Source: an uncultured Actinomycetes bacterium (GTDB lineage: Bacteria; Actinomycetota; UBA4738; HRBIN12). Taken from it: 64,000 nucleotides of DNA. The notes beneath the pieces were generated by a model that made no database searches, had not been told where the DNA came from, and worked only from the letters and a program-made list of their open reading frames with translations. The stretch's first letter is position 1. The number at the start of each line of letters is the position of its first letter. The position numbers and the translations under genes are program-made. Positions 1 through 64,000 of this stretch are shown piece after piece. The stretch lies in NCBI GenBank assembly GCA_963704725.1, contig OY969934.1, forward strand, positions 2,688,001 to 2,752,000. The letters run 5' to 3'.

Positions 1-434
1 AGCCCGTTCCAGGCCACCGCCCGACTGTTCACGACGAGACGCCGGCCCTCGTCGTCCTCGATCGAGTCGAGGCTGACGGCCTCCAGGCGGAGCTCCTCGA
101 GCTCCAGCACCCTTGCGGGCCGCGTGGGGAAGTGGAGCATCGAGATCAGCGTCGAGCCGGGCTGGAGCCACTCGAACCGTCCCACGGGCGCGCGGAGCAC
201 GAGCACGACGTCCTGCCGATAGACCAGGTCCTCGTCCACCACCCGCACGAGATCCGGGCACGCCGCGACGTAGTCGATGTCCGCGTAGCCCATGCCGGAC
301 CCGATGCCGGACTCGACGGACACGCGGCAGCCGAGGCTCGCGAGCAGACCGACCAGGGGTGGAAGGAAGTCGCGACGCTCGCCTCGCTCCTTGTGCATCC
401 GGGGGAATCCGAAGGTGAGGCCCGACAGACACAT
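1..434 (-). CDS. Alanine dehydrogenase/PNT N-terminal-domain protein (partial, runs off window)
   Basis: Not in ORF track. Manual translation from ATG 434 (GGGAG upstream): MCLSGLTFGFPRMHKERGERRDFLPPLV...VESGIGSGMG...LISMLHF, typical AlaDh_PNT_N start. Confidence 0.7.
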   Translation of the reverse strand, partial: MCLSGLTFGFPRMHKERGERRDFLPPLVGLLASLGCRVSVESGIGSGMGYADIDYVAACPDLVRVVDEDLVYRQDVVLVLRAPVGRFEWLQPGSTLISMLHFPTRPARVLELEELRLEAVSLDSIEDDEGRRLVVNSRAVAWNG

Positions 435-574
435 CGCGACGCTCCCTGGTGAGCGAAAGCCGCTTGGCCGTGATCGGCATTCACCGTAGGCCGATCCTCT
501 TGATGCCGCCGGAGTCCATCGGCCCTCGCGCGCCGGGCCGGCCGTGTCCCGGGGGGCCTGGGTGCTGCGCCGGG

Positions 575-871
575 TTACTGGACCGGCGGAGGGGGCGGCG
601 GCGGCGTGGACCGAGGTGGCGGTTCGGTCGGTCCGGGTTCCTGCTCGACCGATGAGAGCGGCGCCGTCGAACCGGCGGCAACCGCCCGGCCGCGACCGAG
701 CGGCGCCCACGCCGCCATGGCGAGCCCGAGCACGACGCCCGCGAGTGGGAGCCCGAAGAAGCTGATGTTGTCGAGCGGCCGGATCGAGAACTGCTGGAGC
801 AGGACCGCCACGCCGACCCCGAGGAAGAACCCCGACACGCCACCCAGCCAGGGGCGTCCCCGGAACCTCAC
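575..871 (-). CDS. Small 2-TM membrane protein with Pro-rich tail
   Basis: Two hydrophobic segments; GTGA overlap with upstream gene. Confidence 0.65.
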   Translation of the reverse strand: MRFRGRPWLGGVSGFFLGVGVAVLLQQFSIRPLDNISFFGLPLAGVVLGLAMAAWAPLGRGRAVAAGSTAPLSSVEQEPGPTEPPPRSTPPPPPPPVQ

Positions 872-1437
872 CGCACCGCCCTGGGCTTGCGGGCCGCGGC
901 GGCGGCCCCGACCCCGGCCGCGGCGACGACCGTGACCCCGGCCGCGGCGACGCCGGGGATGGTGCCGAGCGGGTTGCCCTCGATCTTCACGTAGGCGAAC
1001 CCCTCGCAGGTCCCCCCTCGGCCCTCATGCGTCCCCGAGACGCGGAAGATGCCGACGATGTCGATCGGGAGCTTCGCGAGCGCGTCGTCGAGCGCATAGG
1101 TCCCGGTCTTCTCCACCTTCTCGTCGGCGTTCTCCCCCGACCAGTCCGCCACCGTGATGGGGATGGGTCCGACGTCGACGGCGATCGAGCCGTGGTGGTT
1201 CTTGATCACGACACCGCCCGTCGTCCCCGTGTACTGGACGACGATGCCGGATCCGTCCGGGATCAGGACCGGGTTCGAGGGCGTGTCGTTCGCGGGCGTG
1301 TACTTGACGCCCTGGATCGTCACGCTCCCGTCGCAGGGTCCGGTCGTGATGCTCGCGAAGGCAGGCGCGGCGAGCGCGAGCGACAGGCACCCCACGGACC
1401 ACACGACGGCCGCAGCGCGCGCGATCGTCCGCCGCAT
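868..1437 (-). CDS. Secreted, C-terminally membrane-anchored hypothetical protein
   Basis: Signal peptide (ALAAPAFA), beta-rich domain with 2 Cys, C-terminal hydrophobic stretch plus basic tail; start could be 1452. Confidence 0.7.
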   Translation of the reverse strand: MRRTIARAAAVVWSVGCLSLALAAPAFASITTGPCDGSVTIQGVKYTPANDTPSNPVLIPDGSGIVVQYTGTTGGVVIKNHHGSIAVDVGPIPITVADWSGENADEKVEKTGTYALDDALAKLPIDIVGIFRVSGTHEGRGGTCEGFAYVKIEGNPLGTIPGVAAAGVTVVAAAGVGAAAAARKPRAVR

Positions 1438-1498
1438 CCGAGCTCCCCCCATCGCGAGGGCACCGTAGCCGCTTCTCGGTGGCCGAGCAAACCAGCGA

Positions 1499-4230
<2,732 letters not shown>

Positions 4231-4234
<4 letters not shown>

Positions 4235-4758
4235 GACGGTTCCATCGTCCCAGACCCGGTCGCCCGGACCTCGCGCCGGTGGCTGAGGATGGACTCCCGG
4301 TGCGCCAGCCGGGTCTCTCGACGCATCTTCGCCTCGGTCTGCCGGCGGCGCTGGATCTCGGTCTCGGCGACGAGCCGGGGCACGGGCCGGGGCCGGCCCT
4401 CCCGGCCGAGCGCCACGAACACGAGGTACGCGCTCGCGGTGTGCAGGCGCTCCCCCGAGACGACGTCTTCCACCTCGACGCGGACCCCCACCTCGATCGA
4501 GGTCGTGCCCACGTCGTTCACCGACGCCCGCACGGTCACCAGATCGCCGACGTGCACGGGGTGCAGGAACGACATCTCGTCGATCGTGACCGTCACGCAC
4601 ATGCCGCCGGCGTGCTTGATGGCGGCGAGCCCGGCGGCCGTATCGACCAGCTTCATCACCTCGCCGCCGTGCACGATCCCCGCGATGTTCGCGTGGGTGA
4701 TCTCCATGAGCTGGACCAGCGTGGTCTCGGAGTCGGCGACGCGCTTGGCCTCGGCCAT
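4231..4758 (-). CDS. Acyl-CoA thioesterase (hotdog, YciA-like)
   Basis: HANIAGIVHGGEVMKLVD motif; TACGGT 7 nt upstream of ATG; overlaps acnA start. Confidence 0.9.
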
Positions 4759-4797
4759 GCGTCGAACCGTAGCAGGCGGGACCGGTACCATCGGAGC

Positions 4798-5571
4798 GTG
4801 CGGAGCGTGAGCCGGCGGGTGGCGCTCGCGGTCGCGCTCATGGCGGCGCTCTCCGCGTGCGGGGACTCGGGCACGGCTGCCACGACCACGCCGAGCCCGA
4901 AGGGAGAGCGTCCCTCGACCGCTCCTTCGTCCTCGACCTCTCCTTCGGAGGAAGCGGACCCGACGCCCTCGGTCGTCGCGTCGGCGCAGCCGCCGCCCGG
5001 ACGGTCCCGCTGCACGCTGGTCCTGGGGATGTCCGTCACCGCGAACTGGTTCCTGGATGGAGCGTTCGAATCCCGACCCGGCATCCTCGACGCCCGATGG
5101 GAGCTGATCTGGGAGAGCGGCTACGACGTGGGGCTGTTCGCCGATCCGAACGGCCTGCCGTACACGGACGCGCCGCTGTCGCCGTGCGCCGACCCCCCCG
5201 ACCGGGTGCTGTTCCAGATCGCGGCCTTCGATTGGCAGGACCCGGTCTCCGTCGAGGCGGAGCTGCGCTCCTCGATCGACAACATCCGTGCGACGTGGCC
5301 GACCCTCCGCACGATCGAGCTCATCCCGATCGTCGGTGGCCCGGGCGGGCGGCCGTGCGACGACCCGCGCGCGCCCGACAAGGGGATCCTGGCCTCGTAC
5401 ATGAACCCGCCCGTGGTCGATGCCATCGCGGCCGTGACGACGGGGGACGTCGTCGCCGGCCCCGACCTCCTCGTCGCCGACTGCTCCCAGTTCCGGGACG
5501 GAACCGGGCACCTCACGATCGACGGATCGAGCTACGTCGCGTCCGTGCTGGCGGACCACTACGGCTCGTGA
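4798..5571 (+). CDS. Lipoprotein, SGNH-hydrolase-like
   Basis: Lipobox LSAC, Ser/Thr/Pro linker, VLGMSVT (GxS) and C-terminal RDGTGHLT; start 4798 or 4807. Confidence 0.6.
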   Translation: MRSVSRRVALAVALMAALSACGDSGTAATTTPSPKGERPSTAPSSSTSPSEEADPTPSVVASAQPPPGRSRCTLVLGMSVTANWFLDGAFESRPGILDARWELIWESGYDVGLFADPNGLPYTDAPLSPCADPPDRVLFQIAAFDWQDPVSVEAELRSSIDNIRATWPTLRTIELIPIVGGPGGRPCDDPRAPDKGILASYMNPPVVDAIAAVTTGDVVAGPDLLVADCSQFRDGTGHLTIDGSSYVASVLADHYGS

Positions 5572-6359
5572 GGCGGTCGGGGGCGCTCCTCACGCTCGTG
5601 CTGACCCTGGGCCTGCTCGCGGCCTGCGATCGTTCCGGCGGTGACGCAGCCTCGCCGACCCCCGCGTCCTCCCCAAGTCCGAGCCCCTCGGTACCGAACC
5701 CTACGACGGGTCCGCCGCCCACGCCCACCCCCACGCCGAACCCGACGGTGAGCCCGACCCCCTCCCCGGTGCTGCACCTGCCCCCGGACGCCCCCACGAC
5801 CTACGACGGCACGCTGACCGACGACCTCGCGCCGCTCGCACCGCCCGGCGCGACCCTGACGTCGACGGCGAGCTTCTCAACCCCCGAGGATCCGGTCGAT
5901 CTGGTGGCGTTCGCCTGGCGGCGCGGAGATCCGTTCGCCGGCGAGCTCGGCTTCTCCGTGTGGCAGCGCTTCGAGGACTCCCCGGCCTGGCGGGCGGTGT
6001 CGGCGTTCACCGACGGACCCGCCAAGGGCGTCCTCGGGATCACGTTCGGGGCGGCGGACCTGACCGGGGACGGAATCTCGGACTTCCTCACCCGGGAGGA
6101 CCGCGGCGGCAGCGGCGCCTGCGCCACGTGGAGGGTGCTCAGCCCGGCCCAGGGCACCGCGACCCAGGTCTTCCGCCACGGCGGGTGCGACACGTCGATC
6201 GAGCTCGGCGAAGGCGCGTCGCTCACGGTCCGAGAGGCCGTGTTCGAGCCCGGCGACTCCCACTGCTGCCCGAGCGCGTTCCGGACGACGACGCTGGAGT
6301 GGGATGGTTCCGCGTTCGTCGAGACGGACGTCGTCGAGTCACCGGCCCCGAGCCCCTAA
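5568..6359 (+). CDS. Lipoprotein with Pro/Thr linker (LppP/LprE-like C-terminus)
   Basis: Lipobox LAAC; DLTGDGISDFL loop; GDSHCCPS...LEWDG motif. Confidence 0.65.
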   Translation: MRRSGALLTLVLTLGLLAACDRSGGDAASPTPASSPSPSPSVPNPTTGPPPTPTPTPNPTVSPTPSPVLHLPPDAPTTYDGTLTDDLAPLAPPGATLTSTASFSTPEDPVDLVAFAWRRGDPFAGELGFSVWQRFEDSPAWRAVSAFTDGPAKGVLGITFGAADLTGDGISDFLTREDRGGSGACATWRVLSPAQGTATQVFRHGGCDTSIELGEGASLTVREAVFEPGDSHCCPSAFRTTTLEWDGSAFVETDVVESPAPSP

Positions 6360-6360
6360 T

Positions 6361-6535
6361 GGGACCCGACGGCGTGCGTTGGGGCATGCTGTCCCTGAGC
6401 CGCCGGCGGGTGAGCACTGCTGAGCCCAGAGCCCTCAAGCTCTACGTCTAGATCGTGCCCCCACCGGTTGGCGAGGGGGTCTGACGGCTGGTGGGATGGC
6501 GTGCCTCGAGCACTGATCCATTAGGTCGCCGCGTA
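6361..6535 (+). ncRNA. Putative IS110 bridge RNA
   Basis: 5' hairpin 6368-6393; target loop GAGCCC (6422-27) and CGTCTAG (6445-51) around AGAGC/GCTCT hairpin; donor loop GTGGGATG (6491-98) and CCATTAG (6518-24) around GTGC/GCAC hairpin; ends approximate. Confidence 0.75.
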
Positions 6536-6572
6536 CCTCCTCCGGGCTCAGCGGCCCCGGAAAGGAGGAGTC

Positions 6573-7787
6573 GTGATCTTCGTCGGCATCGATTGGGCCG
6601 AGGCGCGCCACGACGTCTGCGTGCTCGATGATCAAGGGCACGTCGTGGCCAAGGGGCGAGTGCCTGACGGCGTGGAGGGCCTCGGCCTCCTGCACGCCAT
6701 GGTGGCCGATCACGCGGAGGACCCGACCGAGGTGGTGGTCGGTATCGAGCTCGACCGTGGACTGCTGGTGGGATCTCTCGTCGAGAGTGGCTACCACGTC
6801 TACGCGGTCAATCCCTTCTCGGTCTCGAGGTACCGCGATCGCCACGCGACCTCCGGCGCCAAGTCCGACCCGGGCGATGCGAAGGTCCTCGCCGATCTCG
6901 TACGCACCGATCGGCAGAACCACCGGGAGGTGGCCGGCGACACCGAGCTCGCCGAGGCAATCAAGGTGCTCGCCCGGGCGCATCAGTCGTTCGTCTGGTC
7001 GCGCCAGCGGCAGGTGAACCAGCTCCGGAGCATGCTTCGAGAGTTCTACCCGGGTGCGCTGCAGGCGCTGAGCGGTGATCTTTCTTCCCACGAGGCGTGC
7101 AGCATCTTGGGAATGGCCCCCACGCCTGAGTTGGGACGACGTCTCACGCGCTCGAGGATCCGGCGCTCCCTCGCTGGCTCTGGTCGCTCACGCAACCTCG
7201 ATCGGAAGGCGGAGCAGATCTATGAGGCCCTGCATGCTCCTCAGCTGGAGGCCCCGTCTGTGCTGGCCGAGGCCTACGGGGAGGTCGTCGGCTCGCTCGT
7301 GCTCGTGATCGATCGCCTCACGCACCAGATCGGACAGCTGGAGCGCCAGCTCGCCCAGCGTTTTGAAGGTCACCCGGACGCCGAGATCCTGCGCAGTCTT
7401 CCCGGACTCGGCCTGATCCTCGGCGCCCGGGTGCTGGCGGAGTTCGGGGACGACCCGACCCGCTACGAAGATGCTAGGGCGAGGAGGTGCTATGCGGGAA
7501 GCGCCCCGGTCACCAGGGCTTCGGGAAAGCGGCTCGTCGTGCTGGCCCGGGTGGCTCGCAACCGCCGCCTCGCCGACGCCTGTTACCTCTGGGCCTTCTC
7601 CGCGCTCAGTGCCTCGCCGGGCGCTCGTCGCTACTACGACGCCCGACGGGCTCGAGGAGCCACCCACCACCAGGCGCTGCGCGCGCTCTCGAACCGCCTC
7701 GTCGGCGTCCTTCACGGGTGCCTCCGACACCGGAGTCACTACTGCGAGGAGATCGCTTGGCCAGGCTCGCTCGATGCCGCGGTTTGA
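6573..7787 (+). CDS. IS110 family transposase/recombinase
   Basis: FVGIDWA, GIE, KSDPGDA (DEDD RuvC-like), SLPGLG, APVTRASGK; SD AAAGGAGGAG. Confidence 0.96.
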   Translation: MIFVGIDWAEARHDVCVLDDQGHVVAKGRVPDGVEGLGLLHAMVADHAEDPTEVVVGIELDRGLLVGSLVESGYHVYAVNPFSVSRYRDRHATSGAKSDPGDAKVLADLVRTDRQNHREVAGDTELAEAIKVLARAHQSFVWSRQRQVNQLRSMLREFYPGALQALSGDLSSHEACSILGMAPTPELGRRLTRSRIRRSLAGSGRSRNLDRKAEQIYEALHAPQLEAPSVLAEAYGEVVGSLVLVIDRLTHQIGQLERQLAQRFEGHPDAEILRSLPGLGLILGARVLAEFGDDPTRYEDARARRCYAGSAPVTRASGKRLVVLARVARNRRLADACYLWAFSALSASPGARRYYDARRARGATHHQALRALSNRLVGVLHGCLRHRSHYCEEIAWPGSLDAAV

Positions 7788-7810
7788 CGTCTTCGGGCCG
7801 TGGGATGTCT
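7784..7810 (+). promoter_or_regulatory. Right-end half of IS110 circle-junction promoter
   Basis: TTGACG 7784-89, 18 nt spacer, then TCT joined to AAT (6358-60) on circularisation gives -10 TCTAAT. Confidence 0.65.
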
Positions 7811-10091
7811 AGACGAGCACGGCCGTGCTCCGGCGCCGCCCCGTCTTCTGCACCAGGATCGAGGCGGGGAACTGGTCCTTCACCCGCTCGGCGTGCGTGA
7901 TCACGAAGAGCTGGTGGAAGCGCGACGCGAGCCTGCCGAGCGCGAGGACCATGAGGTCCTTGCGCTCCTCGTCGAGCGAGGCGAGGACCTCATCGAGCAC
8001 CATCATGCCGACGTCGGCGCCCGAGACACGGGAAAGGTGCGTCGAGATCGCCACCCGCAGGGCGAGGTTGGCGAGGTCGGTCTCGGAGCCCGAGAACCGC
8101 CCGATCGGGAAGTACGTGTCGCCGTCGGCGATCTGGATCGACAGGGTCTCCTCGTCGACCCGGAGGTCGTCGTACTCGTGGTTGGTGAGCTCGCGGAACA
8201 GCGACTCGGCCTCTCGGGAGAGCTCGGGGCCGACGCGCCCCACGAGGTGGTCGCGGAACCCGTCCAGGAGCATCGCCACGCGCTCGACGTAGCGAGCCTC
8301 CGACCGCAGCTCCTCGACCTTCGCCTGGATCTCCCTCGCGCGCTCCAGACCCGCGGCGAGCTCGGCCGCTCGCTTCTCGGCGTCCTTGCGCGCGTCGCTC
8401 GCGGTCCGTTCGGCCGCGCGAGCGGCCTCCAGGATGGCGGAAGCCTCCTCGCAGGCCGAGCGGAGCCGCTCGTGCTCGCCCTGGTCGAAGGCCAACCCCT
8501 CGGCCTCCTCGGCGAGCGCGGCCAGCTCGTCCTCGAGCGCGCCCAGGCCGTCCTCCGCCGCCGCCAGGTCGCCCGTCGCGGTCTCGAGATGCTTGCGCTC
8601 GACCCCGAGCTCGGCGACCCGCGCGGCGAGCTCCCTGGCCCGGCCCGCCCGCGCTCGGACCTCGTCCACGTCGGGGATCTCCTGCCCGAACGGCTCGCCG
8701 AGCAGCACGACCTCGGCCCGCATCGTGGCGACCCCCTCGGTCAGCCGCGACCTCGCAGCGCCGGCCTCCCGGGCGGCCCGGCCCGCCACCGCGGCGACAC
8801 GGTGCGCCCGCTCCGCCCGGTCGAGATCGGCGGCCGCGCGCTTCGACGTCCCGTCCGCGGCCTTCGCCGCCTTCGCCGCGTCGGCCGCCGCCGCCCGGCA
8901 GTGCCTCACGTAGTCGGCGAAGTCCGAGCCGAGGGGACGGCCGCACGTGGGGCACGGCTGCTCCGGATCCGCCTCCGCCGTGTGCGCCAGCCGCTCCTCG
9001 GCCTCCCCGAGCGCGGCTTGGCGCTGCCCCAGCTCCGCCTGCGCTTCGGCGGCGGACGTCCGTGCCGCGGCGAGGGCGGCGTCGGCCTCCTCGAGCCCCG
9101 CCTCGGCGGCCTCGACGTCGGGCTCCGGCTGCCCGGCGAGCTCGAGCTCCGCAGCCGCCAGCCGCTCGGAGGCCTCGGCCAGCCGGGTCGCCGCACGCAA
9201 CCGCTCCTCCACGTCGCCGAGCTCTCGCAGCTCCTCGTCCAGCGCCGGAAGGTCCTCCAGGTCGGCGGCCAGCACGTCGACCCGCTGGACCAGCGCGTCT
9301 CGCCGCTCGACGAGCGCGTCGCGCTGCTCGACCTTGCCGGCCAGGCGAACCGTGAGCTTCTCGACGCGCTCGCGAACGGCGTCAAGGTCGGCGAACGCCC
9401 GATCCGCAGCCCGGGCGGCCGCGGTGGCCGTGCGCAGCTCTGCCGCGGCGGCGGTCGATAGCTTCTTCGCCTCGCCCGCCGCTTCTTTCGCGTCCTTCAG
9501 CTCCGCCTCGAGCGCCGCGAGGTCGCCCACCGCCTCCGCCAGCTGGACCGCGCCGGCCTTCGCGGTCCGGGACTCCCGGCGGGCGGCGGCCCTCGCGTCG
9601 TCGACGGGCTTGATGCCGAGCAGCCGAAGCGCCATCTCCTTGCGCTTGCCCGGCGTCACCTCCGAGAACGCGTCGAGCTGCTTCTGCTCCGCATAGACGG
9701 AGGCCTTGAAGATCGGCAGCTCCATGTGCAGGAGGCGACGGACCTCGGCGTCGACGTCGGTGGTGCCCGAGGCGAGCAGGAGGTCGCCGCCCGAGAGCTC
9801 GGCCTCGGGCGTGTGGCCGCGGCCCTTGAGCGAGCGCCGAACCTCGTAGTGCTGCCCGGCGTGCTCAAACACGAGGCGGATCTCGCAGTCGGTGAGGACG
9901 CCGTGGGTGCGGATGGCCTGCTTCTCCGTCCGCGCGGCCTTCACCCCGTACAGGGCTAAGGCGATGGCCTCCAGGAGGGAGCTCTTCCCGCTTCCGTTCT
10001 CGCCGAACACGCCGATCACCCGCGCCGGGAGCTCGAGGTCGACCTCCTCGAACACACGGTAGTTGCGCAGCGACAGCTCCAGGACCCTCAC
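7809..10091 (-). CDS. rad50: Rad50/SbcC SMC-like ATPase
   Basis: Walker A GENGSGKS, coiled coil with CPTC zinc hook, signature FSGSE, Walker B MMVLDE, H-loop VITH. Confidence 0.93.
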   Translation of the reverse strand: MRVLELSLRNYRVFEEVDLELPARVIGVFGENGSGKSSLLEAIALALYGVKAARTEKQAIRTHGVLTDCEIRLVFEHAGQHYEVRRSLKGRGHTPEAELSGGDLLLASGTTDVDAEVRRLLHMELPIFKASVYAEQKQLDAFSEVTPGKRKEMALRLLGIKPVDDARAAARRESRTAKAGAVQLAEAVGDLAALEAELKDAKEAAGEAKKLSTAAAAELRTATAAARAADRAFADLDAVRERVEKLTVRLAGKVEQRDALVERRDALVQRVDVLAADLEDLPALDEELRELGDVEERLRAATRLAEASERLAAAELELAGQPEPDVEAAEAGLEEADAALAAARTSAAEAQAELGQRQAALGEAEERLAHTAEADPEQPCPTCGRPLGSDFADYVRHCRAAAADAAKAAKAADGTSKRAAADLDRAERAHRVAAVAGRAAREAGAARSRLTEGVATMRAEVVLLGEPFGQEIPDVDEVRARAGRARELAARVAELGVERKHLETATGDLAAAEDGLGALEDELAALAEEAEGLAFDQGEHERLRSACEEASAILEAARAAERTASDARKDAEKRAAELAAGLERAREIQAKVEELRSEARYVERVAMLLDGFRDHLVGRVGPELSREAESLFRELTNHEYDDLRVDEETLSIQIADGDTYFPIGRFSGSETDLANLALRVAISTHLSRVSGADVGMMVLDEVLASLDEERKDLMVLALGRLASRFHQLFVITHAERVKDQFPASILVQKTGRRRSTAVLV

Positions 10092-11218
10092 ACGGCCTCC
10101 CCGCGCGCGTCGTCGAGGAACCGGGCGCCGAGCGAGACCACCCGTTCGCGCTCGAGCCCGGCGAGGTCTTGGATCTCGACGTATGCCGCCCACTCGCTCT
10201 CGAGCGATCCCACCGTCGGGCCGCCCTGGACCGCGAGCGCCTCGGCCCCGAAGTCGGGCTCCACCTGGACCCACAGGGCGCCGGGCACGGCCTCCTGGAA
10301 CTGGTCGTTCACCACCTGCCGGTACGACGCGGGGTCCACCTCGTTCAGGAAGACGCGGACGACGGCGCCCTCGGGCGTGCCGCGCGTCGCCCGATCGACG
10401 GCGTCGACGAGCTCGCCGGCGGACAGCCCCGCGGCCGGGACGGAGGCCGTCACCAGGGGGCGCTCGCCCGGGTTCGGCACGTGCTCCACCTTCCCGGTGT
10501 CCGTGTCGACCACGACGATCCCCTTGGGGGTCTCGGGCGAATCGGCGAAGGAGAAGGTGTCGGTCGATCCCGCGTACCAGGTCCGCCGCGAGGCCCTCTG
10601 GAGCGCGTGGTAGTGGCCGAGGACCAGGAGGTCGAACCGGCGGTCGAACGCCGACTCCTCCACCTCGATCTCGTTGATGTCCGGGTACGCCCCGGCCGGG
10701 ATCGACGTCAGCGCGACGTGGGCGATGAGCAGGTTAGTGGCATCCGCCGACGCCCGCCCGGCCGCCAGGTCGAGCTGGGTCCGGAAATCGCCGCCGCCGA
10801 GCGTCTGGGGCACCGCGTGGACGGCGACGCCGGCGAGCTCGGCCAGGACGGACTCCATGCGCCACGCGAACGTGACGCCCGGGAACACCCGCTCCAGCGC
10901 GTCGTACGGAGAGCCCGTCCCGCGGACGCGGGGCGTGTCGTGGTTCCCGCTGATGGCGACGCCGCGCAGGCCGGCGTCGGCCAGCCGTTGCAGACCGGCC
11001 AGGACGTGCGCGAACGTGCGGTACGTGGGACGCGCGTGATCGAACACGTCGCCGAGCCACAGGAACCCGTCGGGCTCGAGGCGGATCGTCTCGTCGACGG
11101 CCCAGGCGAACGAGTGGAGGAAGTCCTCCTCGCGGACGTTGCGGCCCCGATCGTCCCGCAGGTGCGCGAGGTGCGAGCGCCCGAGGTGCGCGTCGCCGAG
11201 CGCGACGAGCCTCGTCAT
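10088..11218 (-). CDS. mre11: Mre11/SbcD nuclease
   Basis: Phosphoesterase motifs GDAHLG, GDVFD, GNHD, LIAH, GHYH. Confidence 0.93.
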   Translation of the reverse strand: MTRLVALGDAHLGRSHLAHLRDDRGRNVREEDFLHSFAWAVDETIRLEPDGFLWLGDVFDHARPTYRTFAHVLAGLQRLADAGLRGVAISGNHDTPRVRGTGSPYDALERVFPGVTFAWRMESVLAELAGVAVHAVPQTLGGGDFRTQLDLAAGRASADATNLLIAHVALTSIPAGAYPDINEIEVEESAFDRRFDLLVLGHYHALQRASRRTWYAGSTDTFSFADSPETPKGIVVVDTDTGKVEHVPNPGERPLVTASVPAAGLSAGELVDAVDRATRGTPEGAVVRVFLNEVDPASYRQVVNDQFQEAVPGALWVQVEPDFGAEALAVQGGPTVGSLESEWAAYVEIQDLAGLERERVVSLGARFLDDARGEAV

Positions 11219-12784
11219 CTACTCGGCGAACCCCTTCGCCGCGCCCTCGGGCCGGGGCGGGAGGTGCGAAGGACCGGCCACCGACTTCAGGTAGTCCTCG
11301 TACAGGTACACCTGCGCGGGCAGGGCGAAGGGCGCCTCGAGGTTGGTCACGATGGCCTCGCCCGGCATGAGCGTCTGGATCTCGGGCCCGAGATCGGAGA
11401 TGTCCTGCTTCGAGCTGCCCCGCAGGATGTTCCGGTCCTTCTCGTCAGCCAGGCCGAGGATGAAGAACGTGTTGAACTGGGACAGCAGCTCGTCGTCGAT
11501 CAGCTTGGGCTGCTGCGAGACCGCGCACAGCCCGACCTTGAACTTGCGGCCCTCGCGCGCCACGCGCGGGAACACGTTCTCGTCCGATCGCGTCGCACGC
11601 GACAGCACGCGCTGAGCCTCCTCGAGCGCGACGAGCGTGGGCGGCAGCGCCGCGAAGCGCTCCCGGTCGTCCAGGTAGACGTTGCCGTACGCGTCGAGGA
11701 CACGCCGGGTGATCACGGAGGCCACGAGGATCTCCTCCATCGACGACAGCCCGCTCGTGTCGACGAGCACGGAGTACCCGTCCATCAGCTCGTCGACGAT
11801 CCGCTCGGACAGGGAGGGCTGCGACGGGTCGCGGGAGATGCACGGCATGTCGAGGATCCGCTGCGCGCGGCGCTGGATCACCTGGAGCGTGCTCGTCGCG
11901 ACGTTCAGGCTCTCGGCCAGGGCGGCCACGTCCTGCTCCTCGCCGACCCGGACGATCCACTCCTCCCGGAAGAACCGGATCAGCCGGTAGATCGCGTCCT
12001 CTTGCGCGTGGCTCCACTCGTACGCGGTCTGGAGGTCGCCCAGCGTGAGCTCGGAGAGCGAGAGCCGGAGCGCCGTGGCGCCGGCCCCGGCCGCGCGGGT
12101 GGCGTAGACGCGGAGGCGGTCCGCGGCCCACGGGTGGTCGCGCAGCCCCCGGCGGATGCCGCTGCCGCCCTCGAGATACTCGCCGTGCGGGTCGAACAGC
12201 AGGCACGCGTACCTGCCCTGCGACGCGAGGATCTGCCCGGCCATCACCTTCATCAGGTTGGACTTGCCCATCCCGGTGGTGGCGAAGACGCCGACGTGCG
12301 ACGTGAGCGTCTCGCCGCGGATCCCCACCTCGAGGTCGATCGTGTCCTCGCCCGAGCGCAGCAGCCCGACCCGCACGTCGCCCATCCGCTCGCGCAGGAA
12401 GTCGAAGTCGGCCGCGCTGGGGGCCGTGACACGGGCGAACTGGGCGGGCAGCGACTTGGGCTTGCGGAACGTGCCCGCGGCGTCGATGTAGCCGAGCGGC
12501 TGGCACGTCGCCACCTTGTACAGGCGCTGCTCGGGGTCGTGCAGGGTGTACTCGGTCCCCGCGACGTCGCCGGTCATGTACGCGCCGGCCGTGCGCTCGG
12601 ACCACGACGGGTCCGAGGAGTCCGACCCGTAGGTCACCTGGATCACGCGGAACAGGAACCGCCGGGCGCGCTCGGGATCCTCCGCCGCGAGCAGCTCGCC
12701 GAGGAACAGATCCGTGCCGTAGAACGAGCGGAACGTCGACTCGAGGACGTTCTTGCCGAAGATGCGCCCCTTGTATTCCGTCAT
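11219..12784 (-). CDS. herA: HerA (FtsK/HerA family) ATPase/helicase
   Basis: HVGVFATTGMGKSN, FDPHGEY, LEEAQR, REGRKFKVGLCAVSQQP. Confidence 0.92.
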   Translation of the reverse strand: MTEYKGRIFGKNVLESTFRSFYGTDLFLGELLAAEDPERARRFLFRVIQVTYGSDSSDPSWSERTAGAYMTGDVAGTEYTLHDPEQRLYKVATCQPLGYIDAAGTFRKPKSLPAQFARVTAPSAADFDFLRERMGDVRVGLLRSGEDTIDLEVGIRGETLTSHVGVFATTGMGKSNLMKVMAGQILASQGRYACLLFDPHGEYLEGGSGIRRGLRDHPWAADRLRVYATRAAGAGATALRLSLSELTLGDLQTAYEWSHAQEDAIYRLIRFFREEWIVRVGEEQDVAALAESLNVATSTLQVIQRRAQRILDMPCISRDPSQPSLSERIVDELMDGYSVLVDTSGLSSMEEILVASVITRRVLDAYGNVYLDDRERFAALPPTLVALEEAQRVLSRATRSDENVFPRVAREGRKFKVGLCAVSQQPKLIDDELLSQFNTFFILGLADEKDRNILRGSSKQDISDLGPEIQTLMPGEAIVTNLEAPFALPAQVYLYEDYLKSVAGPSHLPPRPEGAAKGFAE

Positions 12785-13830
12785 CGGTTCAGCACCTCGT
12801 GGAAGTCCTGGAACAGCAGCTCGACGTCGTCCTGTCCCATCCCCCGGCGGGCCAGGGCGTCCCGGAACGAGCGGCGGACGTCGACGACGTCGTAGCCGGT
12901 GACCCGGGCCGCCTGGTGCGCTCGGGCGAGCGGGTACGGATAGCCGACGAACGCCGGGTCGTCGGCGAGCGCGGCAAGCCGGCCCAGCACCGCGGCGGGC
13001 GGCTCCGGCCCCCGCGCCACGTCGACGCGGAACGCGTGCGGCGCGGTGGGCGCGAGATGGGCCACGAAGATATCGCCGATGTAGAGCCTGCCGAAGATCG
13101 GGTCCGTCGAGATCCGGGCCGCCCACCGCGTCGGCCCGACCTCGCGGTCGCCCCGCCGCTTCAGCAGCGTGACGAGGGGCGCGTTCCTGCCCCAGTACAG
13201 GGTGGACGCCTTCACGACGCCGGCCAGCGAGACGCCGCGGGCCACGGCCGCGGCGTGCACCCGCTGCACCACCACCTGGGGGACGAGGGGGCCACCGTGG
13301 AGCGAGCCGTCCACGAGCACCAGGTCGCCCGGCGAGGCCTCGGCCACGGTCGCCCCGACCGCCGCCCACTCGGACCACTCTCGGAGCGCGTCGACGGGCC
13401 GCGGCAGCTCGGGCAGGCGCTCGGGCTCGGCCCCGCAGAGCTCGGTCAGCGCGGAGCGAGCCAGACGCGCCATCTCCTCCGGCGAGACCGCCCGCACGAC
13501 GAGCTGCGGCCGGTCCACGCCCACGGTGGCGCCGCCGGAGAACCGGACCCGGGCCGCCCGGTACGCGGCGACCTGGAATGAGCGCCCGTCGGCCACCACG
13601 CACGACCCGCCGTCGACCGCCCACACGGTCCCTGGGTCGGCCGGCTCGACCGGATCCAGCTCGTAACCGTCGGGGTGGCCGGGAACCACGAGCGCCTCGT
13701 CGAGCCCGAGCTGGCCCTCGAGCACGTGGATCTCGGAGGCGGGACGCTCGAGGAGCTCCACGACGAACGTAGCGGCCTCGTCCAACCGACCGGGCTCGAC
13801 GAGGTCGAGGCTGAGCACTCGCGCCTCCAC
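12781..13830 (-). CDS. nurA: NurA nuclease
   Basis: AVDGGS, LVDGSL, GVVKAS, GYPYPLARAH; TACGCT 7 nt upstream of GTG 13830 (alternative start 13818). Confidence 0.88.
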   Translation of the reverse strand: MEARVLSLDLVEPGRLDEAATFVVELLERPASEIHVLEGQLGLDEALVVPGHPDGYELDPVEPADPGTVWAVDGGSCVVADGRSFQVAAYRAARVRFSGGATVGVDRPQLVVRAVSPEEMARLARSALTELCGAEPERLPELPRPVDALREWSEWAAVGATVAEASPGDLVLVDGSLHGGPLVPQVVVQRVHAAAVARGVSLAGVVKASTLYWGRNAPLVTLLKRRGDREVGPTRWAARISTDPIFGRLYIGDIFVAHLAPTAPHAFRVDVARGPEPPAAVLGRLAALADDPAFVGYPYPLARAHQAARVTGYDVVDVRRSFRDALARRGMGQDDVELLFQDFHEVLNR

Positions 13831-13940
13831 CCGCCGAAGCGTACCGGACGCCCCGGACGGACCCCGCAGGCCACGGGAACTCGGCCGGCACGCTGCTCGG
13901 ACGGGCGGCGGGCTCCGAGTACCGGCCGCGTGTCGACGTC

Positions 13941-14294
13941 TTACTCCGTGACCTGCGCGCACTTGGCGACAAGGTCCTGGTACGCAGCGACAACATCGGC
14001 GCGGATCGCCTGGGAATCCACGTCGGCATCACGTGGGGGGTCGCCGAGGACAGCGAAGGATACGAGGAAGGCCGCATCGTGGACGGCGTCAACGACCTCC
14101 CGACCGTCCGGCGGGAATGCCAACTCGAGAACCTCCTCGATGGCCGACAGGTCCTGGTGAGCCCAGGCCTGCTCGAAAGCGTCGCAATGCCGCTTCGTGT
14201 AGGAAGGGGGGGTGCTCTCGCACCCGGAGAGCAGCAGAAGCGCAAGGCCCGCCGCCACGACCATGATGCCGGTGCCCGGCCATCGCCTACCCAT
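13941..14294 (-). CDS. Small hypothetical lipoprotein
   Basis: Lipobox LSGC after hydrophobic stretch; two further Cys. Confidence 0.55.
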   Translation of the reverse strand: MGRRWPGTGIMVVAAGLALLLLSGCESTPPSYTKRHCDAFEQAWAHQDLSAIEEVLELAFPPDGREVVDAVHDAAFLVSFAVLGDPPRDADVDSQAIRADVVAAYQDLVAKCAQVTE

Positions 14295-14486
14295 GTGCAA
14301 ACGGTATCTGGGAGTCGGCCCGACGGGCTAGGAACGGGGTGTCCTCAGCCGATCTTCAGAGCCGGAACTAGTCATTCCGGGCCATTTCCCCCATCGGGGG
14401 GACTACACCCCGGGGTCCGGGGAGCCGATAGGAGGCTTGACCGCCCGGAGACGACGCCCCAAGGGAGTCTCGAGAGGGGACCCGAG

Positions 14487-15758
14487 ATGATGGCATCCTT
14501 GGCACGACGAGAGCGCCGGCCGCTCTGGGGCATCCTCACCTTCCTTTGCCTCGCCGCCGTGGGCTTCTCACTGTGGGCGGCGATGAACGGCCGCGACGAG
14601 GCCATGCGGCAGGCCTCTCGCGACGCCGAGCTGGCCGCCCAGACCGAGCTCGCCCCCCTGCTCCAAGCCCGGGACCTGAGCACGCCGATGACGAGCACCC
14701 GGGCGCGCGAGCTCGCGTCGGGGATCGAGTCGTCGATCGTGGCGGTGAGCCCGATCCAGGACGTCCGGATCTTCTCCTCGGCCGGTCGCATCCTGTACGC
14801 GTCCGAGACGAAGTACATCGGGACGCGCCCCTCCTACCTGCGGGACCTGGTGCTCGGGGTCGCCGACGGGACGTCGACGAGCGCGGTTCGCGAGGGATTC
14901 CTGCAGACCTACGTGCCCGTATGGATGAACCCGAACGGCGACGTCGCCGTCGCGGAGCTCTCGCAGCCGGTCGGCCCCATCTCGGCGGAGGGAACGGCCG
15001 ACTGGATCAGGCTCGCCGCGATCGCCGGTCTGCTGATGCTCGCGGGCCTGGCCATGGTGGTCGTCACCTCGCGGGCACCGGCGGCGCGTCCGGCGCCGGT
15101 CCAGGTCTACACCTCGACCGTCATGCGTCACGTTCCCCGCGACCATCAGCCGATCTCCGCAGACGCCCCTCTGTACGAGCACGCCGGCTTCCGCGACCTC
15201 GAAGAGGCACGGCGGGAGGCGGAGCGGCGGGCCTACGCGATCGAGGAGAACTTCCGAGCCGTGCAGACGCGGCTGAAGGACTCCCTGGCGCAGGTGAAGG
15301 AGCTCGAGGAGAAGCTGGCGATGAACGAGACGCAGGCCACGACCAACGACGGGGAACTCCAGGCCCTGCGCGACCAGCTCCGCGAGACGTCGGAGCGCCT
15401 GCACAAGGCCGACCTCGACAACAACGCCCTGCGCGAGCGGATGGCCCTGCGGCAGCAGGAGCTCGACGAGGCGCGGCGCCTCCTCGCCGAGGTCCGGCGC
15501 CGGGTCGATGCGGACGAGCTGCGGTCCCGCCTCGCGGCCGCCGACGAGCTCGCAGCCACGTTGGAGCGCCGGATCGATCAACTCGGCGGCCAGCTCGAGC
15601 ACGCGAACGCAGCGGTACACACGAACGGATCCTCGACGGCTCTCCGCGACCTCGATGACGACGACCTGGAGATCGAGGAGGAGGACAACCTCTTCGAGCA
15701 CCCCATGATCATCCGGAACGCGCCGGGCCACTCGACGACGCCCCAGAAGGTGAGGTGA
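14487..15758 (+). CDS. Membrane sensor-like protein with cytoplasmic coiled coil, no kinase domain
   Basis: TM - extracytoplasmic domain (VRIFSSAGRILYAS, Cache/PAS-like) - TM - heptad-rich tail. Confidence 0.7.
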   Translation: MMASLARRERRPLWGILTFLCLAAVGFSLWAAMNGRDEAMRQASRDAELAAQTELAPLLQARDLSTPMTSTRARELASGIESSIVAVSPIQDVRIFSSAGRILYASETKYIGTRPSYLRDLVLGVADGTSTSAVREGFLQTYVPVWMNPNGDVAVAELSQPVGPISAEGTADWIRLAAIAGLLMLAGLAMVVVTSRAPAARPAPVQVYTSTVMRHVPRDHQPISADAPLYEHAGFRDLEEARREAERRAYAIEENFRAVQTRLKDSLAQVKELEEKLAMNETQATTNDGELQALRDQLRETSERLHKADLDNNALRERMALRQQELDEARRLLAEVRRRVDADELRSRLAAADELAATLERRIDQLGGQLEHANAAVHTNGSSTALRDLDDDDLEIEEEDNLFEHPMIIRNAPGHSTTPQKVR

Positions 15759-15759
15759 C

Positions 15760-17171
15760 GTGGCCATGGCGGAGTCGGTGGACACGATGCAGGCACAGCA
15801 GCAGACCGAGAGCGACGACCTCGCGCGCACGATCGCGGTGGCCGGACTGCAGGTCTCCCAGGCCGCCGACGAGCTGAAGCAGGCCGCCGCGCACCTGATG
15901 GACGCCGAGGAACACGCTCGCGACGCCGAGGCTCGCCGTCGCACGGCCGAGGAGCAGATGGCGCAGGGGGCCTCGAAGAACGCCGAGCTCCTCGACCTGC
16001 TGAGCCTGGCCCGGCAGGCTCAGAGCGAGGCGGAGGAGCGCGCCCGGAGCGCCGAGCAGCCCCTGCAGGAGGCGCGAGGACGGCCCTGGCCGAGGCCGAA
16101 GAGCGCGCCCGCGCGGCCGGGCAACCGGTCGAGGAGGCTCGCACCGCCCAGGTCGAGGCCGAGGAGCGCGCCCGCCGGGCGGAGCAGCGGGTGAAGATCT
16201 CGATCGAGCGGACCGAGCTCATGGAGGAGCAGCTCAAGGCGCTCGAGTCCCGCGCGCAGGAGGCGGAGTCACGGCCACAGGTCACCGTCATCGTGGACGA
16301 CGAGCGCAACGCCCTCCAGGAGGCCGTCGCGGCCGACGTGCGGCGCCCCCTCACGTCGATCCTGGGTCTCACCCTCGCGCTCAAGCACGCCGACCCGCAG
16401 TCGACCGAGGGCGGGGACATGATCCGTCAGCTCGCCACGAACGCCCGCAAGCTCGACCGCCTCGTCGGCGAGATGCTGGCGCTCGACAAGATCGTGAGCG
16501 GCGCGTTCGAGCCGAACCTGCGTCGGACCGATCTCGAGGCGCTCGTTCGCCGCGTGGTCGAGGAGTCGCCGGATCTCGCGAACCGCGACATCAAGATCGA
16601 GTCCGAGCACGTGGCGATCCAGGTCGACCCGGCGCTCACGGAGCAGATGGTCGAGACGCTGCTCTCGAACGCCGGACGTAGGACCACACCGGGCAACCCG
16701 GTGTGGGTGAAGATCTCCTCGGACCAGGAGGGTGCCGTCATCGCCGTCGACGACACCGGTCCCGAGGTCCCGCCGGGGCTGCGAGGCGCGATGGTCGCAG
16801 CGCTGACGGACGACGGTCCCGCCGCACGGCAGAGAAGGCCGCGAGGCGCGACGGGGCTGACCCTGCTGGCGAGGCTGGCCGAGATCCACGGCGGCAGGGC
16901 CTGGGTCGAGGAGCGGCCCGGCGGCGGCGCATCGTTCCGCGTGTTCCTACCTGCAGCACGGGAGCCGAACACGGAGCCGCGAGTGGATTCCGCGGACGAC
17001 CGCGCCGCCGCACGGGTGCTCGATTCGAGTGACGACCGAGCCGTGGCCCTGGCCAGGGCGCTCGTCAACCGGGACCAGGGAGACACGAACGCGCCGCTGG
17101 ACCGCGCCGTGGTCTCGACGAACGGTCACGGTTCGCCGGACGTCGACGTCTCGGGCGAGGTCGTCCTGTAG
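15760..17171 (+). CDS. Coiled-coil plus degenerate histidine-kinase-like protein (frameshift near 16078)
   Basis: EAEERAR repeats continue across ORFs 15760-16194 and 16191-17171; AADVRRPLTSILG, LLSNAG, DDTGP, HGGRAWVEERPGGGASF. Confidence 0.75.
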
Positions 17172-17246
17172 GTCCCCGACTCCCCGGCCCGGGCCGAGCG
17201 TCTGCACCGCCCGACCCGAGGCCGCCGGCGCCGGCTGCCCGGCGGC

Positions 17247-18407
17247 TCAGCCGAACGCCTTCAGCAGCTCCCGGGCGATGACGATGCGCTGGATCTGGTT
17301 CGTTCCCTCGTAGATCTGGGTGACCTTCGCGTCGCGCATGAGGCGCTCGACCGGGTACTCGCGGATGTAGCCGTAGCCACCGAGCACCTGCACCGCGTCG
17401 GTCGTGATGCGCATCGCGGCGTCGGAGGCGAAGCACTTGGCGACGCTGGAGAAGTACGTCATCCGCTTGTCTCCCGCGTCGCAGAGAGCGAGGGCCTTGT
17501 ATACGAGCATCCGCGCCGCCTCGAGCTGCATCGCCATGTCCGCGAGCATGAACGACACGCCCTGGAACTCGCCGATCGGCCGGCCGAACTGATGCCGCTC
17601 GGTAGCGTACCGGGCCGCGAAGTCGAACGCGCCCTGGGCGATGCCGAGCGCCTGCGCGCCGATCAGCGGACGCGAGTAGTCGAGCGTCTGGAGAGCGATC
17701 TTGAAGCCCTCGCCCTCGGTGCCGATCAGGCGGTCGGCCGGGATGCGAGCGTCGGTGAGGATCACCTCGCGCGTCGGCGAGCCGCGGATCCCCATCTTGT
17801 CCTCCTTGCGGCCGAACGAGACGCCCGGATCGTCCTTCATCACGATGAACGCGCTGATCCCCTTCGAGCCCTCGGACCGATCCCGCGTCGCGAACACGAC
17901 GTACGCGTGGCTCACGCCGGCGCCGGTGATGAACCGCTTGGTCCCGCTCAACACGAACCCGTCGCCCTCGGCCGCATACCGCGTCGCCAGGGACGCGGCG
18001 TCGGAGCCGGCGCCGGGCTCGGTGAGCGCGTACGACATGAGGATCTCGCCGCGGACGATGCCACCGATGATCGTCGTGCGCTGCTCCTCGGTGCCGGCCA
18101 GGAGCAGGGGGATCACGCCGAGCTTGCTCACGGCCGGCGCGAGGGCGAGCCCGGCCGCTACGCGAGACAGCTCCTCCACCAGAACCCCGAAGGCGAGGGA
18201 GCCACCCCCCGAGCCTCCATACGCCTCGTCGTAGCCGACGCCGGTCAGCTCGTTCTCCACCAGGACCCGATAGAGGTCGTCCGGCCACTCGTCGGACCGG
18301 TCGATCTCGTCGGCACGCGGCGCGATCTTCTCCTCCGCGATCTGCCGGACGAGCTGACGGAACTCCTCCAGCTCCTCGGGAAGCTCGAACCGCTCCAGGT
18401 CGCTCAT
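17247..18407 (-). CDS. Acyl-CoA dehydrogenase
   Basis: YALTEPGAGSD, GTKRFITG, QIYEGTNQIQR. Confidence 0.95.
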   Translation of the reverse strand: MSDLERFELPEELEEFRQLVRQIAEEKIAPRADEIDRSDEWPDDLYRVLVENELTGVGYDEAYGGSGGGSLAFGVLVEELSRVAAGLALAPAVSKLGVIPLLLAGTEEQRTTIIGGIVRGEILMSYALTEPGAGSDAASLATRYAAEGDGFVLSGTKRFITGAGVSHAYVVFATRDRSEGSKGISAFIVMKDDPGVSFGRKEDKMGIRGSPTREVILTDARIPADRLIGTEGEGFKIALQTLDYSRPLIGAQALGIAQGAFDFAARYATERHQFGRPIGEFQGVSFMLADMAMQLEAARMLVYKALALCDAGDKRMTYFSSVAKCFASDAAMRITTDAVQVLGGYGYIREYPVERLMRDAKVTQIYEGTNQIQRIVIARELLKAFG

Positions 18408-18414
18408 GGCTCGG

Positions 18415-19599
18415 TCACGCGACCCGCCGGATGACCAGGGCGTCCCCCTGGCCGCCGCCGCCGCAGATCGTCGCCGCGCCGAGGTCGACGCTCCGCCGGC
18501 GCATCTCGTGGGCGAGCGTCAAGACGATCCGGGCCCCGCTCATCCCGATCGGGTGGCCGAGCGAGACGGCGCCGCCGTTCACGTTCGTCAGCTCCTCGTC
18601 GAAGCCGAGCACTCGGGTCACGTTCAGCGAGACCGCGGCGAAGGCCTCGTTCACCTCGAGCAGGCCGAGGTCGTGCACGTCGAGCTGCGCCCTCTTCAGC
18701 GCGTGCTGCAGCGCGATCGCCGGGACGGTGTGGAGATAGGTGAAGCGCTCGGCCGACATCCCGTGCGCGACGATCTCGGCGAGCGGCGTCAGCCCGAGCT
18801 GCTCGGCGCGCTCCCGGCTGGTCACCACGACCGCCGCCGCGCCGTCGCTGAGCTGGGAGGCGTTGCCCGCGGTGATCGTGCCGTCCTCGTTGAACGAGGG
18901 CTTCAGCCTCGCCAGGACCTCGGGCGTCGTCTCCGGCCGGATGCCCTCGTCGCGATCGACGACCACCGGGTCGCCCCGACGCTGGGGGATCTCGATCGGG
19001 ACGGTCTCCTCCGCGAGCCGTCCGGACTCCCACCCAGCGTGCGCGCGGACGTGCGACCGCGCCGCCCACGCGTCCTGCTCCTCGCGGGTGATGCCGAGCT
19101 CCGCGTTCACCTCGTCCGACGACGCGCCCATGGGCTGCCGGCGGAAGCTCGACCACAGCCCGTCGTGGACCATCGAGTCGATCATCTGCGTGTGCCCGAG
19201 GCGCGAGCCGTCCCGGGCCGCCGGCACGAGGTACGGAGCCTGGGTCATCGACTCCATCCCGCCGGCGACCACCACGTCCACGTCCCCGGCCCGGATCATC
19301 TGGTCCGCGAGCGCGATCGCCGTGATCCCCGACAGGCACACCTTGTCGACGTTCAGCGCCGGGACCTCTTTGGGGATCCCCGCGGCGACCGCCGCCTGCC
19401 TGGCCGTGACCTGCCCGGTGCCGGCCCGGAGCACCTGCCCCATGACCACGTAGTCCACCCCCGCGCCCTCGACGCCGGAGCGGGCGAGGGCTTTCCGGAT
19501 CGCGGCCGCACCGAGCTCGACCGCGGACAGGCCGGCCAGCGCGCCCCGGAACCGACCGATCGGCGTCCGCGCGCCGGCGACGATGACGGATGCGGTCAT
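18415..19599 (-). CDS. Acetyl-CoA C-acetyltransferase (thiolase)
   Basis: KVCLSG, NEAF, GHPIGMSG, CGGGGQG. Confidence 0.95.
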   Translation of the reverse strand: MTASVIVAGARTPIGRFRGALAGLSAVELGAAAIRKALARSGVEGAGVDYVVMGQVLRAGTGQVTARQAAVAAGIPKEVPALNVDKVCLSGITAIALADQMIRAGDVDVVVAGGMESMTQAPYLVPAARDGSRLGHTQMIDSMVHDGLWSSFRRQPMGASSDEVNAELGITREEQDAWAARSHVRAHAGWESGRLAEETVPIEIPQRRGDPVVVDRDEGIRPETTPEVLARLKPSFNEDGTITAGNASQLSDGAAAVVVTSRERAEQLGLTPLAEIVAHGMSAERFTYLHTVPAIALQHALKRAQLDVHDLGLLEVNEAFAAVSLNVTRVLGFDEELTNVNGGAVSLGHPIGMSGARIVLTLAHEMRRRSVDLGAATICGGGGQGDALVIRRVA

Positions 19600-19679
19600 G
19601 GCTCGTGCCTTTCGTCGTGGGCGGTATCGTCCAGTCTACGCCGGGGCTTCTCGCAGGATCCCCGGGGGAGGGAGCCCGC

Positions 19680-20612
19680 GTGCAACCACGTTTCGGCGTC
19701 ACGATCATCCCGTCTGCGTCCGGTCGATCGGATCCCATCGAGGAGGCCCGTCGGGCCGAGGAGCTCGGCTTCGACCTCGTCGCGGTGTGGGATCACCCCC
19801 ACGGCGAGCACCCCTCGTTCGAGGCATGGACGTTCATGACCTGGATCGCCGCCCGCACGACCAGGATCTCGATCGCCTCCGACGTGCTCAGCCTGCCGTA
19901 CCGCCTGCCGGCCCTCATCGCGAAGATGGCCGAGAGCCTGGACCGCCTCTCGGACGGCCGGCTGATCCTGGGGCTGGGCGCCGGCTCCTCGGAGCAGGAG
20001 TCCGCCGCGCTCGGGGCTCCCGTCCGTCCGCCCGCCGAGAGGATCGAGGCGCTCGAGGAAGCCATCCGGATCATCCGCGGGGCATGGTCCGAACCCGTCT
20101 TCACCTACGACGGCGCCTACTACCGGAACGAGGAGGCCCGGATCGAGCCGAAGCCGGCCCGAACGATCCCGATCTGGGTGGGCGCGTACGGCCCGCGGGC
20201 CCTCGACCTGACCGGCCGCCTGGCCGACGGCTGGATCCCGTCAATGCCCTACCTGCCCCCGTCCGAGGTGCGGCCGTCGATGGATCGGGTTCGCGCCGCG
20301 GCCGAGCGAGCCGGGAGGAACCCCGACGTCCTCGACTTCGCCTACAACGTCCCGGTGCGGGTAGGGGGCGGGCCCCCGCGTGATCCGGCCCGCCAGATCG
20401 CCGGGGCGCCAGGCGAGGTCGCCGACGGCCTGGCGGGACTGCTCCGCTTCGGCTTCACGGTGCTGAATCTCTCGATCGCCGGCGATCGCGCCGAGCAGAT
20501 GCGCCGCCTGGCCGAGGACGTGCTTCCGGTGGTACGCGGGCTCACGACCGAAGTCGGCGACGCGCCGACGGGCGTCGATCCCGGCGTCGAAGACCCACTT
20601 GCGCCAGGTTGA
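19680..20612 (+). CDS. LLM-class flavin/F420-dependent oxidoreductase
   Basis: AEELGFDLVAVWDH, LDRLSDGRLILGLGAG, IPIWVGAYGPRAL. Confidence 0.88.
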   Translation: MQPRFGVTIIPSASGRSDPIEEARRAEELGFDLVAVWDHPHGEHPSFEAWTFMTWIAARTTRISIASDVLSLPYRLPALIAKMAESLDRLSDGRLILGLGAGSSEQESAALGAPVRPPAERIEALEEAIRIIRGAWSEPVFTYDGAYYRNEEARIEPKPARTIPIWVGAYGPRALDLTGRLADGWIPSMPYLPPSEVRPSMDRVRAAAERAGRNPDVLDFAYNVPVRVGGGPPRDPARQIAGAPGEVADGLAGLLRFGFTVLNLSIAGDRAEQMRRLAEDVLPVVRGLTTEVGDAPTGVDPGVEDPLAPG

Positions 20613-20669
20613 GCCACAACCTTGCGCAAGGTGAATCCGTTCGCAAGGATATCCGTGTGATCGTCCGAG

Positions 20670-21042
20670 CTAAGAACCGTACGGCGCCCGGAGATCTCCC
20701 ATCGTCGGGAAATGCCGGAGGTTCGTCGTTGCGAGCTCGAGGCCGAGCAGCTCCGCCGTCGCGGCGATGACGAGATCCGCGACACCGGTCCCCGTGTGGC
20801 TCCGACGAAGGCCGCGCCCAAGCTCTCCGGCGAGGCGCGCGACCGACTCGTCCACGGCGATCCAGTCTCGAGCCGGCTGGAAGAGCCGTGTTCCGCGGGG
20901 TTCAGAATTGGATCGGCGGAGCACCTCCACGCGCGTCCCCCCCGAGGAGGTCGGGCGTCGGTCAAGCCGGTGAGGAAGTCCACCGCTCCCGCGATCGCCG
21001 CGCAGGACATCGACAGGACCGTCGTGTCGAGGAGGCGATCAC
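20670..21042 (-). pseudogene. vapC: VapC PIN toxin, multiply frameshifted
   Basis: LLDTTVL N-terminus and ADLVIAATAELLGLELATTNLRHFP C-terminus lie in different frames. Confidence 0.7.
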
Positions 21043-21309
21043 GAGCGGCGGCGGCGCTCGAGCTCGCGAGCTCGTGCCGCATCGGCCCGACGCATCTCCT
21101 CGACGCCTCGGCGGCCCTCGGGCGACCGAGCCGCCGTACCTGCGGCCGTGAACTGCGGCCCGGAACGCTTCGAACCGCGCTCGCTCGTCGGCGGCTGACC
21201 TGCCCGGCACCCATCACCGGCCTCGCGGATCAGATGCGATGTCGTCGTGCTCGGCGGCGGCGCGCCGTGCAAGACTGCCTGGGACTCGTCGAGGCTGGGT
21301 GCGTCCCAC
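21039..21309 (-). pseudogene. RHH/CopG antitoxin remnant (VapB-like)
   Basis: Fragments MGRTQ, LDESQ, TTTSHLIREA in shifted frames; GTGA overlap with vapC. Confidence 0.5.
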
Positions 21310-21339
21310 GATGTAGGAGCAATCATGCCCGCCAGCGGC

Positions 21340-22299
21340 TCACGGCCTCATCGCCCCGTGGGACAACTTGCGGAAGAAGACACGGTCGTAGCCGTCCTGC
21401 TGCTCGCGGCCGGTCTCCTCGAAGCCGAGCCCCGTGTAGAATTGATGGTCTTCCACCATCGCCACGTTCGTGAACAGCCGGAGCTCCCCAAGCCCGAGCT
21501 CGGCCGCCCGGACCTCGGCGAAGCGCATCAACCGGGTCCCGAAACCTCGTCCCTGCGACGCCGGGAGGACGGCGACGTCGCGGACGAGGAGATGATCCTC
21601 GCGGGGTACGAGGACGATCACGGCGTTCCCGTCGTCCGAGACATAGGCCTCCGCGCGGGCGATCGCCTCGCCGAAGTCCTCGAGCATCGCGGCCGGCTCC
21701 CTGCCGATCAGCTCCACGTACGGCGCGAAGGCCGCCCGCACCACGCGTCGGACCCGGCCCGACGTCGGTGGGGACCGCCGTCCGGATGCCGTCCCACCGC
21801 CGCCACCTGCGGAACACCTCGAGACCGTCCGGGCAGAACGGCTCTCGCGCGGCCATGGCCTCGACCTCGGCGGGGTCGGCGAACGCTCCCCACACGACCT
21901 CCTCGGGCTGCCACCGGATCGGCCCATCCCACCGGACGTCGTACACGGCGCCCCACACCCGGCCGCCCGCTCCCTCGTACCGGTGGAGGAACCGGAAGAC
22001 CGGCTTCGCCAGAGACGCCGAGCTCCTCCTCGAGCTCGCGGGCGGCGCATGTGTCGTAGGACTCGCCGGCCGCGTTCACGCCACCGGCGCACACGTCGAG
22101 ATAGCCCGGATAGACGTCCTTCGTCTCGGTCCGTCGATGGACGTACAGCTCGTCCCGCAGCATCCAGCACGAAGACGTATGTGCAGCGGTGCCACAGCCG
22201 GCGCCGCCGCACGACGCGCCTCGGCACCACGTCGACGACGACGTTGGACGCATCAACCACGTCGACGAGCTCGTCCCCCGGATCCGGGTGCTCCGCCAT
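21340..22299 (-). CDS. NUDIX hydrolase-GNAT acetyltransferase fusion (about 3 frameshifts)
   Basis: GGVNAAGESYDTCAARELEEELG Nudix box; GNAT motif A VAVLPASQGRGFGTRL; no stop seen between domains. Confidence 0.65.
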   Translation of the reverse strand: MAEHPDPGDELVDVVDASNVVVDVVPRRVVRRRRLWHRCTYVFVLDAAGRAVRPSTDRDEGRLSGLSRRVRRWRERGRRVLRHMRRPRARGGARRLWRSRSSGSSTGTRERAAGCGAPCTTSGGMGRSGGSPRRSCGERSPTPPRSRPWPRESRSARTVSRCSAGGGGGTASGRRSPPTSGRVRRVVRAAFAPYVELIGREPAAMLEDFGEAIARAEAYVSDDGNAVIVLVPREDHLLVRDVAVLPASQGRGFGTRLMRFAEVRAAELGLGELRLFTNVAMVEDHQFYTGLGFEETGREQQDGYDRVFFRKLSHGAMRP

Positions 22300-22316
22300 G
22301 CGCCTATCCTGCCGCG

Positions 22317-22950
22317 ATGATCCGACGAACGGCACCTCGAGCGGTCGTGTTCGACATGGACGGCACCTTGCTGGACTCGCACGGCCGGGTCGTCGACGCC
22401 GTCGCCGCGACCCTGCGGTCCCTCGGCGAGGACCGACACTCGCGCGAGGAGATCGCCGCGACGCTGTTCACCGGGCCGGCCGGCTCGATCCTCACCCATC
22501 TGCTGGGGCGAGCGGCCACCGAGGAGGACGTCGCGCGAGTACCACGCTCACCTGGCGGAGCTCGCGCCCGCCGCGCCCGTCTACCCGGGGATCTCGGCCG
22601 CGCTCGGAGCGCTCGCGACGCCGACGGCGGTCTTCACCGGCGCGAGCAGTCGCTCGGCCGCCATCTTGCTGTCCGCCTCCGGGCTCGCCCGCCACTTCCG
22701 GGTCGTGGTGGGCGGGGACCAGGTGGACCACGTGAAACCGGCCCCGGACGGGCTGCTCGAGGCGAGTCGGCTCCTCGGCGTGCCCGCGGAGGCGGTCGCA
22801 TACGTCGGAGACTCCCCCCACGACGTGGCGTGCGCTCGGGCGGCCGGATCGCTCGCCGTCGCGGCGGGGTGGGGCGAGCTGTTCGACCCGTCAGTCGAAG
22901 CCGACGTCGTGCTGTCGGACCCGCTCGAGGTCCTCGGGCTCGTCGGGTAG
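22317..22950 (+). CDS. HAD-family phosphatase (frameshift near 22537)
   Basis: FDMDGTL, KPAPD, VGDSPHD; TATCCT 6 nt upstream of ATG. Confidence 0.82.
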
Positions 22951-24773
22951 CCGGATCACGTCACGGGAGGACAGCGCAACCTCGATGATCTGCGCGATCT
23001 CCTCGCCGACGAGCTCGTCGCGGGCGATGAGGGAGTCGCGGAGCGCCACGACGACATCGCGATTCTCCTCGAGCAGGGCCGAGACGCGAACGCGCTGCGC
23101 CATGAGCAGCTCCTCGACCCGTTCCTTGCCCCCGGGGTCGGCCAGGACCCTGCCGACGAGGTTCTTCGATCCGATGGGGCCTTCGGCGATCGCGTCGTAG
23201 GAGATCAGGGAGCCGGCCATCCCGAACGAGCCGACCATCTGCGCCGCGAGCGTCGTCGCGTGCTGCAGGTCCGACGCCGGCCCCGTCCCGCTCTCGCCGA
23301 AGAAGACCTCCTCGGCGGACAGGCCACCGAGGGCGATCGCGATCCCGGCCTCGAGCTCCGTGCGGGTCCGCGTGAACCGCTCCTCCTCGTCGCCGTGCGC
23401 GAGCAGTCCGAGCGACTGGCGCCGCTTGATGATGGACAGGACCTCGAGCCGGCGGCCCTTGCCGAGGAAGTATGCGACGGCTGCGTGCCCCGCCTCGTGC
23501 GTCGCGACCGCCACCCGATCGGCCTCCGTGTACACGACCGGCTGCTTGAACCCGAGCTCCTCGGTCAGCTTGGCCTCGTAGACGTCGTCGACGCTCATCT
23601 GCTTGCGGCCGTTCCGCAGCGCGACGAGCAGCGCCTCGTCGAAGAGGTGCTCGATCATGACCGGCGTGTAGCCGAACGTGTCGTGGGCCAGGCGCTCGCG
23701 CGCCTCGTCGTCGTCGAGCAGCTCGTGGTGCGACTTCCGATCGAGGAAGAAGTCGACGAGCTCGCGCCGCCCGTTCTTGGTCGGGACGTCGAAGTAGAGC
23801 CTCCGATCGAAGCGCCCCGGGCGAAGGAGCGCCGTGTCCAGGTTGTCGGCCCGGTTGGTCGCCGCCACCAGCAGGATGTTGTTGTAGGCGGGTTTCCCGG
23901 CGGGGATGCGATGCTCCGGCGACAGGTAGCCGTTGACCGTCTCGATCAGCCGCGCCCGGACGCGGGCACGCCTCGGGGGCTGGTCGAAGGACTGCATCTG
24001 GATCAGCAGCTCGTTGACCATGCCCGTCCCGGCGGGGCCGACGAAGTTCGACGCCACGCGACCGAGACCCGTGGGGTCCGGGCTGGCGCTCGCGCCGCCA
24101 CGATCTCCCTCCGATCGCGTCGATCTCCTCGATGAACCCGATCGCGCCGCCCTCCTTGCGGGCGAGCTTGCGCAGGGTCTTGAAGAACTGACGGATCCGG
24201 GAACCGGTCATTCCGAACCACATCGACTGGAACGCCGGGGCCGAGATGAACAGGAACGGGACGCCCGCCTGCTTGGCCATGGCTTTGGCCAGGTAGGTCT
24301 TCCCGGTCCCCGGCGGACCTTCGAACAGGATGCCGCGACGAGGGTTGCCGCCGAGCTCGTCGCGGAACGTCGCATAGCCCAGGAAGACATCGAGCGTGCG
24401 CGCGACCTCGTCGACCTGGGTGTCGAGGCCGCGGACCTCGTCCAGCCCGACCTCGATCTCCTCGGGACGCACGACCATGTGCGGCGAGCGCCCGCTGAAC
24501 ATGCGGCATCAGCATGACGACGCCCATGAGGAGGATCAGGACCATGAACGGGAGCCAGATCACCCACTCGGACCCCAGGGCCGGGAGCGCGAACGGGTTG
24601 TGCGTCAGGTACCGGTACCAGAGGTAGCCGTCGAAGAGCCCGAGCGTGATGACGAGCCGCCACAGCCGGCGTCGGCGGGTGCGCTCACGGACCCGGGAGA
24701 CGTCGGCCCGACCCTTCTTGAAGACCTCCGACCCCTGCAGGAGGGCGGCGGTGGACCGGTTCGTCTTGTTCAC
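22891..24773 (-). CDS. FtsH-like membrane AAA+ metalloprotease (frameshifts near 24503 and 24110)
   Basis: 2 TM, GPPGTGKT, IEEIDA, ATNRADNLDTALLRPGRFDR, HEAGH. Confidence 0.85.
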
Positions 24774-24912
24774 GGCGACTCCAACGGCTGTACGTCGGTT
24801 GCGGGCAACCCTACGTGAGCCGGCCGATGGACGCATCCGGCGTTCGCACTACGCCTTCCGCCGGGGCCTCGAGCCTGTCGACGCCGCAGTCGAGCGGCTA
24901 TCGTGCGGGCTC

Positions 24913-25302
24913 GTGGCCAGGAAGAAGCTGCCTCCGGTCGCCCGGGAGGACGCGAAGGTCGTCGGCGCGCTCCTGCGGAGCCTTCGCCGTGCGGCGGGCT
25001 ACCGCGCGGTGCAGGATGCCGCCTCGGCGACCGGGTTCCCGGCGGCGCGCCAGACGATCTACGCGTACGAGCGCGGCGGCCTGACGCCCTCGCTCCAGCA
25101 GTTCCTCGACCTCGTCGAGTTCTACACGCTCCACGCGCTGCCGACGGACGGCGCGAAGCCGGAGGAGGATCTCCGTGCTCAGGCCGTCGCCGCCGTGGCC
25201 AGGGCGCTGGCCCTGCCCGCCTACCACGTGAAGCGGGCGCAGGATCTGATGGACCGCCTCCAGCCGGCGCTGGGTGCGAGCCGGCGGCGGGCGGCCCGGT
25301 GA
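24913..25302 (+). CDS. XRE-family HTH protein
   Basis: LRSLRRAAG...ARQTIYAYERGGLTPSL. Confidence 0.75.
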   Translation: MARKKLPPVAREDAKVVGALLRSLRRAAGYRAVQDAASATGFPAARQTIYAYERGGLTPSLQQFLDLVEFYTLHALPTDGAKPEEDLRAQAVAAVARALALPAYHVKRAQDLMDRLQPALGASRRRAAR

Positions 25303-25715
25303 TGCTCACGCGGATCGACCACGTCGGGATCGCGGTCGAAGACCTCGAGGCCGCCGTCGAGAGCTACCGGCAGGCGTTCGGGATCGAGCCCGTCCATCGG
25401 GAGCGGGTCGACGCTCAGGGCGTCGAGGAGGTGCTGTTCGACGTGGGGGGGTCGTACGTCCAGCTCCTCGGGGCGCTGGCGCCGGACACGCCCGTCGGAC
25501 GGTTCCTGGAACGCAACGGGCCGGGCATGCACCACGTCGGCTACCGCGTCGAGGACCTGGCCGGCGCGCTCGAGCAGTTGCGAGCGCGAGGACTCCGCCT
25601 GATCGACCAGCATCCCCGTCCCGGGTCTCGGGGGACCTCGATCGCGTTCGTCCATCCGAGCGCGACCGGCGGCGTCCTCGTCGAGCTGGTGCAGGAGGGC
25701 GCGTCCGGAGCGTAG
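25302..25715 (+). CDS. mce: Methylmalonyl-CoA epimerase
   Basis: IDHVGIAV, GPGMHHVGYRV, FVHPSATGGVLVELVQ. Confidence 0.92.
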   Translation: MLTRIDHVGIAVEDLEAAVESYRQAFGIEPVHRERVDAQGVEEVLFDVGGSYVQLLGALAPDTPVGRFLERNGPGMHHVGYRVEDLAGALEQLRARGLRLIDQHPRPGSRGTSIAFVHPSATGGVLVELVQEGASGA

Positions 25716-25729
25716 CCGTGCGACGCCCC

Positions 25730-26971
25730 TCAGGGGAGGCCGGTGAGGCCCCGCCGCGGCGCGTTGACGAGGACGGCGACGTTGCCCTCGGGGAGCTGCC
25801 CGTCGGCCATCAGCTGATGGACCCGTCCCGTCTCCTCGTATTCGTACGCGTGCCCCAGAGTGGTGCGGACGGTCCCCGCCCGCACGAGGTCGTTGAACGC
25901 GGCGGCCTGCTCGTCGTTGAACAGGTGCGAGCCCTGGTAGCGCTTCTGCAGGTACCACAGGTACCGGACGTCGATCACCGTGTCGTAGCCGGTCGTCCCC
26001 GCGCAGATCACGATCATCCCGCCCCGGTCGCACACGAAGTTCGAGGTGGGGATGGTGTCCTCACCGGGATGCTCGAACACGATCCGGGGGTTGGTCCGCT
26101 CCCCCAGGACGTCCCAGATCGCCTTGCCGAACGCCTTGGCCCCCTCGAACCAGTCCTTCCACCCCGGGTCGTTCCACCTCGGAGGCACGCCCCAGTGCGT
26201 GAACCGGGTTCGATCGACGTAGCCGACGGCGCCCAGGTCCATGCAGTACTCGCCCCTGCTCGAGCTGGACACCACGGCGACCGCCCGGCCGCCGGCGATC
26301 GTCACGAGCTGGATCGCGAGCGAGCCGAGCCCTCCCGACCCACCCCACACCAGGACCACGTCGCCCGGTTGCACCGTGTGGGGCGGCCAGCCGTGGAGCA
26401 TCCGGTACGCGGTCGAGCCGGTCAGCGTGGGAGCGGCGGCCTCCTCCCACGTGAGGTGCTCGGCCTTCGGCAGGCACTGGTGGGCCTGGACCTTGCAGAA
26501 CTGCGAGAACGACCCCCAGCACGTGTCGTACCCCCACACCCGGAAGCTCGGCGCGAGGCCGGGGTCGTTCCCGGCGACCGCCCACGGGTCGTCGAGGTCC
26601 CACTGCCCGGCGTGGACCACGACGTGATCGCCGACCTGCACGTTCGTCACCGCGTCTCCGACGGCGGTCACGACGCCGGCCGCGTCCGAGCCCACGACGT
26701 GGAACTCGGTAGGCTCGCCCCACCGAGCCTGGGTCTTGGTCACGTCGACGGGGACGCCGCGGGCCGCCCACACGTTGTTGAAGTTCACCCCGGCGGCCAT
26801 GACGAGCACGAGGGCTTCGTGCGGGCCGAGCTCCGGGACGTCGATCACCTCGTCGCGGATCGACCCCGCCGGCTCGCCGAAGCGATCGGGCCGGACGAGC
26901 TGGGCGTGCATGCGTGCCGGGACCTCGCCCACCGGTGGCAGCTCACCGATCTCGTACACGTCGTTCGGCAT
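25730..26971 (-). CDS. ccrA: Crotonyl-CoA carboxylase/reductase
   Basis: MAAGVNFNNVWA, GSDAAG, WGYDT, IVFEHPGEDT, CAGTTGY, QKRYQGSHLFN. Confidence 0.9.
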   Translation of the reverse strand: MPNDVYEIGELPPVGEVPARMHAQLVRPDRFGEPAGSIRDEVIDVPELGPHEALVLVMAAGVNFNNVWAARGVPVDVTKTQARWGEPTEFHVVGSDAAGVVTAVGDAVTNVQVGDHVVVHAGQWDLDDPWAVAGNDPGLAPSFRVWGYDTCWGSFSQFCKVQAHQCLPKAEHLTWEEAAAPTLTGSTAYRMLHGWPPHTVQPGDVVLVWGGSGGLGSLAIQLVTIAGGRAVAVVSSSSRGEYCMDLGAVGYVDRTRFTHWGVPPRWNDPGWKDWFEGAKAFGKAIWDVLGERTNPRIVFEHPGEDTIPTSNFVCDRGGMIVICAGTTGYDTVIDVRYLWYLQKRYQGSHLFNDEQAAAFNDLVRAGTVRTTLGHAYEYEETGRVHQLMADGQLPEGNVAVLVNAPRRGLTGLP

Positions 26972-27114
26972 CGGGACCTCTCGAGGGTCGGACGGGTCGG
27001 CGCGGAGCCTAGCCCCGCGCTCGCCGGGGCGACAAGAGACCACTCCAGGGGGATGCGCGAACGGAGGCGACCACCGTATGCTCGGTTTCTCCGACCCGGG
27101 AGCCCGATCCCGAG

Positions 27115-30100
27115 ATGGTGCAACCGACCGACGAACATCCCGGTGCCACGGGGTCGAGGGTCGAGCGCCCGTCTCCCTCGCTGCGCGCCCAGCTGTTCGA
27201 CCGGTTCGCCGATGGGGTCGTGGTCAGCGACCAGCAGGGGCGCTGCGTGGAGGCCAACCTGACGGCCGCCGACCTGCTCGGATACACCCGCGACGAGCTC
27301 ATCGGCCTCCCACTGTCCCTGGTCGTCGCCTCCGAGCCCCCGGATGCTGAGTGGGCCCGGTCGAGCCCCGAGGGCGCCTGGCGGGGGGAGGTCCAGCTGC
27401 GTCGCGCCGACGGAACCACCTTCTCCGCCGAGGCCCGGGAGACCACGATCGAGTCCCAGGACGGACGGTGGGGCGTGCTGATCCTGCGCGAGAGCGGCGA
27501 CGCCGTGGTCCGGGCTCTGCGGGCGACGGAGGCCCAGCTCGCCGCGATCGTCGAGTCCTCCAACGACGCGATCTTCAGTGGGTCGATCGACGGCACGATC
27601 CTTACGTGGAACGAGGGCGCCGAGCGCCTCTTCGGGTACCGACCGGAGGAGATCGTCGGCCGGCACCTCTCGGTCCTCGCGCCGTCCGAGCGGCGCGGAG
27701 AGCCCGAGGGCAAGCTTCGGGCGCTCCAGCGCGGCCGCCGGCTCCGGGAGTTCGAGACGATCCGCCTCCGCAAGGATGGCGTCCCGGCGGAGGTCTCCCT
27801 CTCGGTGTCACCGATCCGCGACACGAGCGGGACGGTCACGGGATTCGCCGAGATCGCCCGCGACGTCTCGGAGCGGCGCGTGGCCGAGCGGCGCGCGCAG
27901 GTGCTCTACCGGCTCATCGAGGCGCTCGGGCGAGCGCGATCGGACGAGCGGATCTTCGAGGCTGCGCTCGACGCACTGCAGCGCGCCCTGCACACCGACC
28001 GGGCCTCGATCCTGCTGTTCGACGAGGACGGCGTCATGCGGTTCCGGGCGTGGCGTGGGCTCGGCGAGGCCTATCGCCAGGCCGTCGAGGGACATAACCC
28101 GTGGGCCGGCGTCGAGGACGGATTCCCGCCGGTTCACGTGCCGGACGCGGAGGCCGACCCCTCGATCGACGCATTCCGCGACTCGGTGCTCGCCGAGGGG
28201 ATCCGAGCCCTCTCATTCGTCGCCCTGCAGCACCAGGGCCGGCTCCTCGGCAAGGTGATGCTCTACTTCGACGCGCCGCGATCGCTGTCCTCCTCCGAGT
28301 CGCAGCTGGCCGTCGCGATCGCCGACCACGTTGCGTTCGCGCTCACGCGGGCGCGCGCGGAGGAGGCGCTGGAACGAGCCCAGGCCCAGCTCGACCTCAT
28401 CACGATCGGTAGCGCGGACGGGCTCACGATCCAGGCCGCCGACGGGCGGGTCGTGTACGCCAACCTCGCGGCGGCGCGGCTGTCCGGGTTCGACTCGGTC
28501 CCCGAGTTCCTGCAGGGGGTCGAGGCGATGGGCGATCGGTGGGAGCTCTTCGACGAGCACGGGATGCCCTTCGAGCCCTCGCAGCTCCCGGGGCGACGCG
28601 CCCTCCTCGGCGAGCCGGGCCCGGAGGCCATCATCAAGATCCGCGATCGCAAGACCGGCGTGGAGCGATGGAGGAGGGTCCGGGCCACGGCGGCCGCCGG
28701 CGAGCACGGGACCGTTCCCTTCGCCATCAACCTGTTCCACGACATCACCGAGGAACGCCGGGCGAGGGAACAGCTCCGATTCCAGGCGGCCCTGCTCCAC
28801 GCGCAGGCGGAGGCCTCGGTCGAGGGCATCCTCGTCGTGGCCACCGACGGGCGCATGGTCTCGTGGAACCAGCGATTCGCCGAGATGTGGGCCATCCCGG
28901 ACGACGTGCTCGCCTCTCGATCGGATCGGCTCGCGATCGACTCGGTGCTGTCCAAGGTCGCGGATCCGGAGGGTTTCCGTAGGCGGATCGACGACCTCTA
29001 TGCCGATCCGGTCATCGAGGCGTCCGACGAGATCGAGTTGCTCGACGGACGCTCGTTCGAGCGCCACACGAAGCCGTTGATCGACGAGGCCGGCGCGGGA
29101 TGGGGACGGATCTGGTTCTTCCGCGACGCGACCGAGGAGCGGCGTCGCGAGGGCTTCCAGCGGCTCCTCGCCGACGCGGGGAGGGCGCTCGCGCTCTCGC
29201 TCGAGGGCGAGACGCGGTTCGGGGCGCTCCTGGACGCCGTGATCCGGTGGAACGCCGACGTCGCCGCCCTGTACGTCGACGAGGGCGACGCGGTCCGGCT
29301 CGTCGACCTCCGCGCGAACGATCCGAGCGCGATCGAGGGCCCGGTCCGGGAGGCGTTCCGGCTCCAGGATCGGCCCAGCCGTTCCGCCCGGGAGGCCGTC
29401 CTGATCCATCGGTCGGTCCTGGTCAACGACGTGGACGACGTCGTCGAGCCTCCCGCCGGGGGACGGGCGCTCTTCGAGCTTGCGAGGCTGGCACGCCTCG
29501 GGAGCGCCGCGATCGTGCCGATCCGCGCCGGCGAGGAGGTGCTGGGCGTCCTCGCCGCCGCTCTGGAGCGGGGCGGGCAACGGTACGACCAGAGCGACCT
29601 GGCTGCCCTCGAGGCCCTGGCCGAGCGCGTCGCGCTCGCCTTCCAGAGCTCGAAGCTGTACGGCGAGCGCGACTTCATCGCGCGGACGCTCCAACGGGGC
29701 CTCCTCCCGGCGGAGATCCCGGAGGTCCCGGGGCTGGAGATTGCGGCGCGGTACCGGGCCGCGGGGGGCGGCGCCGACGTCGGGGGGGACTTCTACGACG
29801 TGTTCGAGCTGAACGAGGCCTCGGTCGCCATCGCCGTGGGAGACGTGTGCGGCAAGGGCCCGACGGCGGCCGTCCTCACGGGTGTGGCGCGCCACACGAT
29901 CCGGACGGCCGCGTCGCTGATGGATCGCCCGGCCCGGATCCTCGAGCTCGTCCACGAGGCGATCCAGCGCGAGGGGCGGGAGGAGGAGTTCTGCACCGTG
30001 GCGCTCGGCCGCTTGGATCGGACCGGCGCGGGGCTCCGGGTCCATCTGAGTCTCGGCGGGCATCCCCGGCCATTGCTCGTGCACGGCGACGGATCCGTCG

Positions 30101-30387
30101 AGCAGCTCGGCGAGCCGGGATCGCTGCTCGGCCTGCTGCCGGACGTTCGCCTGTCCGAGACCGTGCACGATCTCCAGCCCGGCGACACGGTGGTCCTCTT
30201 CACCGACGGCGTGATCGAGCAGCGCACGGGTCAGGAGTTCGGCTCGCCGGAGCTCGCGAACCTCCTCCGAAGCGCCTCCGCGCTGTCGCCCGCGGAGATC
30301 GCGGACCGGATCGAGCAGGCGGTGACCCGGTTCAACCCGGACCCCCGCGACGACGTCGCGGTGCTCGTCGTGCGGGTGACCGCCTGA
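27115..30387 (+). CDS. Multi-PAS/GAF SpoIIE (PP2C) phosphatase
   Basis: Four PAS-like and two GAF-like regions; VGGDFYD, GDVCGKG, LFTDGV, DDVAVL. Confidence 0.92.
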   Translation: MVQPTDEHPGATGSRVERPSPSLRAQLFDRFADGVVVSDQQGRCVEANLTAADLLGYTRDELIGLPLSLVVASEPPDAEWARSSPEGAWRGEVQLRRADGTTFSAEARETTIESQDGRWGVLILRESGDAVVRALRATEAQLAAIVESSNDAIFSGSIDGTILTWNEGAERLFGYRPEEIVGRHLSVLAPSERRGEPEGKLRALQRGRRLREFETIRLRKDGVPAEVSLSVSPIRDTSGTVTGFAEIARDVSERRVAERRAQVLYRLIEALGRARSDERIFEAALDALQRALHTDRASILLFDEDGVMRFRAWRGLGEAYRQAVEGHNPWAGVEDGFPPVHVPDAEADPSIDAFRDSVLAEGIRALSFVALQHQGRLLGKVMLYFDAPRSLSSSESQLAVAIADHVAFALTRARAEEALERAQAQLDLITIGSADGLTIQAADGRVVYANLAAARLSGFDSVPEFLQGVEAMGDRWELFDEHGMPFEPSQLPGRRALLGEPGPEAIIKIRDRKTGVERWRRVRATAAAGEHGTVPFAINLFHDITEERRAREQLRFQAALLHAQAEASVEGILVVATDGRMVSWNQRFAEMWAIPDDVLASRSDRLAIDSVLSKVADPEGFRRRIDDLYADPVIEASDEIELLDGRSFERHTKPLIDEAGAGWGRIWFFRDATEERRREGFQRLLADAGRALALSLEGETRFGALLDAVIRWNADVAALYVDEGDAVRLVDLRANDPSAIEGPVREAFRLQDRPSRSAREAVLIHRSVLVNDVDDVVEPPAGGRALFELARLARLGSAAIVPIRAGEEVLGVLAAALERGGQRYDQSDLAALEALAERVALAFQSSKLYGERDFIARTLQRGLLPAEIPEVPGLEIAARYRAAGGGADVGGDFYDVFELNEASVAIAVGDVCGKGPTAAVLTGVARHTIRTAASLMDRPARILELVHEAIQREGREEEFCTVALGRLDRTGAGLRVHLSLGGHPRPLLVHGDGSVEQLGEPGSLLGLLPDVRLSETVHDLQPGDTVVLFTDGVIEQRTGQEFGSPELANLLRSASALSPAEIADRIEQAVTRFNPDPRDDVAVLVVRVTA

Positions 30388-30388
30388 C

Positions 30389-31339
30389 TCAGCCCACCGC
30401 CGCGGGGACCGCCTGGCTGGAGGGGCAGGACGCGGCGCGCGGGCACCAGGTGCAGTACGGCCCCGGATGCAGGGGAAGGGGTCTGCCGTTCTGCGAGGCG
30501 GACGCGGCGCGGACGGCGTCGACCACGCGATCGGCCGCCCGGGTGAGCACGCGTTCGTCGACGTCCTCCGCCTGCCACTCGCCGGAGTCCAGGTACAGCG
30601 TCGCCACCCGGTACGGGGGAACGCCGAAGCGCAGGGCGAGCAGCAGCGCATAGAACCGCATGTCCTCCGCGTGCTCCGGCCACGCTCGCCCCGTCTTGAG
30701 GTCGATCGCCAGCCGCGTGGCTCGGTTGGGCTCGGCGGCCGAGCCGGACCCGAGCACGAGGTCGAGCTGGCCCGACAGCATCAGCGAGCCGCCGAGCAGC
30801 TCGACCCGCACGTGCCATTCGGTGGAGGGGGCGAGCTCGCGGCGCATGCGCCGGAGCGGCGGCAGCGTCGAGCGGAACAGCTCGAGCGTCTTGGCCGCAT
30901 CCATGAGGGTCTCGTCGCGCCGAATCGGATCCAGCCCGTCCCAGAAGCCGCAGAACGCGCCGTCCTCGCGCAGGCGCTCGGCCGCGGCCTCGACGATGCC
31001 GTGGGGATCGCGATCCTCGCGCCCGGCCACCTCGAGCTCGACCGCCTTGTGCGCGAGCCGTCCGGCAGCGAACCGGGCGGAGAACGAGAACGGACCGCGC
31101 TCGCCGGCGCGCACGGCATCGAACAGCCCGGGACACCGGCCGAGGTCGCTCAGGTTGGACTTGCCGAGCCACAAAGGCTCCTCGAGCTCGAACACCCGCG
31201 CCGTCTCCTCGATCCGGTCCCGGATCCGTGGGACGACGTCCCCGGGGAACACCGGGCGCTCCGCGGTCCCGATCAGCCCGTCGAGCGTCCGGCGCTGCGC
31301 CGGCGTGAGCTCGAGCGCGACCGTTCCGATCGCCGTCAT
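30389..31339 (-). CDS. PD-(D/E)XK nuclease (RecB/Cas4-like)
   Basis: RCPG, GQLDLV, IDLKTG, MRFYAL, CTWCPRAASCP. Confidence 0.82.
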   Translation of the reverse strand: MTAIGTVALELTPAQRRTLDGLIGTAERPVFPGDVVPRIRDRIEETARVFELEEPLWLGKSNLSDLGRCPGLFDAVRAGERGPFSFSARFAAGRLAHKAVELEVAGREDRDPHGIVEAAAERLREDGAFCGFWDGLDPIRRDETLMDAAKTLELFRSTLPPLRRMRRELAPSTEWHVRVELLGGSLMLSGQLDLVLGSGSAAEPNRATRLAIDLKTGRAWPEHAEDMRFYALLLALRFGVPPYRVATLYLDSGEWQAEDVDERVLTRAADRVVDAVRAASASQNGRPLPLHPGPYCTWCPRAASCPSSQAVPAAVG

Positions 31340-31392
31340 CGCCCCACCGCTCGTGTGTGCACCGCGCCGGGATGGTATGAGGTACCACTGAC

Positions 31393-31944
31393 ATGGCCGA
31401 GACGCCGGACGAGATCCTCCGCGCGCTGGCCGATCCCGAGCGCCTGGCGATCGCCGGGATGCTGGCGAGCGTCGAGGCGACGTCGTCGGAGCTCGCCGAG
31501 CGGCTCGGGCTCCCGGTGGCCCGGGTCCGCCGTCACCTCAACCGACTGACCTCGACCGGGGTGGCCAGGCTCGGGGACGATCGCCGAACCTATCGCCTGG
31601 ACCCCGAAACCCTCCGGTGGGCCGCGGAGCAGGTGGGGCCCCCTCGAGAGGCCGGCCTCGCGCTGGGCGCTGCGAACGAGGACGAGGAGGCCGTGCTGCG
31701 GACGTTCTTCCGGGACGGCCGGCTGACCGAGATCCCGGCGAAGGAGTCCAAGCGCCGGATCGTGCTCGAGCGGATCGCGCTGGAGTTCGAGCCCGGCCTG
31801 CGCTACGACGAGCGCACCGTCAACGCGATCGTGGGGCGATTCTTCAACGACTACGCCGCGATCCGCCGCTACCTCGTCGATGAGGGCCTGCTCTCGCGGG
31901 AACGGGGCGAGTACTGGCGCACGGGCGGTCGCGTGGAGGACTAA
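31393..31944 (+). CDS. ArsR-like HTH plus DUF2087-type domain protein
   Basis: LRALADPERLAI; GRLTEIPAK...YDERTVN...DYAAIRRYLVDEGLLSR. Confidence 0.82.
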   Translation: MAETPDEILRALADPERLAIAGMLASVEATSSELAERLGLPVARVRRHLNRLTSTGVARLGDDRRTYRLDPETLRWAAEQVGPPREAGLALGAANEDEEAVLRTFFRDGRLTEIPAKESKRRIVLERIALEFEPGLRYDERTVNAIVGRFFNDYAAIRRYLVDEGLLSRERGEYWRTGGRVED

Positions 31945-32010
31945 CGACCCGCTGCGCCCGGGCGCAACGCCACTCACGCGGAACGGCTTGCGCTGCTAGG
32001 CTTCGCAGCC

Positions 32011-32445
32011 GTGCGTGCCCCGAACCGCGCGATGGCGACGCTCGTCGTCCTCGCGCTGCTGTCCGCTCCCACCTCGGCCCTCGCGCAGACCGGGTCCGGC
32101 CCGTGCGATCTGCACCAGGGCGAGGACGAGTCGGTGCGCTCGTTCTCCAAGCGCCTGATCCGGTGTGCGGCCGACCGTTGGGAGGTCCCGGGCGGCTGGG
32201 AGAAGGCCGTGTGCATCGCGGACGCCGAGAGCGGGCTCGACCCCGAGGCGACCTCCGAGCATCGCCGGTACCTCGGGCTGTTCCAGCACAGCGCCGACGC
32301 ATGGCCGGAGCGCTACCGGATCTGGACGCGCCAGGCGTGGGGACTCGACGAGAGCGCCCTATCCGGCCGGACGAACGCCGTCGTGACGATGCGGATGGTC
32401 AACACGAACGGCTGGGGCCCGTGGCAGGGCGCCGGGGACTGCTGA
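32011..32445 (+). CDS. Secreted lytic-transglycosylase/Rpf-like protein
   Basis: Signal peptide; [20 protein letters not shown]. Confidence 0.72.
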
Positions 32446-32470
32446 GCCTCGGCGCTACACTCCGGGGTCT

Positions 32471-34057
32471 ATGGCGACGACCGAGGAACGTCCGCCCGCG
32501 CCAATCCAGACCGTCGAGGAGCGGATCGAGCAGCTCCGCAAGCGCCGGGCCGCGCTCCTGGACACCGCCCGCAAGGACGCCGTTCGCAAGCAGCACGAGA
32601 AGGGCAAGCTCACCGCCCGGGAGCGCATCGACCTGCTGCTCGATCGCGACTCGTTCCAGGAGACGGACCCGTTCGCCGTCCATCGCGTGCACGATTTCGG
32701 GATGGACCGCAACCGCCCGCCGGGGGACGGCGTCGTCACCGGCTACGGCACGATCGACGGGCGCCGGATCTTCGTCGCCAGCCAGGACTTCACGGTGTTC
32801 GGGGGATCGCTCGGCGAGGTGCACGCCGAGAAGATCTGCAAGGTGATGGATCTCGCGATGTCGACCGGGGCGCCGTTCATCGCGATCAACGACTCGGGCG
32901 GGGCGCGCATCCAGGAGGGCGCGGCCAGCCTCGCCGGCTACGCCTACGTGTTCGAGCGCAACGTCCGCGCGTCGGGCGTGATCCCGCAGATCAGCGTCAT
33001 CATGGGGCCCTGCGCGGGCGGCGCCGTGTACTCCCCCGCCATCACCGACTTCACGTTCATGGTCCGCGAAACCTCGCACATGTTCATCACGGGGCCGGAC
33101 GTCATCAAGGCCGTGACCGGCGAGGAGGTCACGTTCGAGGAGCTGGGGGGCGCGATGACGCACGCCACCCGGTCCGGGGTGGCGTCGTTCGTCGCGCAGG
33201 ACGAGGAGGAGTGCCTGGCGATGGTGCGTCACCTCCTGTCCTACCTGCCGCCGAACAACATCGAGGACCCGCCCTCCTACGCGGCGGTGGACGACCCCGA
33301 GCGGCTCGACGAGGGACTGACGCACCTGGTCCCAGACTCGGCGAGGGAGCCGTACGACATGCACGAGGTCGTGCGGCGGATCGTCGACGACGGCGACTTC
33401 TTCGAGGTCTTCCCGTACTGGGCCATGAACGTCGTCATCGGCTTCGCGCGGCTCGACGGGCGCAGCGTGGGCGTCGTCGCCAACCAGCCGAAGGTCAACG
33501 CGGGCACGCTCGACATCGACTCCAGCGAGAAGGCGTCGCGCTTCGTCCGGTTCTGCGACGCGTTCAACATCCCCATCGTGACCTTCGTCGACGTGCCGGG
33601 ATTCCTGCCGGGGACGCAACAGGAGTACGGCGGGATCATCCGCCACGGCGCCAAGCTCCTGTTCGCGTTCGCCGAGGCCACGGTGCCCCGGCTCACGGTG
33701 ATCACACGCAAGGCCTACGGCGGGGCGTACCTCGTCATGAACTCCAAGCACCTGCGGGCCGACGTCTCCTTCGCATGGCCGACGGCCGAGATCGCGGTGA
33801 TGGGCCCGGAGGGAGCCGTCAACATCGTCTTCCGCAAGCAGATCGAGAAGGCCGACGATCCGTCCGGCGCCCGCGCCGACCTGATCCGTCAGTATCAGGA
33901 GAAGTTCGCCACGCCCTACATCGCCGCCGAGCGCGGCTACGTCGACGACGTGATCGAGCCCGCCGAGACCCGACCGCGGTTGATCAAGGCGCTGCGGATG
34001 CTCGCCACCAAGCGCGAGGCGGTGCCGGCCCGCAAGCACGGGAACATCCCGCTGTGA
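32471..34057 (+). CDS. pccB: Acyl-CoA (propionyl-CoA) carboxylase beta subunit
   Basis: [47 protein letters not shown]. Confidence 0.95.
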
Positions 34058-34314
34058 CGGACGACCATCGCTTCGAGCTCCCCGGCGACCTCGCGCCCGA
34101 ACAGGAACGGGCGGTCATCCGGGCCCTCGAGCGCTACTTCGCGCGCGAGAGCCCGCATCCGAACCCGTGGGTCCTGATCGGCCGCGTGGACGCGACCGGC
34201 CTCGGGGCGCTGCAGGCCAGGCGCTACACCGAGGCCCCGTGGGCCGTCGGACGCTTCGCCTCGTTCGCCCGCCCCGGCGTTCCGCCCGTCCGCGGCCGAG
34301 GCGACGCCGGGTAG
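34054..34314 (+). CDS. Probable acyl-CoA carboxylase epsilon subunit
   Basis: Short ORF with GTGA overlap after pccB; [11 protein letters not shown]...NPWVLIGR pattern. Confidence 0.55.
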
Positions 34315-34442
34315 CGGCTCCTCGCCGCGTTGGTGAGTTTCCCGAACGCCCCGATCGGGGAAACGCCCGTCTTCCATGTCTGTGGTCCCGTACATAGCCT
34401 GCGAGACACCCATCGTCCGATAGCAAGTCGGGAGGACAGGGG

Positions 34443-34958
34443 ATGGGTCTCGTTCGCATCGGGCACGGCCGCCGGATCACCCTCGCCGCCTTGACCGTGG
34501 GCACCTTCGTGCTCATCGGCCTCCTCCCCGCGCACCTGGACGCCGAAGCGTCCGAGCGCCCCGCCCCGACCCCTGCCGCGATCGTGCCGTTGCCGGAGCT
34601 CGGTAACGACCTGCTCGCGCTGACCAACGCGGATCGAGCGACCGGCGGTCACGAAGCGCTCGCTCTGGCCGAGCGGCTGTCGCGATACGCCCTTCGGCAC
34701 AGCCGGCGGATGGCCGAGCTCGGCTCGATCTTCCACTCGGGCGAGCGGCAGCTCCGCGACGCGCTCGAGGGAACCGGCTGGGAGACGGCCGGCGAGAACG
34801 TCGGCGTCGGAGCGAGCGTTCCGAGCATCGAGCGCGCCTTCATGGCCAGCCCGCCCCATCGGGCCAACGTCCTCGGGCCCGCGTACGATCACGCGGCCGT
34901 GGGGGTCGTGCGGGCCGACGGGGTCCTCTGGGTCACGGTCGTCTTCTACGGCGACTGA
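34443..34958 (+). CDS. CAP/SCP domain secreted protein
   Basis: LTNADR, HSRRMA, FH, GENVG, FMASPPHRANVL. Confidence 0.9.
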   Translation: MGLVRIGHGRRITLAALTVGTFVLIGLLPAHLDAEASERPAPTPAAIVPLPELGNDLLALTNADRATGGHEALALAERLSRYALRHSRRMAELGSIFHSGERQLRDALEGTGWETAGENVGVGASVPSIERAFMASPPHRANVLGPAYDHAAVGVVRADGVLWVTVVFYGD

Positions 34959-35006
34959 GCCCGCCGCGTGTCGGGCGGCGCCTCGATGCGCCACCATAGG
35001 CTCGAC

Positions 35007-35303
35007 ATGGGTGCCACCAGGCTGACCGGCGCCGCGCCCGACCGGGGGTCGGCGCTTCGCGCCCTCCGCGATGAGGACTGTTCCGCGCCGCGTTCGTGGG
35101 CCAACGGTCCGCGAGACACGTACGGGTGGCACGGACACGACTACCACAAGGTGCTGTTCTGCCTCGACGGTTCGATCACGTTCCACCTGCGAGAGGGCGA
35201 CGTCGCGCTCGAGGCCGGAGACCGGCTCGACCTCGAACCCGGCACCGAGCACGCCGCGACGGTCGGACCCGAAGGCTGCTCCTGTCTGGAGGCGTCGCGA
35301 TGA
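35007..35303 (+). CDS. Cupin domain protein
   Basis: WHGHDYHK...GDRLDLEPGTEHAA. Confidence 0.82.
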   Translation: MGATRLTGAAPDRGSALRALRDEDCSAPRSWANGPRDTYGWHGHDYHKVLFCLDGSITFHLREGDVALEAGDRLDLEPGTEHAATVGPEGCSCLEASR

Positions 35304-36424
35304 GGGTGGCCATCCAGGTGGACCAGCTCTTCTTCCAGGCCCCGGGCGGGATCGGGACCTACATCCGTAACCTCGTGCCGGCGATGGCCGCCCGGGACCC
35401 CGCACTGCGGATCTCGCTCTTCCACGCGCGGTTCGCCTCGCCCGAGGCGCCGGAGCGCTGGATGCGGGAGCACTGGGTGGAGGAGCTCCCCGCGACGATC
35501 CGGTCTCTCTACCCTCGATGGGACCTCCTCGCTCGGCCGGCGCTGCCGGCGACCCTGCGCGCGACCGAGATCCTCCACGCCACGAACCACGCTGCCGTCC
35601 CCCCCGCCGGCGACGGCCAGCGGCTCGTCGTCACCGTGCACGACCTCGCGTTCGAGCACTTCCCCGGGATGTTCCCTCGGGCGTGGCGAGCGCTCTACCG
35701 AGCCGGCCTGCGCGCCGCGGTGAAGCGCGCCGACGCCATCGTCACGCCGTCGCGCAGCACGGCGGAGGACGTGCTGTCCCGCACGAACGTCGACCCGGCC
35801 AAGCTCCACGTCGTGCCGCTCGCGTCGTCGGCGCCCGAGGGGACGCTCGACGCCGACGAGGTGCTCGCCCGGTTGAAGGTTCGGACTCCGTACATCCTGT
35901 TCGTGGGGACGCTCGAGCCGCGGAAGAACCTCGTGCGCCTGGTCCGGGCGTACCGACGCGTGGCGGCCGACGGGTTCCCCCACGCGCTGGTGCTGGCCGG
36001 CCCGCTGGGGTGGCACCACGAGTCGCTGATGCGCGAGCTGACCCTGCGGGGCCCCGGCGAGATCGTCATGACGGGCCCGCTGTCGGGACGGGAGCGCGAC
36101 GCCGTCTACCGCGCCGCCCAGGTCTTCGTCTACCCCTCGCTGTACGAGGGCTTCGGCCTCCCGGTCCTGGAGGCGATGGCCCGCGGCGTGCCCACCGTCG
36201 CCTCGACCACGTCGTCGCTGCCCGAGGTCGCCGGCGACGCCGCCGTCGGCGTGCATCCGCGCTCGGTCCGGGAGATCGCTCGGGGGATCGAGTCCGTCCT
36301 GTCCGACGTCGGCCTGGCCGAGCGGCTCGCCGCGCGGGGCCGCGCCCAGGCCGAGCGCTTCAGCTGGGACGAGACGGCGCGCCTGACGCTCGACGTCTAC
36401 GAGCACGTGCTGGGCGGCAAGTGA
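35300..36424 (+). CDS. Glycosyltransferase family 4
   Basis: VTVHDL, GTLEPRKN, YPSLYEGFGLPVLEAMA. Confidence 0.93.
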   Translation: MRVAIQVDQLFFQAPGGIGTYIRNLVPAMAARDPALRISLFHARFASPEAPERWMREHWVEELPATIRSLYPRWDLLARPALPATLRATEILHATNHAAVPPAGDGQRLVVTVHDLAFEHFPGMFPRAWRALYRAGLRAAVKRADAIVTPSRSTAEDVLSRTNVDPAKLHVVPLASSAPEGTLDADEVLARLKVRTPYILFVGTLEPRKNLVRLVRAYRRVAADGFPHALVLAGPLGWHHESLMRELTLRGPGEIVMTGPLSGRERDAVYRAAQVFVYPSLYEGFGLPVLEAMARGVPTVASTTSSLPEVAGDAAVGVHPRSVREIARGIESVLSDVGLAERLAARGRAQAERFSWDETARLTLDVYEHVLGGK

Positions 36425-37359
36425 AGGTCTCTCTCGTCACCACGGTGAAGGACGCGGCCCACGCGATCGAACCGTTCCTGGCGTCCCTGGCCGGACAGAC
36501 CCGCGCGCCGGACGAGGCGATCGTCGTCGATGGTGGCTCCACGGACGGGACGCTCGAACGGCTGCGCACGGCCGGCGGCATCACGCTGATCGAGGAGCCC
36601 GGCGCGAACATCGCCCGCGGACGGAACCTGGCCATCGCCGCCGCCGCCCACGACGTCGTCGCCGTGACCGACGCGGACTGCGTCCTGGAGCCCGAGTGGC
36701 TCGAGCGCCTGCTCGCGCCGATCGGGGCCGGCGCCGACGTCGCGATGGGGTTCTCGCGTCCGATCGCCGACGGGTTCGTTCCGGCGTGCATGGCCGCCAT
36801 CAACCTGCCCGACGCCGACGAGATCGACGAGTCGACGTTCATGCCGTCGTCCCGGTCGGTGGCGTTCCGGCGCAAGGCGATCGAGGAGGCCGGGGGCTAC
36901 CCCGAATGGCTCGACATCGGCGAGGACATGTACGTCGACCACCGGTGGCGCGAGCTCGGCCTGGACATGCGGTTCGTGCCCGGTGCCGTCGTCCACTGGC
37001 GACTGCGCACGTCGCTGCGCGACACCTGGGCGCAGTACTTCCGGTACGCGCGCGGGGACGCGATCGCCGGGATGCATCCCGAGCGACACGCGCTCCGGTT
37101 CGGCGTGTACGGCGCCGCGCTGTACGCCGCCGGCTCGAAGGGGACGCTCCGCAAGCTGGGTGCGGCGGCGGGCGCCGCGGCGTACGCGGCACGACCGATC
37201 CGGCGGGCGATGGCGCGTTTCGAGGACGCGGGCGACCGCGCCCGCGCCGCGATGGCCGTTCCCGCGCTCATGATGCTCGTCGACGCGGCGAAGATGGCGG
37301 GCTACGTCGATGGTCTCCGATCCCGCCCGAGGGCCGGAAACCCGGGTCCACAGGGGTAG
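36421..37359 (+). CDS. Glycosyltransferase family 2
   Basis: VVDGGSTDGT, ARGRN, TDAD, GED. Confidence 0.92.
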   Translation: MKVSLVTTVKDAAHAIEPFLASLAGQTRAPDEAIVVDGGSTDGTLERLRTAGGITLIEEPGANIARGRNLAIAAAAHDVVAVTDADCVLEPEWLERLLAPIGAGADVAMGFSRPIADGFVPACMAAINLPDADEIDESTFMPSSRSVAFRRKAIEEAGGYPEWLDIGEDMYVDHRWRELGLDMRFVPGAVVHWRLRTSLRDTWAQYFRYARGDAIAGMHPERHALRFGVYGAALYAAGSKGTLRKLGAAAGAAAYAARPIRRAMARFEDAGDRARAAMAVPALMMLVDAAKMAGYVDGLRSRPRAGNPGPQG

Positions 37360-37408
37360 ACTCGGCCTCTGCGGCGACGGGCCGCCGCGGACGACGGAGG
37401 GAGGCTCC

Positions 37409-37930
37409 ATGCATCGACGCGTGCTCGGACTGCTCCTGCTCTCCTCGCTCCTGCTCGCCGCGTGCGGCGGCGGTGGCGACGACGGCGGATCGACGGACGC
37501 CGGTGGCGACGGCGGTGGCGGATCGACGGGCGCCGTCGCGGATAGCGGTGGCGGGGACGGCGCCGCGGGGGTGATCGACTCGGCCCAATGCGCCGAGGTG
37601 GCGGCGGCGATGGCGGCGGCCGCCAGCGCGGTCCCCGCGGCCTTCTCCGGGAGCACGGCCGATCTCGACCAGTCCATGGAGCAGCTCCGGGCGTTCGCCG
37701 AGGCGGCTCCCGACGAGATCAGCGACGACATGCAGGTCATCGTGGAGGGCTACGCCAAGATCGCCGAGGCCATGCAGTCGGCGGGCTTCGACCCGACGAG
37801 CGGGGAGCCGCCGCCGCCCGAGGTCATCGCCCAGCTCGCGCAGGTGAGCCAGGAGCTCGACTCGGCGGAGTTCCAGGCCGCGGTCGACAACGTGAATGCC
37901 TACTTCGAGAGCTGCGGCGCCGGCGGGTAG
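37409..37930 (+). CDS. Hypothetical lipoprotein
   Basis: Lipobox LAAC, Gly/Asp linker, helical domain between 2 Cys; SD GGAGG. Confidence 0.75.
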   Translation: MHRRVLGLLLLSSLLLAACGGGGDDGGSTDAGGDGGGGSTGAVADSGGGDGAAGVIDSAQCAEVAAAMAAAASAVPAAFSGSTADLDQSMEQLRAFAEAAPDEISDDMQVIVEGYAKIAEAMQSAGFDPTSGEPPPPEVIAQLAQVSQELDSAEFQAAVDNVNAYFESCGAGG

Positions 37931-37933
37931 CCC

Positions 37934-38797
37934 TCAGGCGTCGTACTCGTAGAAGCCACGGCCGGTCTTGCGGCCGAGCTGGCCCGCGGTGACCATCCGC
38001 TTGAGGAGCGGCGGCGCGGCGAAGCGTGGCTCCTTGAACTCGTCGTACAGGACGTTCGCGATCTGCAGGCACGTGTCGAGCCCGATGAGGTCGGCCAGGC
38101 GGAGCGGCCCCAAGGGGTGGTTCAGGCCGAGGTGGATCGCCGTGTCGACGTCCTCGCGCGTCGCGAACCCGTCCTCCAGCATGCGGACGGCGTCGTTCAG
38201 GTAGGGGATGAGGAGGGTGTTCACGATGAACCCGGCCCGGTCCCGCGACAGCACCGTGGTCTTGCCGAGCGTCACGCAGTAGGCCCGGCCGAACTCCACG
38301 GTCTCGTCCGACGTCGTGATGGCCCTCACGATCTCGACGAGGCCCATCACCGGGACCGGGTTGAAGAAGTGCAGCCCGATCACGAGCTCCGGGCGCGTGG
38401 TCGCCGCGCCGAGGTCGGCGATCGGGATCGACGAGGTGTTCGATGACAGGATCACCTCGGATCGGGTGACCTCGTCGAGCCGGCGGAAGATCTCGAGCTT
38501 CGTGCCGGGATCCTCCGTGGCGGCCTCGATGACCAGGTCGACGTCGGCGAGCGCCTCGACGTCGGTCGTCCCGGTGATCCGGCCCAGGGCCTCGTCGCGA
38601 TCGGGCGACGCCAGCCGATCCCGTTCGACCGCGCGCAGCGTCGAGACCTCGATGCGTGATCGCCCCGACTCGACCAGCTCGTCGCTCGACTCCAGGTAGA
38701 TCACCTGCTGACCCGCTCGGGCGGCGACCTCCACGATGCCGGAGCCCATCAGCCCGCAGCCGACGACCCCGAGCGTGCGGACGTCCTCTCCCTTCAC
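37934..38797 (-). CDS. 3-hydroxybutyryl-CoA dehydrogenase
   Basis: GCGLMGSG, SNTSS, GLHFFNP, GQLGRKTGRGFY. Confidence 0.95.
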   Translation of the reverse strand: MKGEDVRTLGVVGCGLMGSGIVEVAARAGQQVIYLESSDELVESGRSRIEVSTLRAVERDRLASPDRDEALGRITGTTDVEALADVDLVIEAATEDPGTKLEIFRRLDEVTRSEVILSSNTSSIPIADLGAATTRPELVIGLHFFNPVPVMGLVEIVRAITTSDETVEFGRAYCVTLGKTTVLSRDRAGFIVNTLLIPYLNDAVRMLEDGFATREDVDTAIHLGLNHPLGPLRLADLIGLDTCLQIANVLYDEFKEPRFAAPPLLKRMVTAGQLGRKTGRGFYEYDA

Positions 38798-38836
38798 GGG
38801 GCCCCCTCGGGTCGAACCGGCGTCAGGGGGCAAGCG

Positions 38837-38842
38837 TACAAT
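38837..38842 (+). promoter_or_regulatory. -10 element for the RAPP-ORF/copper operon
   Basis: TACAAT in the divergent intergenic region, 22 nt before GTG 38865. Confidence 0.6.
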
Positions 38843-38864
38843 CACCGGAACCTTGGCCACGCCC

Positions 38865-39449
38865 GTGCCTGCGACGCCGCGCCTTCGAGGCCTCCCGGTG
38901 CTCGGTTTCGCCGTGGCCGGGGTCCTCCTCGGGCACACGCTCACGTATCTCCTGGCGATCCCGGACCCGCTCCACCGCGATCTCGTCCTGCGGACGACCG
39001 GACACGCGTACCTGCCCGCGGCGGGCGAGGCGGCGCTCGTGCTCCTGCTCGCCGGCGTCGCGGCGGTCGTCGTCCGGGCGTGGTCTCGTGGGCGGCGCGA
39101 GGGACGGGACTCGTTCGGGGGCCTGGCCGGGCTGCTGACGGCGGTCCAGGTCTCCGGGTTCCTGGGCCAAGAGGTCCTGGAGCGACTCGTCACGCGGTCG
39201 CCCCTCGGCGAGCTGGTGCACGATCACGTCCTTGCCATCGGTGTCCTGCTCCAGATCCCCCTGGCCCTGGCGGCCGCCGCGATGCTGCGTTGGCTGGCCC
39301 GCGCCTCCGCGGCCGTGGCGGAGACGACCGGCGGTCGCACCGCCACCCCCCGGCCGGCGCTGGTCCTGGCGGCCACCGCCCCGGCCGACGTCCCCCACGG
39401 CCGCGTCGCGGCCACGGCCCGGCGCGACCGGGCTCCTCCCTCCGCCTGA
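38865..39449 (+). CDS. His-containing 4-TM protein with C-terminal RAPP motif (candidate arrest-peptide leader)
   Basis: GHTLTY, LHRD, GHAYL, QEVLER, HDH; ends RRDRAPPSA-stop; first gene of copper-type operon. Confidence 0.75.
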   Translation: MPATPRLRGLPVLGFAVAGVLLGHTLTYLLAIPDPLHRDLVLRTTGHAYLPAAGEAALVLLLAGVAAVVVRAWSRGRREGRDSFGGLAGLLTAVQVSGFLGQEVLERLVTRSPLGELVHDHVLAIGVLLQIPLALAAAAMLRWLARASAAVAETTGGRTATPRPALVLAATAPADVPHGRVAATARRDRAPPSA

Positions 39450-39510
39450 CGCCTCCCCCAACCTGCGCGCGACGGACGTCGCGCTCGGAGACGCCTCAAG
39501 GAGGACGAGC
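39432..39510 (+). promoter_or_regulatory. Putative SD-sequestering structure
   Basis: GCTCCTCCCTCC (39432-43) complementary to GGAGGACGAGC (39500-10); inner hairpin GCGCGAC/GTCGCGC 39467-84. Confidence 0.55.
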
Positions 39511-40197
39511 ATGATCGATCGCATCACCAGACTGATGGCTGCTGCCGCGCTCACGGTGGGGTTCGTGGGCCTGCTGGCCTCACCGGCGACTGCGCACGAG
39601 GAACGCGCGGTCGGCGACTTCGACCTCACCGTGGGGTTCGGCACGGAGCCGGCATACGTGGGCGAGCCGAACAGCGCCATCCTGCTGCTGTCGCGTGGCG
39701 GTCGGCCGGTCGTAGACCTGGGCGACACCCTGAGCGTCGACGTGTCGTTCGGCGACGCGGCCCCGTTCCCCTTGTCCGTCGAGCCCTTCTTCGAGGAGGG
39801 CGAGTTCGGAACGCCCGGCGACTATCGAGCCTGGTTCATCCCGACGAGCGCCGGACAGTACACGTTCCACTTCACGGGGACGATCGACGGCCAGGACGTC
39901 GACGAGACCTTCGTCTCCGGCCCCCAGACGTTCAACGACGTCGAGACCCCGACCGACGCCGAGTACCCCGATCAGCCGCCTTCGACGAGCGAGCTGGCCG
40001 ACCGGATCGACCGCGAGGTGCCGAGGCTCAACGATGCGATCGGCGGAGTGAAGAGCTCGGCCCTGGCCGCGGCGCAGAGCGCCTCCGACGATGCATCGGG
40101 CGCGCGCACCGTCGGCGTGATCGGAGTGGCGGTGGGAGGGCTCGGCTTGATCGCCGCCGCGGCGGCCATCGGCATGTCGCGCAGGGCGAGGGCGTGA
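39511..40197 (+). CDS. Exported membrane-anchored protein with predicted mature N-terminal His (putative Cu-binding)
   Basis: Signal peptide ATA|H, beta-rich domain, C-terminal TM. Confidence 0.72.
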
Positions 40198-40222
40198 GCC
40201 TCGTGTGTTCGAAGGGCTGAGG

Positions 40223-40771
40223 ATGCTCGCACACGCGGGAGGCGCGCCCGAGTTCGCCTCGTCGATGCTCGTCGCCGGCGGCGTGGTGGCCGGCTGGGTC
40301 GGCCTCAGCCGCCTGCGGGGTCGGGGCTTCCGGCGGCTGCCGCATGCGGCCGGCGTGACCCTTCTCGCGCTCGCGCCGGTGATCGTGGTGGCGTCCGTGG
40401 TGGTGCCCTCGCTCGTGTGGCCCATCCCGTCCGCGAGCGGACCGCGCCCGGCCTCGACCGCGTCGATCTCGTTCGTCGCGCCGAAGCCGGGGCAGAGCGT
40501 TACGGGCGACCTGCTCGATGTGCGGTTGGAGCTGGACGGCGGCAGGATCGTGGAGAGCTCCTCGACGACGGTCACCCCTGACACCGGGCACGTCCATGTC
40601 TTCCTCGATGGGCAGCTCCTGACGATGACCTACGGCCTCGAGCAGGAGGTGGGCGTGGCGGGGCTGACACCCGGCGTCCACCGGTTACGGGCCGAGTACG
40701 TCGCGGCCGACCACGCACCCTTCAACCCGGACGTGGTGGCGACGGTGACGTTCGTGAAGGCCGCGACGTGA
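40223..40771 (+). CDS. 2-TM protein with His-motif extracellular domain (DUF4399-like)
   Basis: GHVHVFLDG...[17 protein letters not shown]. Confidence 0.7.
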
Positions 40772-42726
40772 GGCGGGCCGTCGTCGTCTCGGTCGTGGCG
40801 CTCGCCCTGGTGGGCGCCTGGACCGCCTCCGCGGTCCGCGCCGGTGCGCACGCCGCCCTGAAGCGGAGCGAGCCGGCCAACGGCCAGCTGCTCGACCGTT
40901 CGCCCGCGGAGATCCGGCTCTCCTTCACCGAACCGCCCGACCTCTCGCTCACGACGATCGGAGTCGTGGACCGCACCGGAACGGCGGTACGGACCGGGCC
41001 GGTGGAGGTCGCCGGCGGCGACGACCAGACGATCCGGGTTGCGCTGCAAGACCTACCGGACGGCGTCTACACCGTGTCGTGGCGGACCGTCTCGGCGACC
41101 GACGGGCACCTCACCTCGGGGTCCTTCTCGTTCGGGGTGGGCGTCTCCGCGGCCGACGTGACGCCGGTCCGGCAGGAGGATCGAGCGCGAGCGACCTCGC
41201 CCACCGCCGCCGGGGTGGCCGGGCGATGGGCACTGTACGCGGGCCTGGCGGTCCTGTTCGGCGCGGCCGCGGGGGGGCTGTTCGCGTTCGGCCCGCTGAG
41301 CGTGCACCGACCGCGGCTCCTCGGTGGGGCGTGGACGCTCGCCGCGGCCGGCGTGGTCGTCACGACGCTGGACGAGCGCGCCACGGTCGGCGTGTCGCTC
41401 GGCACGCTGCTCCGATCGGATGCGGGGGCGTCGCTCGCCCGGCTCGCGGTCGCCGTGGCCCTCGTCGGCCTCGTCGCCCTGGCGGCGAGCCTGCGACCGG
41501 GGACCGCCACCCTCGTGCTCCTCGCCGGGACCACGGCCGCCGCCATGGCCGTCCGGGCGTTCGCCGGCCATGCCGGGCCGTCCGTGCTGGAAGGCACGCT
41601 TCAGGCGGCGCACTTTGCCGCCGTGGGGGCGTGGATCGGGGGGCTCGTCTGGCTGGTGCTCGCCGTGCGGCGAGGGGCGGAGCCGGAGCGGGTGCGACGG
41701 TACTCGACGATCGCCGCGACCGGCCTCGCCGTCATCGTGGTCACGGGGTACCTGCGAGCCACCAACGAGCTCGGGGGGTTCGGTTGGTGGCTGCGTGCGT
41801 TCGACAACAGCTACGGCGTGGCGCTGGTCGTCAAGCTCGCCATCGTCGCCGCGCTCGTCTCGCTCGGCGCGGTCAACCGGTACCGGAACGTGCGCCGCTA
41901 CGAGGCGCTCGGGGCTCGTCCTCTGCTCCGCACGGTGAGCGGCGAGCTCGTCCTGGCCGCCGGAGCGCTCGCCATGACCGGCCTGTTGACAGGGCTCGCC
42001 CCCCAGGGTGTGGTGGCATCGGCGGGCCCCCGTCCCCCCGCACCGCTCGTCGTCACGGGATCGGACTTCGCCACGACCACGAAGGTGCGCCTGCAGATCT
42101 CGCCCGGAACCGTCGGCCCGAACGCATTCGAGGCGAGGGTCACCGACTACGACACGGGCGAGCCGGTGGACGCCCGAAAGGTCACGCTGCAGTTCTCGCT
42201 CCCAGAGCGCCCCGAGGTCGACTCGACGCTCGAGCTCGAGCGCGGGACGAACGGGACGTGGCGGGCCGGGGGGACGTCGCTGTCGCTCGACGGCACCTGG
42301 GACGTCCGCGTCCTCGTGGAGGGCTCGGCCGGCTCGGTCGAGGTGCCCCTTCGCGTGACGCCGAAGTCCCCGCGGCAGGACATCGACGTGTCGCGGGCCG
42401 AGGGGCAGCCCGACATCTACACGATCCATCTGGAGGACGGCGTGACCGTGCAGGCGTACGTGGACCCCGGGACGCCCGGGCAGACGAACCAGGTGCATCT
42501 GACCGCCTTCGACGCGGGCGGCGCCGAGCTGCCCCTGCACCATGCCGTCCTGGACATCACCCCGGAGGACGGTCAACTCCTCGAGCCCGAGCTGATCCGG
42601 CTCTCGTCGGGACACTTCGTGGCCAACGTCGAGATCGCGTCAGGGACCTCGACGTTCGCGATCTCCATGCTGACCAGGGACGGTCGCGATCTCGCGGCGT
42701 CGTTCCAGGAGACCTTCGCAGGATGA
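40768..42726 (+). CDS. CopC-CopD fusion copper transport protein with C-terminal YtkA/FixH-like domains
   Basis: [20 protein letters not shown] (CopC); [25 protein letters not shown] (CopD). Confidence 0.9.
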
Positions 42727-42737
42727 AAGGAGCGATC

Positions 42738-43166
42738 GTGACGCGAACCCACACCGTGGCCCTGTCGATCGTCGCGGCGGTGACCCTGGCGGCCTGCGGG
42801 GGGAACGGGTCCGGCGACGCCGCGTCGCCGAGCTCGGGAACGTCCTCCCGTCCGAGCAGCCCCGCCCGGCTCTCGATCGAGGCGCCGAAGGCCGGCCACG
42901 TCGTGCACGGCTCGACCGTCCAGCTGCGCGTCGATCTGGAGGGCGCCCGCCTCGTCCCCGCCACCACGACCGACATCGTGCCCGACGAGGGGCACCTCCA
43001 CGTCATCCTGGACGACTCCCTGATCTCGATGACCGAGGGCCTGCACCAGTCGATCCCCAACCTCTCGCCGGGGATGCACCGGTTGACGGTCGAGTTCGTG
43101 GCCAGCGACCATGCCCCGTTCGACCCGAGGGTGGTCGCCGTGACCGAGTTCGAGGTGCAGCCGTGA
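42738..43166 (+). CDS. Lipoprotein with His-motif domain (paralog of 40223-40771)
   Basis: Lipobox LAAC; GHLHVILDD...GMHRLTVEFVASDHAPF; SD AAAGGAG. Confidence 0.75.
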   Translation: MTRTHTVALSIVAAVTLAACGGNGSGDAASPSSGTSSRPSSPARLSIEAPKAGHVVHGSTVQLRVDLEGARLVPATTTDIVPDEGHLHVILDDSLISMTEGLHQSIPNLSPGMHRLTVEFVASDHAPFDPRVVAVTEFEVQP

Positions 43167-43729
43167 GCGCCCGCGTCGGCGGCACCTCGCCGAACCCCGC
43201 CGTCGCGGCCCCGGCCGTCGTGCTGGCCGGGGCGGCGATCCTGCTCGCCCGGCCGTTCGTCGACGCGGCGCCCGGAGGCCGAACGGCGTTGTTCGCCACG
43301 GCGTACCTGGTGATCGGCGTGGCCGCCGTGTCCCTCCCCGGCCGGACGGCGATCGCCCCGGTCCTTCCGTGGGCGCCGGCCCTCGCGCTCGGCGTCCTCG
43401 CGGTGGCCGTCGTCGGCACGCTCGGCCCCCCCGTCCCGGTTCCGTGGGGACCGGCCGCCCTGCCCCTCGCGGGCCTGGCCGGGGTGGCGGAGGAGGCGCT
43501 GTTCCGGCGCGCGGCGTACGGATGGCTCGAGCGCTTCGGCGCCCCGGTCGCCGTGGTCGGATCGGCGGCCCTGTTCGCCGCCGTCCACATCCCCGCCTAT
43601 GGCCTGACCGTCCTTCCGGTCGACCTCGGGGCGGGGCTGCTGCTCTCGTGGCAGCGGTGGGCGTCGGGGAGCTGGACGGCTCCCGCGGCCACCCACGTCG
43701 TGGCGAACGCCCTGGCGGTGCTTCGATGA
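43163..43729 (+). CDS. CPBP/CAAX (Abi) intramembrane metalloprotease
   Basis: EEALFR, FAAVH, HVVAN. Confidence 0.85.
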   Translation: MSARVGGTSPNPAVAAPAVVLAGAAILLARPFVDAAPGGRTALFATAYLVIGVAAVSLPGRTAIAPVLPWAPALALGVLAVAVVGTLGPPVPVPWGPAALPLAGLAGVAEEALFRRAAYGWLERFGAPVAVVGSAALFAAVHIPAYGLTVLPVDLGAGLLLSWQRWASGSWTAPAATHVVANALAVLR

Positions 43730-44976
43730 GGCGGGCCGCGCAGCTGCTGCTGGCCGTGAGCCTCCTCGCCGGGGCCTCCTGCTCGATCGGGAACGAGGAG
43801 CCGCCGATCCGCATCGGAGCCGTCTATCCGCTGTCGGGGTCGCAGGGCCCGGGAGGCGTCGACGAGTTCCGCGGCGTGCAGCTCGCCGCCCAGCTCGTGA
43901 ACCACGACGGCGGCATGAACGGGCGGTCGGTGCGGCTGGTCCCGATCGACGTGCCGGGGGCCGATGCCGTTCCCGGTGCGATCGCCCGTCTGGATGCCGA
44001 GGGCGTCGACCTCGTCCTGGGGAGCTACGGCAGCACGATCTCGGCTCCCGCGGCACGGGCGGCAGCCCGGCGAGGGATGCTGTTCTGGGAGTCCGGCGCG
44101 GTCGGCGAGATGTCGGGTGAGGGCGCCGGCTCGCTGGTGTTCCGCGTGGCGCCGAACGGCACCGTGCTCGGCCGCAACGCGATCGACTTCGTCGCGGATC
44201 GCTACGCGCCGGTTCTCGGGGTGGATCCCGCGCGCCTCCGATACGCCGTCACCCTCGTGGACGACGCCTACGGCCACGGCGTGGCACAGGGGGCTCTGGA
44301 CGAGATCGCCGCCCGCGGGTTCACGCTCGCGACCACCCTGGCCTACGACCCCAACCACGTGAACATGGCGAGGCTCGTCCGCCGGCTCGCCGCGAGCCAC
44401 CCCGACGTCCTGTTCGTGTCCGGGTACGTCGCGGACTCGGTGGCGATGCGCCGCGAGACCGTGGCCCAGGGTCTTCACCTTCTCGCCGGCATCGGGACGT
44501 CCTCCAGCTACTGCATGCCGAGGTTCGGCGCCCGGCTCGGCGACCAGGCCGTGGGGCTGTTCGCGTCGGACAAGCCGGACGCCGACGTCCTGGACCCCGG
44601 TGCCCTCACCGCGCCGGGGCGGGCGCTGTTCGAGCGGGCGGAGGCGGCCTACGAGGAGCGGTTCGGCGATCACATGAGCGAGGCGGCGCTGGCGGGGTTC
44701 TCCGCCGCGTGGGCCCTGCTCGGCGAGGTCCTGCCCGCGGCCGAGCGGATCACGCCGGCGGCCGTCGCCTCGGCGGCCAACGCGATCCGGCTCCCTCCGG
44801 GCTCGCTGCCCAACGGGAGTGGCCTCGAGTTCGGCGAGCCGGGATCGGCGACGGCGGGGGCCAACCTGCTGGCGCTCGGCGTGATCGAGCAGTGGACCGC
44901 GCCGAACGAACGCGCGGTGGTCTGGCCGGCCGGGTACGCGACCGCCCCGCTCGAGCGGATCGACCCGTTGCCGTGA
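43726..44976 (+). CDS. Type I (LivJ-like) substrate-binding lipoprotein
   Basis: IRIGAVYPLSG, VNHDGGMNGR, LGSYGSTIS, DDAYG, VVWP. Confidence 0.85.
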   Translation: MRRAAQLLLAVSLLAGASCSIGNEEPPIRIGAVYPLSGSQGPGGVDEFRGVQLAAQLVNHDGGMNGRSVRLVPIDVPGADAVPGAIARLDAEGVDLVLGSYGSTISAPAARAAARRGMLFWESGAVGEMSGEGAGSLVFRVAPNGTVLGRNAIDFVADRYAPVLGVDPARLRYAVTLVDDAYGHGVAQGALDEIAARGFTLATTLAYDPNHVNMARLVRRLAASHPDVLFVSGYVADSVAMRRETVAQGLHLLAGIGTSSSYCMPRFGARLGDQAVGLFASDKPDADVLDPGALTAPGRALFERAEAAYEERFGDHMSEAALAGFSAAWALLGEVLPAAERITPAAVASAANAIRLPPGSLPNGSGLEFGEPGSATAGANLLALGVIEQWTAPNERAVVWPAGYATAPLERIDPLP

Positions 44977-45734
44977 GGAGTCGTCGGACCGCAGCCCTCG
45001 CCGCCGGGATCGTCGTGGCCGCCCTCTACGCCGGCTCGGCCGTGTTCTCGGGGCACCTCAGCCCGTCGGCCCGGCGGCCCCTCCTGGACGGCCTCGCGCC
45101 CCCCACCCCGTACCGCTGGGTGGAGCCGCCCCCAGAGCTCGAGAGCACGAACCTCGAGCCGTCCTCGGGGACGTTCCGCGTCGCGCTCGGCGCCGCGGGA
45201 AGCCGCACCGCCGTGTTCACCACCGACGACGCGCAGGTGTCGCTGATCCTGCCGAGGGGCGCGTTCGACGTCGCCCCGGCCCAGGACGCCGTGGAGGTCA
45301 CCGTCGAGCCGGTCGGCCCCTCCACGGTTGGGGCACCGGAGGAGCCCGACCGCATCGCGGGCAACGTCTACCGGCTCGGCGCGACGTACCGGCCGTCCGG
45401 CGATCCCGCGCCGCTCGCGATCGACGCCCGGGTGGTCCTCGTCTATCCCCTCCTCGCCGGCGACCACGGCGGGCACGAGCTCCTCGTCTCGGCCAACGGG
45501 AGGAGGTGGCGGGCCCTCGACACGAACGACCTCCCCAGCGTCCAGCAGGCGGACGCGGCGGTATCCCAGCTCGGCTACGTCGCCGCCGCCTCGACGAACC
45601 GGTCCGCGACCGTCTCGCCCTCAGGCGGCGCGGAGCAGGGGGGTTCGACGGCGGCGACCGTCGTGATCGTCGCCGCGCTCATCGTGCTGGTGGTGGGGGC
45701 CGCCGCTGCGCTGCGACCGTGGCGCCTGCGCTAG
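44973..45734 (+). CDS. Membrane-anchored hypothetical protein
   Basis: N- and C-terminal TM; PLLDGLAPPTPYRWVEPP; GTGA overlap. Confidence 0.7.
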   Translation: MRSRRTAALAAGIVVAALYAGSAVFSGHLSPSARRPLLDGLAPPTPYRWVEPPPELESTNLEPSSGTFRVALGAAGSRTAVFTTDDAQVSLILPRGAFDVAPAQDAVEVTVEPVGPSTVGAPEEPDRIAGNVYRLGATYRPSGDPAPLAIDARVVLVYPLLAGDHGGHELLVSANGRRWRALDTNDLPSVQQADAAVSQLGYVAAASTNRSATVSPSGGAEQGGSTAATVVIVAALIVLVVGAAAALRPWRLR

Positions 45735-46891
45735 CAGACCTGCTGGAGCAGCGGCCAGGGGTTCACGGCGGTCCCGATCACCGTGTAGCCGTACGGGCTC
45801 ACCTGCCAGTTGCTCGGGATGACGCTCGGATGCCACTCGAAGTGGTCGTGTGGCGTGCTGGTGTCGCCGGTGGCCCCCACGTAGCCGATCACGGTGCCGG
45901 CGGTGACCGGGCCCGTGATCCCCGGCTGCATCATGTGGGCGTTGTAGACGTAGGACCCGTCGGGCGCCGTCACGTATTCGGCGTAGCCGCCGAGGGTGTT
46001 CGTCGAGGTGTGGGCATACCCGTCGAACGGAGCGAAGATCTTGGTCCCCTGCGGCGCGATGATGTCGTTGCCGGCGTGGGGGTGGTATCCGCCCGCGTAG
46101 CGGGGGGCCCCGAACCCGTCGTAGACCGCGTGCGGCTGGTCCACGGGGCAGATCTGCAGGATGGCGTCCGGGAAGAACCGCAGGTTCGCCAGGGCGGCCA
46201 GCTCCGCCTTGTACTTCTTCGTGAGCTTCTGCACCAGCTCCTCGGCCCGGGCCTTGTCCGCGTTGAGATGGTCGAAGACCCCCTGGGCATCGGAGAGTTT
46301 GGCGTCGAGGGCGGCCTTCTGCGCCTGGACCTCCTGGAGCGCCTTCGCCGCCTTCTCCTGGAGCTTCGCCTCGTCGTCCTGCTTGGCCGAGAGCTCGTTC
46401 TTCAGGTTCTGGACGTCGTTGGCCAGATCGGCGTCCTCCCCGTTCAGCGCGTTCACGTACTCCATGCGGGCGGACAGGTCGGCGAGCGAGGTCGCGCCGA
46501 GGAGGAACTCGATGGAGCTTCCCGGGCCGGTGATGTAGGCCTCGCGGGCTCGGGACTCGAGCTTGTCCTGGAGCCCCTGGTACGTGGCCTGGGCGTCATG
46601 GAGCTGGTTGGTCGTGGTCCGCAGCTCCTCGGTGATCTGCTCCCAGCGACCCTGTGCGATGTCCATGCGGTTGGCGATCACTGCCGCCTGGAGCTGGAGG
46701 CGACCCAGGACGCGCTGCTGCGCAATGATCTCGTGGCGCAGCTGCTCGAACTCGGCCTCGGCCCGGTCGAGCTGCTGCTTCGTCGTCTCGGCGCCGGCGA
46801 CCTGAGCCACCGAGGCCAGCAGGACCAATGCCGCGAGCGCGCCGAGGGTGCGGCGGGCCAAGCTTCGGGCGCTCGATCGGTTTTCGGCCAT
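45731..46891 (-). CDS. M23 peptidase with N-terminal coiled coil
   Basis: Signal peptide, coiled coil, HAGND, YNAH, PHDHFE. Confidence 0.9.
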   Translation of the reverse strand: MAENRSSARSLARRTLGALAALVLLASVAQVAGAETTKQQLDRAEAEFEQLRHEIIAQQRVLGRLQLQAAVIANRMDIAQGRWEQITEELRTTTNQLHDAQATYQGLQDKLESRAREAYITGPGSSIEFLLGATSLADLSARMEYVNALNGEDADLANDVQNLKNELSAKQDDEAKLQEKAAKALQEVQAQKAALDAKLSDAQGVFDHLNADKARAEELVQKLTKKYKAELAALANLRFFPDAILQICPVDQPHAVYDGFGAPRYAGGYHPHAGNDIIAPQGTKIFAPFDGYAHTSTNTLGGYAEYVTAPDGSYVYNAHMMQPGITGPVTAGTVIGYVGATGDTSTPHDHFEWHPSVIPSNWQVSPYGYTVIGTAVNPWPLLQQVC

Positions 46892-47035
46892 GGGAAGGGC
46901 CCCTTGCTTACCGGACCCCGGACGGGGGTGTCAACCACCGGCCGGGACGAGGGTGGCGCCTGGCAACCCCCGATGCAATCACCCTCGGCGGTCTCGTCGC
47001 CGGGCTTGAGGGCCCCCCGGAGTCGGGTCCCGTGC

Positions 47036-48193
47036 CTACAGGTCGGTGCCGGGCAGCCCCAGGGACCGGGCGATGAGCACGCGCTGGATCTCGTTCGTGC
47101 CCTCCCCGATCTCCAGGACCTTGGCGTCCCGGTAGAACCGGGCCACGGGGAACTCCTCCGTGTAGCCGTAGCCACCGTGCACCTGGACCGCGTCGCGGGC
47201 ACACGTCGTGGCGATCTCGCTGGCGTAGAGCTTGGCGATCGAGGCCTCCGTCGCGTACGGCCGGCCCGTGTCCCGGAGCCACGCCGCCCGCTGATAGGCC
47301 AGCCTGGCCAGCTCCACGGCCACCTTCATGTCGGCGATCTTGAACTGCAGCCCCTCGAACGCGCCGATCGGCCGGCCGAAGGCCTCGCGCTCGCCGGCGT
47401 ACCGCACGCTCTCCTCGAGGCATCCCCGGGCCAGCCCAACCGAGAGCGCGGCGATGGCGATCCGTCCGTCGGCCAGCGTCTCCAGGAACTGCGCGAACCC
47501 GCGCCCGCGCTCGCCGAGGAGATGGTCGGCGGGCACCCGGCACCCGTCGAAGGCCACCTCGTGCGTGTCGCTCGCCCGCCAGCCGACCTTGCGATAGGCG
47601 GCGCCCACGGTCATGCCGGGCGTCCCGGCCGGGACCAGCACGGTGGAGACCGGGCCGCCCTCGGTGCCCGGGTCGCGAGCCGCGACGAGCACCACCGACG
47701 TGATCGGCGTCCCCGAGTTGGTGATGAACGCCTTCGAGCCGTCGATCACCCACTCGTCCCCATCCAGACGTGCCGTCGTGCGCACCGCGCCGGCGTCGGA
47801 CCCGCCGCCCGGCTCGGTCAGGGCGAACGCGCCGATCGCCTCGCCCCGCGCCATCGGCTCCAGCCACCGGAGCCGCTGCTCCTGCGTGCCGAACCGGTAG
47901 ACGGGGTTCGCCGCCAGCCCCACGGCGGCCTCGAGCGTGATGGCCACGGACGAGTCCCATCGCGCGATCTCCTCGATGCAGAGGCAGAACGTGAGCAGAT
48001 CCCCGCCCTGGCCTCCGTACTCCTCGGGGAAGGGGATGCCGAAGAACCCGAGCTCCGCCATGCGCTTAACGATCTCGAGGGGGAATTCCTCGCGCTCGTC
48101 GTAACCGGCGGCAGCCGGCGCCACGACCTCCTGGGCGAACTCCCGGACGAGCTGCTGGAAGGCCCGTTGCTCCTCGGTGAGCTCGAAATCCAC
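47036..48193 (-). CDS. Acyl-CoA dehydrogenase
   Basis: FALTEPGGGSDA, GSKAFITN, EIGEGTNEIQR. Confidence 0.95.
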   Translation of the reverse strand: MDFELTEEQRAFQQLVREFAQEVVAPAAAGYDEREEFPLEIVKRMAELGFFGIPFPEEYGGQGGDLLTFCLCIEEIARWDSSVAITLEAAVGLAANPVYRFGTQEQRLRWLEPMARGEAIGAFALTEPGGGSDAGAVRTTARLDGDEWVIDGSKAFITNSGTPITSVVLVAARDPGTEGGPVSTVLVPAGTPGMTVGAAYRKVGWRASDTHEVAFDGCRVPADHLLGERGRGFAQFLETLADGRIAIAALSVGLARGCLEESVRYAGEREAFGRPIGAFEGLQFKIADMKVAVELARLAYQRAAWLRDTGRPYATEASIAKLYASEIATTCARDAVQVHGGYGYTEEFPVARFYRDAKVLEIGEGTNEIQRVLIARSLGLPGTDL

Positions 48194-48202
48194 GGGCGCA
48201 GA

Positions 48203-51200
48203 CTAGCCGCTCGCCGGAGCCGGGCCGAGCTCGGCCCCGGCCAGCAGCGCGGGTCGTCGCAGGGCCAGCTCGTAGTGGGTCCGCTCCAGGAGCGACCGCG
48301 CCGCCTCGAGCGCCTCGGCGCCGCCGACCTCCTGCGGTCCGAAGAGGCTGCCGACCAACCACACGACCGCCGCCTCGTCCTTGGGCTGCGCGAGCTCCCC
48401 CGGCTCCCGCAGGAGCCGCCGGGCGCGCTCGAGCGCCTCCTCGCGATCGCCCTCGGCCAGGAACAGCTCCATCTCGGAGTCGAGCAGCCGGCTGCCCGGG
48501 GCGCCGTCGACGCTCGACAGACCCGCCGCCTCCGCCAGGACGCCCCGCGCCCGCCCGGTCTCGCCGGCCGCGACGAGCGCCTTGGCCAGCGAGGTCGCCG
48601 TGAACACCGTGAGGCTGCGCTCCTTGAGCTCCTGGCACAGCCGGTACGCCTCGCGAAGGTCCCGCACCGCCTCGGTCGTTCTGCCGGACACCCGGTGCAG
48701 GTTGCCCCGGCCGGTCAGCGTGCTCGCCAGCTCCCATCGTGCCCCGAGCTGGCGGAACCCCTCGACGGCCGCGTCCGCGTGCGCCAAGGCCTCGTCGAAG
48801 CGGCCCAATCGCCGGAGCGAGCCGCCGACGCTCTCCCTGGCCGTGGCGATCGAGAACCGGTCCCCGGTGCTCTCGGCGATGACCAGGCCCTCGGAGGCGA
48901 GCGCCAGGCTCCGCTCCTCGTCGCCGGTCTCCGTCTCGATCGTGGCCAGGTTGGCCAGGGCGCGGGCCTCCGCCCATCCGTCGCCCTCGGGGTTGGCCCG
49001 CGCCACCTCGAGCGCCTCACGGAACATCGCGCCGGCCCCGTCCATGTCGCCGAACCAGTAGGGACCCCAGCCGGACACGACGAGCGTCCGGGCCAGTGTC
49101 CAGGGGTCCCCCAGCTCCCGGGCCGCCTCGAGCGCCGTCTCGAACAGCTCCGCGCCGCGCTCTCGGTTGCCGTGGACGGAGATCTCGATGTCTCCGAGGA
49201 AACGGGAGGCCTGCGCGCGGATGGCCGGGTCCTGCGGCGCGAGGTCGAGCGCGCGCCCCAGCGCGGCGGCGGCCCGCTCGAACTCCCCCTGCCAGTACCG
49301 GGCCTCGCCCAGGTGCGACAGGATCTCCGCCTCGCGGAACCCCCAGGTCCGCTCGGGTCCGCTCATGACCAGCGCCCGGGCGTAGAGGTCGGCGCCCGCC
49401 CGCGTGTCGGACGCGTCGAGCGCGAGATGCCCGGCGTGGGCGAGGGCCTGCACGGCGCGCTCGGCGAGCTCGCGATCGCCGGGGTTGAGGTCGAGGGAAG
49501 CGCGGGCCGCGCGCTCGAGGTGGTAGGCGATCGAGCGCGGGTACCGCGCCGCCGTCTCGGGGTCGGCCGAGAGCCCGTCGGCGATCCTCAGATGCAGCCG
49601 CTGCCGCTCGCGCTTGGGGAGGCTCTCGTAAGCCACGTCGCGCACGAGCCCGTGGCGGAACCGCCACACGCCGGGGCGCTCGGTGTCGCGCACCAGCAGC
49701 TCCTCGCTCTCGAGCAGCTCGAGCACCTTCTCGTCCGGCTCGGCGACGAGCGCGAGCTCCGACAGATCGAACGTGGAGCGCGCGAACACCGACGCCGTGC
49801 GGGCCAGATCCCGGGCGGGCTGGGCCAGGTGGTCGATCCGCGAGGCGATCACCGCCTGGACGGTGGGCGGCAGCAGTCCCTCGGGGAGCGAGTCCGTGTC
49901 CGAGGGCAGGTGGTGCTCCGCGTGCCGGAGCATGCCGGTGGTCTCCACGATGAAGAACGGGTTGCCGCCGGCGTGGCGGGCCACCCGCTCCGCCGTGGCC
50001 ACGTCGATGTGCTCGCCGGCCTCCTGCGCCAGCTGGGTGGCGTCGTCGAACGACATCGGCTCCAGGTACAGGTTCAGCGAGTCGCCGAGCCCGCCGCCCC
50101 ACTCCGGACGCTCGTCCAGCAGGTCGTAGCGGGCGATGCACAGGACCAGCAAGGGGATCCGCTTGGCCTCGCGCACCACCTGCTCGATGAGGTCGAGCAT
50201 CGAGGGCTGCGCCTGGTGCGCGTCCTCGAACACGAGGACGACGGGCGAGGCGGCGGCGAGCCCGGACAGCAGCGCGAGCAGGCCGGCCCGGATCTCGGCG
50301 ACCGGGTAGCGGTGCTCCTGCCCCCGCGTCTCCTCCTCGCCGATCCCGAGCGCCAGCGCGAGCCGGGCGACCACCGGATGGATCTCGTCGGCGGGACAGC
50401 AGCTCGCGGCGAGCTCCTCCAGGCGAGCCAACAGACGCGCCGGGCTCGAGTCCGCCCGCTCCCCCAGCTCCTGCAGCAGCATCTGCGCGAGCGGCGCGAA
50501 CGTGACGTCCTCCTCGTAGGGGCTGGCCGTGCCGAGCAGCACCTTGACCTCGTCGGGCAGCCCGGCGACGAACTCCTCGGCCACCCGGCTCTTGCCGATC
50601 CCGGGCTCGCCGAACAACGAGACCAGGTGCCCGCGGCGCGTCTCGACGACCCCCTCGAACGTGTCGTGGATCAGACGGAGCTCGCGCTTGCGATCGACGA
50701 TGGGGATGGTCCGGCGGGTGCTACCGGGGGCGAGGGCCACCACCGGCCATCCTCGGGCGCCGTCGTCGAACCCCTTGGCCGAGATCTCGCGCGCCGGCGC
50801 GTACTCGACCTGTGTCCGGGTGAGCAGCCAGGTCTGCTCGGACACCTGTACCGTCCCGGGGTCCGCCGCCTGCTGCAGCCGCGCCGCGAAGTTGACCGTG
50901 GCGCCGAACAACAGGCCCTGCTCCGAGGACTCGGTGCCGATCGCGACCGGCCCGGTGTTGATCCCGACGCGCGCCCGAAGCGGGACGGGGAGGCCGTGGC
51001 TCTGGCCGATCCGCCCGATCCGCTCGATGAGGGCGAGGCCCGCCCGGACCGCGCGGAGCGCGTCGTCGTCGTGCACCTTGGGGATGCCGAACACGCCGAC
51101 CACGGCGTCCCCGGCGAAGTTGTAGGCGCGGCCCCGGAGCGACTCCAGCTCCTCGGAGACCGTCCGGTAGTACGACGCGATGACCTCGCGGAACCGCTCG

Positions 51201-51370
51201 GGGTCGATCTGCGCGGACAGCTTCGTCGAGCCCACGAGGTCGACGAAGATCACCGTCACGACCTTGCGCTCCTCGGGCGGCGGCGCGTCGACGGGATAGC
51301 CGCAGTTCGGGCAGAACCGCGCGGCCTCCGGCAGGGGCTCGCCGCATCGCTGGCAGAGGGTGACGGGCAT
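48203..51370 (-). CDS. Zn-ribbon class III nucleotide cyclase - AAA ATPase - TPR protein
   Basis: CQRC/CPNC, FVDLVGST, GDAV, TVNFAARL, GEPGIGKS, FEDAH, GGNPFF. Confidence 0.92.
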   Translation of the reverse strand: MPVTLCQRCGEPLPEAARFCPNCGYPVDAPPPEERKVVTVIFVDLVGSTKLSAQIDPERFREVIASYYRTVSEELESLRGRAYNFAGDAVVGVFGIPKVHDDDALRAVRAGLALIERIGRIGQSHGLPVPLRARVGINTGPVAIGTESSEQGLLFGATVNFAARLQQAADPGTVQVSEQTWLLTRTQVEYAPAREISAKGFDDGARGWPVVALAPGSTRRTIPIVDRKRELRLIHDTFEGVVETRRGHLVSLFGEPGIGKSRVAEEFVAGLPDEVKVLLGTASPYEEDVTFAPLAQMLLQELGERADSSPARLLARLEELAASCCPADEIHPVVARLALALGIGEEETRGQEHRYPVAEIRAGLLALLSGLAAASPVVLVFEDAHQAQPSMLDLIEQVVREAKRIPLLVLCIARYDLLDERPEWGGGLGDSLNLYLEPMSFDDATQLAQEAGEHIDVATAERVARHAGGNPFFIVETTGMLRHAEHHLPSDTDSLPEGLLPPTVQAVIASRIDHLAQPARDLARTASVFARSTFDLSELALVAEPDEKVLELLESEELLVRDTERPGVWRFRHGLVRDVAYESLPKRERQRLHLRIADGLSADPETAARYPRSIAYHLERAARASLDLNPGDRELAERAVQALAHAGHLALDASDTRAGADLYARALVMSGPERTWGFREAEILSHLGEARYWQGEFERAAAALGRALDLAPQDPAIRAQASRFLGDIEISVHGNRERGAELFETALEAARELGDPWTLARTLVVSGWGPYWFGDMDGAGAMFREALEVARANPEGDGWAEARALANLATIETETGDEERSLALASEGLVIAESTGDRFSIATARESVGGSLRRLGRFDEALAHADAAVEGFRQLGARWELASTLTGRGNLHRVSGRTTEAVRDLREAYRLCQELKERSLTVFTATSLAKALVAAGETGRARGVLAEAAGLSSVDGAPGSRLLDSEMELFLAEGDREEALERARRLLREPGELAQPKDEAAVVWLVGSLFGPQEVGGAEALEAARSLLERTHYELALRRPALLAGAELGPAPASG

Positions 51371-51401
51371 GCGCCAAGGATACGCAGGGCCTGCGACCCA
51401 C

Positions 51402-51866
51402 CTACTCGACGGGGCGGAACCCCGCGATGTCGAGGATCGAGCCCGTGCGCTCGGGTGCCAGGACGACCTCGACCCGCTCGCCGATCTCGAGAGGCTCCTC
51501 GCCCCCGTCGAGCACGCGGTGGAGCAGGACGGCGTCGGCTCCGTCCAGGCGCACGAGGCCGATCGTCGCGGGCTCCTCGAGCGCCTCGCCTTCGAGGTCC
51601 GCGAACGCGATCGTGAACGAGACCAGCACTCCGCCGGGACCGACCTCGGTGTCGGCGGCGAGCTCCGCGAAGCACCGTTCGCAGAACAGCCGAGCGGGGA
51701 CGTACGTGTAGGAGCACGCCTCGCACCTCGAGCCGAGCAGCACGCCCCGGTCGCGGAGCGCGGTGAGGAAGACCTCGCCGGCGACGCCCGGCGTGTACCG
51801 ATGACGGACCGGGAGATCGCCCTCCCACCGCCGGACCTCGTCGGGCCGCGCGATGCGCTCGAGCAT
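51402..51866 (-). CDS. Zn-ribbon OB-fold (DUF35-type) protein
   Basis: CEAC...PARLFCERC, RTGSILDI. Confidence 0.88.
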   Translation of the reverse strand: MLERIARPDEVRRWEGDLPVRHRYTPGVAGEVFLTALRDRGVLLGSRCEACSYTYVPARLFCERCFAELAADTEVGPGGVLVSFTIAFADLEGEALEEPATIGLVRLDGADAVLLHRVLDGGEEPLEIGERVEVVLAPERTGSILDIAGFRPVE

Positions 51867-53587
51867 CAGCCGCTCCCCTCGGCGGCTCCGGCCCGGGGCC
51901 GGAAGTGGGCGATGTCCAGGATCGAGCCCGTCCGCTCGGCCTCGGGCTTCCATACGGCCTCGACCGCCATGCCGATGCGGACGTCCTCGGGCGCCACCTC
52001 GCCGAGCTTGTGGAGGAACCCGCCGTCGGAGCCGTCGATCGCGATGACGGCGGGGAGCTCGGGCTCGGGCAGCCGCTCCATGTCCCATCGAACGTGGCAG
52101 ATCGAGAACGTCTGGACGATGCCGGTCGGCTCGACCTCCACCCACGCGTCCGTGCCGCGGAAGCACCGCTCGCAGAACATCCGGGGCGGCACGAGGACCC
52201 GATCGCATCCCCGGCACTGCCGGCCGAGGATGCGGCCGGCGCGGAGCCCGTCGAGGTACCGGCCGACGGCGACGCCCGCGTCCCACGTGTACCGGGCATC
52301 GACGGCGTGATCGAGGCCTCCGGTCCCCGAACGGAACTCTCCGTCCGAGAGCGCGTGCCCGCCGGCCGACAGCGGGGGCGTCTGGACCACCGGGAGCTCC
52401 GTGGCCGTGGCGGGCGGCCCGCCTTCCGAGCCCATCACGACGACGGTGCCCACCTGCATGAGGTCGCCCCACGCCTGCGCGACACCGCGCTCGGGTGTGC
52501 CGGGCACCTGCCGCGCCCCGGCCTCCCCCCGGAGCTGCCAGAAGAGCTCGGCGACCTTCATCAATCCGGCGGCGGCGATGGGGTTCCCCACTCCGAGCAG
52601 GCCGCCGGACGGACAGCTCGGCAGGTCGCCGTCGCGGTTGAGGACACCGTCGCGCGCCGCCTCGGGGGCCCTGCCCCTGTCGAACAGGAGCAGCCCCTCC
52701 AGATGGTGGAGCTCCTTGTAGTCGAACGGGTCGTACGGCTCGGCCAGGTGGATCTGCTTGCGAGGCTCGGTGACGCCGGCCATCTCGTACGCCATGCGAG
52801 CGGCGTTCGCGACGTACTCTGGGAAGACGAGGTCGCGGTTGGTCCAGTACGCGGTGTCGAGGTTCCAGCCGACTCCCTGGATCCACACCGGCTTGTCGGT
52901 CAGGCGCCGCGCGGCCTCCTCGCTCGCCACGACGATGGCCACGGCGCCGTCGCTGATCGGCGAGACGTCGAGCCGCTGCACGGGCCACGCCAGCGTCTCG
53001 GAGGCCAGGACGTCCTCTACCGTGATCTCGGCCTGCCCCAGGAGCGCCGCCGGATGGTCGGCCGCGTTCCGCTTGTTCTTCACCGCCACGGTCGCGATGT
53101 CGCGCTTGTCGAGGCCGTACACGCTCATGTAGCGGTTCATCTCGAGCGCGAAGATCCACAGCAGGTTCGGACCGAGGGGCCGCTCGAGCACGTTGTCGAA
53201 GATCGTGAGGAACGCGCCCTGGGGGTGGGGCTGGGTCGAGGACATCTTCTCCTCGGCCACGGCGAGCACGACGTCGGCCATCCCGCTCGCCACCGTGTAG
53301 TACGCCTGGATCGCGGTGAAGACGCCGCTGCCGCCCCCGACGTACGTCCGGATGAAGGGCTTGCCGAACGCACCGGCGCCGTCGGACAGGTACTCGCCCT
53401 TCATGTGGACGCCATCGAACGCGTCCGGCGCGCTCGTCAGGCAGACCGCGTCGACGTCGGCGAGCGAGAGTTCGCAGGAGTCGAGTGCCGCTCGCGAGGC
53501 CTCCCACGACAGCTCCTTGCCGGTCTCGAGCGCGCGGCGGACGAACTTCGTCATCCCCGCCCCGACGACCGCGACCCGGCGCGCCAC
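51866..53587 (-). CDS. SCP2-thiolase-like protein fused to C-terminal DUF35 OB-fold
   Basis: SPISDGA, EPYDPF, PSGGLLGVGNP; C-terminal CRGC...CERC. Confidence 0.88.
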   Translation of the reverse strand: MARRVAVVGAGMTKFVRRALETGKELSWEASRAALDSCELSLADVDAVCLTSAPDAFDGVHMKGEYLSDGAGAFGKPFIRTYVGGGSGVFTAIQAYYTVASGMADVVLAVAEEKMSSTQPHPQGAFLTIFDNVLERPLGPNLLWIFALEMNRYMSVYGLDKRDIATVAVKNKRNAADHPAALLGQAEITVEDVLASETLAWPVQRLDVSPISDGAVAIVVASEEAARRLTDKPVWIQGVGWNLDTAYWTNRDLVFPEYVANAARMAYEMAGVTEPRKQIHLAEPYDPFDYKELHHLEGLLLFDRGRAPEAARDGVLNRDGDLPSCPSGGLLGVGNPIAAAGLMKVAELFWQLRGEAGARQVPGTPERGVAQAWGDLMQVGTVVVMGSEGGPPATATELPVVQTPPLSAGGHALSDGEFRSGTGGLDHAVDARYTWDAGVAVGRYLDGLRAGRILGRQCRGCDRVLVPPRMFCERCFRGTDAWVEVEPTGIVQTFSICHVRWDMERLPEPELPAVIAIDGSDGGFLHKLGEVAPEDVRIGMAVEAVWKPEAERTGSILDIAHFRPRAGAAEGSG

Positions 53588-53589
53588 CG

Positions 53590-53955
53590 TCAGCCCTCCC
53601 CCTGCGTCCGGTACTCGATCAGCTGCATCGAGTTCCCGTCGGGATCGGAGAACGAGGCGTAGCGCGCGTAGCCGGGGACCTCGCCGAGATGGTCCTCGAA
53701 CGCCACGCCCCGCGCCTCGAGCGACGCTTTCGCGAGGTCGAGGTCGTCGACCAGGAAGACCGCGGTCCCCCCGTGCCGCGCGGTGCTCTCGCCGGCGCCG
53801 TGCAGCCCGATGCGGATCGGGCCCGCCGCGAACTCGGCCCAGGTGTCCTCGTGCCGCATCCGCAGCTCGAGCCCGACGGCGTCGCGATAGAACGCGACGG
53901 AGCGATCCATGTCGGTCACCCAGAACCACACGTGGTCGACGGCGCCGACGCTCAT
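53590..53955 (-). CDS. VOC/glyoxalase family protein
   Basis: DHVWFWVTDMDRSVAFY...FSDPDGN. Confidence 0.88.
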   Translation of the reverse strand: MSVGAVDHVWFWVTDMDRSVAFYRDAVGLELRMRHEDTWAEFAAGPIRIGLHGAGESTARHGGTAVFLVDDLDLAKASLEARGVAFEDHLGEVPGYARYASFSDPDGNSMQLIEYRTQGEG

Positions 53956-55124
53956 GCGCCCGCCCCGGAGTCGCCGGCCAGGACGGCCACGGCCGCCGAC
54001 GTGCTCGGAACGTGCCGGGCCGACTGGGCCACGGCGACGAACGTCTCGTCCACCTGCCGCTCCCCGGCCTCCCCTCGCAGCTGCTCCACGCACTCCAGCA
54101 CCCGCACGAGCCCGTTCGCCTCGAACAGGTCGCCCTGCCCCAGCGAGCCGCCCGACACGTTCACCGGGAGGTCCCCGTCGGGGTCGAGCTCTCCGTCGGA
54201 CAGGAGCCCGGCGAGGTCTTCGGCCGACCCAAGCCCCAGCGCCTCGAGATGCAGGAGCTCCCGGAACGAGAACAGGTCGTCCACCTCCGCGAGGTCGATC
54301 TCCTCGCCGGGATCCACGATCCCCGCCTGCCGGTACGCCATCCGCGCGGCCGCCGTGGTGGCGTCGCTCTCGCCCCACAGCCGGCTCTCGAGGGAGGGCG
54401 AGCCGGAGGCCCATCCCGTACCGAGCACCCACACCGGTGCCTCGGACAGGTCGCGAGCCCGGTCACCGCCGGCGAGCACCACGACGACGCAGCCGTCTGC
54501 CCGCTCGGCCACCTCGAGACGGCGGAGCGGCCAGCTCACCGGGGGCGAGTCGTCGACGTCCTCGGTGGCCAGCGCGGCCCCGTAGGCCGCCCGCGGGTTG
54601 TCGAGCGCGTTCGTCCGGTTCTTGGCGGCAACGGCCGCGCAGTGCTCCTCGGACAGGCCCGTACGCTCGAGGTACGCGTTCATGTCGAGCCCGGCGACCG
54701 CCAGCGTGGAGATCCCGAGCGGGCGGTTGAAGACGGGGTCGAGCGCGAAGGCCTCGATCGCGCCGAGCGAGCGGACGTCGGAGGCCTTGCTGTGCGCCTC
54801 GACGGCGACCACCGAGGCCAGGCCGGAGCGGATCAGCATGACGCCGGTAGCCAGGCCGAACAGCCCGTCGGCGGCCACGCTGTGCACGGGCCGCTGCATC
54901 GCGCCGAGCTGGTCGGGCACGTACTCGTCGAAGATCGACGTGCCCTCGAGCAGGTCCTCCGAGCAGCACACGAACGAGTCGATCTCGGTTCGCGGGTCCA
55001 CGCCGGCGTCGAAGTACGCGCGGGTGGCGGCCTCGAACATCAGCTCCTTGTAGGAGACGCCGGCCGTGATGGGGGCGAACCCCGCGTGCCCGATGCCCAC
55101 GACGGCGATCCTCGGCGCGTCCAC
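53952..55124 (-). CDS. SCP2-thiolase-like protein
   Basis: IAVVGIG, KNRTNALDNP, ADGC, NVSGG. Confidence 0.85.
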   Translation of the reverse strand: MDAPRIAVVGIGHAGFAPITAGVSYKELMFEAATRAYFDAGVDPRTEIDSFVCCSEDLLEGTSIFDEYVPDQLGAMQRPVHSVAADGLFGLATGVMLIRSGLASVVAVEAHSKASDVRSLGAIEAFALDPVFNRPLGISTLAVAGLDMNAYLERTGLSEEHCAAVAAKNRTNALDNPRAAYGAALATEDVDDSPPVSWPLRRLEVAERADGCVVVVLAGGDRARDLSEAPVWVLGTGWASGSPSLESRLWGESDATTAAARMAYRQAGIVDPGEEIDLAEVDDLFSFRELLHLEALGLGSAEDLAGLLSDGELDPDGDLPVNVSGGSLGQGDLFEANGLVRVLECVEQLRGEAGERQVDETFVAVAQSARHVPSTSAAVAVLAGDSGAGA

Positions 55125-55206
55125 GCCCGGATTCTCCCACCAACGTACGTGCCGTAGGTTCCCCGCCCGTCGTGCGCGGCTCGAGTCGTCGGTCTCCGGC
55201 CTCCTC

Positions 55207-55434
55207 CTACGCGGGCAGGCGGGCCAGGAGCTCGTCGAGGAGCTGGACGGCCCTTGCGGTGTCCGGGTCGGCCGTCGCCTCGCCGGCCGGCGACAGCAGC
55301 TGTTGCCTGGCGCGGACGACCGACACCCGGCGCCCGCCGCAGAACGTCTCCAGCTCGTGAAGGGCTCGTTCCTGGATGGCCTCGGTGCGCGCAAGCGCGA
55401 CTGAGAGATCTCGGACGTCGTCGGCGAATGACAT
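55207..55434 (-). CDS. Small helical hypothetical protein (75 aa)
   Basis: Strong SD GAGGAGGAG before ATG; amphipathic sequence. Confidence 0.65.
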   Translation of the reverse strand: MSFADDVRDLSVALARTEAIQERALHELETFCGGRRVSVVRARQQLLSPAGEATADPDTARAVQLLDELLARLPA

Positions 55435-55436
55435 GT

Positions 55437-55583
55437 CTCCTCCTCGCTGGATCAACGGTCGACGCGAGATCACGCCCGTGGACCCGAGAACGGGTCGGCG
55501 GATCCGCCTCGCCGATGGCGACGAGGCGTTCGCGATGATCGCGCTAGATCTCGAGAGACGCCGGGGGACCGTGGCGAGAGAAG
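55437..55583 (-). promoter_or_regulatory. Multibranch RNA structure covering the SD of the 75-aa gene
   Basis: Nested pairings 55574-83/55437-47, 55567-72/55455-60, 55547-53/55465-71; inner hairpins 55481-96, 55505-28, 55531-43. Confidence 0.6.
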
Positions 55584-55912
55584 CCGAGCGCCAACGGCCC
55601 GGCGGTCTGGATGAAGCGGGAGCGAAGGAGGTCCCGGCCGGCTGAGACCGATGCCTGGAGCCGGACGACGCGCGCGTCGGTGGCCGCCAGGGAGCGTGGC
55701 CCTTCCGTCCGGCGCCAACCGCCGGAGAACGCGGGCCGGTCCGAGACGGTGATCATGACCGTCGGGACCGCCTCGATCGTCCTCGCCTTCTGCCGCCCCG
55801 AGGGGTCGGACAGGGGCGCCTCTCCGCCCGATCGGCCGGCGGCGATCCACGCGAGGAGAGCCACCGAGAGCGCGGCGAGCGTGCGCCCTCCGACGGTCCG
55901 AGGGTGGATCAC
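55544..55912 (-). CDS. Leaderless ORF with N-terminal hydrophobic segment and C-terminal HGPP (candidate arrest peptide)
   Basis: TACGCT 6 nt before GTG; TLAALSVALLAWIAAG; ends FSRHGPPASLEI-stop. Confidence 0.55.
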   Translation of the reverse strand: MIHPRTVGGRTLAALSVALLAWIAAGRSGGEAPLSDPSGRQKARTIEAVPTVMITVSDRPAFSGGWRRTEGPRSLAATDARVVRLQASVSAGRDLLRSRFIQTAGPLALGFSRHGPPASLEI

Positions 55913-55954
55913 GGGCCGAGCGTAGGCGCACGCGCGGCGCGGGCGCAAGGCGAG

Positions 55955-56596
55955 CTACTGGCCGAGGATCTTCTTCTTCTGGTTCTGGAACTCCGCCTCG
56001 GTGAGGACGCCCTTGTCGCGGAGCTCGGCCAGACGCTCGAGCTCGGAGGTGGCGGAGGGCCCGGAGGGCGAGGCCGCGGCCCGGCCCCGGCCTTGAAACA
56101 TCCGCTCCTTGTTCCGCTCGCCCTGCTCGTAGATCTCCTTCTGGACGGACTCGGGGTGCCGCACGTTGGCGAACGTGTTCCGGCCGAACTCCCCGGCCGA
56201 CTCCAGGATCAGGTCGCCGGCCCCGACGAGGCGCTCCAGGATCGACTGGTTGAACCGCACGTCGTTGATGGCCTCGAGGGGGATCTCCATCGTGTGCTTG
56301 GCGATGAACCCTTCGCGGTGGATCACCCGGTCGCTCGTTACCGCGAAGTTCGACGTGACCCACGCGATGAACGCGCGCAGCGGATACCACACGAGGACCA
56401 CGACGCCGACCGCGAGGGACCCCCAGATCACGACGCTTCGCCCGGCGCCGTCGTCGGGCGCCTTCGCCACCGCGAGGATCCATCCGGCCAGCACGAGCGC
56501 CGTCACGATCGCCGGCATCACCAGCGCGATCCAGTGGGGACGGAGGTCGAGCACGATCTCCTCACCCTCGATCAACAGCCTGCGAGGGAACGCCAT
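55955..56596 (-). CDS. Bacterial PH-domain membrane protein with SHOCT domain
   Basis: LRPHW, 2 TM, VTSDRVI, QSILERLVGAG; ELERLAELRDKGVLTEAEFQNQKKKIL. Confidence 0.85.
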   Translation of the reverse strand: MAFPRRLLIEGEEIVLDLRPHWIALVMPAIVTALVLAGWILAVAKAPDDGAGRSVVIWGSLAVGVVVLVWYPLRAFIAWVTSNFAVTSDRVIHREGFIAKHTMEIPLEAINDVRFNQSILERLVGAGDLILESAGEFGRNTFANVRHPESVQKEIYEQGERNKERMFQGRGRAAASPSGPSATSELERLAELRDKGVLTEAEFQNQKKKILGQ

Positions 56597-56605
56597 GCGC
56601 GGAGC

Positions 56606-57361
56606 TTACTCCAGGTGCTGGACGTCGCCGAACCGGACGACCTCGGTCCCTCGCTCCGTCCGGACGAGCAACCCGCCTGCCTCGTCGACCTCGACCGCCT
56701 CGCCCTCGACCACGGATCCGTCGGTCGTCGTGGCCCGCACGCGGAGCCCGAGCGTCGCGCACCGCCGCCGGTACGCGGCCACCACCGCGCCGGGGAAGGC
56801 GGGGTGTCCGGGCTCGTAGCGCTCGGCGAAGACGCGGAGGAAGGCCGTGAGGAGCTCCTCCGCCCCGGCGTCGACGGCGCCGGCGTCGGTGAACTCCTGC
56901 GGTGGCTCGCCGAGGTTCACGCCGACGCCGAGCACGACGTGGTCCAGGCGGTCGTCGTGCAGGCGCGACTCGGCCAGGATGCCCGCCGCCTTGCGGCCGC
57001 CCACCAGCACGTCGTTCGGCCACTTGCAGGCGGCCCGCTGATCGCCGACCTGCTCTGCGGCCTCGGCCAGCGCCGTCCCGGCGAGCAAGCTGAGCAGGCC
57101 TCCGAAAGGCGGGGAGAGCTCCACCGGACGCAGGACCAGCGAGAACATCAGCGCCCGCCCGGGCTCGTCGCGCCACGTCCGGCCGAGGCGGCCGCGCCCC
57201 CGCGTCTGATGCGCCGCGGCGACGAGGGTCCACTGGGGCGAGCCCTCGGCCGCCAGGCGCAGGGCCGTCTCCTGCGTCGAGCGGGTAACCTCGTCGAACC
57301 GGACGGGCGCCGCGAGGCCCACCCGTTCGAGCGCGCGATCCAGGGCGTGGTCGGACAGCAC
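56606..57361 (-). CDS. birA: Biotin-protein ligase
   Basis: QTRGRGRLGRTW, KWPND, KAAGIL, GVGVN. Confidence 0.93.
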   Translation of the reverse strand: MLSDHALDRALERVGLAAPVRFDEVTRSTQETALRLAAEGSPQWTLVAAAHQTRGRGRLGRTWRDEPGRALMFSLVLRPVELSPPFGGLLSLLAGTALAEAAEQVGDQRAACKWPNDVLVGGRKAAGILAESRLHDDRLDHVVLGVGVNLGEPPQEFTDAGAVDAGAEELLTAFLRVFAERYEPGHPAFPGAVVAAYRRRCATLGLRVRATTTDGSVVEGEAVEVDEAGGLLVRTERGTEVVRFGDVQHLE

Positions 57362-57413
57362 GGACGTTGACTCCCGTTGGGGGGTACTCGATTATCGGCT
57401 GCCGGAGCAGCGT

Positions 57414-59141
57414 GTGGCGAAACCTCGGATCCTGATCGCGAACCGCGGCGAGATCGCCGTGCGCATCATCCGGACGATCCGGGAGCTCGGGTACACCTCG
57501 ATCGCCGTGTACAGCGACGCCGACCGCGACGCCCTCCACGTCCAGATGGCCGACCAGGCGTACCGGATCGGGCCGCCGCTGCCGGCCGACTCCTATCTGT
57601 CGATCGGGGCGATCCTCGACGCCGCCCGCAAGGCCAAGGCCACCGCGATCCATCCCGGCTATGGGTTCCTGTCCGAGCGAGCCCACTTCGCGCAGGCGGT
57701 CGGGGAGGCGGGGTTCACGTTCATCGGACCACCGCCCGAGGCGATCGAGGTGATGGGCGACAAGTCGGCGGCCCGGCAGGCGGCCGACCGCGTGGGGGTC
57801 CCCATCGTGCCCGGCACCCCGGAACCCGTCACGATCGAGGATGCGCCCCGCGAGGCCGAGCGGATCGGCTTCCCCGTGCTGGTGAAGGCGGCGTTCGGGG
57901 GCGGCGGCCGCGGGATGCACATCGTGCGCAAGCCCGAGGAGCTCGCCAACGCGCTGACCCGCGCCGCGCGCGAGGCCCAGGCGTACTTCGGCCGCCCCGA
58001 GGTGTTCCTCGAGCGGTACGTCGACCGATCGCATCACGTCGAGGCGCAGATCCTGGCGGACACGCACGGCAACGTGTTCTTCCTCGGGGAGCGGGACTGC
58101 TCGGTCCAGCGACGGCACCAGAAGCTCATCGAGGAGACCCCCTCGCCCGTGGTCGACACCGACCTCCGGCAGCGGATCGGCGAGGCATCGATGGCGCTGG
58201 CCAAGGAGGCCGGGTACGTCAACGCCGGCACCGTGGAGTGCATCGTCGACGAGGACGGGTCGTTCTACTTCCTCGAGATGAACACCCGGCTCCAGGTCGA
58301 GCACACCGTCACGGAGATGGTGACCGGCCTCGACCTCGTGGCCCTGCAGATCCGCGTGGCCCTCGGCGACAAGCTCGACCTGAGCGACGTGCGACCTCGC
58401 GGACACGCCATCCAGTGCCGGATCAACGCTGAGGACCCGGCTCGGAACTTCCTCCCCGGGCCGGGCCGCATCACCGCCTACCGGGAGCCGGCCGGGCCGT
58501 TCGTCCGCGTCGACTCGTCCGTCGAGGAGGGCCGGGAGGTCCCCGCCGACTACGACTCGATGTTCGCGAAGCTGGTCGTGTCGGCGGAGACACGCGACCG
58601 CGCCATCGCGCGGATGCTCCGGGCGCTGGACGAGTTCCGCGTAGAAGGCGTGCCGACGACGATCCCGCTGCACCGGTGGATCCTGCAGACGCGCGCGTTC
58701 CACAAGTCGACCCACACCACGACCTGGCTGGAGAAGGCGCTCCGCGACGCCGAGCTCGCGCTCCCCGTCGACGGCGCGCAGCCTCAGGGCGAGGCGAAGC
58801 CTCCCGTGCCGGCCGAGCTCCTGCTCGAGGTGGACGGGCGCCGCGTCGAGGTCCGGATCTTCGACCAGCGCCGGGAGTCGGCGCCCAAGCCGCCGAGCCG
58901 CCACTCGGCGCACCACGAGCAGGCCGTCCACAGCGTCGTGGCCGCCCAGATGCAGGGCACGATCGTCCGCGTGCTGGTCGAGCCCGGCCAGGGGGTCCAG
59001 GCCGGCGACGTCGTCTGCATCCTCGAGGCCATGAAGATGGAGAACGCCATCCCCGCCCCTCGCGACGGGACGGTGTCCGAGGTGAAGATCGCCGCCGGTC
59101 AGGTCGTGCAGGCCGGCGACGCGCTCGTCGTGCTCGACTGA
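57414..59141 (+). CDS. Acyl-CoA carboxylase alpha subunit (biotin carboxylase plus BCCP)
   Basis: ANRGEIA, HPGYGFLSE, GGGGRG, EMNTRLQVEH, EAMKM. Confidence 0.96.
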   Translation: MAKPRILIANRGEIAVRIIRTIRELGYTSIAVYSDADRDALHVQMADQAYRIGPPLPADSYLSIGAILDAARKAKATAIHPGYGFLSERAHFAQAVGEAGFTFIGPPPEAIEVMGDKSAARQAADRVGVPIVPGTPEPVTIEDAPREAERIGFPVLVKAAFGGGGRGMHIVRKPEELANALTRAAREAQAYFGRPEVFLERYVDRSHHVEAQILADTHGNVFFLGERDCSVQRRHQKLIEETPSPVVDTDLRQRIGEASMALAKEAGYVNAGTVECIVDEDGSFYFLEMNTRLQVEHTVTEMVTGLDLVALQIRVALGDKLDLSDVRPRGHAIQCRINAEDPARNFLPGPGRITAYREPAGPFVRVDSSVEEGREVPADYDSMFAKLVVSAETRDRAIARMLRALDEFRVEGVPTTIPLHRWILQTRAFHKSTHTTTWLEKALRDAELALPVDGAQPQGEAKPPVPAELLLEVDGRRVEVRIFDQRRESAPKPPSRHSAHHEQAVHSVVAAQMQGTIVRVLVEPGQGVQAGDVVCILEAMKMENAIPAPRDGTVSEVKIAAGQVVQAGDALVVLD

Positions 59142-59152
59142 ACCCGGTCTCG

Positions 59153-59842
59153 CTACCTCGGCCCCGGCGCGCCCCAGGCGTCGCGGCCGGTGATGCGGAA
59201 GCCGCTGTCGTGGAGCTTGTAGGTCCGGTTGATGGAGACCAGGAGCGCCGTCATCGTTTCGGCGATCCGCGCCATCGTGAGATCGCCGGCGTCCACCCAC
59301 CGCAGGTTCGGGATGGCCTCGACGAGCTCCCCGACCGCCGCTTTGGCCTGCGGGTCCTTCCCGCACACGAACACGTCGCTCTCCATGGCGTGCTCCAGGT
59401 CCTGCAGCTGCTCCCCCGAGATCGTGTGGAAGGCGGACACGAAGTTCGCCTTGGGGATCAGCGCCTTGGCCTGCTCCACGGCCGAGCCGTGCCACGGCCG
59501 GATCACCTGCCACGCTCGGCCCCCGACCGCCGTCGCCAGGGGGCTCGTGCAGTCGACGACGACCTTGCCGTCGGCGACGTGATCCTTGATGGCCCGATAG
59601 ATGTCGGCCTGTCCCCCGTAAGGGACCGTGACGAACACGATGTCGCCCTGCTCGGCCGCCTTCTCGTTCGTCGTCCCGTCCACAAGCGCGTCGGCGCCGA
59701 TGATCTCCCTAGCCTTGCCGGCCACCGTCTGGCCCTTCTCCTCGGATCGAGAGCCGATGATGACGTGCCGTCCCGCCTTCGCGAGTCGGAGGGTGAGACC
59801 GAACCCCTCTTCCCCGGTTCCGCCGATCACTGAGATGTCCAT
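59153..59842 (-). CDS. npdG: NADPH-dependent F420 reductase
   Basis: IGGTGEEGFGL, IGSR, VTVPY, SAFHTIS, LVSINR. Confidence 0.87.
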   Translation of the reverse strand: MDISVIGGTGEEGFGLTLRLAKAGRHVIIGSRSEEKGQTVAGKAREIIGADALVDGTTNEKAAEQGDIVFVTVPYGGQADIYRAIKDHVADGKVVVDCTSPLATAVGGRAWQVIRPWHGSAVEQAKALIPKANFVSAFHTISGEQLQDLEHAMESDVFVCGKDPQAKAAVGELVEAIPNLRWVDAGDLTMARIAETMTALLVSINRTYKLHDSGFRITGRDAWGAPGPR

Positions 59843-59908
59843 GGCGGCCAGGGTAGTCGAGCGGTCCAGGCCGGCCAGTGGGCCGGACGGCCCAACCGGA
59901 CCGGGGAC

Positions 59909-60082
59909 ATGGGACCCTGTGGCGCCGTGGCCAGGACGCTCACGAACCTGATCGAGATCGCGGTCGGGCTCGCCTGCCTCGCCGGGGCCGCGCTCGCCTG
60001 GCCGCGCCGTCTGCGCGTCGTTGCCGCCGTGCTCGCCCTGGCGGGCGTGACGGCCGTCGCCCACGCGGCCGTGTCGTTCTGA
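59909..60082 (+). CDS. Small 2-TM membrane protein (57 aa)
   Basis: Manual translation MGPCGAVARTLTNLIEIAVGLACLAGAALAWPRRLRVVAAVLALAGVTAVAHAAVSF; not in ORF track. Confidence 0.5.
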   Translation: MGPCGAVARTLTNLIEIAVGLACLAGAALAWPRRLRVVAAVLALAGVTAVAHAAVSF

Positions 60083-60099
60083 TGCGGGAGGATGGGCGG

Positions 60100-60714
60100 A
60101 TGGACGTCGACACCGAGCTGCTGACCTTCGCCACCCAGGCCGAGTGGGAGGCCTGGCTCGAGCGGCACCACCGTACGGCGAGGGTCGTCTGGGTCCGGAT
60201 CGCGAAGAAGGGCTCGGGTGAGCGAACCATCACCCAGGCCGAGGCCGTCGAGAGCGCCCTGTGCTTCGGCTGGATCGACTCGCAGGGGGCTCGGATCGAC
60301 GACCGGTGGTTCCGGCAGCGGCTCACGCCGCGAGGCCCGAAGAGCCCCTGGTCGCAGATCAACCGGCGGCGCGCCGAGGAGCTGATCCGGCAGGGCCGGA
60401 TGCGGCCCGCGGGTCTCGAGGAGGTCGATCGAGCCAGGCGGGACGGCCGGTGGGAAGCCGCCTACCCCGGAGCGCGGGCGGCGACGGTTCCCGACGACCT
60501 CGAGAAGGCCCTCGACGCCGACCCGAAGGCTCGCGCGTTCTTCGACCAACTCGACGGGTCCAATCGGTACGCGATCCTTCACCGGATCGGCCAGGCGAAG
60601 CGCCCCGAGACGCGCGAGCGCCGCATCGCCCGATCCGTCGAGATGCTGGCCGCGGGCGAGACGATCTACCCCACGGCGCGGCGGCGGCCGACGAAGGGCT
60701 CCGCTTCCACCTGA
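60100..60714 (+). CDS. YdeI/OmpD-associated family protein
   Basis: WEAWLERHH, ALCFGWIDS, WSQIN, AKRPETRERRI. Confidence 0.9.
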   Translation: MDVDTELLTFATQAEWEAWLERHHRTARVVWVRIAKKGSGERTITQAEAVESALCFGWIDSQGARIDDRWFRQRLTPRGPKSPWSQINRRRAEELIRQGRMRPAGLEEVDRARRDGRWEAAYPGARAATVPDDLEKALDADPKARAFFDQLDGSNRYAILHRIGQAKRPETRERRIARSVEMLAAGETIYPTARRRPTKGSAST

Positions 60715-60777
60715 GTCGGCCCCGCTCCGGATCGCCCGCTCCCCGCGGTCGGGAGCGCGCCGTCCTGGCTGGAGCGA

Positions 60778-61035
60778 TCAACCGCGGGCCCCTCGGCCGA
60801 GAACGACATCGATCCCGTGGAGGACGAGATCGAGCTCCGACCGGCCCACTCGTCCTACGTGCTCCACGAGCACGTCGCGATCGACGGCCACGATCTGGGA
60901 GACGTTCGCAACCGAATCCTTCGGCAGTCCCGTCCGGCGCCCGCGGAGCAGCACGTTCCCCGGCGCCCCAGCCCACCGGAGATTGCTGGTGAGCGGAACC
61001 ACCACCGTGTAGATGTCCCCCTGGGCGACTACCAC
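60778..61035 (-). pseudogene. mazF: MazF/PemK toxin with in-frame internal deletion
   Basis: MVVAQGDIY joined directly to TVVVPLTSNLRW...GLPKDSVANVSQI; only 85 aa. Confidence 0.75.
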
Positions 61036-61265
61036 TCGCTGCGTTCCAGCGCCTTGCGGCCGGCTTCGCCGAGCCACGGATCGAGCTCGGCGCCATCGTC
61101 GCCGAACACCTCGTCCATGGCACGCGTCACGGCATGTGGGCCACGGCGGAGCAGGTACTCAGCCAGGGCTTCTTGGTAGAGCTGGCTCTGGGACTTCCCG
61201 AGGCGCTTCGCGAGGGCGTCGGCTTCGCGGAAGAGGTCGTCTGAGATCGAGATGGCCGTCTTCAT
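61029..61265 (-). CDS. RHH antitoxin (MazE-type)
   Basis: MKTAISISDDLFREADALAKRLGKSQSQLY; overlaps toxin start. Confidence 0.85.
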   Translation of the reverse strand: MKTAISISDDLFREADALAKRLGKSQSQLYQEALAEYLLRRGPHAVTRAMDEVFGDDGAELDPWLGEAGRKALERSEW

Positions 61266-61281
61266 ACCCGGAGTATCACCG

Positions 61282-62868
61282 CTAGTTGCGCGGGCGGTAC
61301 TCGCCGAACGCGGCTCGGAGCACGTCCGAGACCTCGCCGAGGGTCGCCCTGCGCCACAGGGCCTCGCGCATCGGCAGCAGGAGGTTCCCCTCGCCCCGCG
61401 CAACATCCTCCACCTCGGCGAGTGCGTTCCGGACGGCCTCGGCGTCGCGGTCGGCGCGGAAGGCCCGGAGCCGCTCGACCTGCCGGGCCACCTCCTCCTC
61501 ACCGAGCCGCTGCAGCTCGACGGGACGCTCCTCCGCGTCGACGAAGCGGTTCAGCCCGACCACGACGCGATCGCCGGACTCGACGCCCCGCTGGATCCGG
61601 AACGCGGCCTCGTGGATCTCGTCCTGGTAGAAGCCGGCCTCGATCGCGGCGACGGCGCCGCCCAGGCGGTCGATCCGTTCGAGGTACGCGTTCGCGCCCG
61701 CCTCGACCTCGTCCGTGAGCGCCTCCACGAAGTACGCACCGCCGAGCGGGTCGGCCACGCTCGCCAGGCCGGTCTCGTGGCCGATGACCTGTTGGGTCCG
61801 TAGGGCCGTCTTGGCGGCGCGCTCGGTTGGGAGCGCCAGGGCCTCGTCGAACGCGTTCGTGTGCAGCGACTGTGTGCCGCCGAGGACCGCCGCGACCGCC
61901 TCGAGGGCCGTGCGCACCACGTTGTTCTCGGGCTGCTGCGCCGTCAGGGTGGCGCCGCCCGTCTGCGTGTGGAACCGGAGCATCAGGCTGCGGGGCTCGG
62001 TCGCGCCGAAGCGCCCGGCCATGATCCGAGCCCACATCCGGCGCGCGGCGCGGAACTTCGCCACCTCCTCGAACACGTTCATGTGGCAGGCGAAGAAGAA
62101 GGACAGGCGCGGCGCGAACTCGTCCAGGGCCAGCCCGGCGTCGAGCGCCGCCTGCACGTACGCGATGCCGTTCGCGAGCGTGAACGCGACCTCCTGCACC
62201 GCCGTCGCCCCCGCCTCCCGCATGTGGTAGCCGCTGATCGAGATCGTGTTCCAACGGGGGATCCGCTCGCCGCAGTACGCGAAGAGGTCGGTGATCAGCC
62301 GCATCGACGGTTGGGGCGGGTAGATGTACGTGCCGCGCGCGGCGTACTCCTTGAGGAGGTCGTTCTGCACGGTGCCCGTCAGCGCCGACGCCGCGATCCC
62401 GCGCTCCTCGGCCACCAGCTCGTACAGCAGCAGCAGGATCGGCGCCGTCGCGTTGATCGTCATCGAGGTGGACACGAGGTCCAGAGGGATCCGGTCGAAG
62501 AGCCGGCGCAGGTCGTCGATCGTGTCGATCGCCACGCCGGTCCGCCCGACCTCCCCTTCGGCGCGGGGGTGGTCGGAGTCCAGCCCCATCTGCGTCGGCA
62601 GGTCGAACGCCACGGAGACCCCGGTTTGCCCGTGCTCGAGGAGGTAGCGGAAGCGCCGGTTCGTCTCCTCTGCCGTGCCCATGCCCGCGTACTGGCGCAT
62701 CGTCCACAGGCGCTCCCGGTACCCCTCGACACGGACGCCTCGCGTGAACGGGACCTCGCCCGGCCGCCCGAGGTCGCGCGCCGGATCAAGGCTCGAGACG
62801 TCCCCGACTCGGTAGACGGGCTTCAGCTCGATGCCCGAGTCCGTGACACGTCGATCGACGCCGTCCAT
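61282..62868 (-). CDS. Methylmalonyl-CoA mutase, substrate-binding (large) subunit
   Basis: [35 protein letters not shown]; no B12-binding DxHxxG domain. Confidence 0.93.
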
Positions 62869-62916
62869 GACCGCCAGCGTACCGAGGGGCGCCCGCCTCC
62901 GGGAGCGGTGCCGGGT

Positions 62917-63486
62917 TCACCAAAGCCTGTCGATCGAGCCGGAGAAGAGCTCCACGCGCGCCCCGATGAACCCCTCCCTCGCAGCCTTCGCCTTCTGCGA
63001 GAAGAAGCACGCCATGGTCACCTTGTCGAACCGGTCGCTCGGGAACGGGTCCTCGCGCGTACCCCCGACGAGCACGGTCTCCGGGAGGTGCTCCCACCCG
63101 GCGGATGCATAGAGCTCCCGCAAGGGGGTGTCGCATGTGAAGATCCCGAGATCGGCGCCGCTCACCCGCATCGTCTCGCGCGCCACCCCGGCCAGCCGGC
63201 GCCCGAACCCGCGTCCGCGAACCGCGACGCCGGTGACCATGGCGCTGATGCCGCTCGCGCGATAGCTCGCCCCCCCGTGCACGATCTCCTTCGACAGGAT
63301 GTCCAGCGCGGAGACCACGCGCTCGTCATCGTCGAGCAGCAGCACGGAGAGCGGATCCTCGGCCGGGTCGTGCCAGGGTGCCGGGTCGAGCGCAGAGTCC
63401 GACGGCCATGCCTGATGCTGAAGAGCGACCACCTGCATTCGCAGGTCGTGAGGAACCTCGGCCTCGGCACAGACGACGATGCGCAC
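62917..63486 (-). CDS. GNAT acetyltransferase
   Basis: ISAMVTGVAVRGRGFGRRL, LYASAGW. Confidence 0.8.
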   Translation of the reverse strand: MRIVVCAEAEVPHDLRMQVVALQHQAWPSDSALDPAPWHDPAEDPLSVLLLDDDERVVSALDILSKEIVHGGASYRASGISAMVTGVAVRGRGFGRRLAGVARETMRVSGADLGIFTCDTPLRELYASAGWEHLPETVLVGGTREDPFPSDRFDKVTMACFFSQKAKAAREGFIGARVELFSGSIDRLW

Positions 63487-63622
63487 GCGGGGAGTTTCAC
63501 ACGGTCCACCCCCGACACCTGCCCGCATCGAACCCCCGCGACGAGCGGGATACGCTGACCCCGAAGTCGATGAGCTGTGTCGCCGGAGCCGGCGGCCGTG
63601 ATCAACCGACGGAGGTGCGCCG

Positions 63623-64000
63623 ATGGACATCGTGAATCCGCAGGTCGAGGGCTACATCGGGTCGCTCCTGGAGCGCTACGACGAGCCCGTCCTCCTCGAC
63701 ATGGAGGCTGAGGGCGCGGCGCGAGGCTTCCCGATCATCGGCCGCCTGTGCGGCGTCTGGCTCGAGCTCCTCGCGCGCTCGATCGGCGCCCGGCGCGTGT
63801 TCGAGCTCGGCTCCGGATTCGGCTTCTCGGCGTACTGGTTCGCCCGGGCCGTCGGTCCCGGCGGCGAGGTCCACGGCACCGACGGCGACCCGGCCAACGA
63901 GCCGAAGGCGCTCGACTACCTGGGGCGCGCCGGCGTCGGCGACCGGATCCGCTGGCACGTCGGCGACGCCCTGGAGAGCTTCGCGGCCGAGGGCGGCGAG
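63623..64000 (+). CDS. SAM-dependent O-methyltransferase (partial)
   Basis: Manual translation MDIVNPQVEGY...GFPIIG...VFELGSGFGFSAYWFA; SD GGAGG. Confidence 0.85.
   Translation, partial: MDIVNPQVEGYIGSLLERYDEPVLLDMEAEGAARGFPIIGRLCGVWLELLARSIGARRVFELGSGFGFSAYWFARAVGPGGEVHGTDGDPANEPKALDYLGRAGVGDRIRWHVGDALESFAAEGGE

What the first reader, a model, noticed from the sequence alone, without database searches (positions are those of the whole stretch)
38865..39513. Membrane-embedded, His-containing RAPP leader: candidate ribosome-stalling copper switch
Seen: the first gene of the copper-type operon is a 194-aa 4-TM protein with His/Glu near the membrane (GHTLTY, LHRD, GHAYL, QEVLER, HDH). About 45 residues after the last TM it ends in RAPP-SA-stop. 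The APPS codons (GCTCCTCCCTCC, 39432-43) are complementary to the next gene's SD region (GGAGGACGAGC, 39500-10) and enclose a 7-bp hairpin (39467-84). I see no copper-responsive regulator gene at the locus. Known: RAPP is the arrest motif of ApdA/ApdP and of the copper-responsive leader CruR (DUF2946, a CxxC protein; CutF is related). Inference: this is a Cys-free, polytopic membrane counterpart. Stalling would expose the SD, and copper binding or membrane insertion would release the stall. I do not know of a characterised example with this architecture.
Basis: partly seen in the sequence, partly recalled or inferred. Interest (0 to 1): 0.85.

Follow-up and report, generated by a model that had tools for sequence, protein, structure and literature searches.

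The report
Ribosome-stalling membrane leader of copper operon
The first gene of this copper operon encodes a four-helix membrane protein ending in a conserved ribosome-stalling motif, probably a built-in sensor that switches on the next gene, but a 2025 paper already described this kind of switch.

Summary
ORF 38865-39449 (+) encodes a Cys-free 194-aa protein with four predicted TM helices that ends RAPP-SA-stop. It belongs to a large family with no Pfam or NCBIfam model (2764 cluster representatives). R(A/G/S)PP lies 1-10 residues from the C-terminus in 138 of 146 representatives. H24, H47, E103 and E106 are invariant. The sensor-to-motif spacing is fixed although the linker sequence varies. 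Members head copper operons: an unannotated N-terminal-His Ig-like protein here, and YcnI, CopC/CopCD or PepSY_TM elsewhere.

The next gene's SD is predicted to pair with a pyrimidine tract at or just after the stall codons. Rare codons (GCT, CCT) build that tract, and native codons sequester the SD more than synonymous ones in 31 of 34 loci. Several single-locus controls are not significant.

The kind is published. Fujiwara et al. 2025 reported TM RAPP/RGPP uORFs upstream of YcnI and copper genes and showed arrest for a 4-TM Streptomyces lividans example. This family shows no detectable homology to the Streptomyces-type leader I recovered, nor to CruR/CutF. Arrest, copper sensing and the sign of the response are untested here. 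I rate it a new member of a known kind, of moderate interest.

The parts
38865..39449 (+). Leader/sensor ORF, 194 aa, GTG start, TGA stop. No Pfam or NCBIfam family.
   Evidence: The start is supported by homologues that begin at the aligned column. The collection's own copy of this protein has 183 aa and covers 94% of the query, so a later start was called there.
38877..38957 (+). TM helix 1 (residues 5-31), carrying invariant H24 and near-invariant Y28.
   Evidence: AlphaFold2 model: pLDDT 88.4, pTM 0.77. Conservation.
39012..39086 (+). TM helix 2 (residues 50-74). Invariant G46-H47 and near-invariant Y49 lie just before it, in the outer loop.
39114..39191 (+). TM helix 3 (residues 84-109), with invariant E103 and E106 (QEVLER) at its outer end.
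39228..39332 (+). TM helix 4 (residues 122-156), with invariant G126 and near-invariant Q130 near its outer end.
39333..39428 (+). Cytoplasmic linker (residues 157-188). Its sequence varies but its length is fixed, so it acts as a 'ruler'.
   Evidence: pLDDT about 60-70, no secondary structure. The E103-to-R189 distance is 84-88 residues in 188 of 209 proteins. The distance from the TM4 end to the second Pro has a median of 45.
39429..39440 (+). RAPP codons CGG GCT CCT CCC, the presumed arrest site (first Pro in the P site, second Pro in the A site, by analogy with CruR).
   Evidence: The P/A-site assignment is taken from PMC12992588 section 14 and is not tested here.
39432..39443 (+). In-ORF pyrimidine tract GCTCCTCCCTCC, the anti-SD, built from rare codons GCT (2.9% of Ala) and CCT (3.6% of Pro) plus TCC.
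39450..39459 (+). Post-stop C-rich tract CGCCTCCCCC. It pairs with GGAG 39487-90 in the MFE fold and is a possible second anti-SD or part of a rut-like C>G region.
39467..39484 (+). GC-rich 7-bp hairpin with a 4-nt loop, enclosed by the long-range stem. No U-tract follows it.
39500..39513 (+). SD GGAGG (39500-04) and ATG (39511-13) of the next gene.
39511..40197 (+). Regulated gene 1, 228 aa. Signal peptide ending AxA|H, an Ig-like beta-sandwich and a C-terminal TM anchor. No Pfam family, and not DUF1775.
40205..40771 (+). Membrane protein with weak, sub-threshold DUF6130 and DUF4399 matches.
40768..42726 (+). CopC-CopD-YtkA/FixH fusion, 652 aa.
42702..43166 (+). DUF6130-type putative lipoprotein (25.1 bits, cut-off 23.7; DUF4399 just under its cut-off). 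The start is approximate.
43163..43729 (+). CPBP (Rce1-like) intramembrane protease, the last gene of the run.

Best explanation
The ORF encodes a cis-acting, RAPP-type translation-arrest sensor.

Proposed sequence of events:
1. Translation produces a 4-TM bundle, N-in/C-in. Its invariant His, His, Glu and Glu all lie within about two helical turns of the outer membrane face.
2. A 45-residue linker of fixed length follows, and then the ribosome reaches R-A-P-P and stalls.
3. At that moment TM4 has just left the exit tunnel.
4. The stalled ribosome covers the pyrimidine tract (CCUCC) that is encoded by the stall codons and the two tail codons. That tract otherwise pairs with the SD of the next gene.
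5. The SD is therefore free only while the ribosome is stalled, and the copper operon is translated.
6. Arrest ends when TM4 inserts and packs against TM1-3, which pulls on the nascent chain.

I infer that copper bound at the outer His/Glu site promotes step 6. Copper sufficiency would then shut off what looks like an uptake operon (a YcnJ-like CopC-CopD), which is the CruR logic.

Shown here by computation: the motif, its conservation, the spacing, the genomic context, the codon bias and the SD-pairing potential.
Known from print: RAPP/RGPP arrest on actinobacterial ribosomes.
Inferred: arrest in this protein (about 0.8), SD unmasking (about 0.55), copper as the ligand (about 0.5), and copper relieving rather than inducing the stall (about 0.6 given copper sensing).
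For: Motif conservation:
- R[AGS]PP lies 1-8 residues before the stop in 37 of 39 loci from relatives.
- It is present in 35 of 35 phylum-wide loci and in 138 of 146 cluster representatives.

Spacing and sensor residues:
- E103-to-R spacing is 84-88 residues in 188 of 209 proteins.
- Invariant H24, H47, E103 and E106 all sit near the outer ends of confidently modelled helices.

Context. The downstream gene is always copper-type:
- an N-terminal-His Ig-like protein in 34 of 37 motif-bearing relatives' loci and in 23 of 34 phylum loci with room;
- DUF1775 directly downstream in several families;
- CopC-CopD, CopC or PepSY_TM in others.

RNA:
- The SD is predicted to be at least 75% paired in 28 of 34 loci, against 44% of 250 control genes.
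- Its partner lies at the Pro-Pro-Ser codons or just after the stop.
- The SD opening energy is 7.2 kcal/mol native against 4.7 for synonymous resamples. Native exceeds the resample median in 31 of 34 loci. In the window it is 9.0 against 4.3, with 1 of 25 resamples reaching the native value.
- A modelled stalled ribosome lowers the opening energy to a median of 3.9 (window 9.0 to 4.6).
- The first Pro codon is CCT in 32 of 70 loci, against 3.6% genome-wide and 1 of 10 in unrelated RGPP leaders.
- The Ser codon after PP is TCC or TCT in 21 of 24 loci.

Literature:
- All 7 C-terminal RAPP/RGPP proteins of S. lividans arrested in vitro and in vivo (PMC12992588, section 14).
- CruR and CutF link stalling to copper (PMC9426467 abstract and discussion; 10.1101/2025.02.05.636593 abstract).
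Against: - No experiment bears on this protein, and no RNA data were found.
[quoted passage not shown] That context is unconserved here apart from V/I/L before the Arg.
- Single-locus RNA signals are weak: fold z -0.62 and hairpin z -1.24. Of other SDs in this 71% GC genome, 6.4% are as buried.
- The SD region pairs as well with 12 of 38 other windows of the ORF. The stall window ranks in the top 5% in only 3 of 34 loci.
- In the window a second CCUCC just outside the stalled ribosome's footprint could keep the SD partly paired. The unpaired probability is only 0.04 with the stall modelled.
- The related loci are not independent, and G000 codon usage was applied to all of them.
- The copper ligand set is inferred from topology only. 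I had no model coordinates.
- The sign of the response is a guess from the operon's content.
Confidence: 0.6

Rival explanations
1. Stalling controls transcription rather than SD access, as in CruR. The C-rich, G-poor tract at and after the stall site is a Rho loading site. A stalled ribosome masks it. After release, Rho terminates transcription before the next gene.
For: The segment from the Arg codon to stop+20 is about 50% C and 24% G. It is the most C>G-skewed part of the leader mRNA in 21 of 34 loci, the window included. CruR works this way (PMC9426467, abstract and discussion). No intrinsic terminator is present.
Against: The tract is only about 40 nt long and is followed at once by a stable hairpin. 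The codon bias specifically creates CCUCC, which is complementary to the SD. Synonymous recoding changes the predicted SD access. The two mechanisms could coexist.
Confidence: 0.15
2. Same device with the opposite sign, as in CutF. Copper binding to the nascent sensor induces or prolongs the stall and switches the operon on, so the operon handles excess copper.
For: [quoted passage not shown] CopC and CopD carry 'copper resistance' names in Pfam.
Against: The operon content (CopC-CopD fusion, N-terminal-His carriers, PepSY_TM in relatives) resembles uptake systems such as B. subtilis ycnJ/ycnI (recalled, not checked here). No efflux pump or multicopper oxidase is present. The evidence either way is weak.
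Confidence: 0.15
3. The leader monitors membrane insertion capacity (YidC/Sec), not copper, like MifM, ApdA or CliM. Its position before copper genes is incidental.
For: About 45 residues separate TM4 from the arrest site. I recall that range as one where TM insertion pulls on the nascent chain, but I did not check it. All characterised RAPP monitors before CruR sensed localisation (PMC7897499 and PMC10987492, abstracts in the search listing).
Against: The family never preceded a sec or yidC gene in the 70 loci I examined. The downstream genes were copper-type. Invariant outer-face His and Glu residues are not expected for a pure insertion monitor.
Confidence: 0.06
4. It is an ordinary structural or accessory membrane subunit of the copper system. 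The terminal RAPP is a protein-level feature and has no regulatory role.
For: The 4-helix bundle is confidently folded and conserved (pLDDT 88), unlike the disordered CruR. The single-locus RNA statistics are weak.
Against: RAPP and RGPP are among the most avoided tetrapeptides in bacterial proteomes, and they stalled in every S. lividans case tested (PMC12992588, abstract and section 14). The motif sits 1-10 residues from the stop at a fixed distance from TM4. Rare codons at the motif match the SD.
Confidence: 0.04

Closest known systems
TM RAPP/RGPP uORFs upstream of YcnI-family and other copper genes in Actinomycetota, e.g. S. lividans SLIV_18480 (Fujiwara et al., EMBO J 2025, PMC12992588)
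   Same: Four predicted TM segments, a C-terminal RAPP/RGPP a few residues before the stop, a co-directional copper-related gene downstream, conserved His residues proposed as a copper site, and an actinobacterial host. Other members of the window's family sit directly upstream of true DUF1775 genes, so they probably entered that paper's statistics.
   Different: No detectable homology. Profile-profile comparison with 8 Streptomyces-type leaders aligns only the RGPP (probability about 1%). That these 8 represent SLIV_18480 is my inference from genome size and context. The window family is shorter (about 194 aa against about 280 aa). It has no conserved Cys and no Met/His-rich loop, and uses 2 His plus 2 Glu. 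Its IGR is short (about 60 nt) with an anti-SD in the stall codons, and its CCT codon bias is absent from the Streptomyces type. The paper excluded uORFs whose downstream gene is annotated 'unknown' (section 24), which would probably exclude this locus.
CruR (Bordetella pertussis; DUF2946)
   Same: A C-terminal RAPP, its position as first gene of a copper-acquisition operon, a fixed spacing between the sensing motif and RAPP, and stall = downstream genes ON.
   Different: CruR has a signal peptide, a CxxC motif and a poorly structured body, and acts through Rho termination across a 162-nt IGR. The window protein has no DUF2946 match, no Cys, and a folded 4-TM bundle.
CutF (Rhodobacter capsulatus; DUF2946)
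   Same: A nascent exported or transmembrane copper sensor. A C-terminal proline-rich stall melts a stem-loop that shields the next gene's RBS (preprint abstract).
   Different: CutF uses a Cys motif and a PPP-type stall, depends on EF-P, is switched on by copper, and controls a detoxifying oxidase. It is not homologous to the window protein.
ApdA/ApdP, SecM and MifM (Sec/YidC monitoring substrates)
   Same: The RAPP or RAGP core at the peptidyl-transferase centre, an N-terminal localisation signal, force-sensitive release, and SD unmasking by the stalled ribosome (SecM and MifM; recalled).
   Different: Those precede sec or yidC genes and carry a single signal sequence or TM segment and no ligand site. 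This one is polytopic and precedes copper genes.

Membership tests
RAPP/RGPP-type translation arrest peptides | R-(A/G)-P-P core | tested here: met
   RAPP at residues 189-192. R, P and P are invariant in the 150-row alignment. Among 146 representatives: RGPP 84, RAPP 47, RSPP 7.
RAPP/RGPP-type translation arrest peptides | Motif within a few residues of the C-terminus of a small (<300 aa) ORF | tested here: met
   Two residues before the stop in the window. Tails are 1-10 residues in the 138 motif-bearing representatives.
RAPP/RGPP-type translation arrest peptides | N-terminal signal sequence or TM segment | tested here: met
   Four helices in the AlphaFold2 model. A hydropathy scan (mean >1.6 over 19 residues) flags helices 1, 2 and 4 but not helix 3. 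DeepTMHMM was not available.
RAPP/RGPP-type translation arrest peptides | Co-directional downstream gene after an intergenic spacer | tested here: met
   61-nt IGR in the window; 24-94 nt in the 34 loci.
RAPP/RGPP-type translation arrest peptides | Ribosome arrest (peptidyl-tRNA, toeprint) that is abolished by Arg-to-Ala | not testable with these tools
   Needs in vitro translation. Shown for other proteins in PMC12992588, section 14.
CruR/CutF (DUF2946) | Pfam DUF2946 match | tested here: not met
   No Pfam or NCBIfam family at E<=0.01.
CruR/CutF (DUF2946) | Conserved CxxC-type Cys motif | tested here: not met
   No Cys in the window protein. 65 of 146 representatives have none.
CruR/CutF (DUF2946) | Heads a copper-homeostasis operon | tested here: met
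   CopC-CopD fusion in the operon. Relatives are followed by DUF1775, CopC(D) or PepSY_TM.
Streptomyces-type 4-TM RGPP leader upstream of YcnI (presumed SLIV_18480 family) | Sequence homology of the TM domain | tested here: not met
   hhalign of A3 against A4: probability about 1%, with only 19 columns around RGPP aligned. The A3 profile hit 0 of 9 genomes of the 7-10 Mb genus in which 9 of 9 have DUF1775.
Streptomyces-type 4-TM RGPP leader upstream of YcnI (presumed SLIV_18480 family) | Downstream gene is YcnI (DUF1775) | tested here: not met
   In the window there is no DUF1775 match. hhalign of A2 against a DUF1775 alignment gives probability 0.6%. DUF1775 was found in 0 of 17 genomes of the window's family. 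The feature is met in other members of the leader family.
SecM/MifM-type SD unmasking | The downstream SD pairs with sequence that the arrested ribosome covers | tested here: inconclusive
   For. Against or neutral: and a second anti-SD just outside the footprint.

The most novel reading that the evidence does not exclude
This is a Pfam-less family of over 2,700 clusters of polytopic membrane sensors. In it the ribosome would read out the protein's own ligand-dependent folding. Copper bound at an outer-face 2His/2Glu site would let TM4 dock. The resulting pull would travel down a 45-residue ruler of fixed length and release a RAPP arrest. The arrest codons themselves form the anti-SD of the next gene. 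If so, this would be an independently evolved, compact 'fold-to-release' riboregulator that controls copper uptake across several actinobacterial lineages. It would also be a tractable model for ligand-gated force on a nascent membrane protein.
Probability: 0.3. Interest if true: 0.7.

Novelty: new member of a known kind. Interest (0 to 1): 0.45.

Why it matters
Copper regulation by nascent-chain stalling is recent (CruR 2022, CutF 2023-25). For the transmembrane actinobacterial class, only arrest in vitro has been shown. How arrest controls the next gene, and what releases it, are stated as open questions in the 2025 paper.

This family offers a clean test case:
- a confidently folded small sensor with four invariant candidate ligand residues;
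- a strict spacer length;
- a short intergenic region whose proposed anti-SD can be removed by synonymous recoding without touching the peptide.

It also flags two unannotated families that would merit Pfam models: the leader, and the N-terminal-His Ig-like protein that takes the place of YcnI in this order.

Tried and rejected
- The search for related loci on genome contigs gave no answer twice. I therefore have no organism names.
A parallel call errored.
- I could not obtain the SLIV_18480 sequence. I compared instead with leaders recovered upstream of DUF1775 in a genus with 7-10 Mb genomes. Equating those with SLIV_18480 is an inference.
- Supplements and source data of PMC12992588 were not visible. 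They may list members of this family.
- Foldseek of the leader model against the PDB found nothing (best E 0.9).
- The ESM Atlas returned only unnamed actinobacterial clusters.
- Rfam gave one sub-threshold minus-strand hit, taken as chance.
- The promoter and terminator scan found nothing.
- Sequencing runs: no RNA holder was listed, and one DNA run held a small share of the words.
- The first synonymous-resampling script timed out. I re-ran it with an opening-energy measure and 25 resamples.
- The MAFFT alignment of 19 intergenic regions (A5) was too poor for a covariation test, so no covariance model was built. RNAalifold on two clades gave only modest covariation: terms +0.16 and +1, with many invariant pairs.
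- Downstream protein as YcnI: rejected. Its best fold matches are DUF4426, H. pylori CrdA and filamin repeats at E 1e-4 to 1e-3.
- A crude genome scan for other small ORFs with a C-terminal RAPP or RGPP found no other convincing candidate.
Full report
**1. Observation**

The window is about 71% GC. ORF 38865 (GTG) to 39449 (TGA) on the + strand encodes 194 aa ending RDRAPPSA*.
- RAPP is CGG GCT CCT CCC at 39429-39440.
- The next gene starts at ATG 39511, preceded by GGAGG at 39500-04.
- A 7-bp GC hairpin lies at 39467-73/39478-84.
It pairs 39432-35 with 39507-10, 39437-39 with 39503-05 and 39441-43 with 39500-02. It also pairs the stop codon and the post-stop CUCC with 39487-98, and it encloses the hairpin.
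- All the sequence statements in the finding are correct.

**2. The locus**

Upstream, on the other strand, lies a 3-hydroxyacyl-CoA dehydrogenase gene. Downstream on the + strand the genes run in this order:
- a 228-aa protein with no Pfam or NCBIfam family;
- a membrane protein with weak DUF6130 and DUF4399 matches;
- a 652-aa CopC-CopD-YtkA/FixH fusion (CopC 1.3e-22, CopD 6.3e-13);
- a DUF6130-type putative lipoprotein (25.1 bits, cut-off 23.7), with DUF4399 just under its cut-off;
- a CPBP protease.

The ORFs I scanned between 34968 and 46891 are glycosyltransferases, a cupin, a periplasmic binding protein, an M23 peptidase and two proteins without a family. None belongs to a copper-regulator family.

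**3. The leader is a large, unannotated family defined by the terminal motif**

- It has no Pfam or NCBIfam match.
- A word-index search found 78 homologues, mostly 183-199 aa.
- In their alignment H24, Y28, G46, H47, Y49, E103, E106 and G126 are invariant. R189, P191 and P192 are at least 90% conserved. The 40 residues before the motif vary.
- A full HMMER scan with that profile found 2764 cluster representatives at E<=1e-3 and 1530 at E<=1e-10.
- Of the 146 listed proteins that were new, 138 carry R[AGS]PP 1-10 residues from the C-terminus: RGPP 84, RAPP 47, RSPP 7. At least six of the 8 exceptions matched only part of the profile.
- In a 150-row alignment H24, G46, H47, E103, E106, G126, R189, P191 and P192 are invariant. 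I had dropped motif-less and truncated rows before building it, so the motif columns there are invariant by selection.
- The His of LHRD and of HDH are not conserved.
- 65 of 146 representatives have no Cys.

**4. Distribution**

- The profile matches 32 of 41 related genomes.
- It matches 128 of 181 genomes of the order.
- It matches 66 of 301 genomes sampled across the phylum.
- These tallies include genomes that the tool flags as unpublished.

**5. Context is conserved**

Relatives (39 loci):
- 37 have R[AGS]PP with a 1-8 residue tail.
- The two exceptions are L010, whose C-terminus is out of register after profile position 168, and L026. In L026 the ORF lacks the tail and runs straight into the homologue of the window's third gene.
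- Of the 37, 34 are followed after 24-94 nt by the same 220-260-aa protein. L009 ends at the contig edge. L031 and L032 carry RSPP and are followed by a different membrane protein with no family.

Phylum sample (35 loci):
- All 35 have R[AG]PP with a 2-7 residue tail.
- 23 of the 34 with room downstream have the same Ig-like protein, judged by motif.
- In others the next gene is CopC-CopD (L050, L057, L059), CopC (L084), PepSY_TM (L062) or DUF1775/YcnI (L081) by Pfam.
- For L089, L090 and other loci the coordinates place the leader directly upstream of DUF1775.
- L012, L013, L067, L081, L088 and L095 come from unpublished genomes. The conclusions do not depend on them.

**6. The downstream protein is not YcnI**

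- Its alignment has invariant A-x-A-H at the signal-peptide end, a GFGxEPAY motif and a C-terminal TM anchor.
- The model is an Ig-like sandwich, with pLDDT above 90 for most of residues 30-150.
- The best PDB matches are DUF4426 PA0388 (9e-5), H. pylori CrdA (3.5e-4) and filamin repeats.
- No member of the alignment matches DUF1775.
- A profile-profile comparison with a 21-sequence DUF1775 alignment is negative (probability 0.6%).
- DUF1775 was found in 0 of 17 genomes of the window's family.
- The protein occupies YcnI's position and shares its layout (exported, N-terminal His, membrane anchor). I treat it as an analogue of YcnI, not a member.

**7. Structure and topology of the leader**

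- AlphaFold2 with 150 rows gives pLDDT 88.4 and pTM 0.77.
- Helices span 5-31, 50-74, 84-109 and 122-156, with short helices at 35-44 and 115-119. The tail 157-194 is unstructured.
- There is no PDB fold match.
- Arg clusters at the N-terminus, in loop 75-83 and after TM4 argue for an N-in/C-in topology. This is the positive-inside rule, applied as an inference.
- On that topology, H24 and Y28 (TM1), H47 and Y49 (before TM2), E103 and E106 (end of TM3) and G126 and Q130 (start of TM4) all lie within about two turns of the outer face. I had no coordinates, so convergence on a single site is an inference.

**8. The ruler**

- The E103-to-Arg distance is 84-88 residues in 188 of 209 proteins (median 86).
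- The distance from the last hydrophobic window to the second Pro has a median of 45.
- At arrest the C-terminal end of helix 4 (residue 156) would lie about 35 residues from the P site, that is, at the tunnel exit. The hydrophobic core of TM4 would be at the insertion stage.
- The CruR authors likewise reported that spacing matters and suggested folding-generated force (PMC9426467, discussion).

**9. RNA evidence for SD sequestration**

For:
- The mean unpaired probability of the SD is at most 0.25 in 28 of 34 loci and at most 0.05 in 17 of 34. Among 250 crudely called GGAGG genes of this genome the figures are 44% and 13.6%.
- The SD's partner is the Pro-Pro-Ser codons (+6 to +17 from the Arg codon) or a CCUCC-like tract right after the stop (+22 to +31).
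- In one clade RNAalifold pairs the SD with CCUCC formed by the two tail codons. In another it pairs the SD with the Ser codon, plus a post-stop/pre-SD helix that shows some double changes.
- Synonymous resampling of the last codons lowers the SD opening energy from a median of 7.2 to 4.7 kcal/mol. Native exceeds the resample median in 31 of 34 loci. In the window it is 9.0 against 4.3, with 1 of 25 resamples reaching the native value.
- The codons are unusual. GCT is 2.9% of Ala codons and CCT 3.6% of Pro codons in this genome. Yet the first Pro codon is CCT in 32 of 70 loci of the family. It is CCT in only 1 of 10 unrelated RGPP leaders, where CCG is used in 8 of 10.
- The Ser codon after PP is TCC in 16 and TCT in 5 of 24 loci. 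50 of 70 loci have CCTCC or CTTCC in the stall window.
- Blocking the footprint of a ribosome with the first Pro in the P site lowers the opening energy to a median of 3.9 (window 9.0 to 4.6), with a drop of at least 3 kcal/mol in 18 of 34 loci.

Against or neutral:
- The window's fold is no more stable than shuffles (z -0.62).
- Intergenic hairpins have a median z of -1.38 (window -1.24). 22 of 34 lie below -1 and 8 of 34 below -2.
- 6.4% of control SDs are as buried as the window's.
- The SD region pairs as well with 12 of 38 other windows of the window's ORF. The stall window is in the top 5% in only 3 of 34 loci, although it beats the ORF-body median in most loci.
- In the window the post-stop CCUCC lies just outside the modelled footprint and keeps the SD paired in the simple model (unpaired probability 0.04).
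- The loci are related, so the counts overstate independence.
- The stall and post-stop segment is also the most C-rich, G-poor stretch of the leader mRNA in 21 of 34 loci. That equally fits a Rho loading site.
- No Rfam family, terminator or sigma-70 promoter consensus was found.

**10. Literature**

- Searches.
- Fujiwara et al. 2025 (PMC12992588; abstract and sections 13, 14, 15 and 24 read).
  - RAPP and RGPP are strongly avoided in bacterial proteomes.
  - They are enriched near the C-termini of small secretory and membrane proteins upstream of TonB, YcnI, PCuAC, PepSY and other genes.
  - All seven C-terminal RAPP/RGPP proteins of S. lividans arrested in B. subtilis and S. lividans hybrid PURE systems and in a B. 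subtilis reporter, in an Arg-dependent way.
  - SLIV_18480 has four TM segments, a predicted 3-His plus 1-Met copper site, and Cys40 and Cys127.
  - The authors hypothesise metal sensing. They list regulation of the downstream gene and the source of the pulling force as open questions.
  - They excluded uORFs whose downstream gene is annotated 'unknown'.
- CruR (PMC9426467; abstract and discussion read): copper relieves the arrest and Rho then terminates.
- CutF (10.1101/2025.02.05.636593; abstract only): copper induces stalling, which melts a stem-loop over the cutO RBS.

**11. Relation to the Streptomyces type**

- In a genus with 7-10 Mb genomes, DUF1775 is present in 9 of 9 genomes and my leader profile in 0 of 9.
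- Upstream of DUF1775 there I found, in 8 of the 10 loci fetched from that genus, a different leader of about 260-300 aa. It ends RRGPP plus 7-11 residues and has conserved Cys, several His and a Met/His-rich loop. This fits the paper's description of SLIV_18480, but the identification is my inference.
- hhalign against the window's family aligns only the RGPP region (probability about 1%).
- The window's family therefore shows no detectable homology to that type. It also shows none to DUF2946, and its layout is the same as both.

**12. Verdict**

The most likely function is a cis-acting arrest sensor for a copper, probably uptake, operon, acting at least partly by SD unmasking. The concept and the architecture are already in print. 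What is added here:
- a distinct, very large family with a defined candidate ligand set;
- a strict spacer length;
- comparative evidence that the arrest codons double as the anti-SD;
- recognition of an unannotated protein family that stands in for YcnI.

Arrest, the ligand and the sign of the response remain untested.

Noticed in passing
window 39511-40197; loci L001-L068: The protein downstream of the leader belongs to a conserved family with no Pfam model. It has a signal peptide ending in invariant AxA|H, a GFGxEPAY motif, an Ig-like sandwich and a C-terminal TM anchor. It takes the place of YcnI (DUF1775), which was not found in any of 17 genomes of the window's family. Profile-profile comparison shows no homology to DUF1775.
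   Followed up: yes
L070-L078 (upstream of DUF1775 in a genus with 7-10 Mb genomes): A second 4-TM leader family with no detectable homology to the window's. It is about 260-300 aa, ends RRGPP plus 7-11 residues, and has conserved Cys and a Met/His-rich outer loop. Its IGR to YcnI is long (estimated at about 146 nt for L070). The first Pro codon is CCG, not CCT. It is probably the SLIV_18480 type.
   Followed up: partly
L026 (G097:C20): A natural variant in which the leader ORF lacks the linker end and the RAPP. It runs directly into the homologue of the window's third gene, so the Ig-like gene appears to be deleted. This could be a natural 'constitutive' or dead allele.
   Followed up: no
L031, L032: Family members ending RSPP-SV-stop. 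They are followed by a roughly 290-aa polytopic membrane protein with no Pfam family, not by the usual copper gene.
   Followed up: partly
L010 (G005:C2): The leader homologue loses register after profile position 168 and ends without RAPP. This may be a frameshift or an assembly error. The Ig-like gene still follows after 28 nt.
   Followed up: no
window 38798-38864: Only 67 nt separate the leader's GTG from the divergent dehydrogenase gene. There is no clear SD before 38865 and no sigma-70 consensus, so the leader mRNA might be leaderless.
   Followed up: no
window 39487-39493 and the equivalent sites in relatives: A conserved GGAGACG / GGACACGTC element lies just upstream of the SD. It pairs with the stop codon and the post-stop tract (often the self-complementary GACGTC). 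It forms a second helix of the long-range stem.
   Followed up: partly
G000 whole genome: A crude scan of all stop-to-stop ORFs found no other convincing small ORF with RAPP or RGPP near its C-terminus. In particular there was no obvious ApdA-like ORF. Two large enzyme-like ORFs (503 and 528 aa) carry RAPP 10 residues from their ends.
   Followed up: partly
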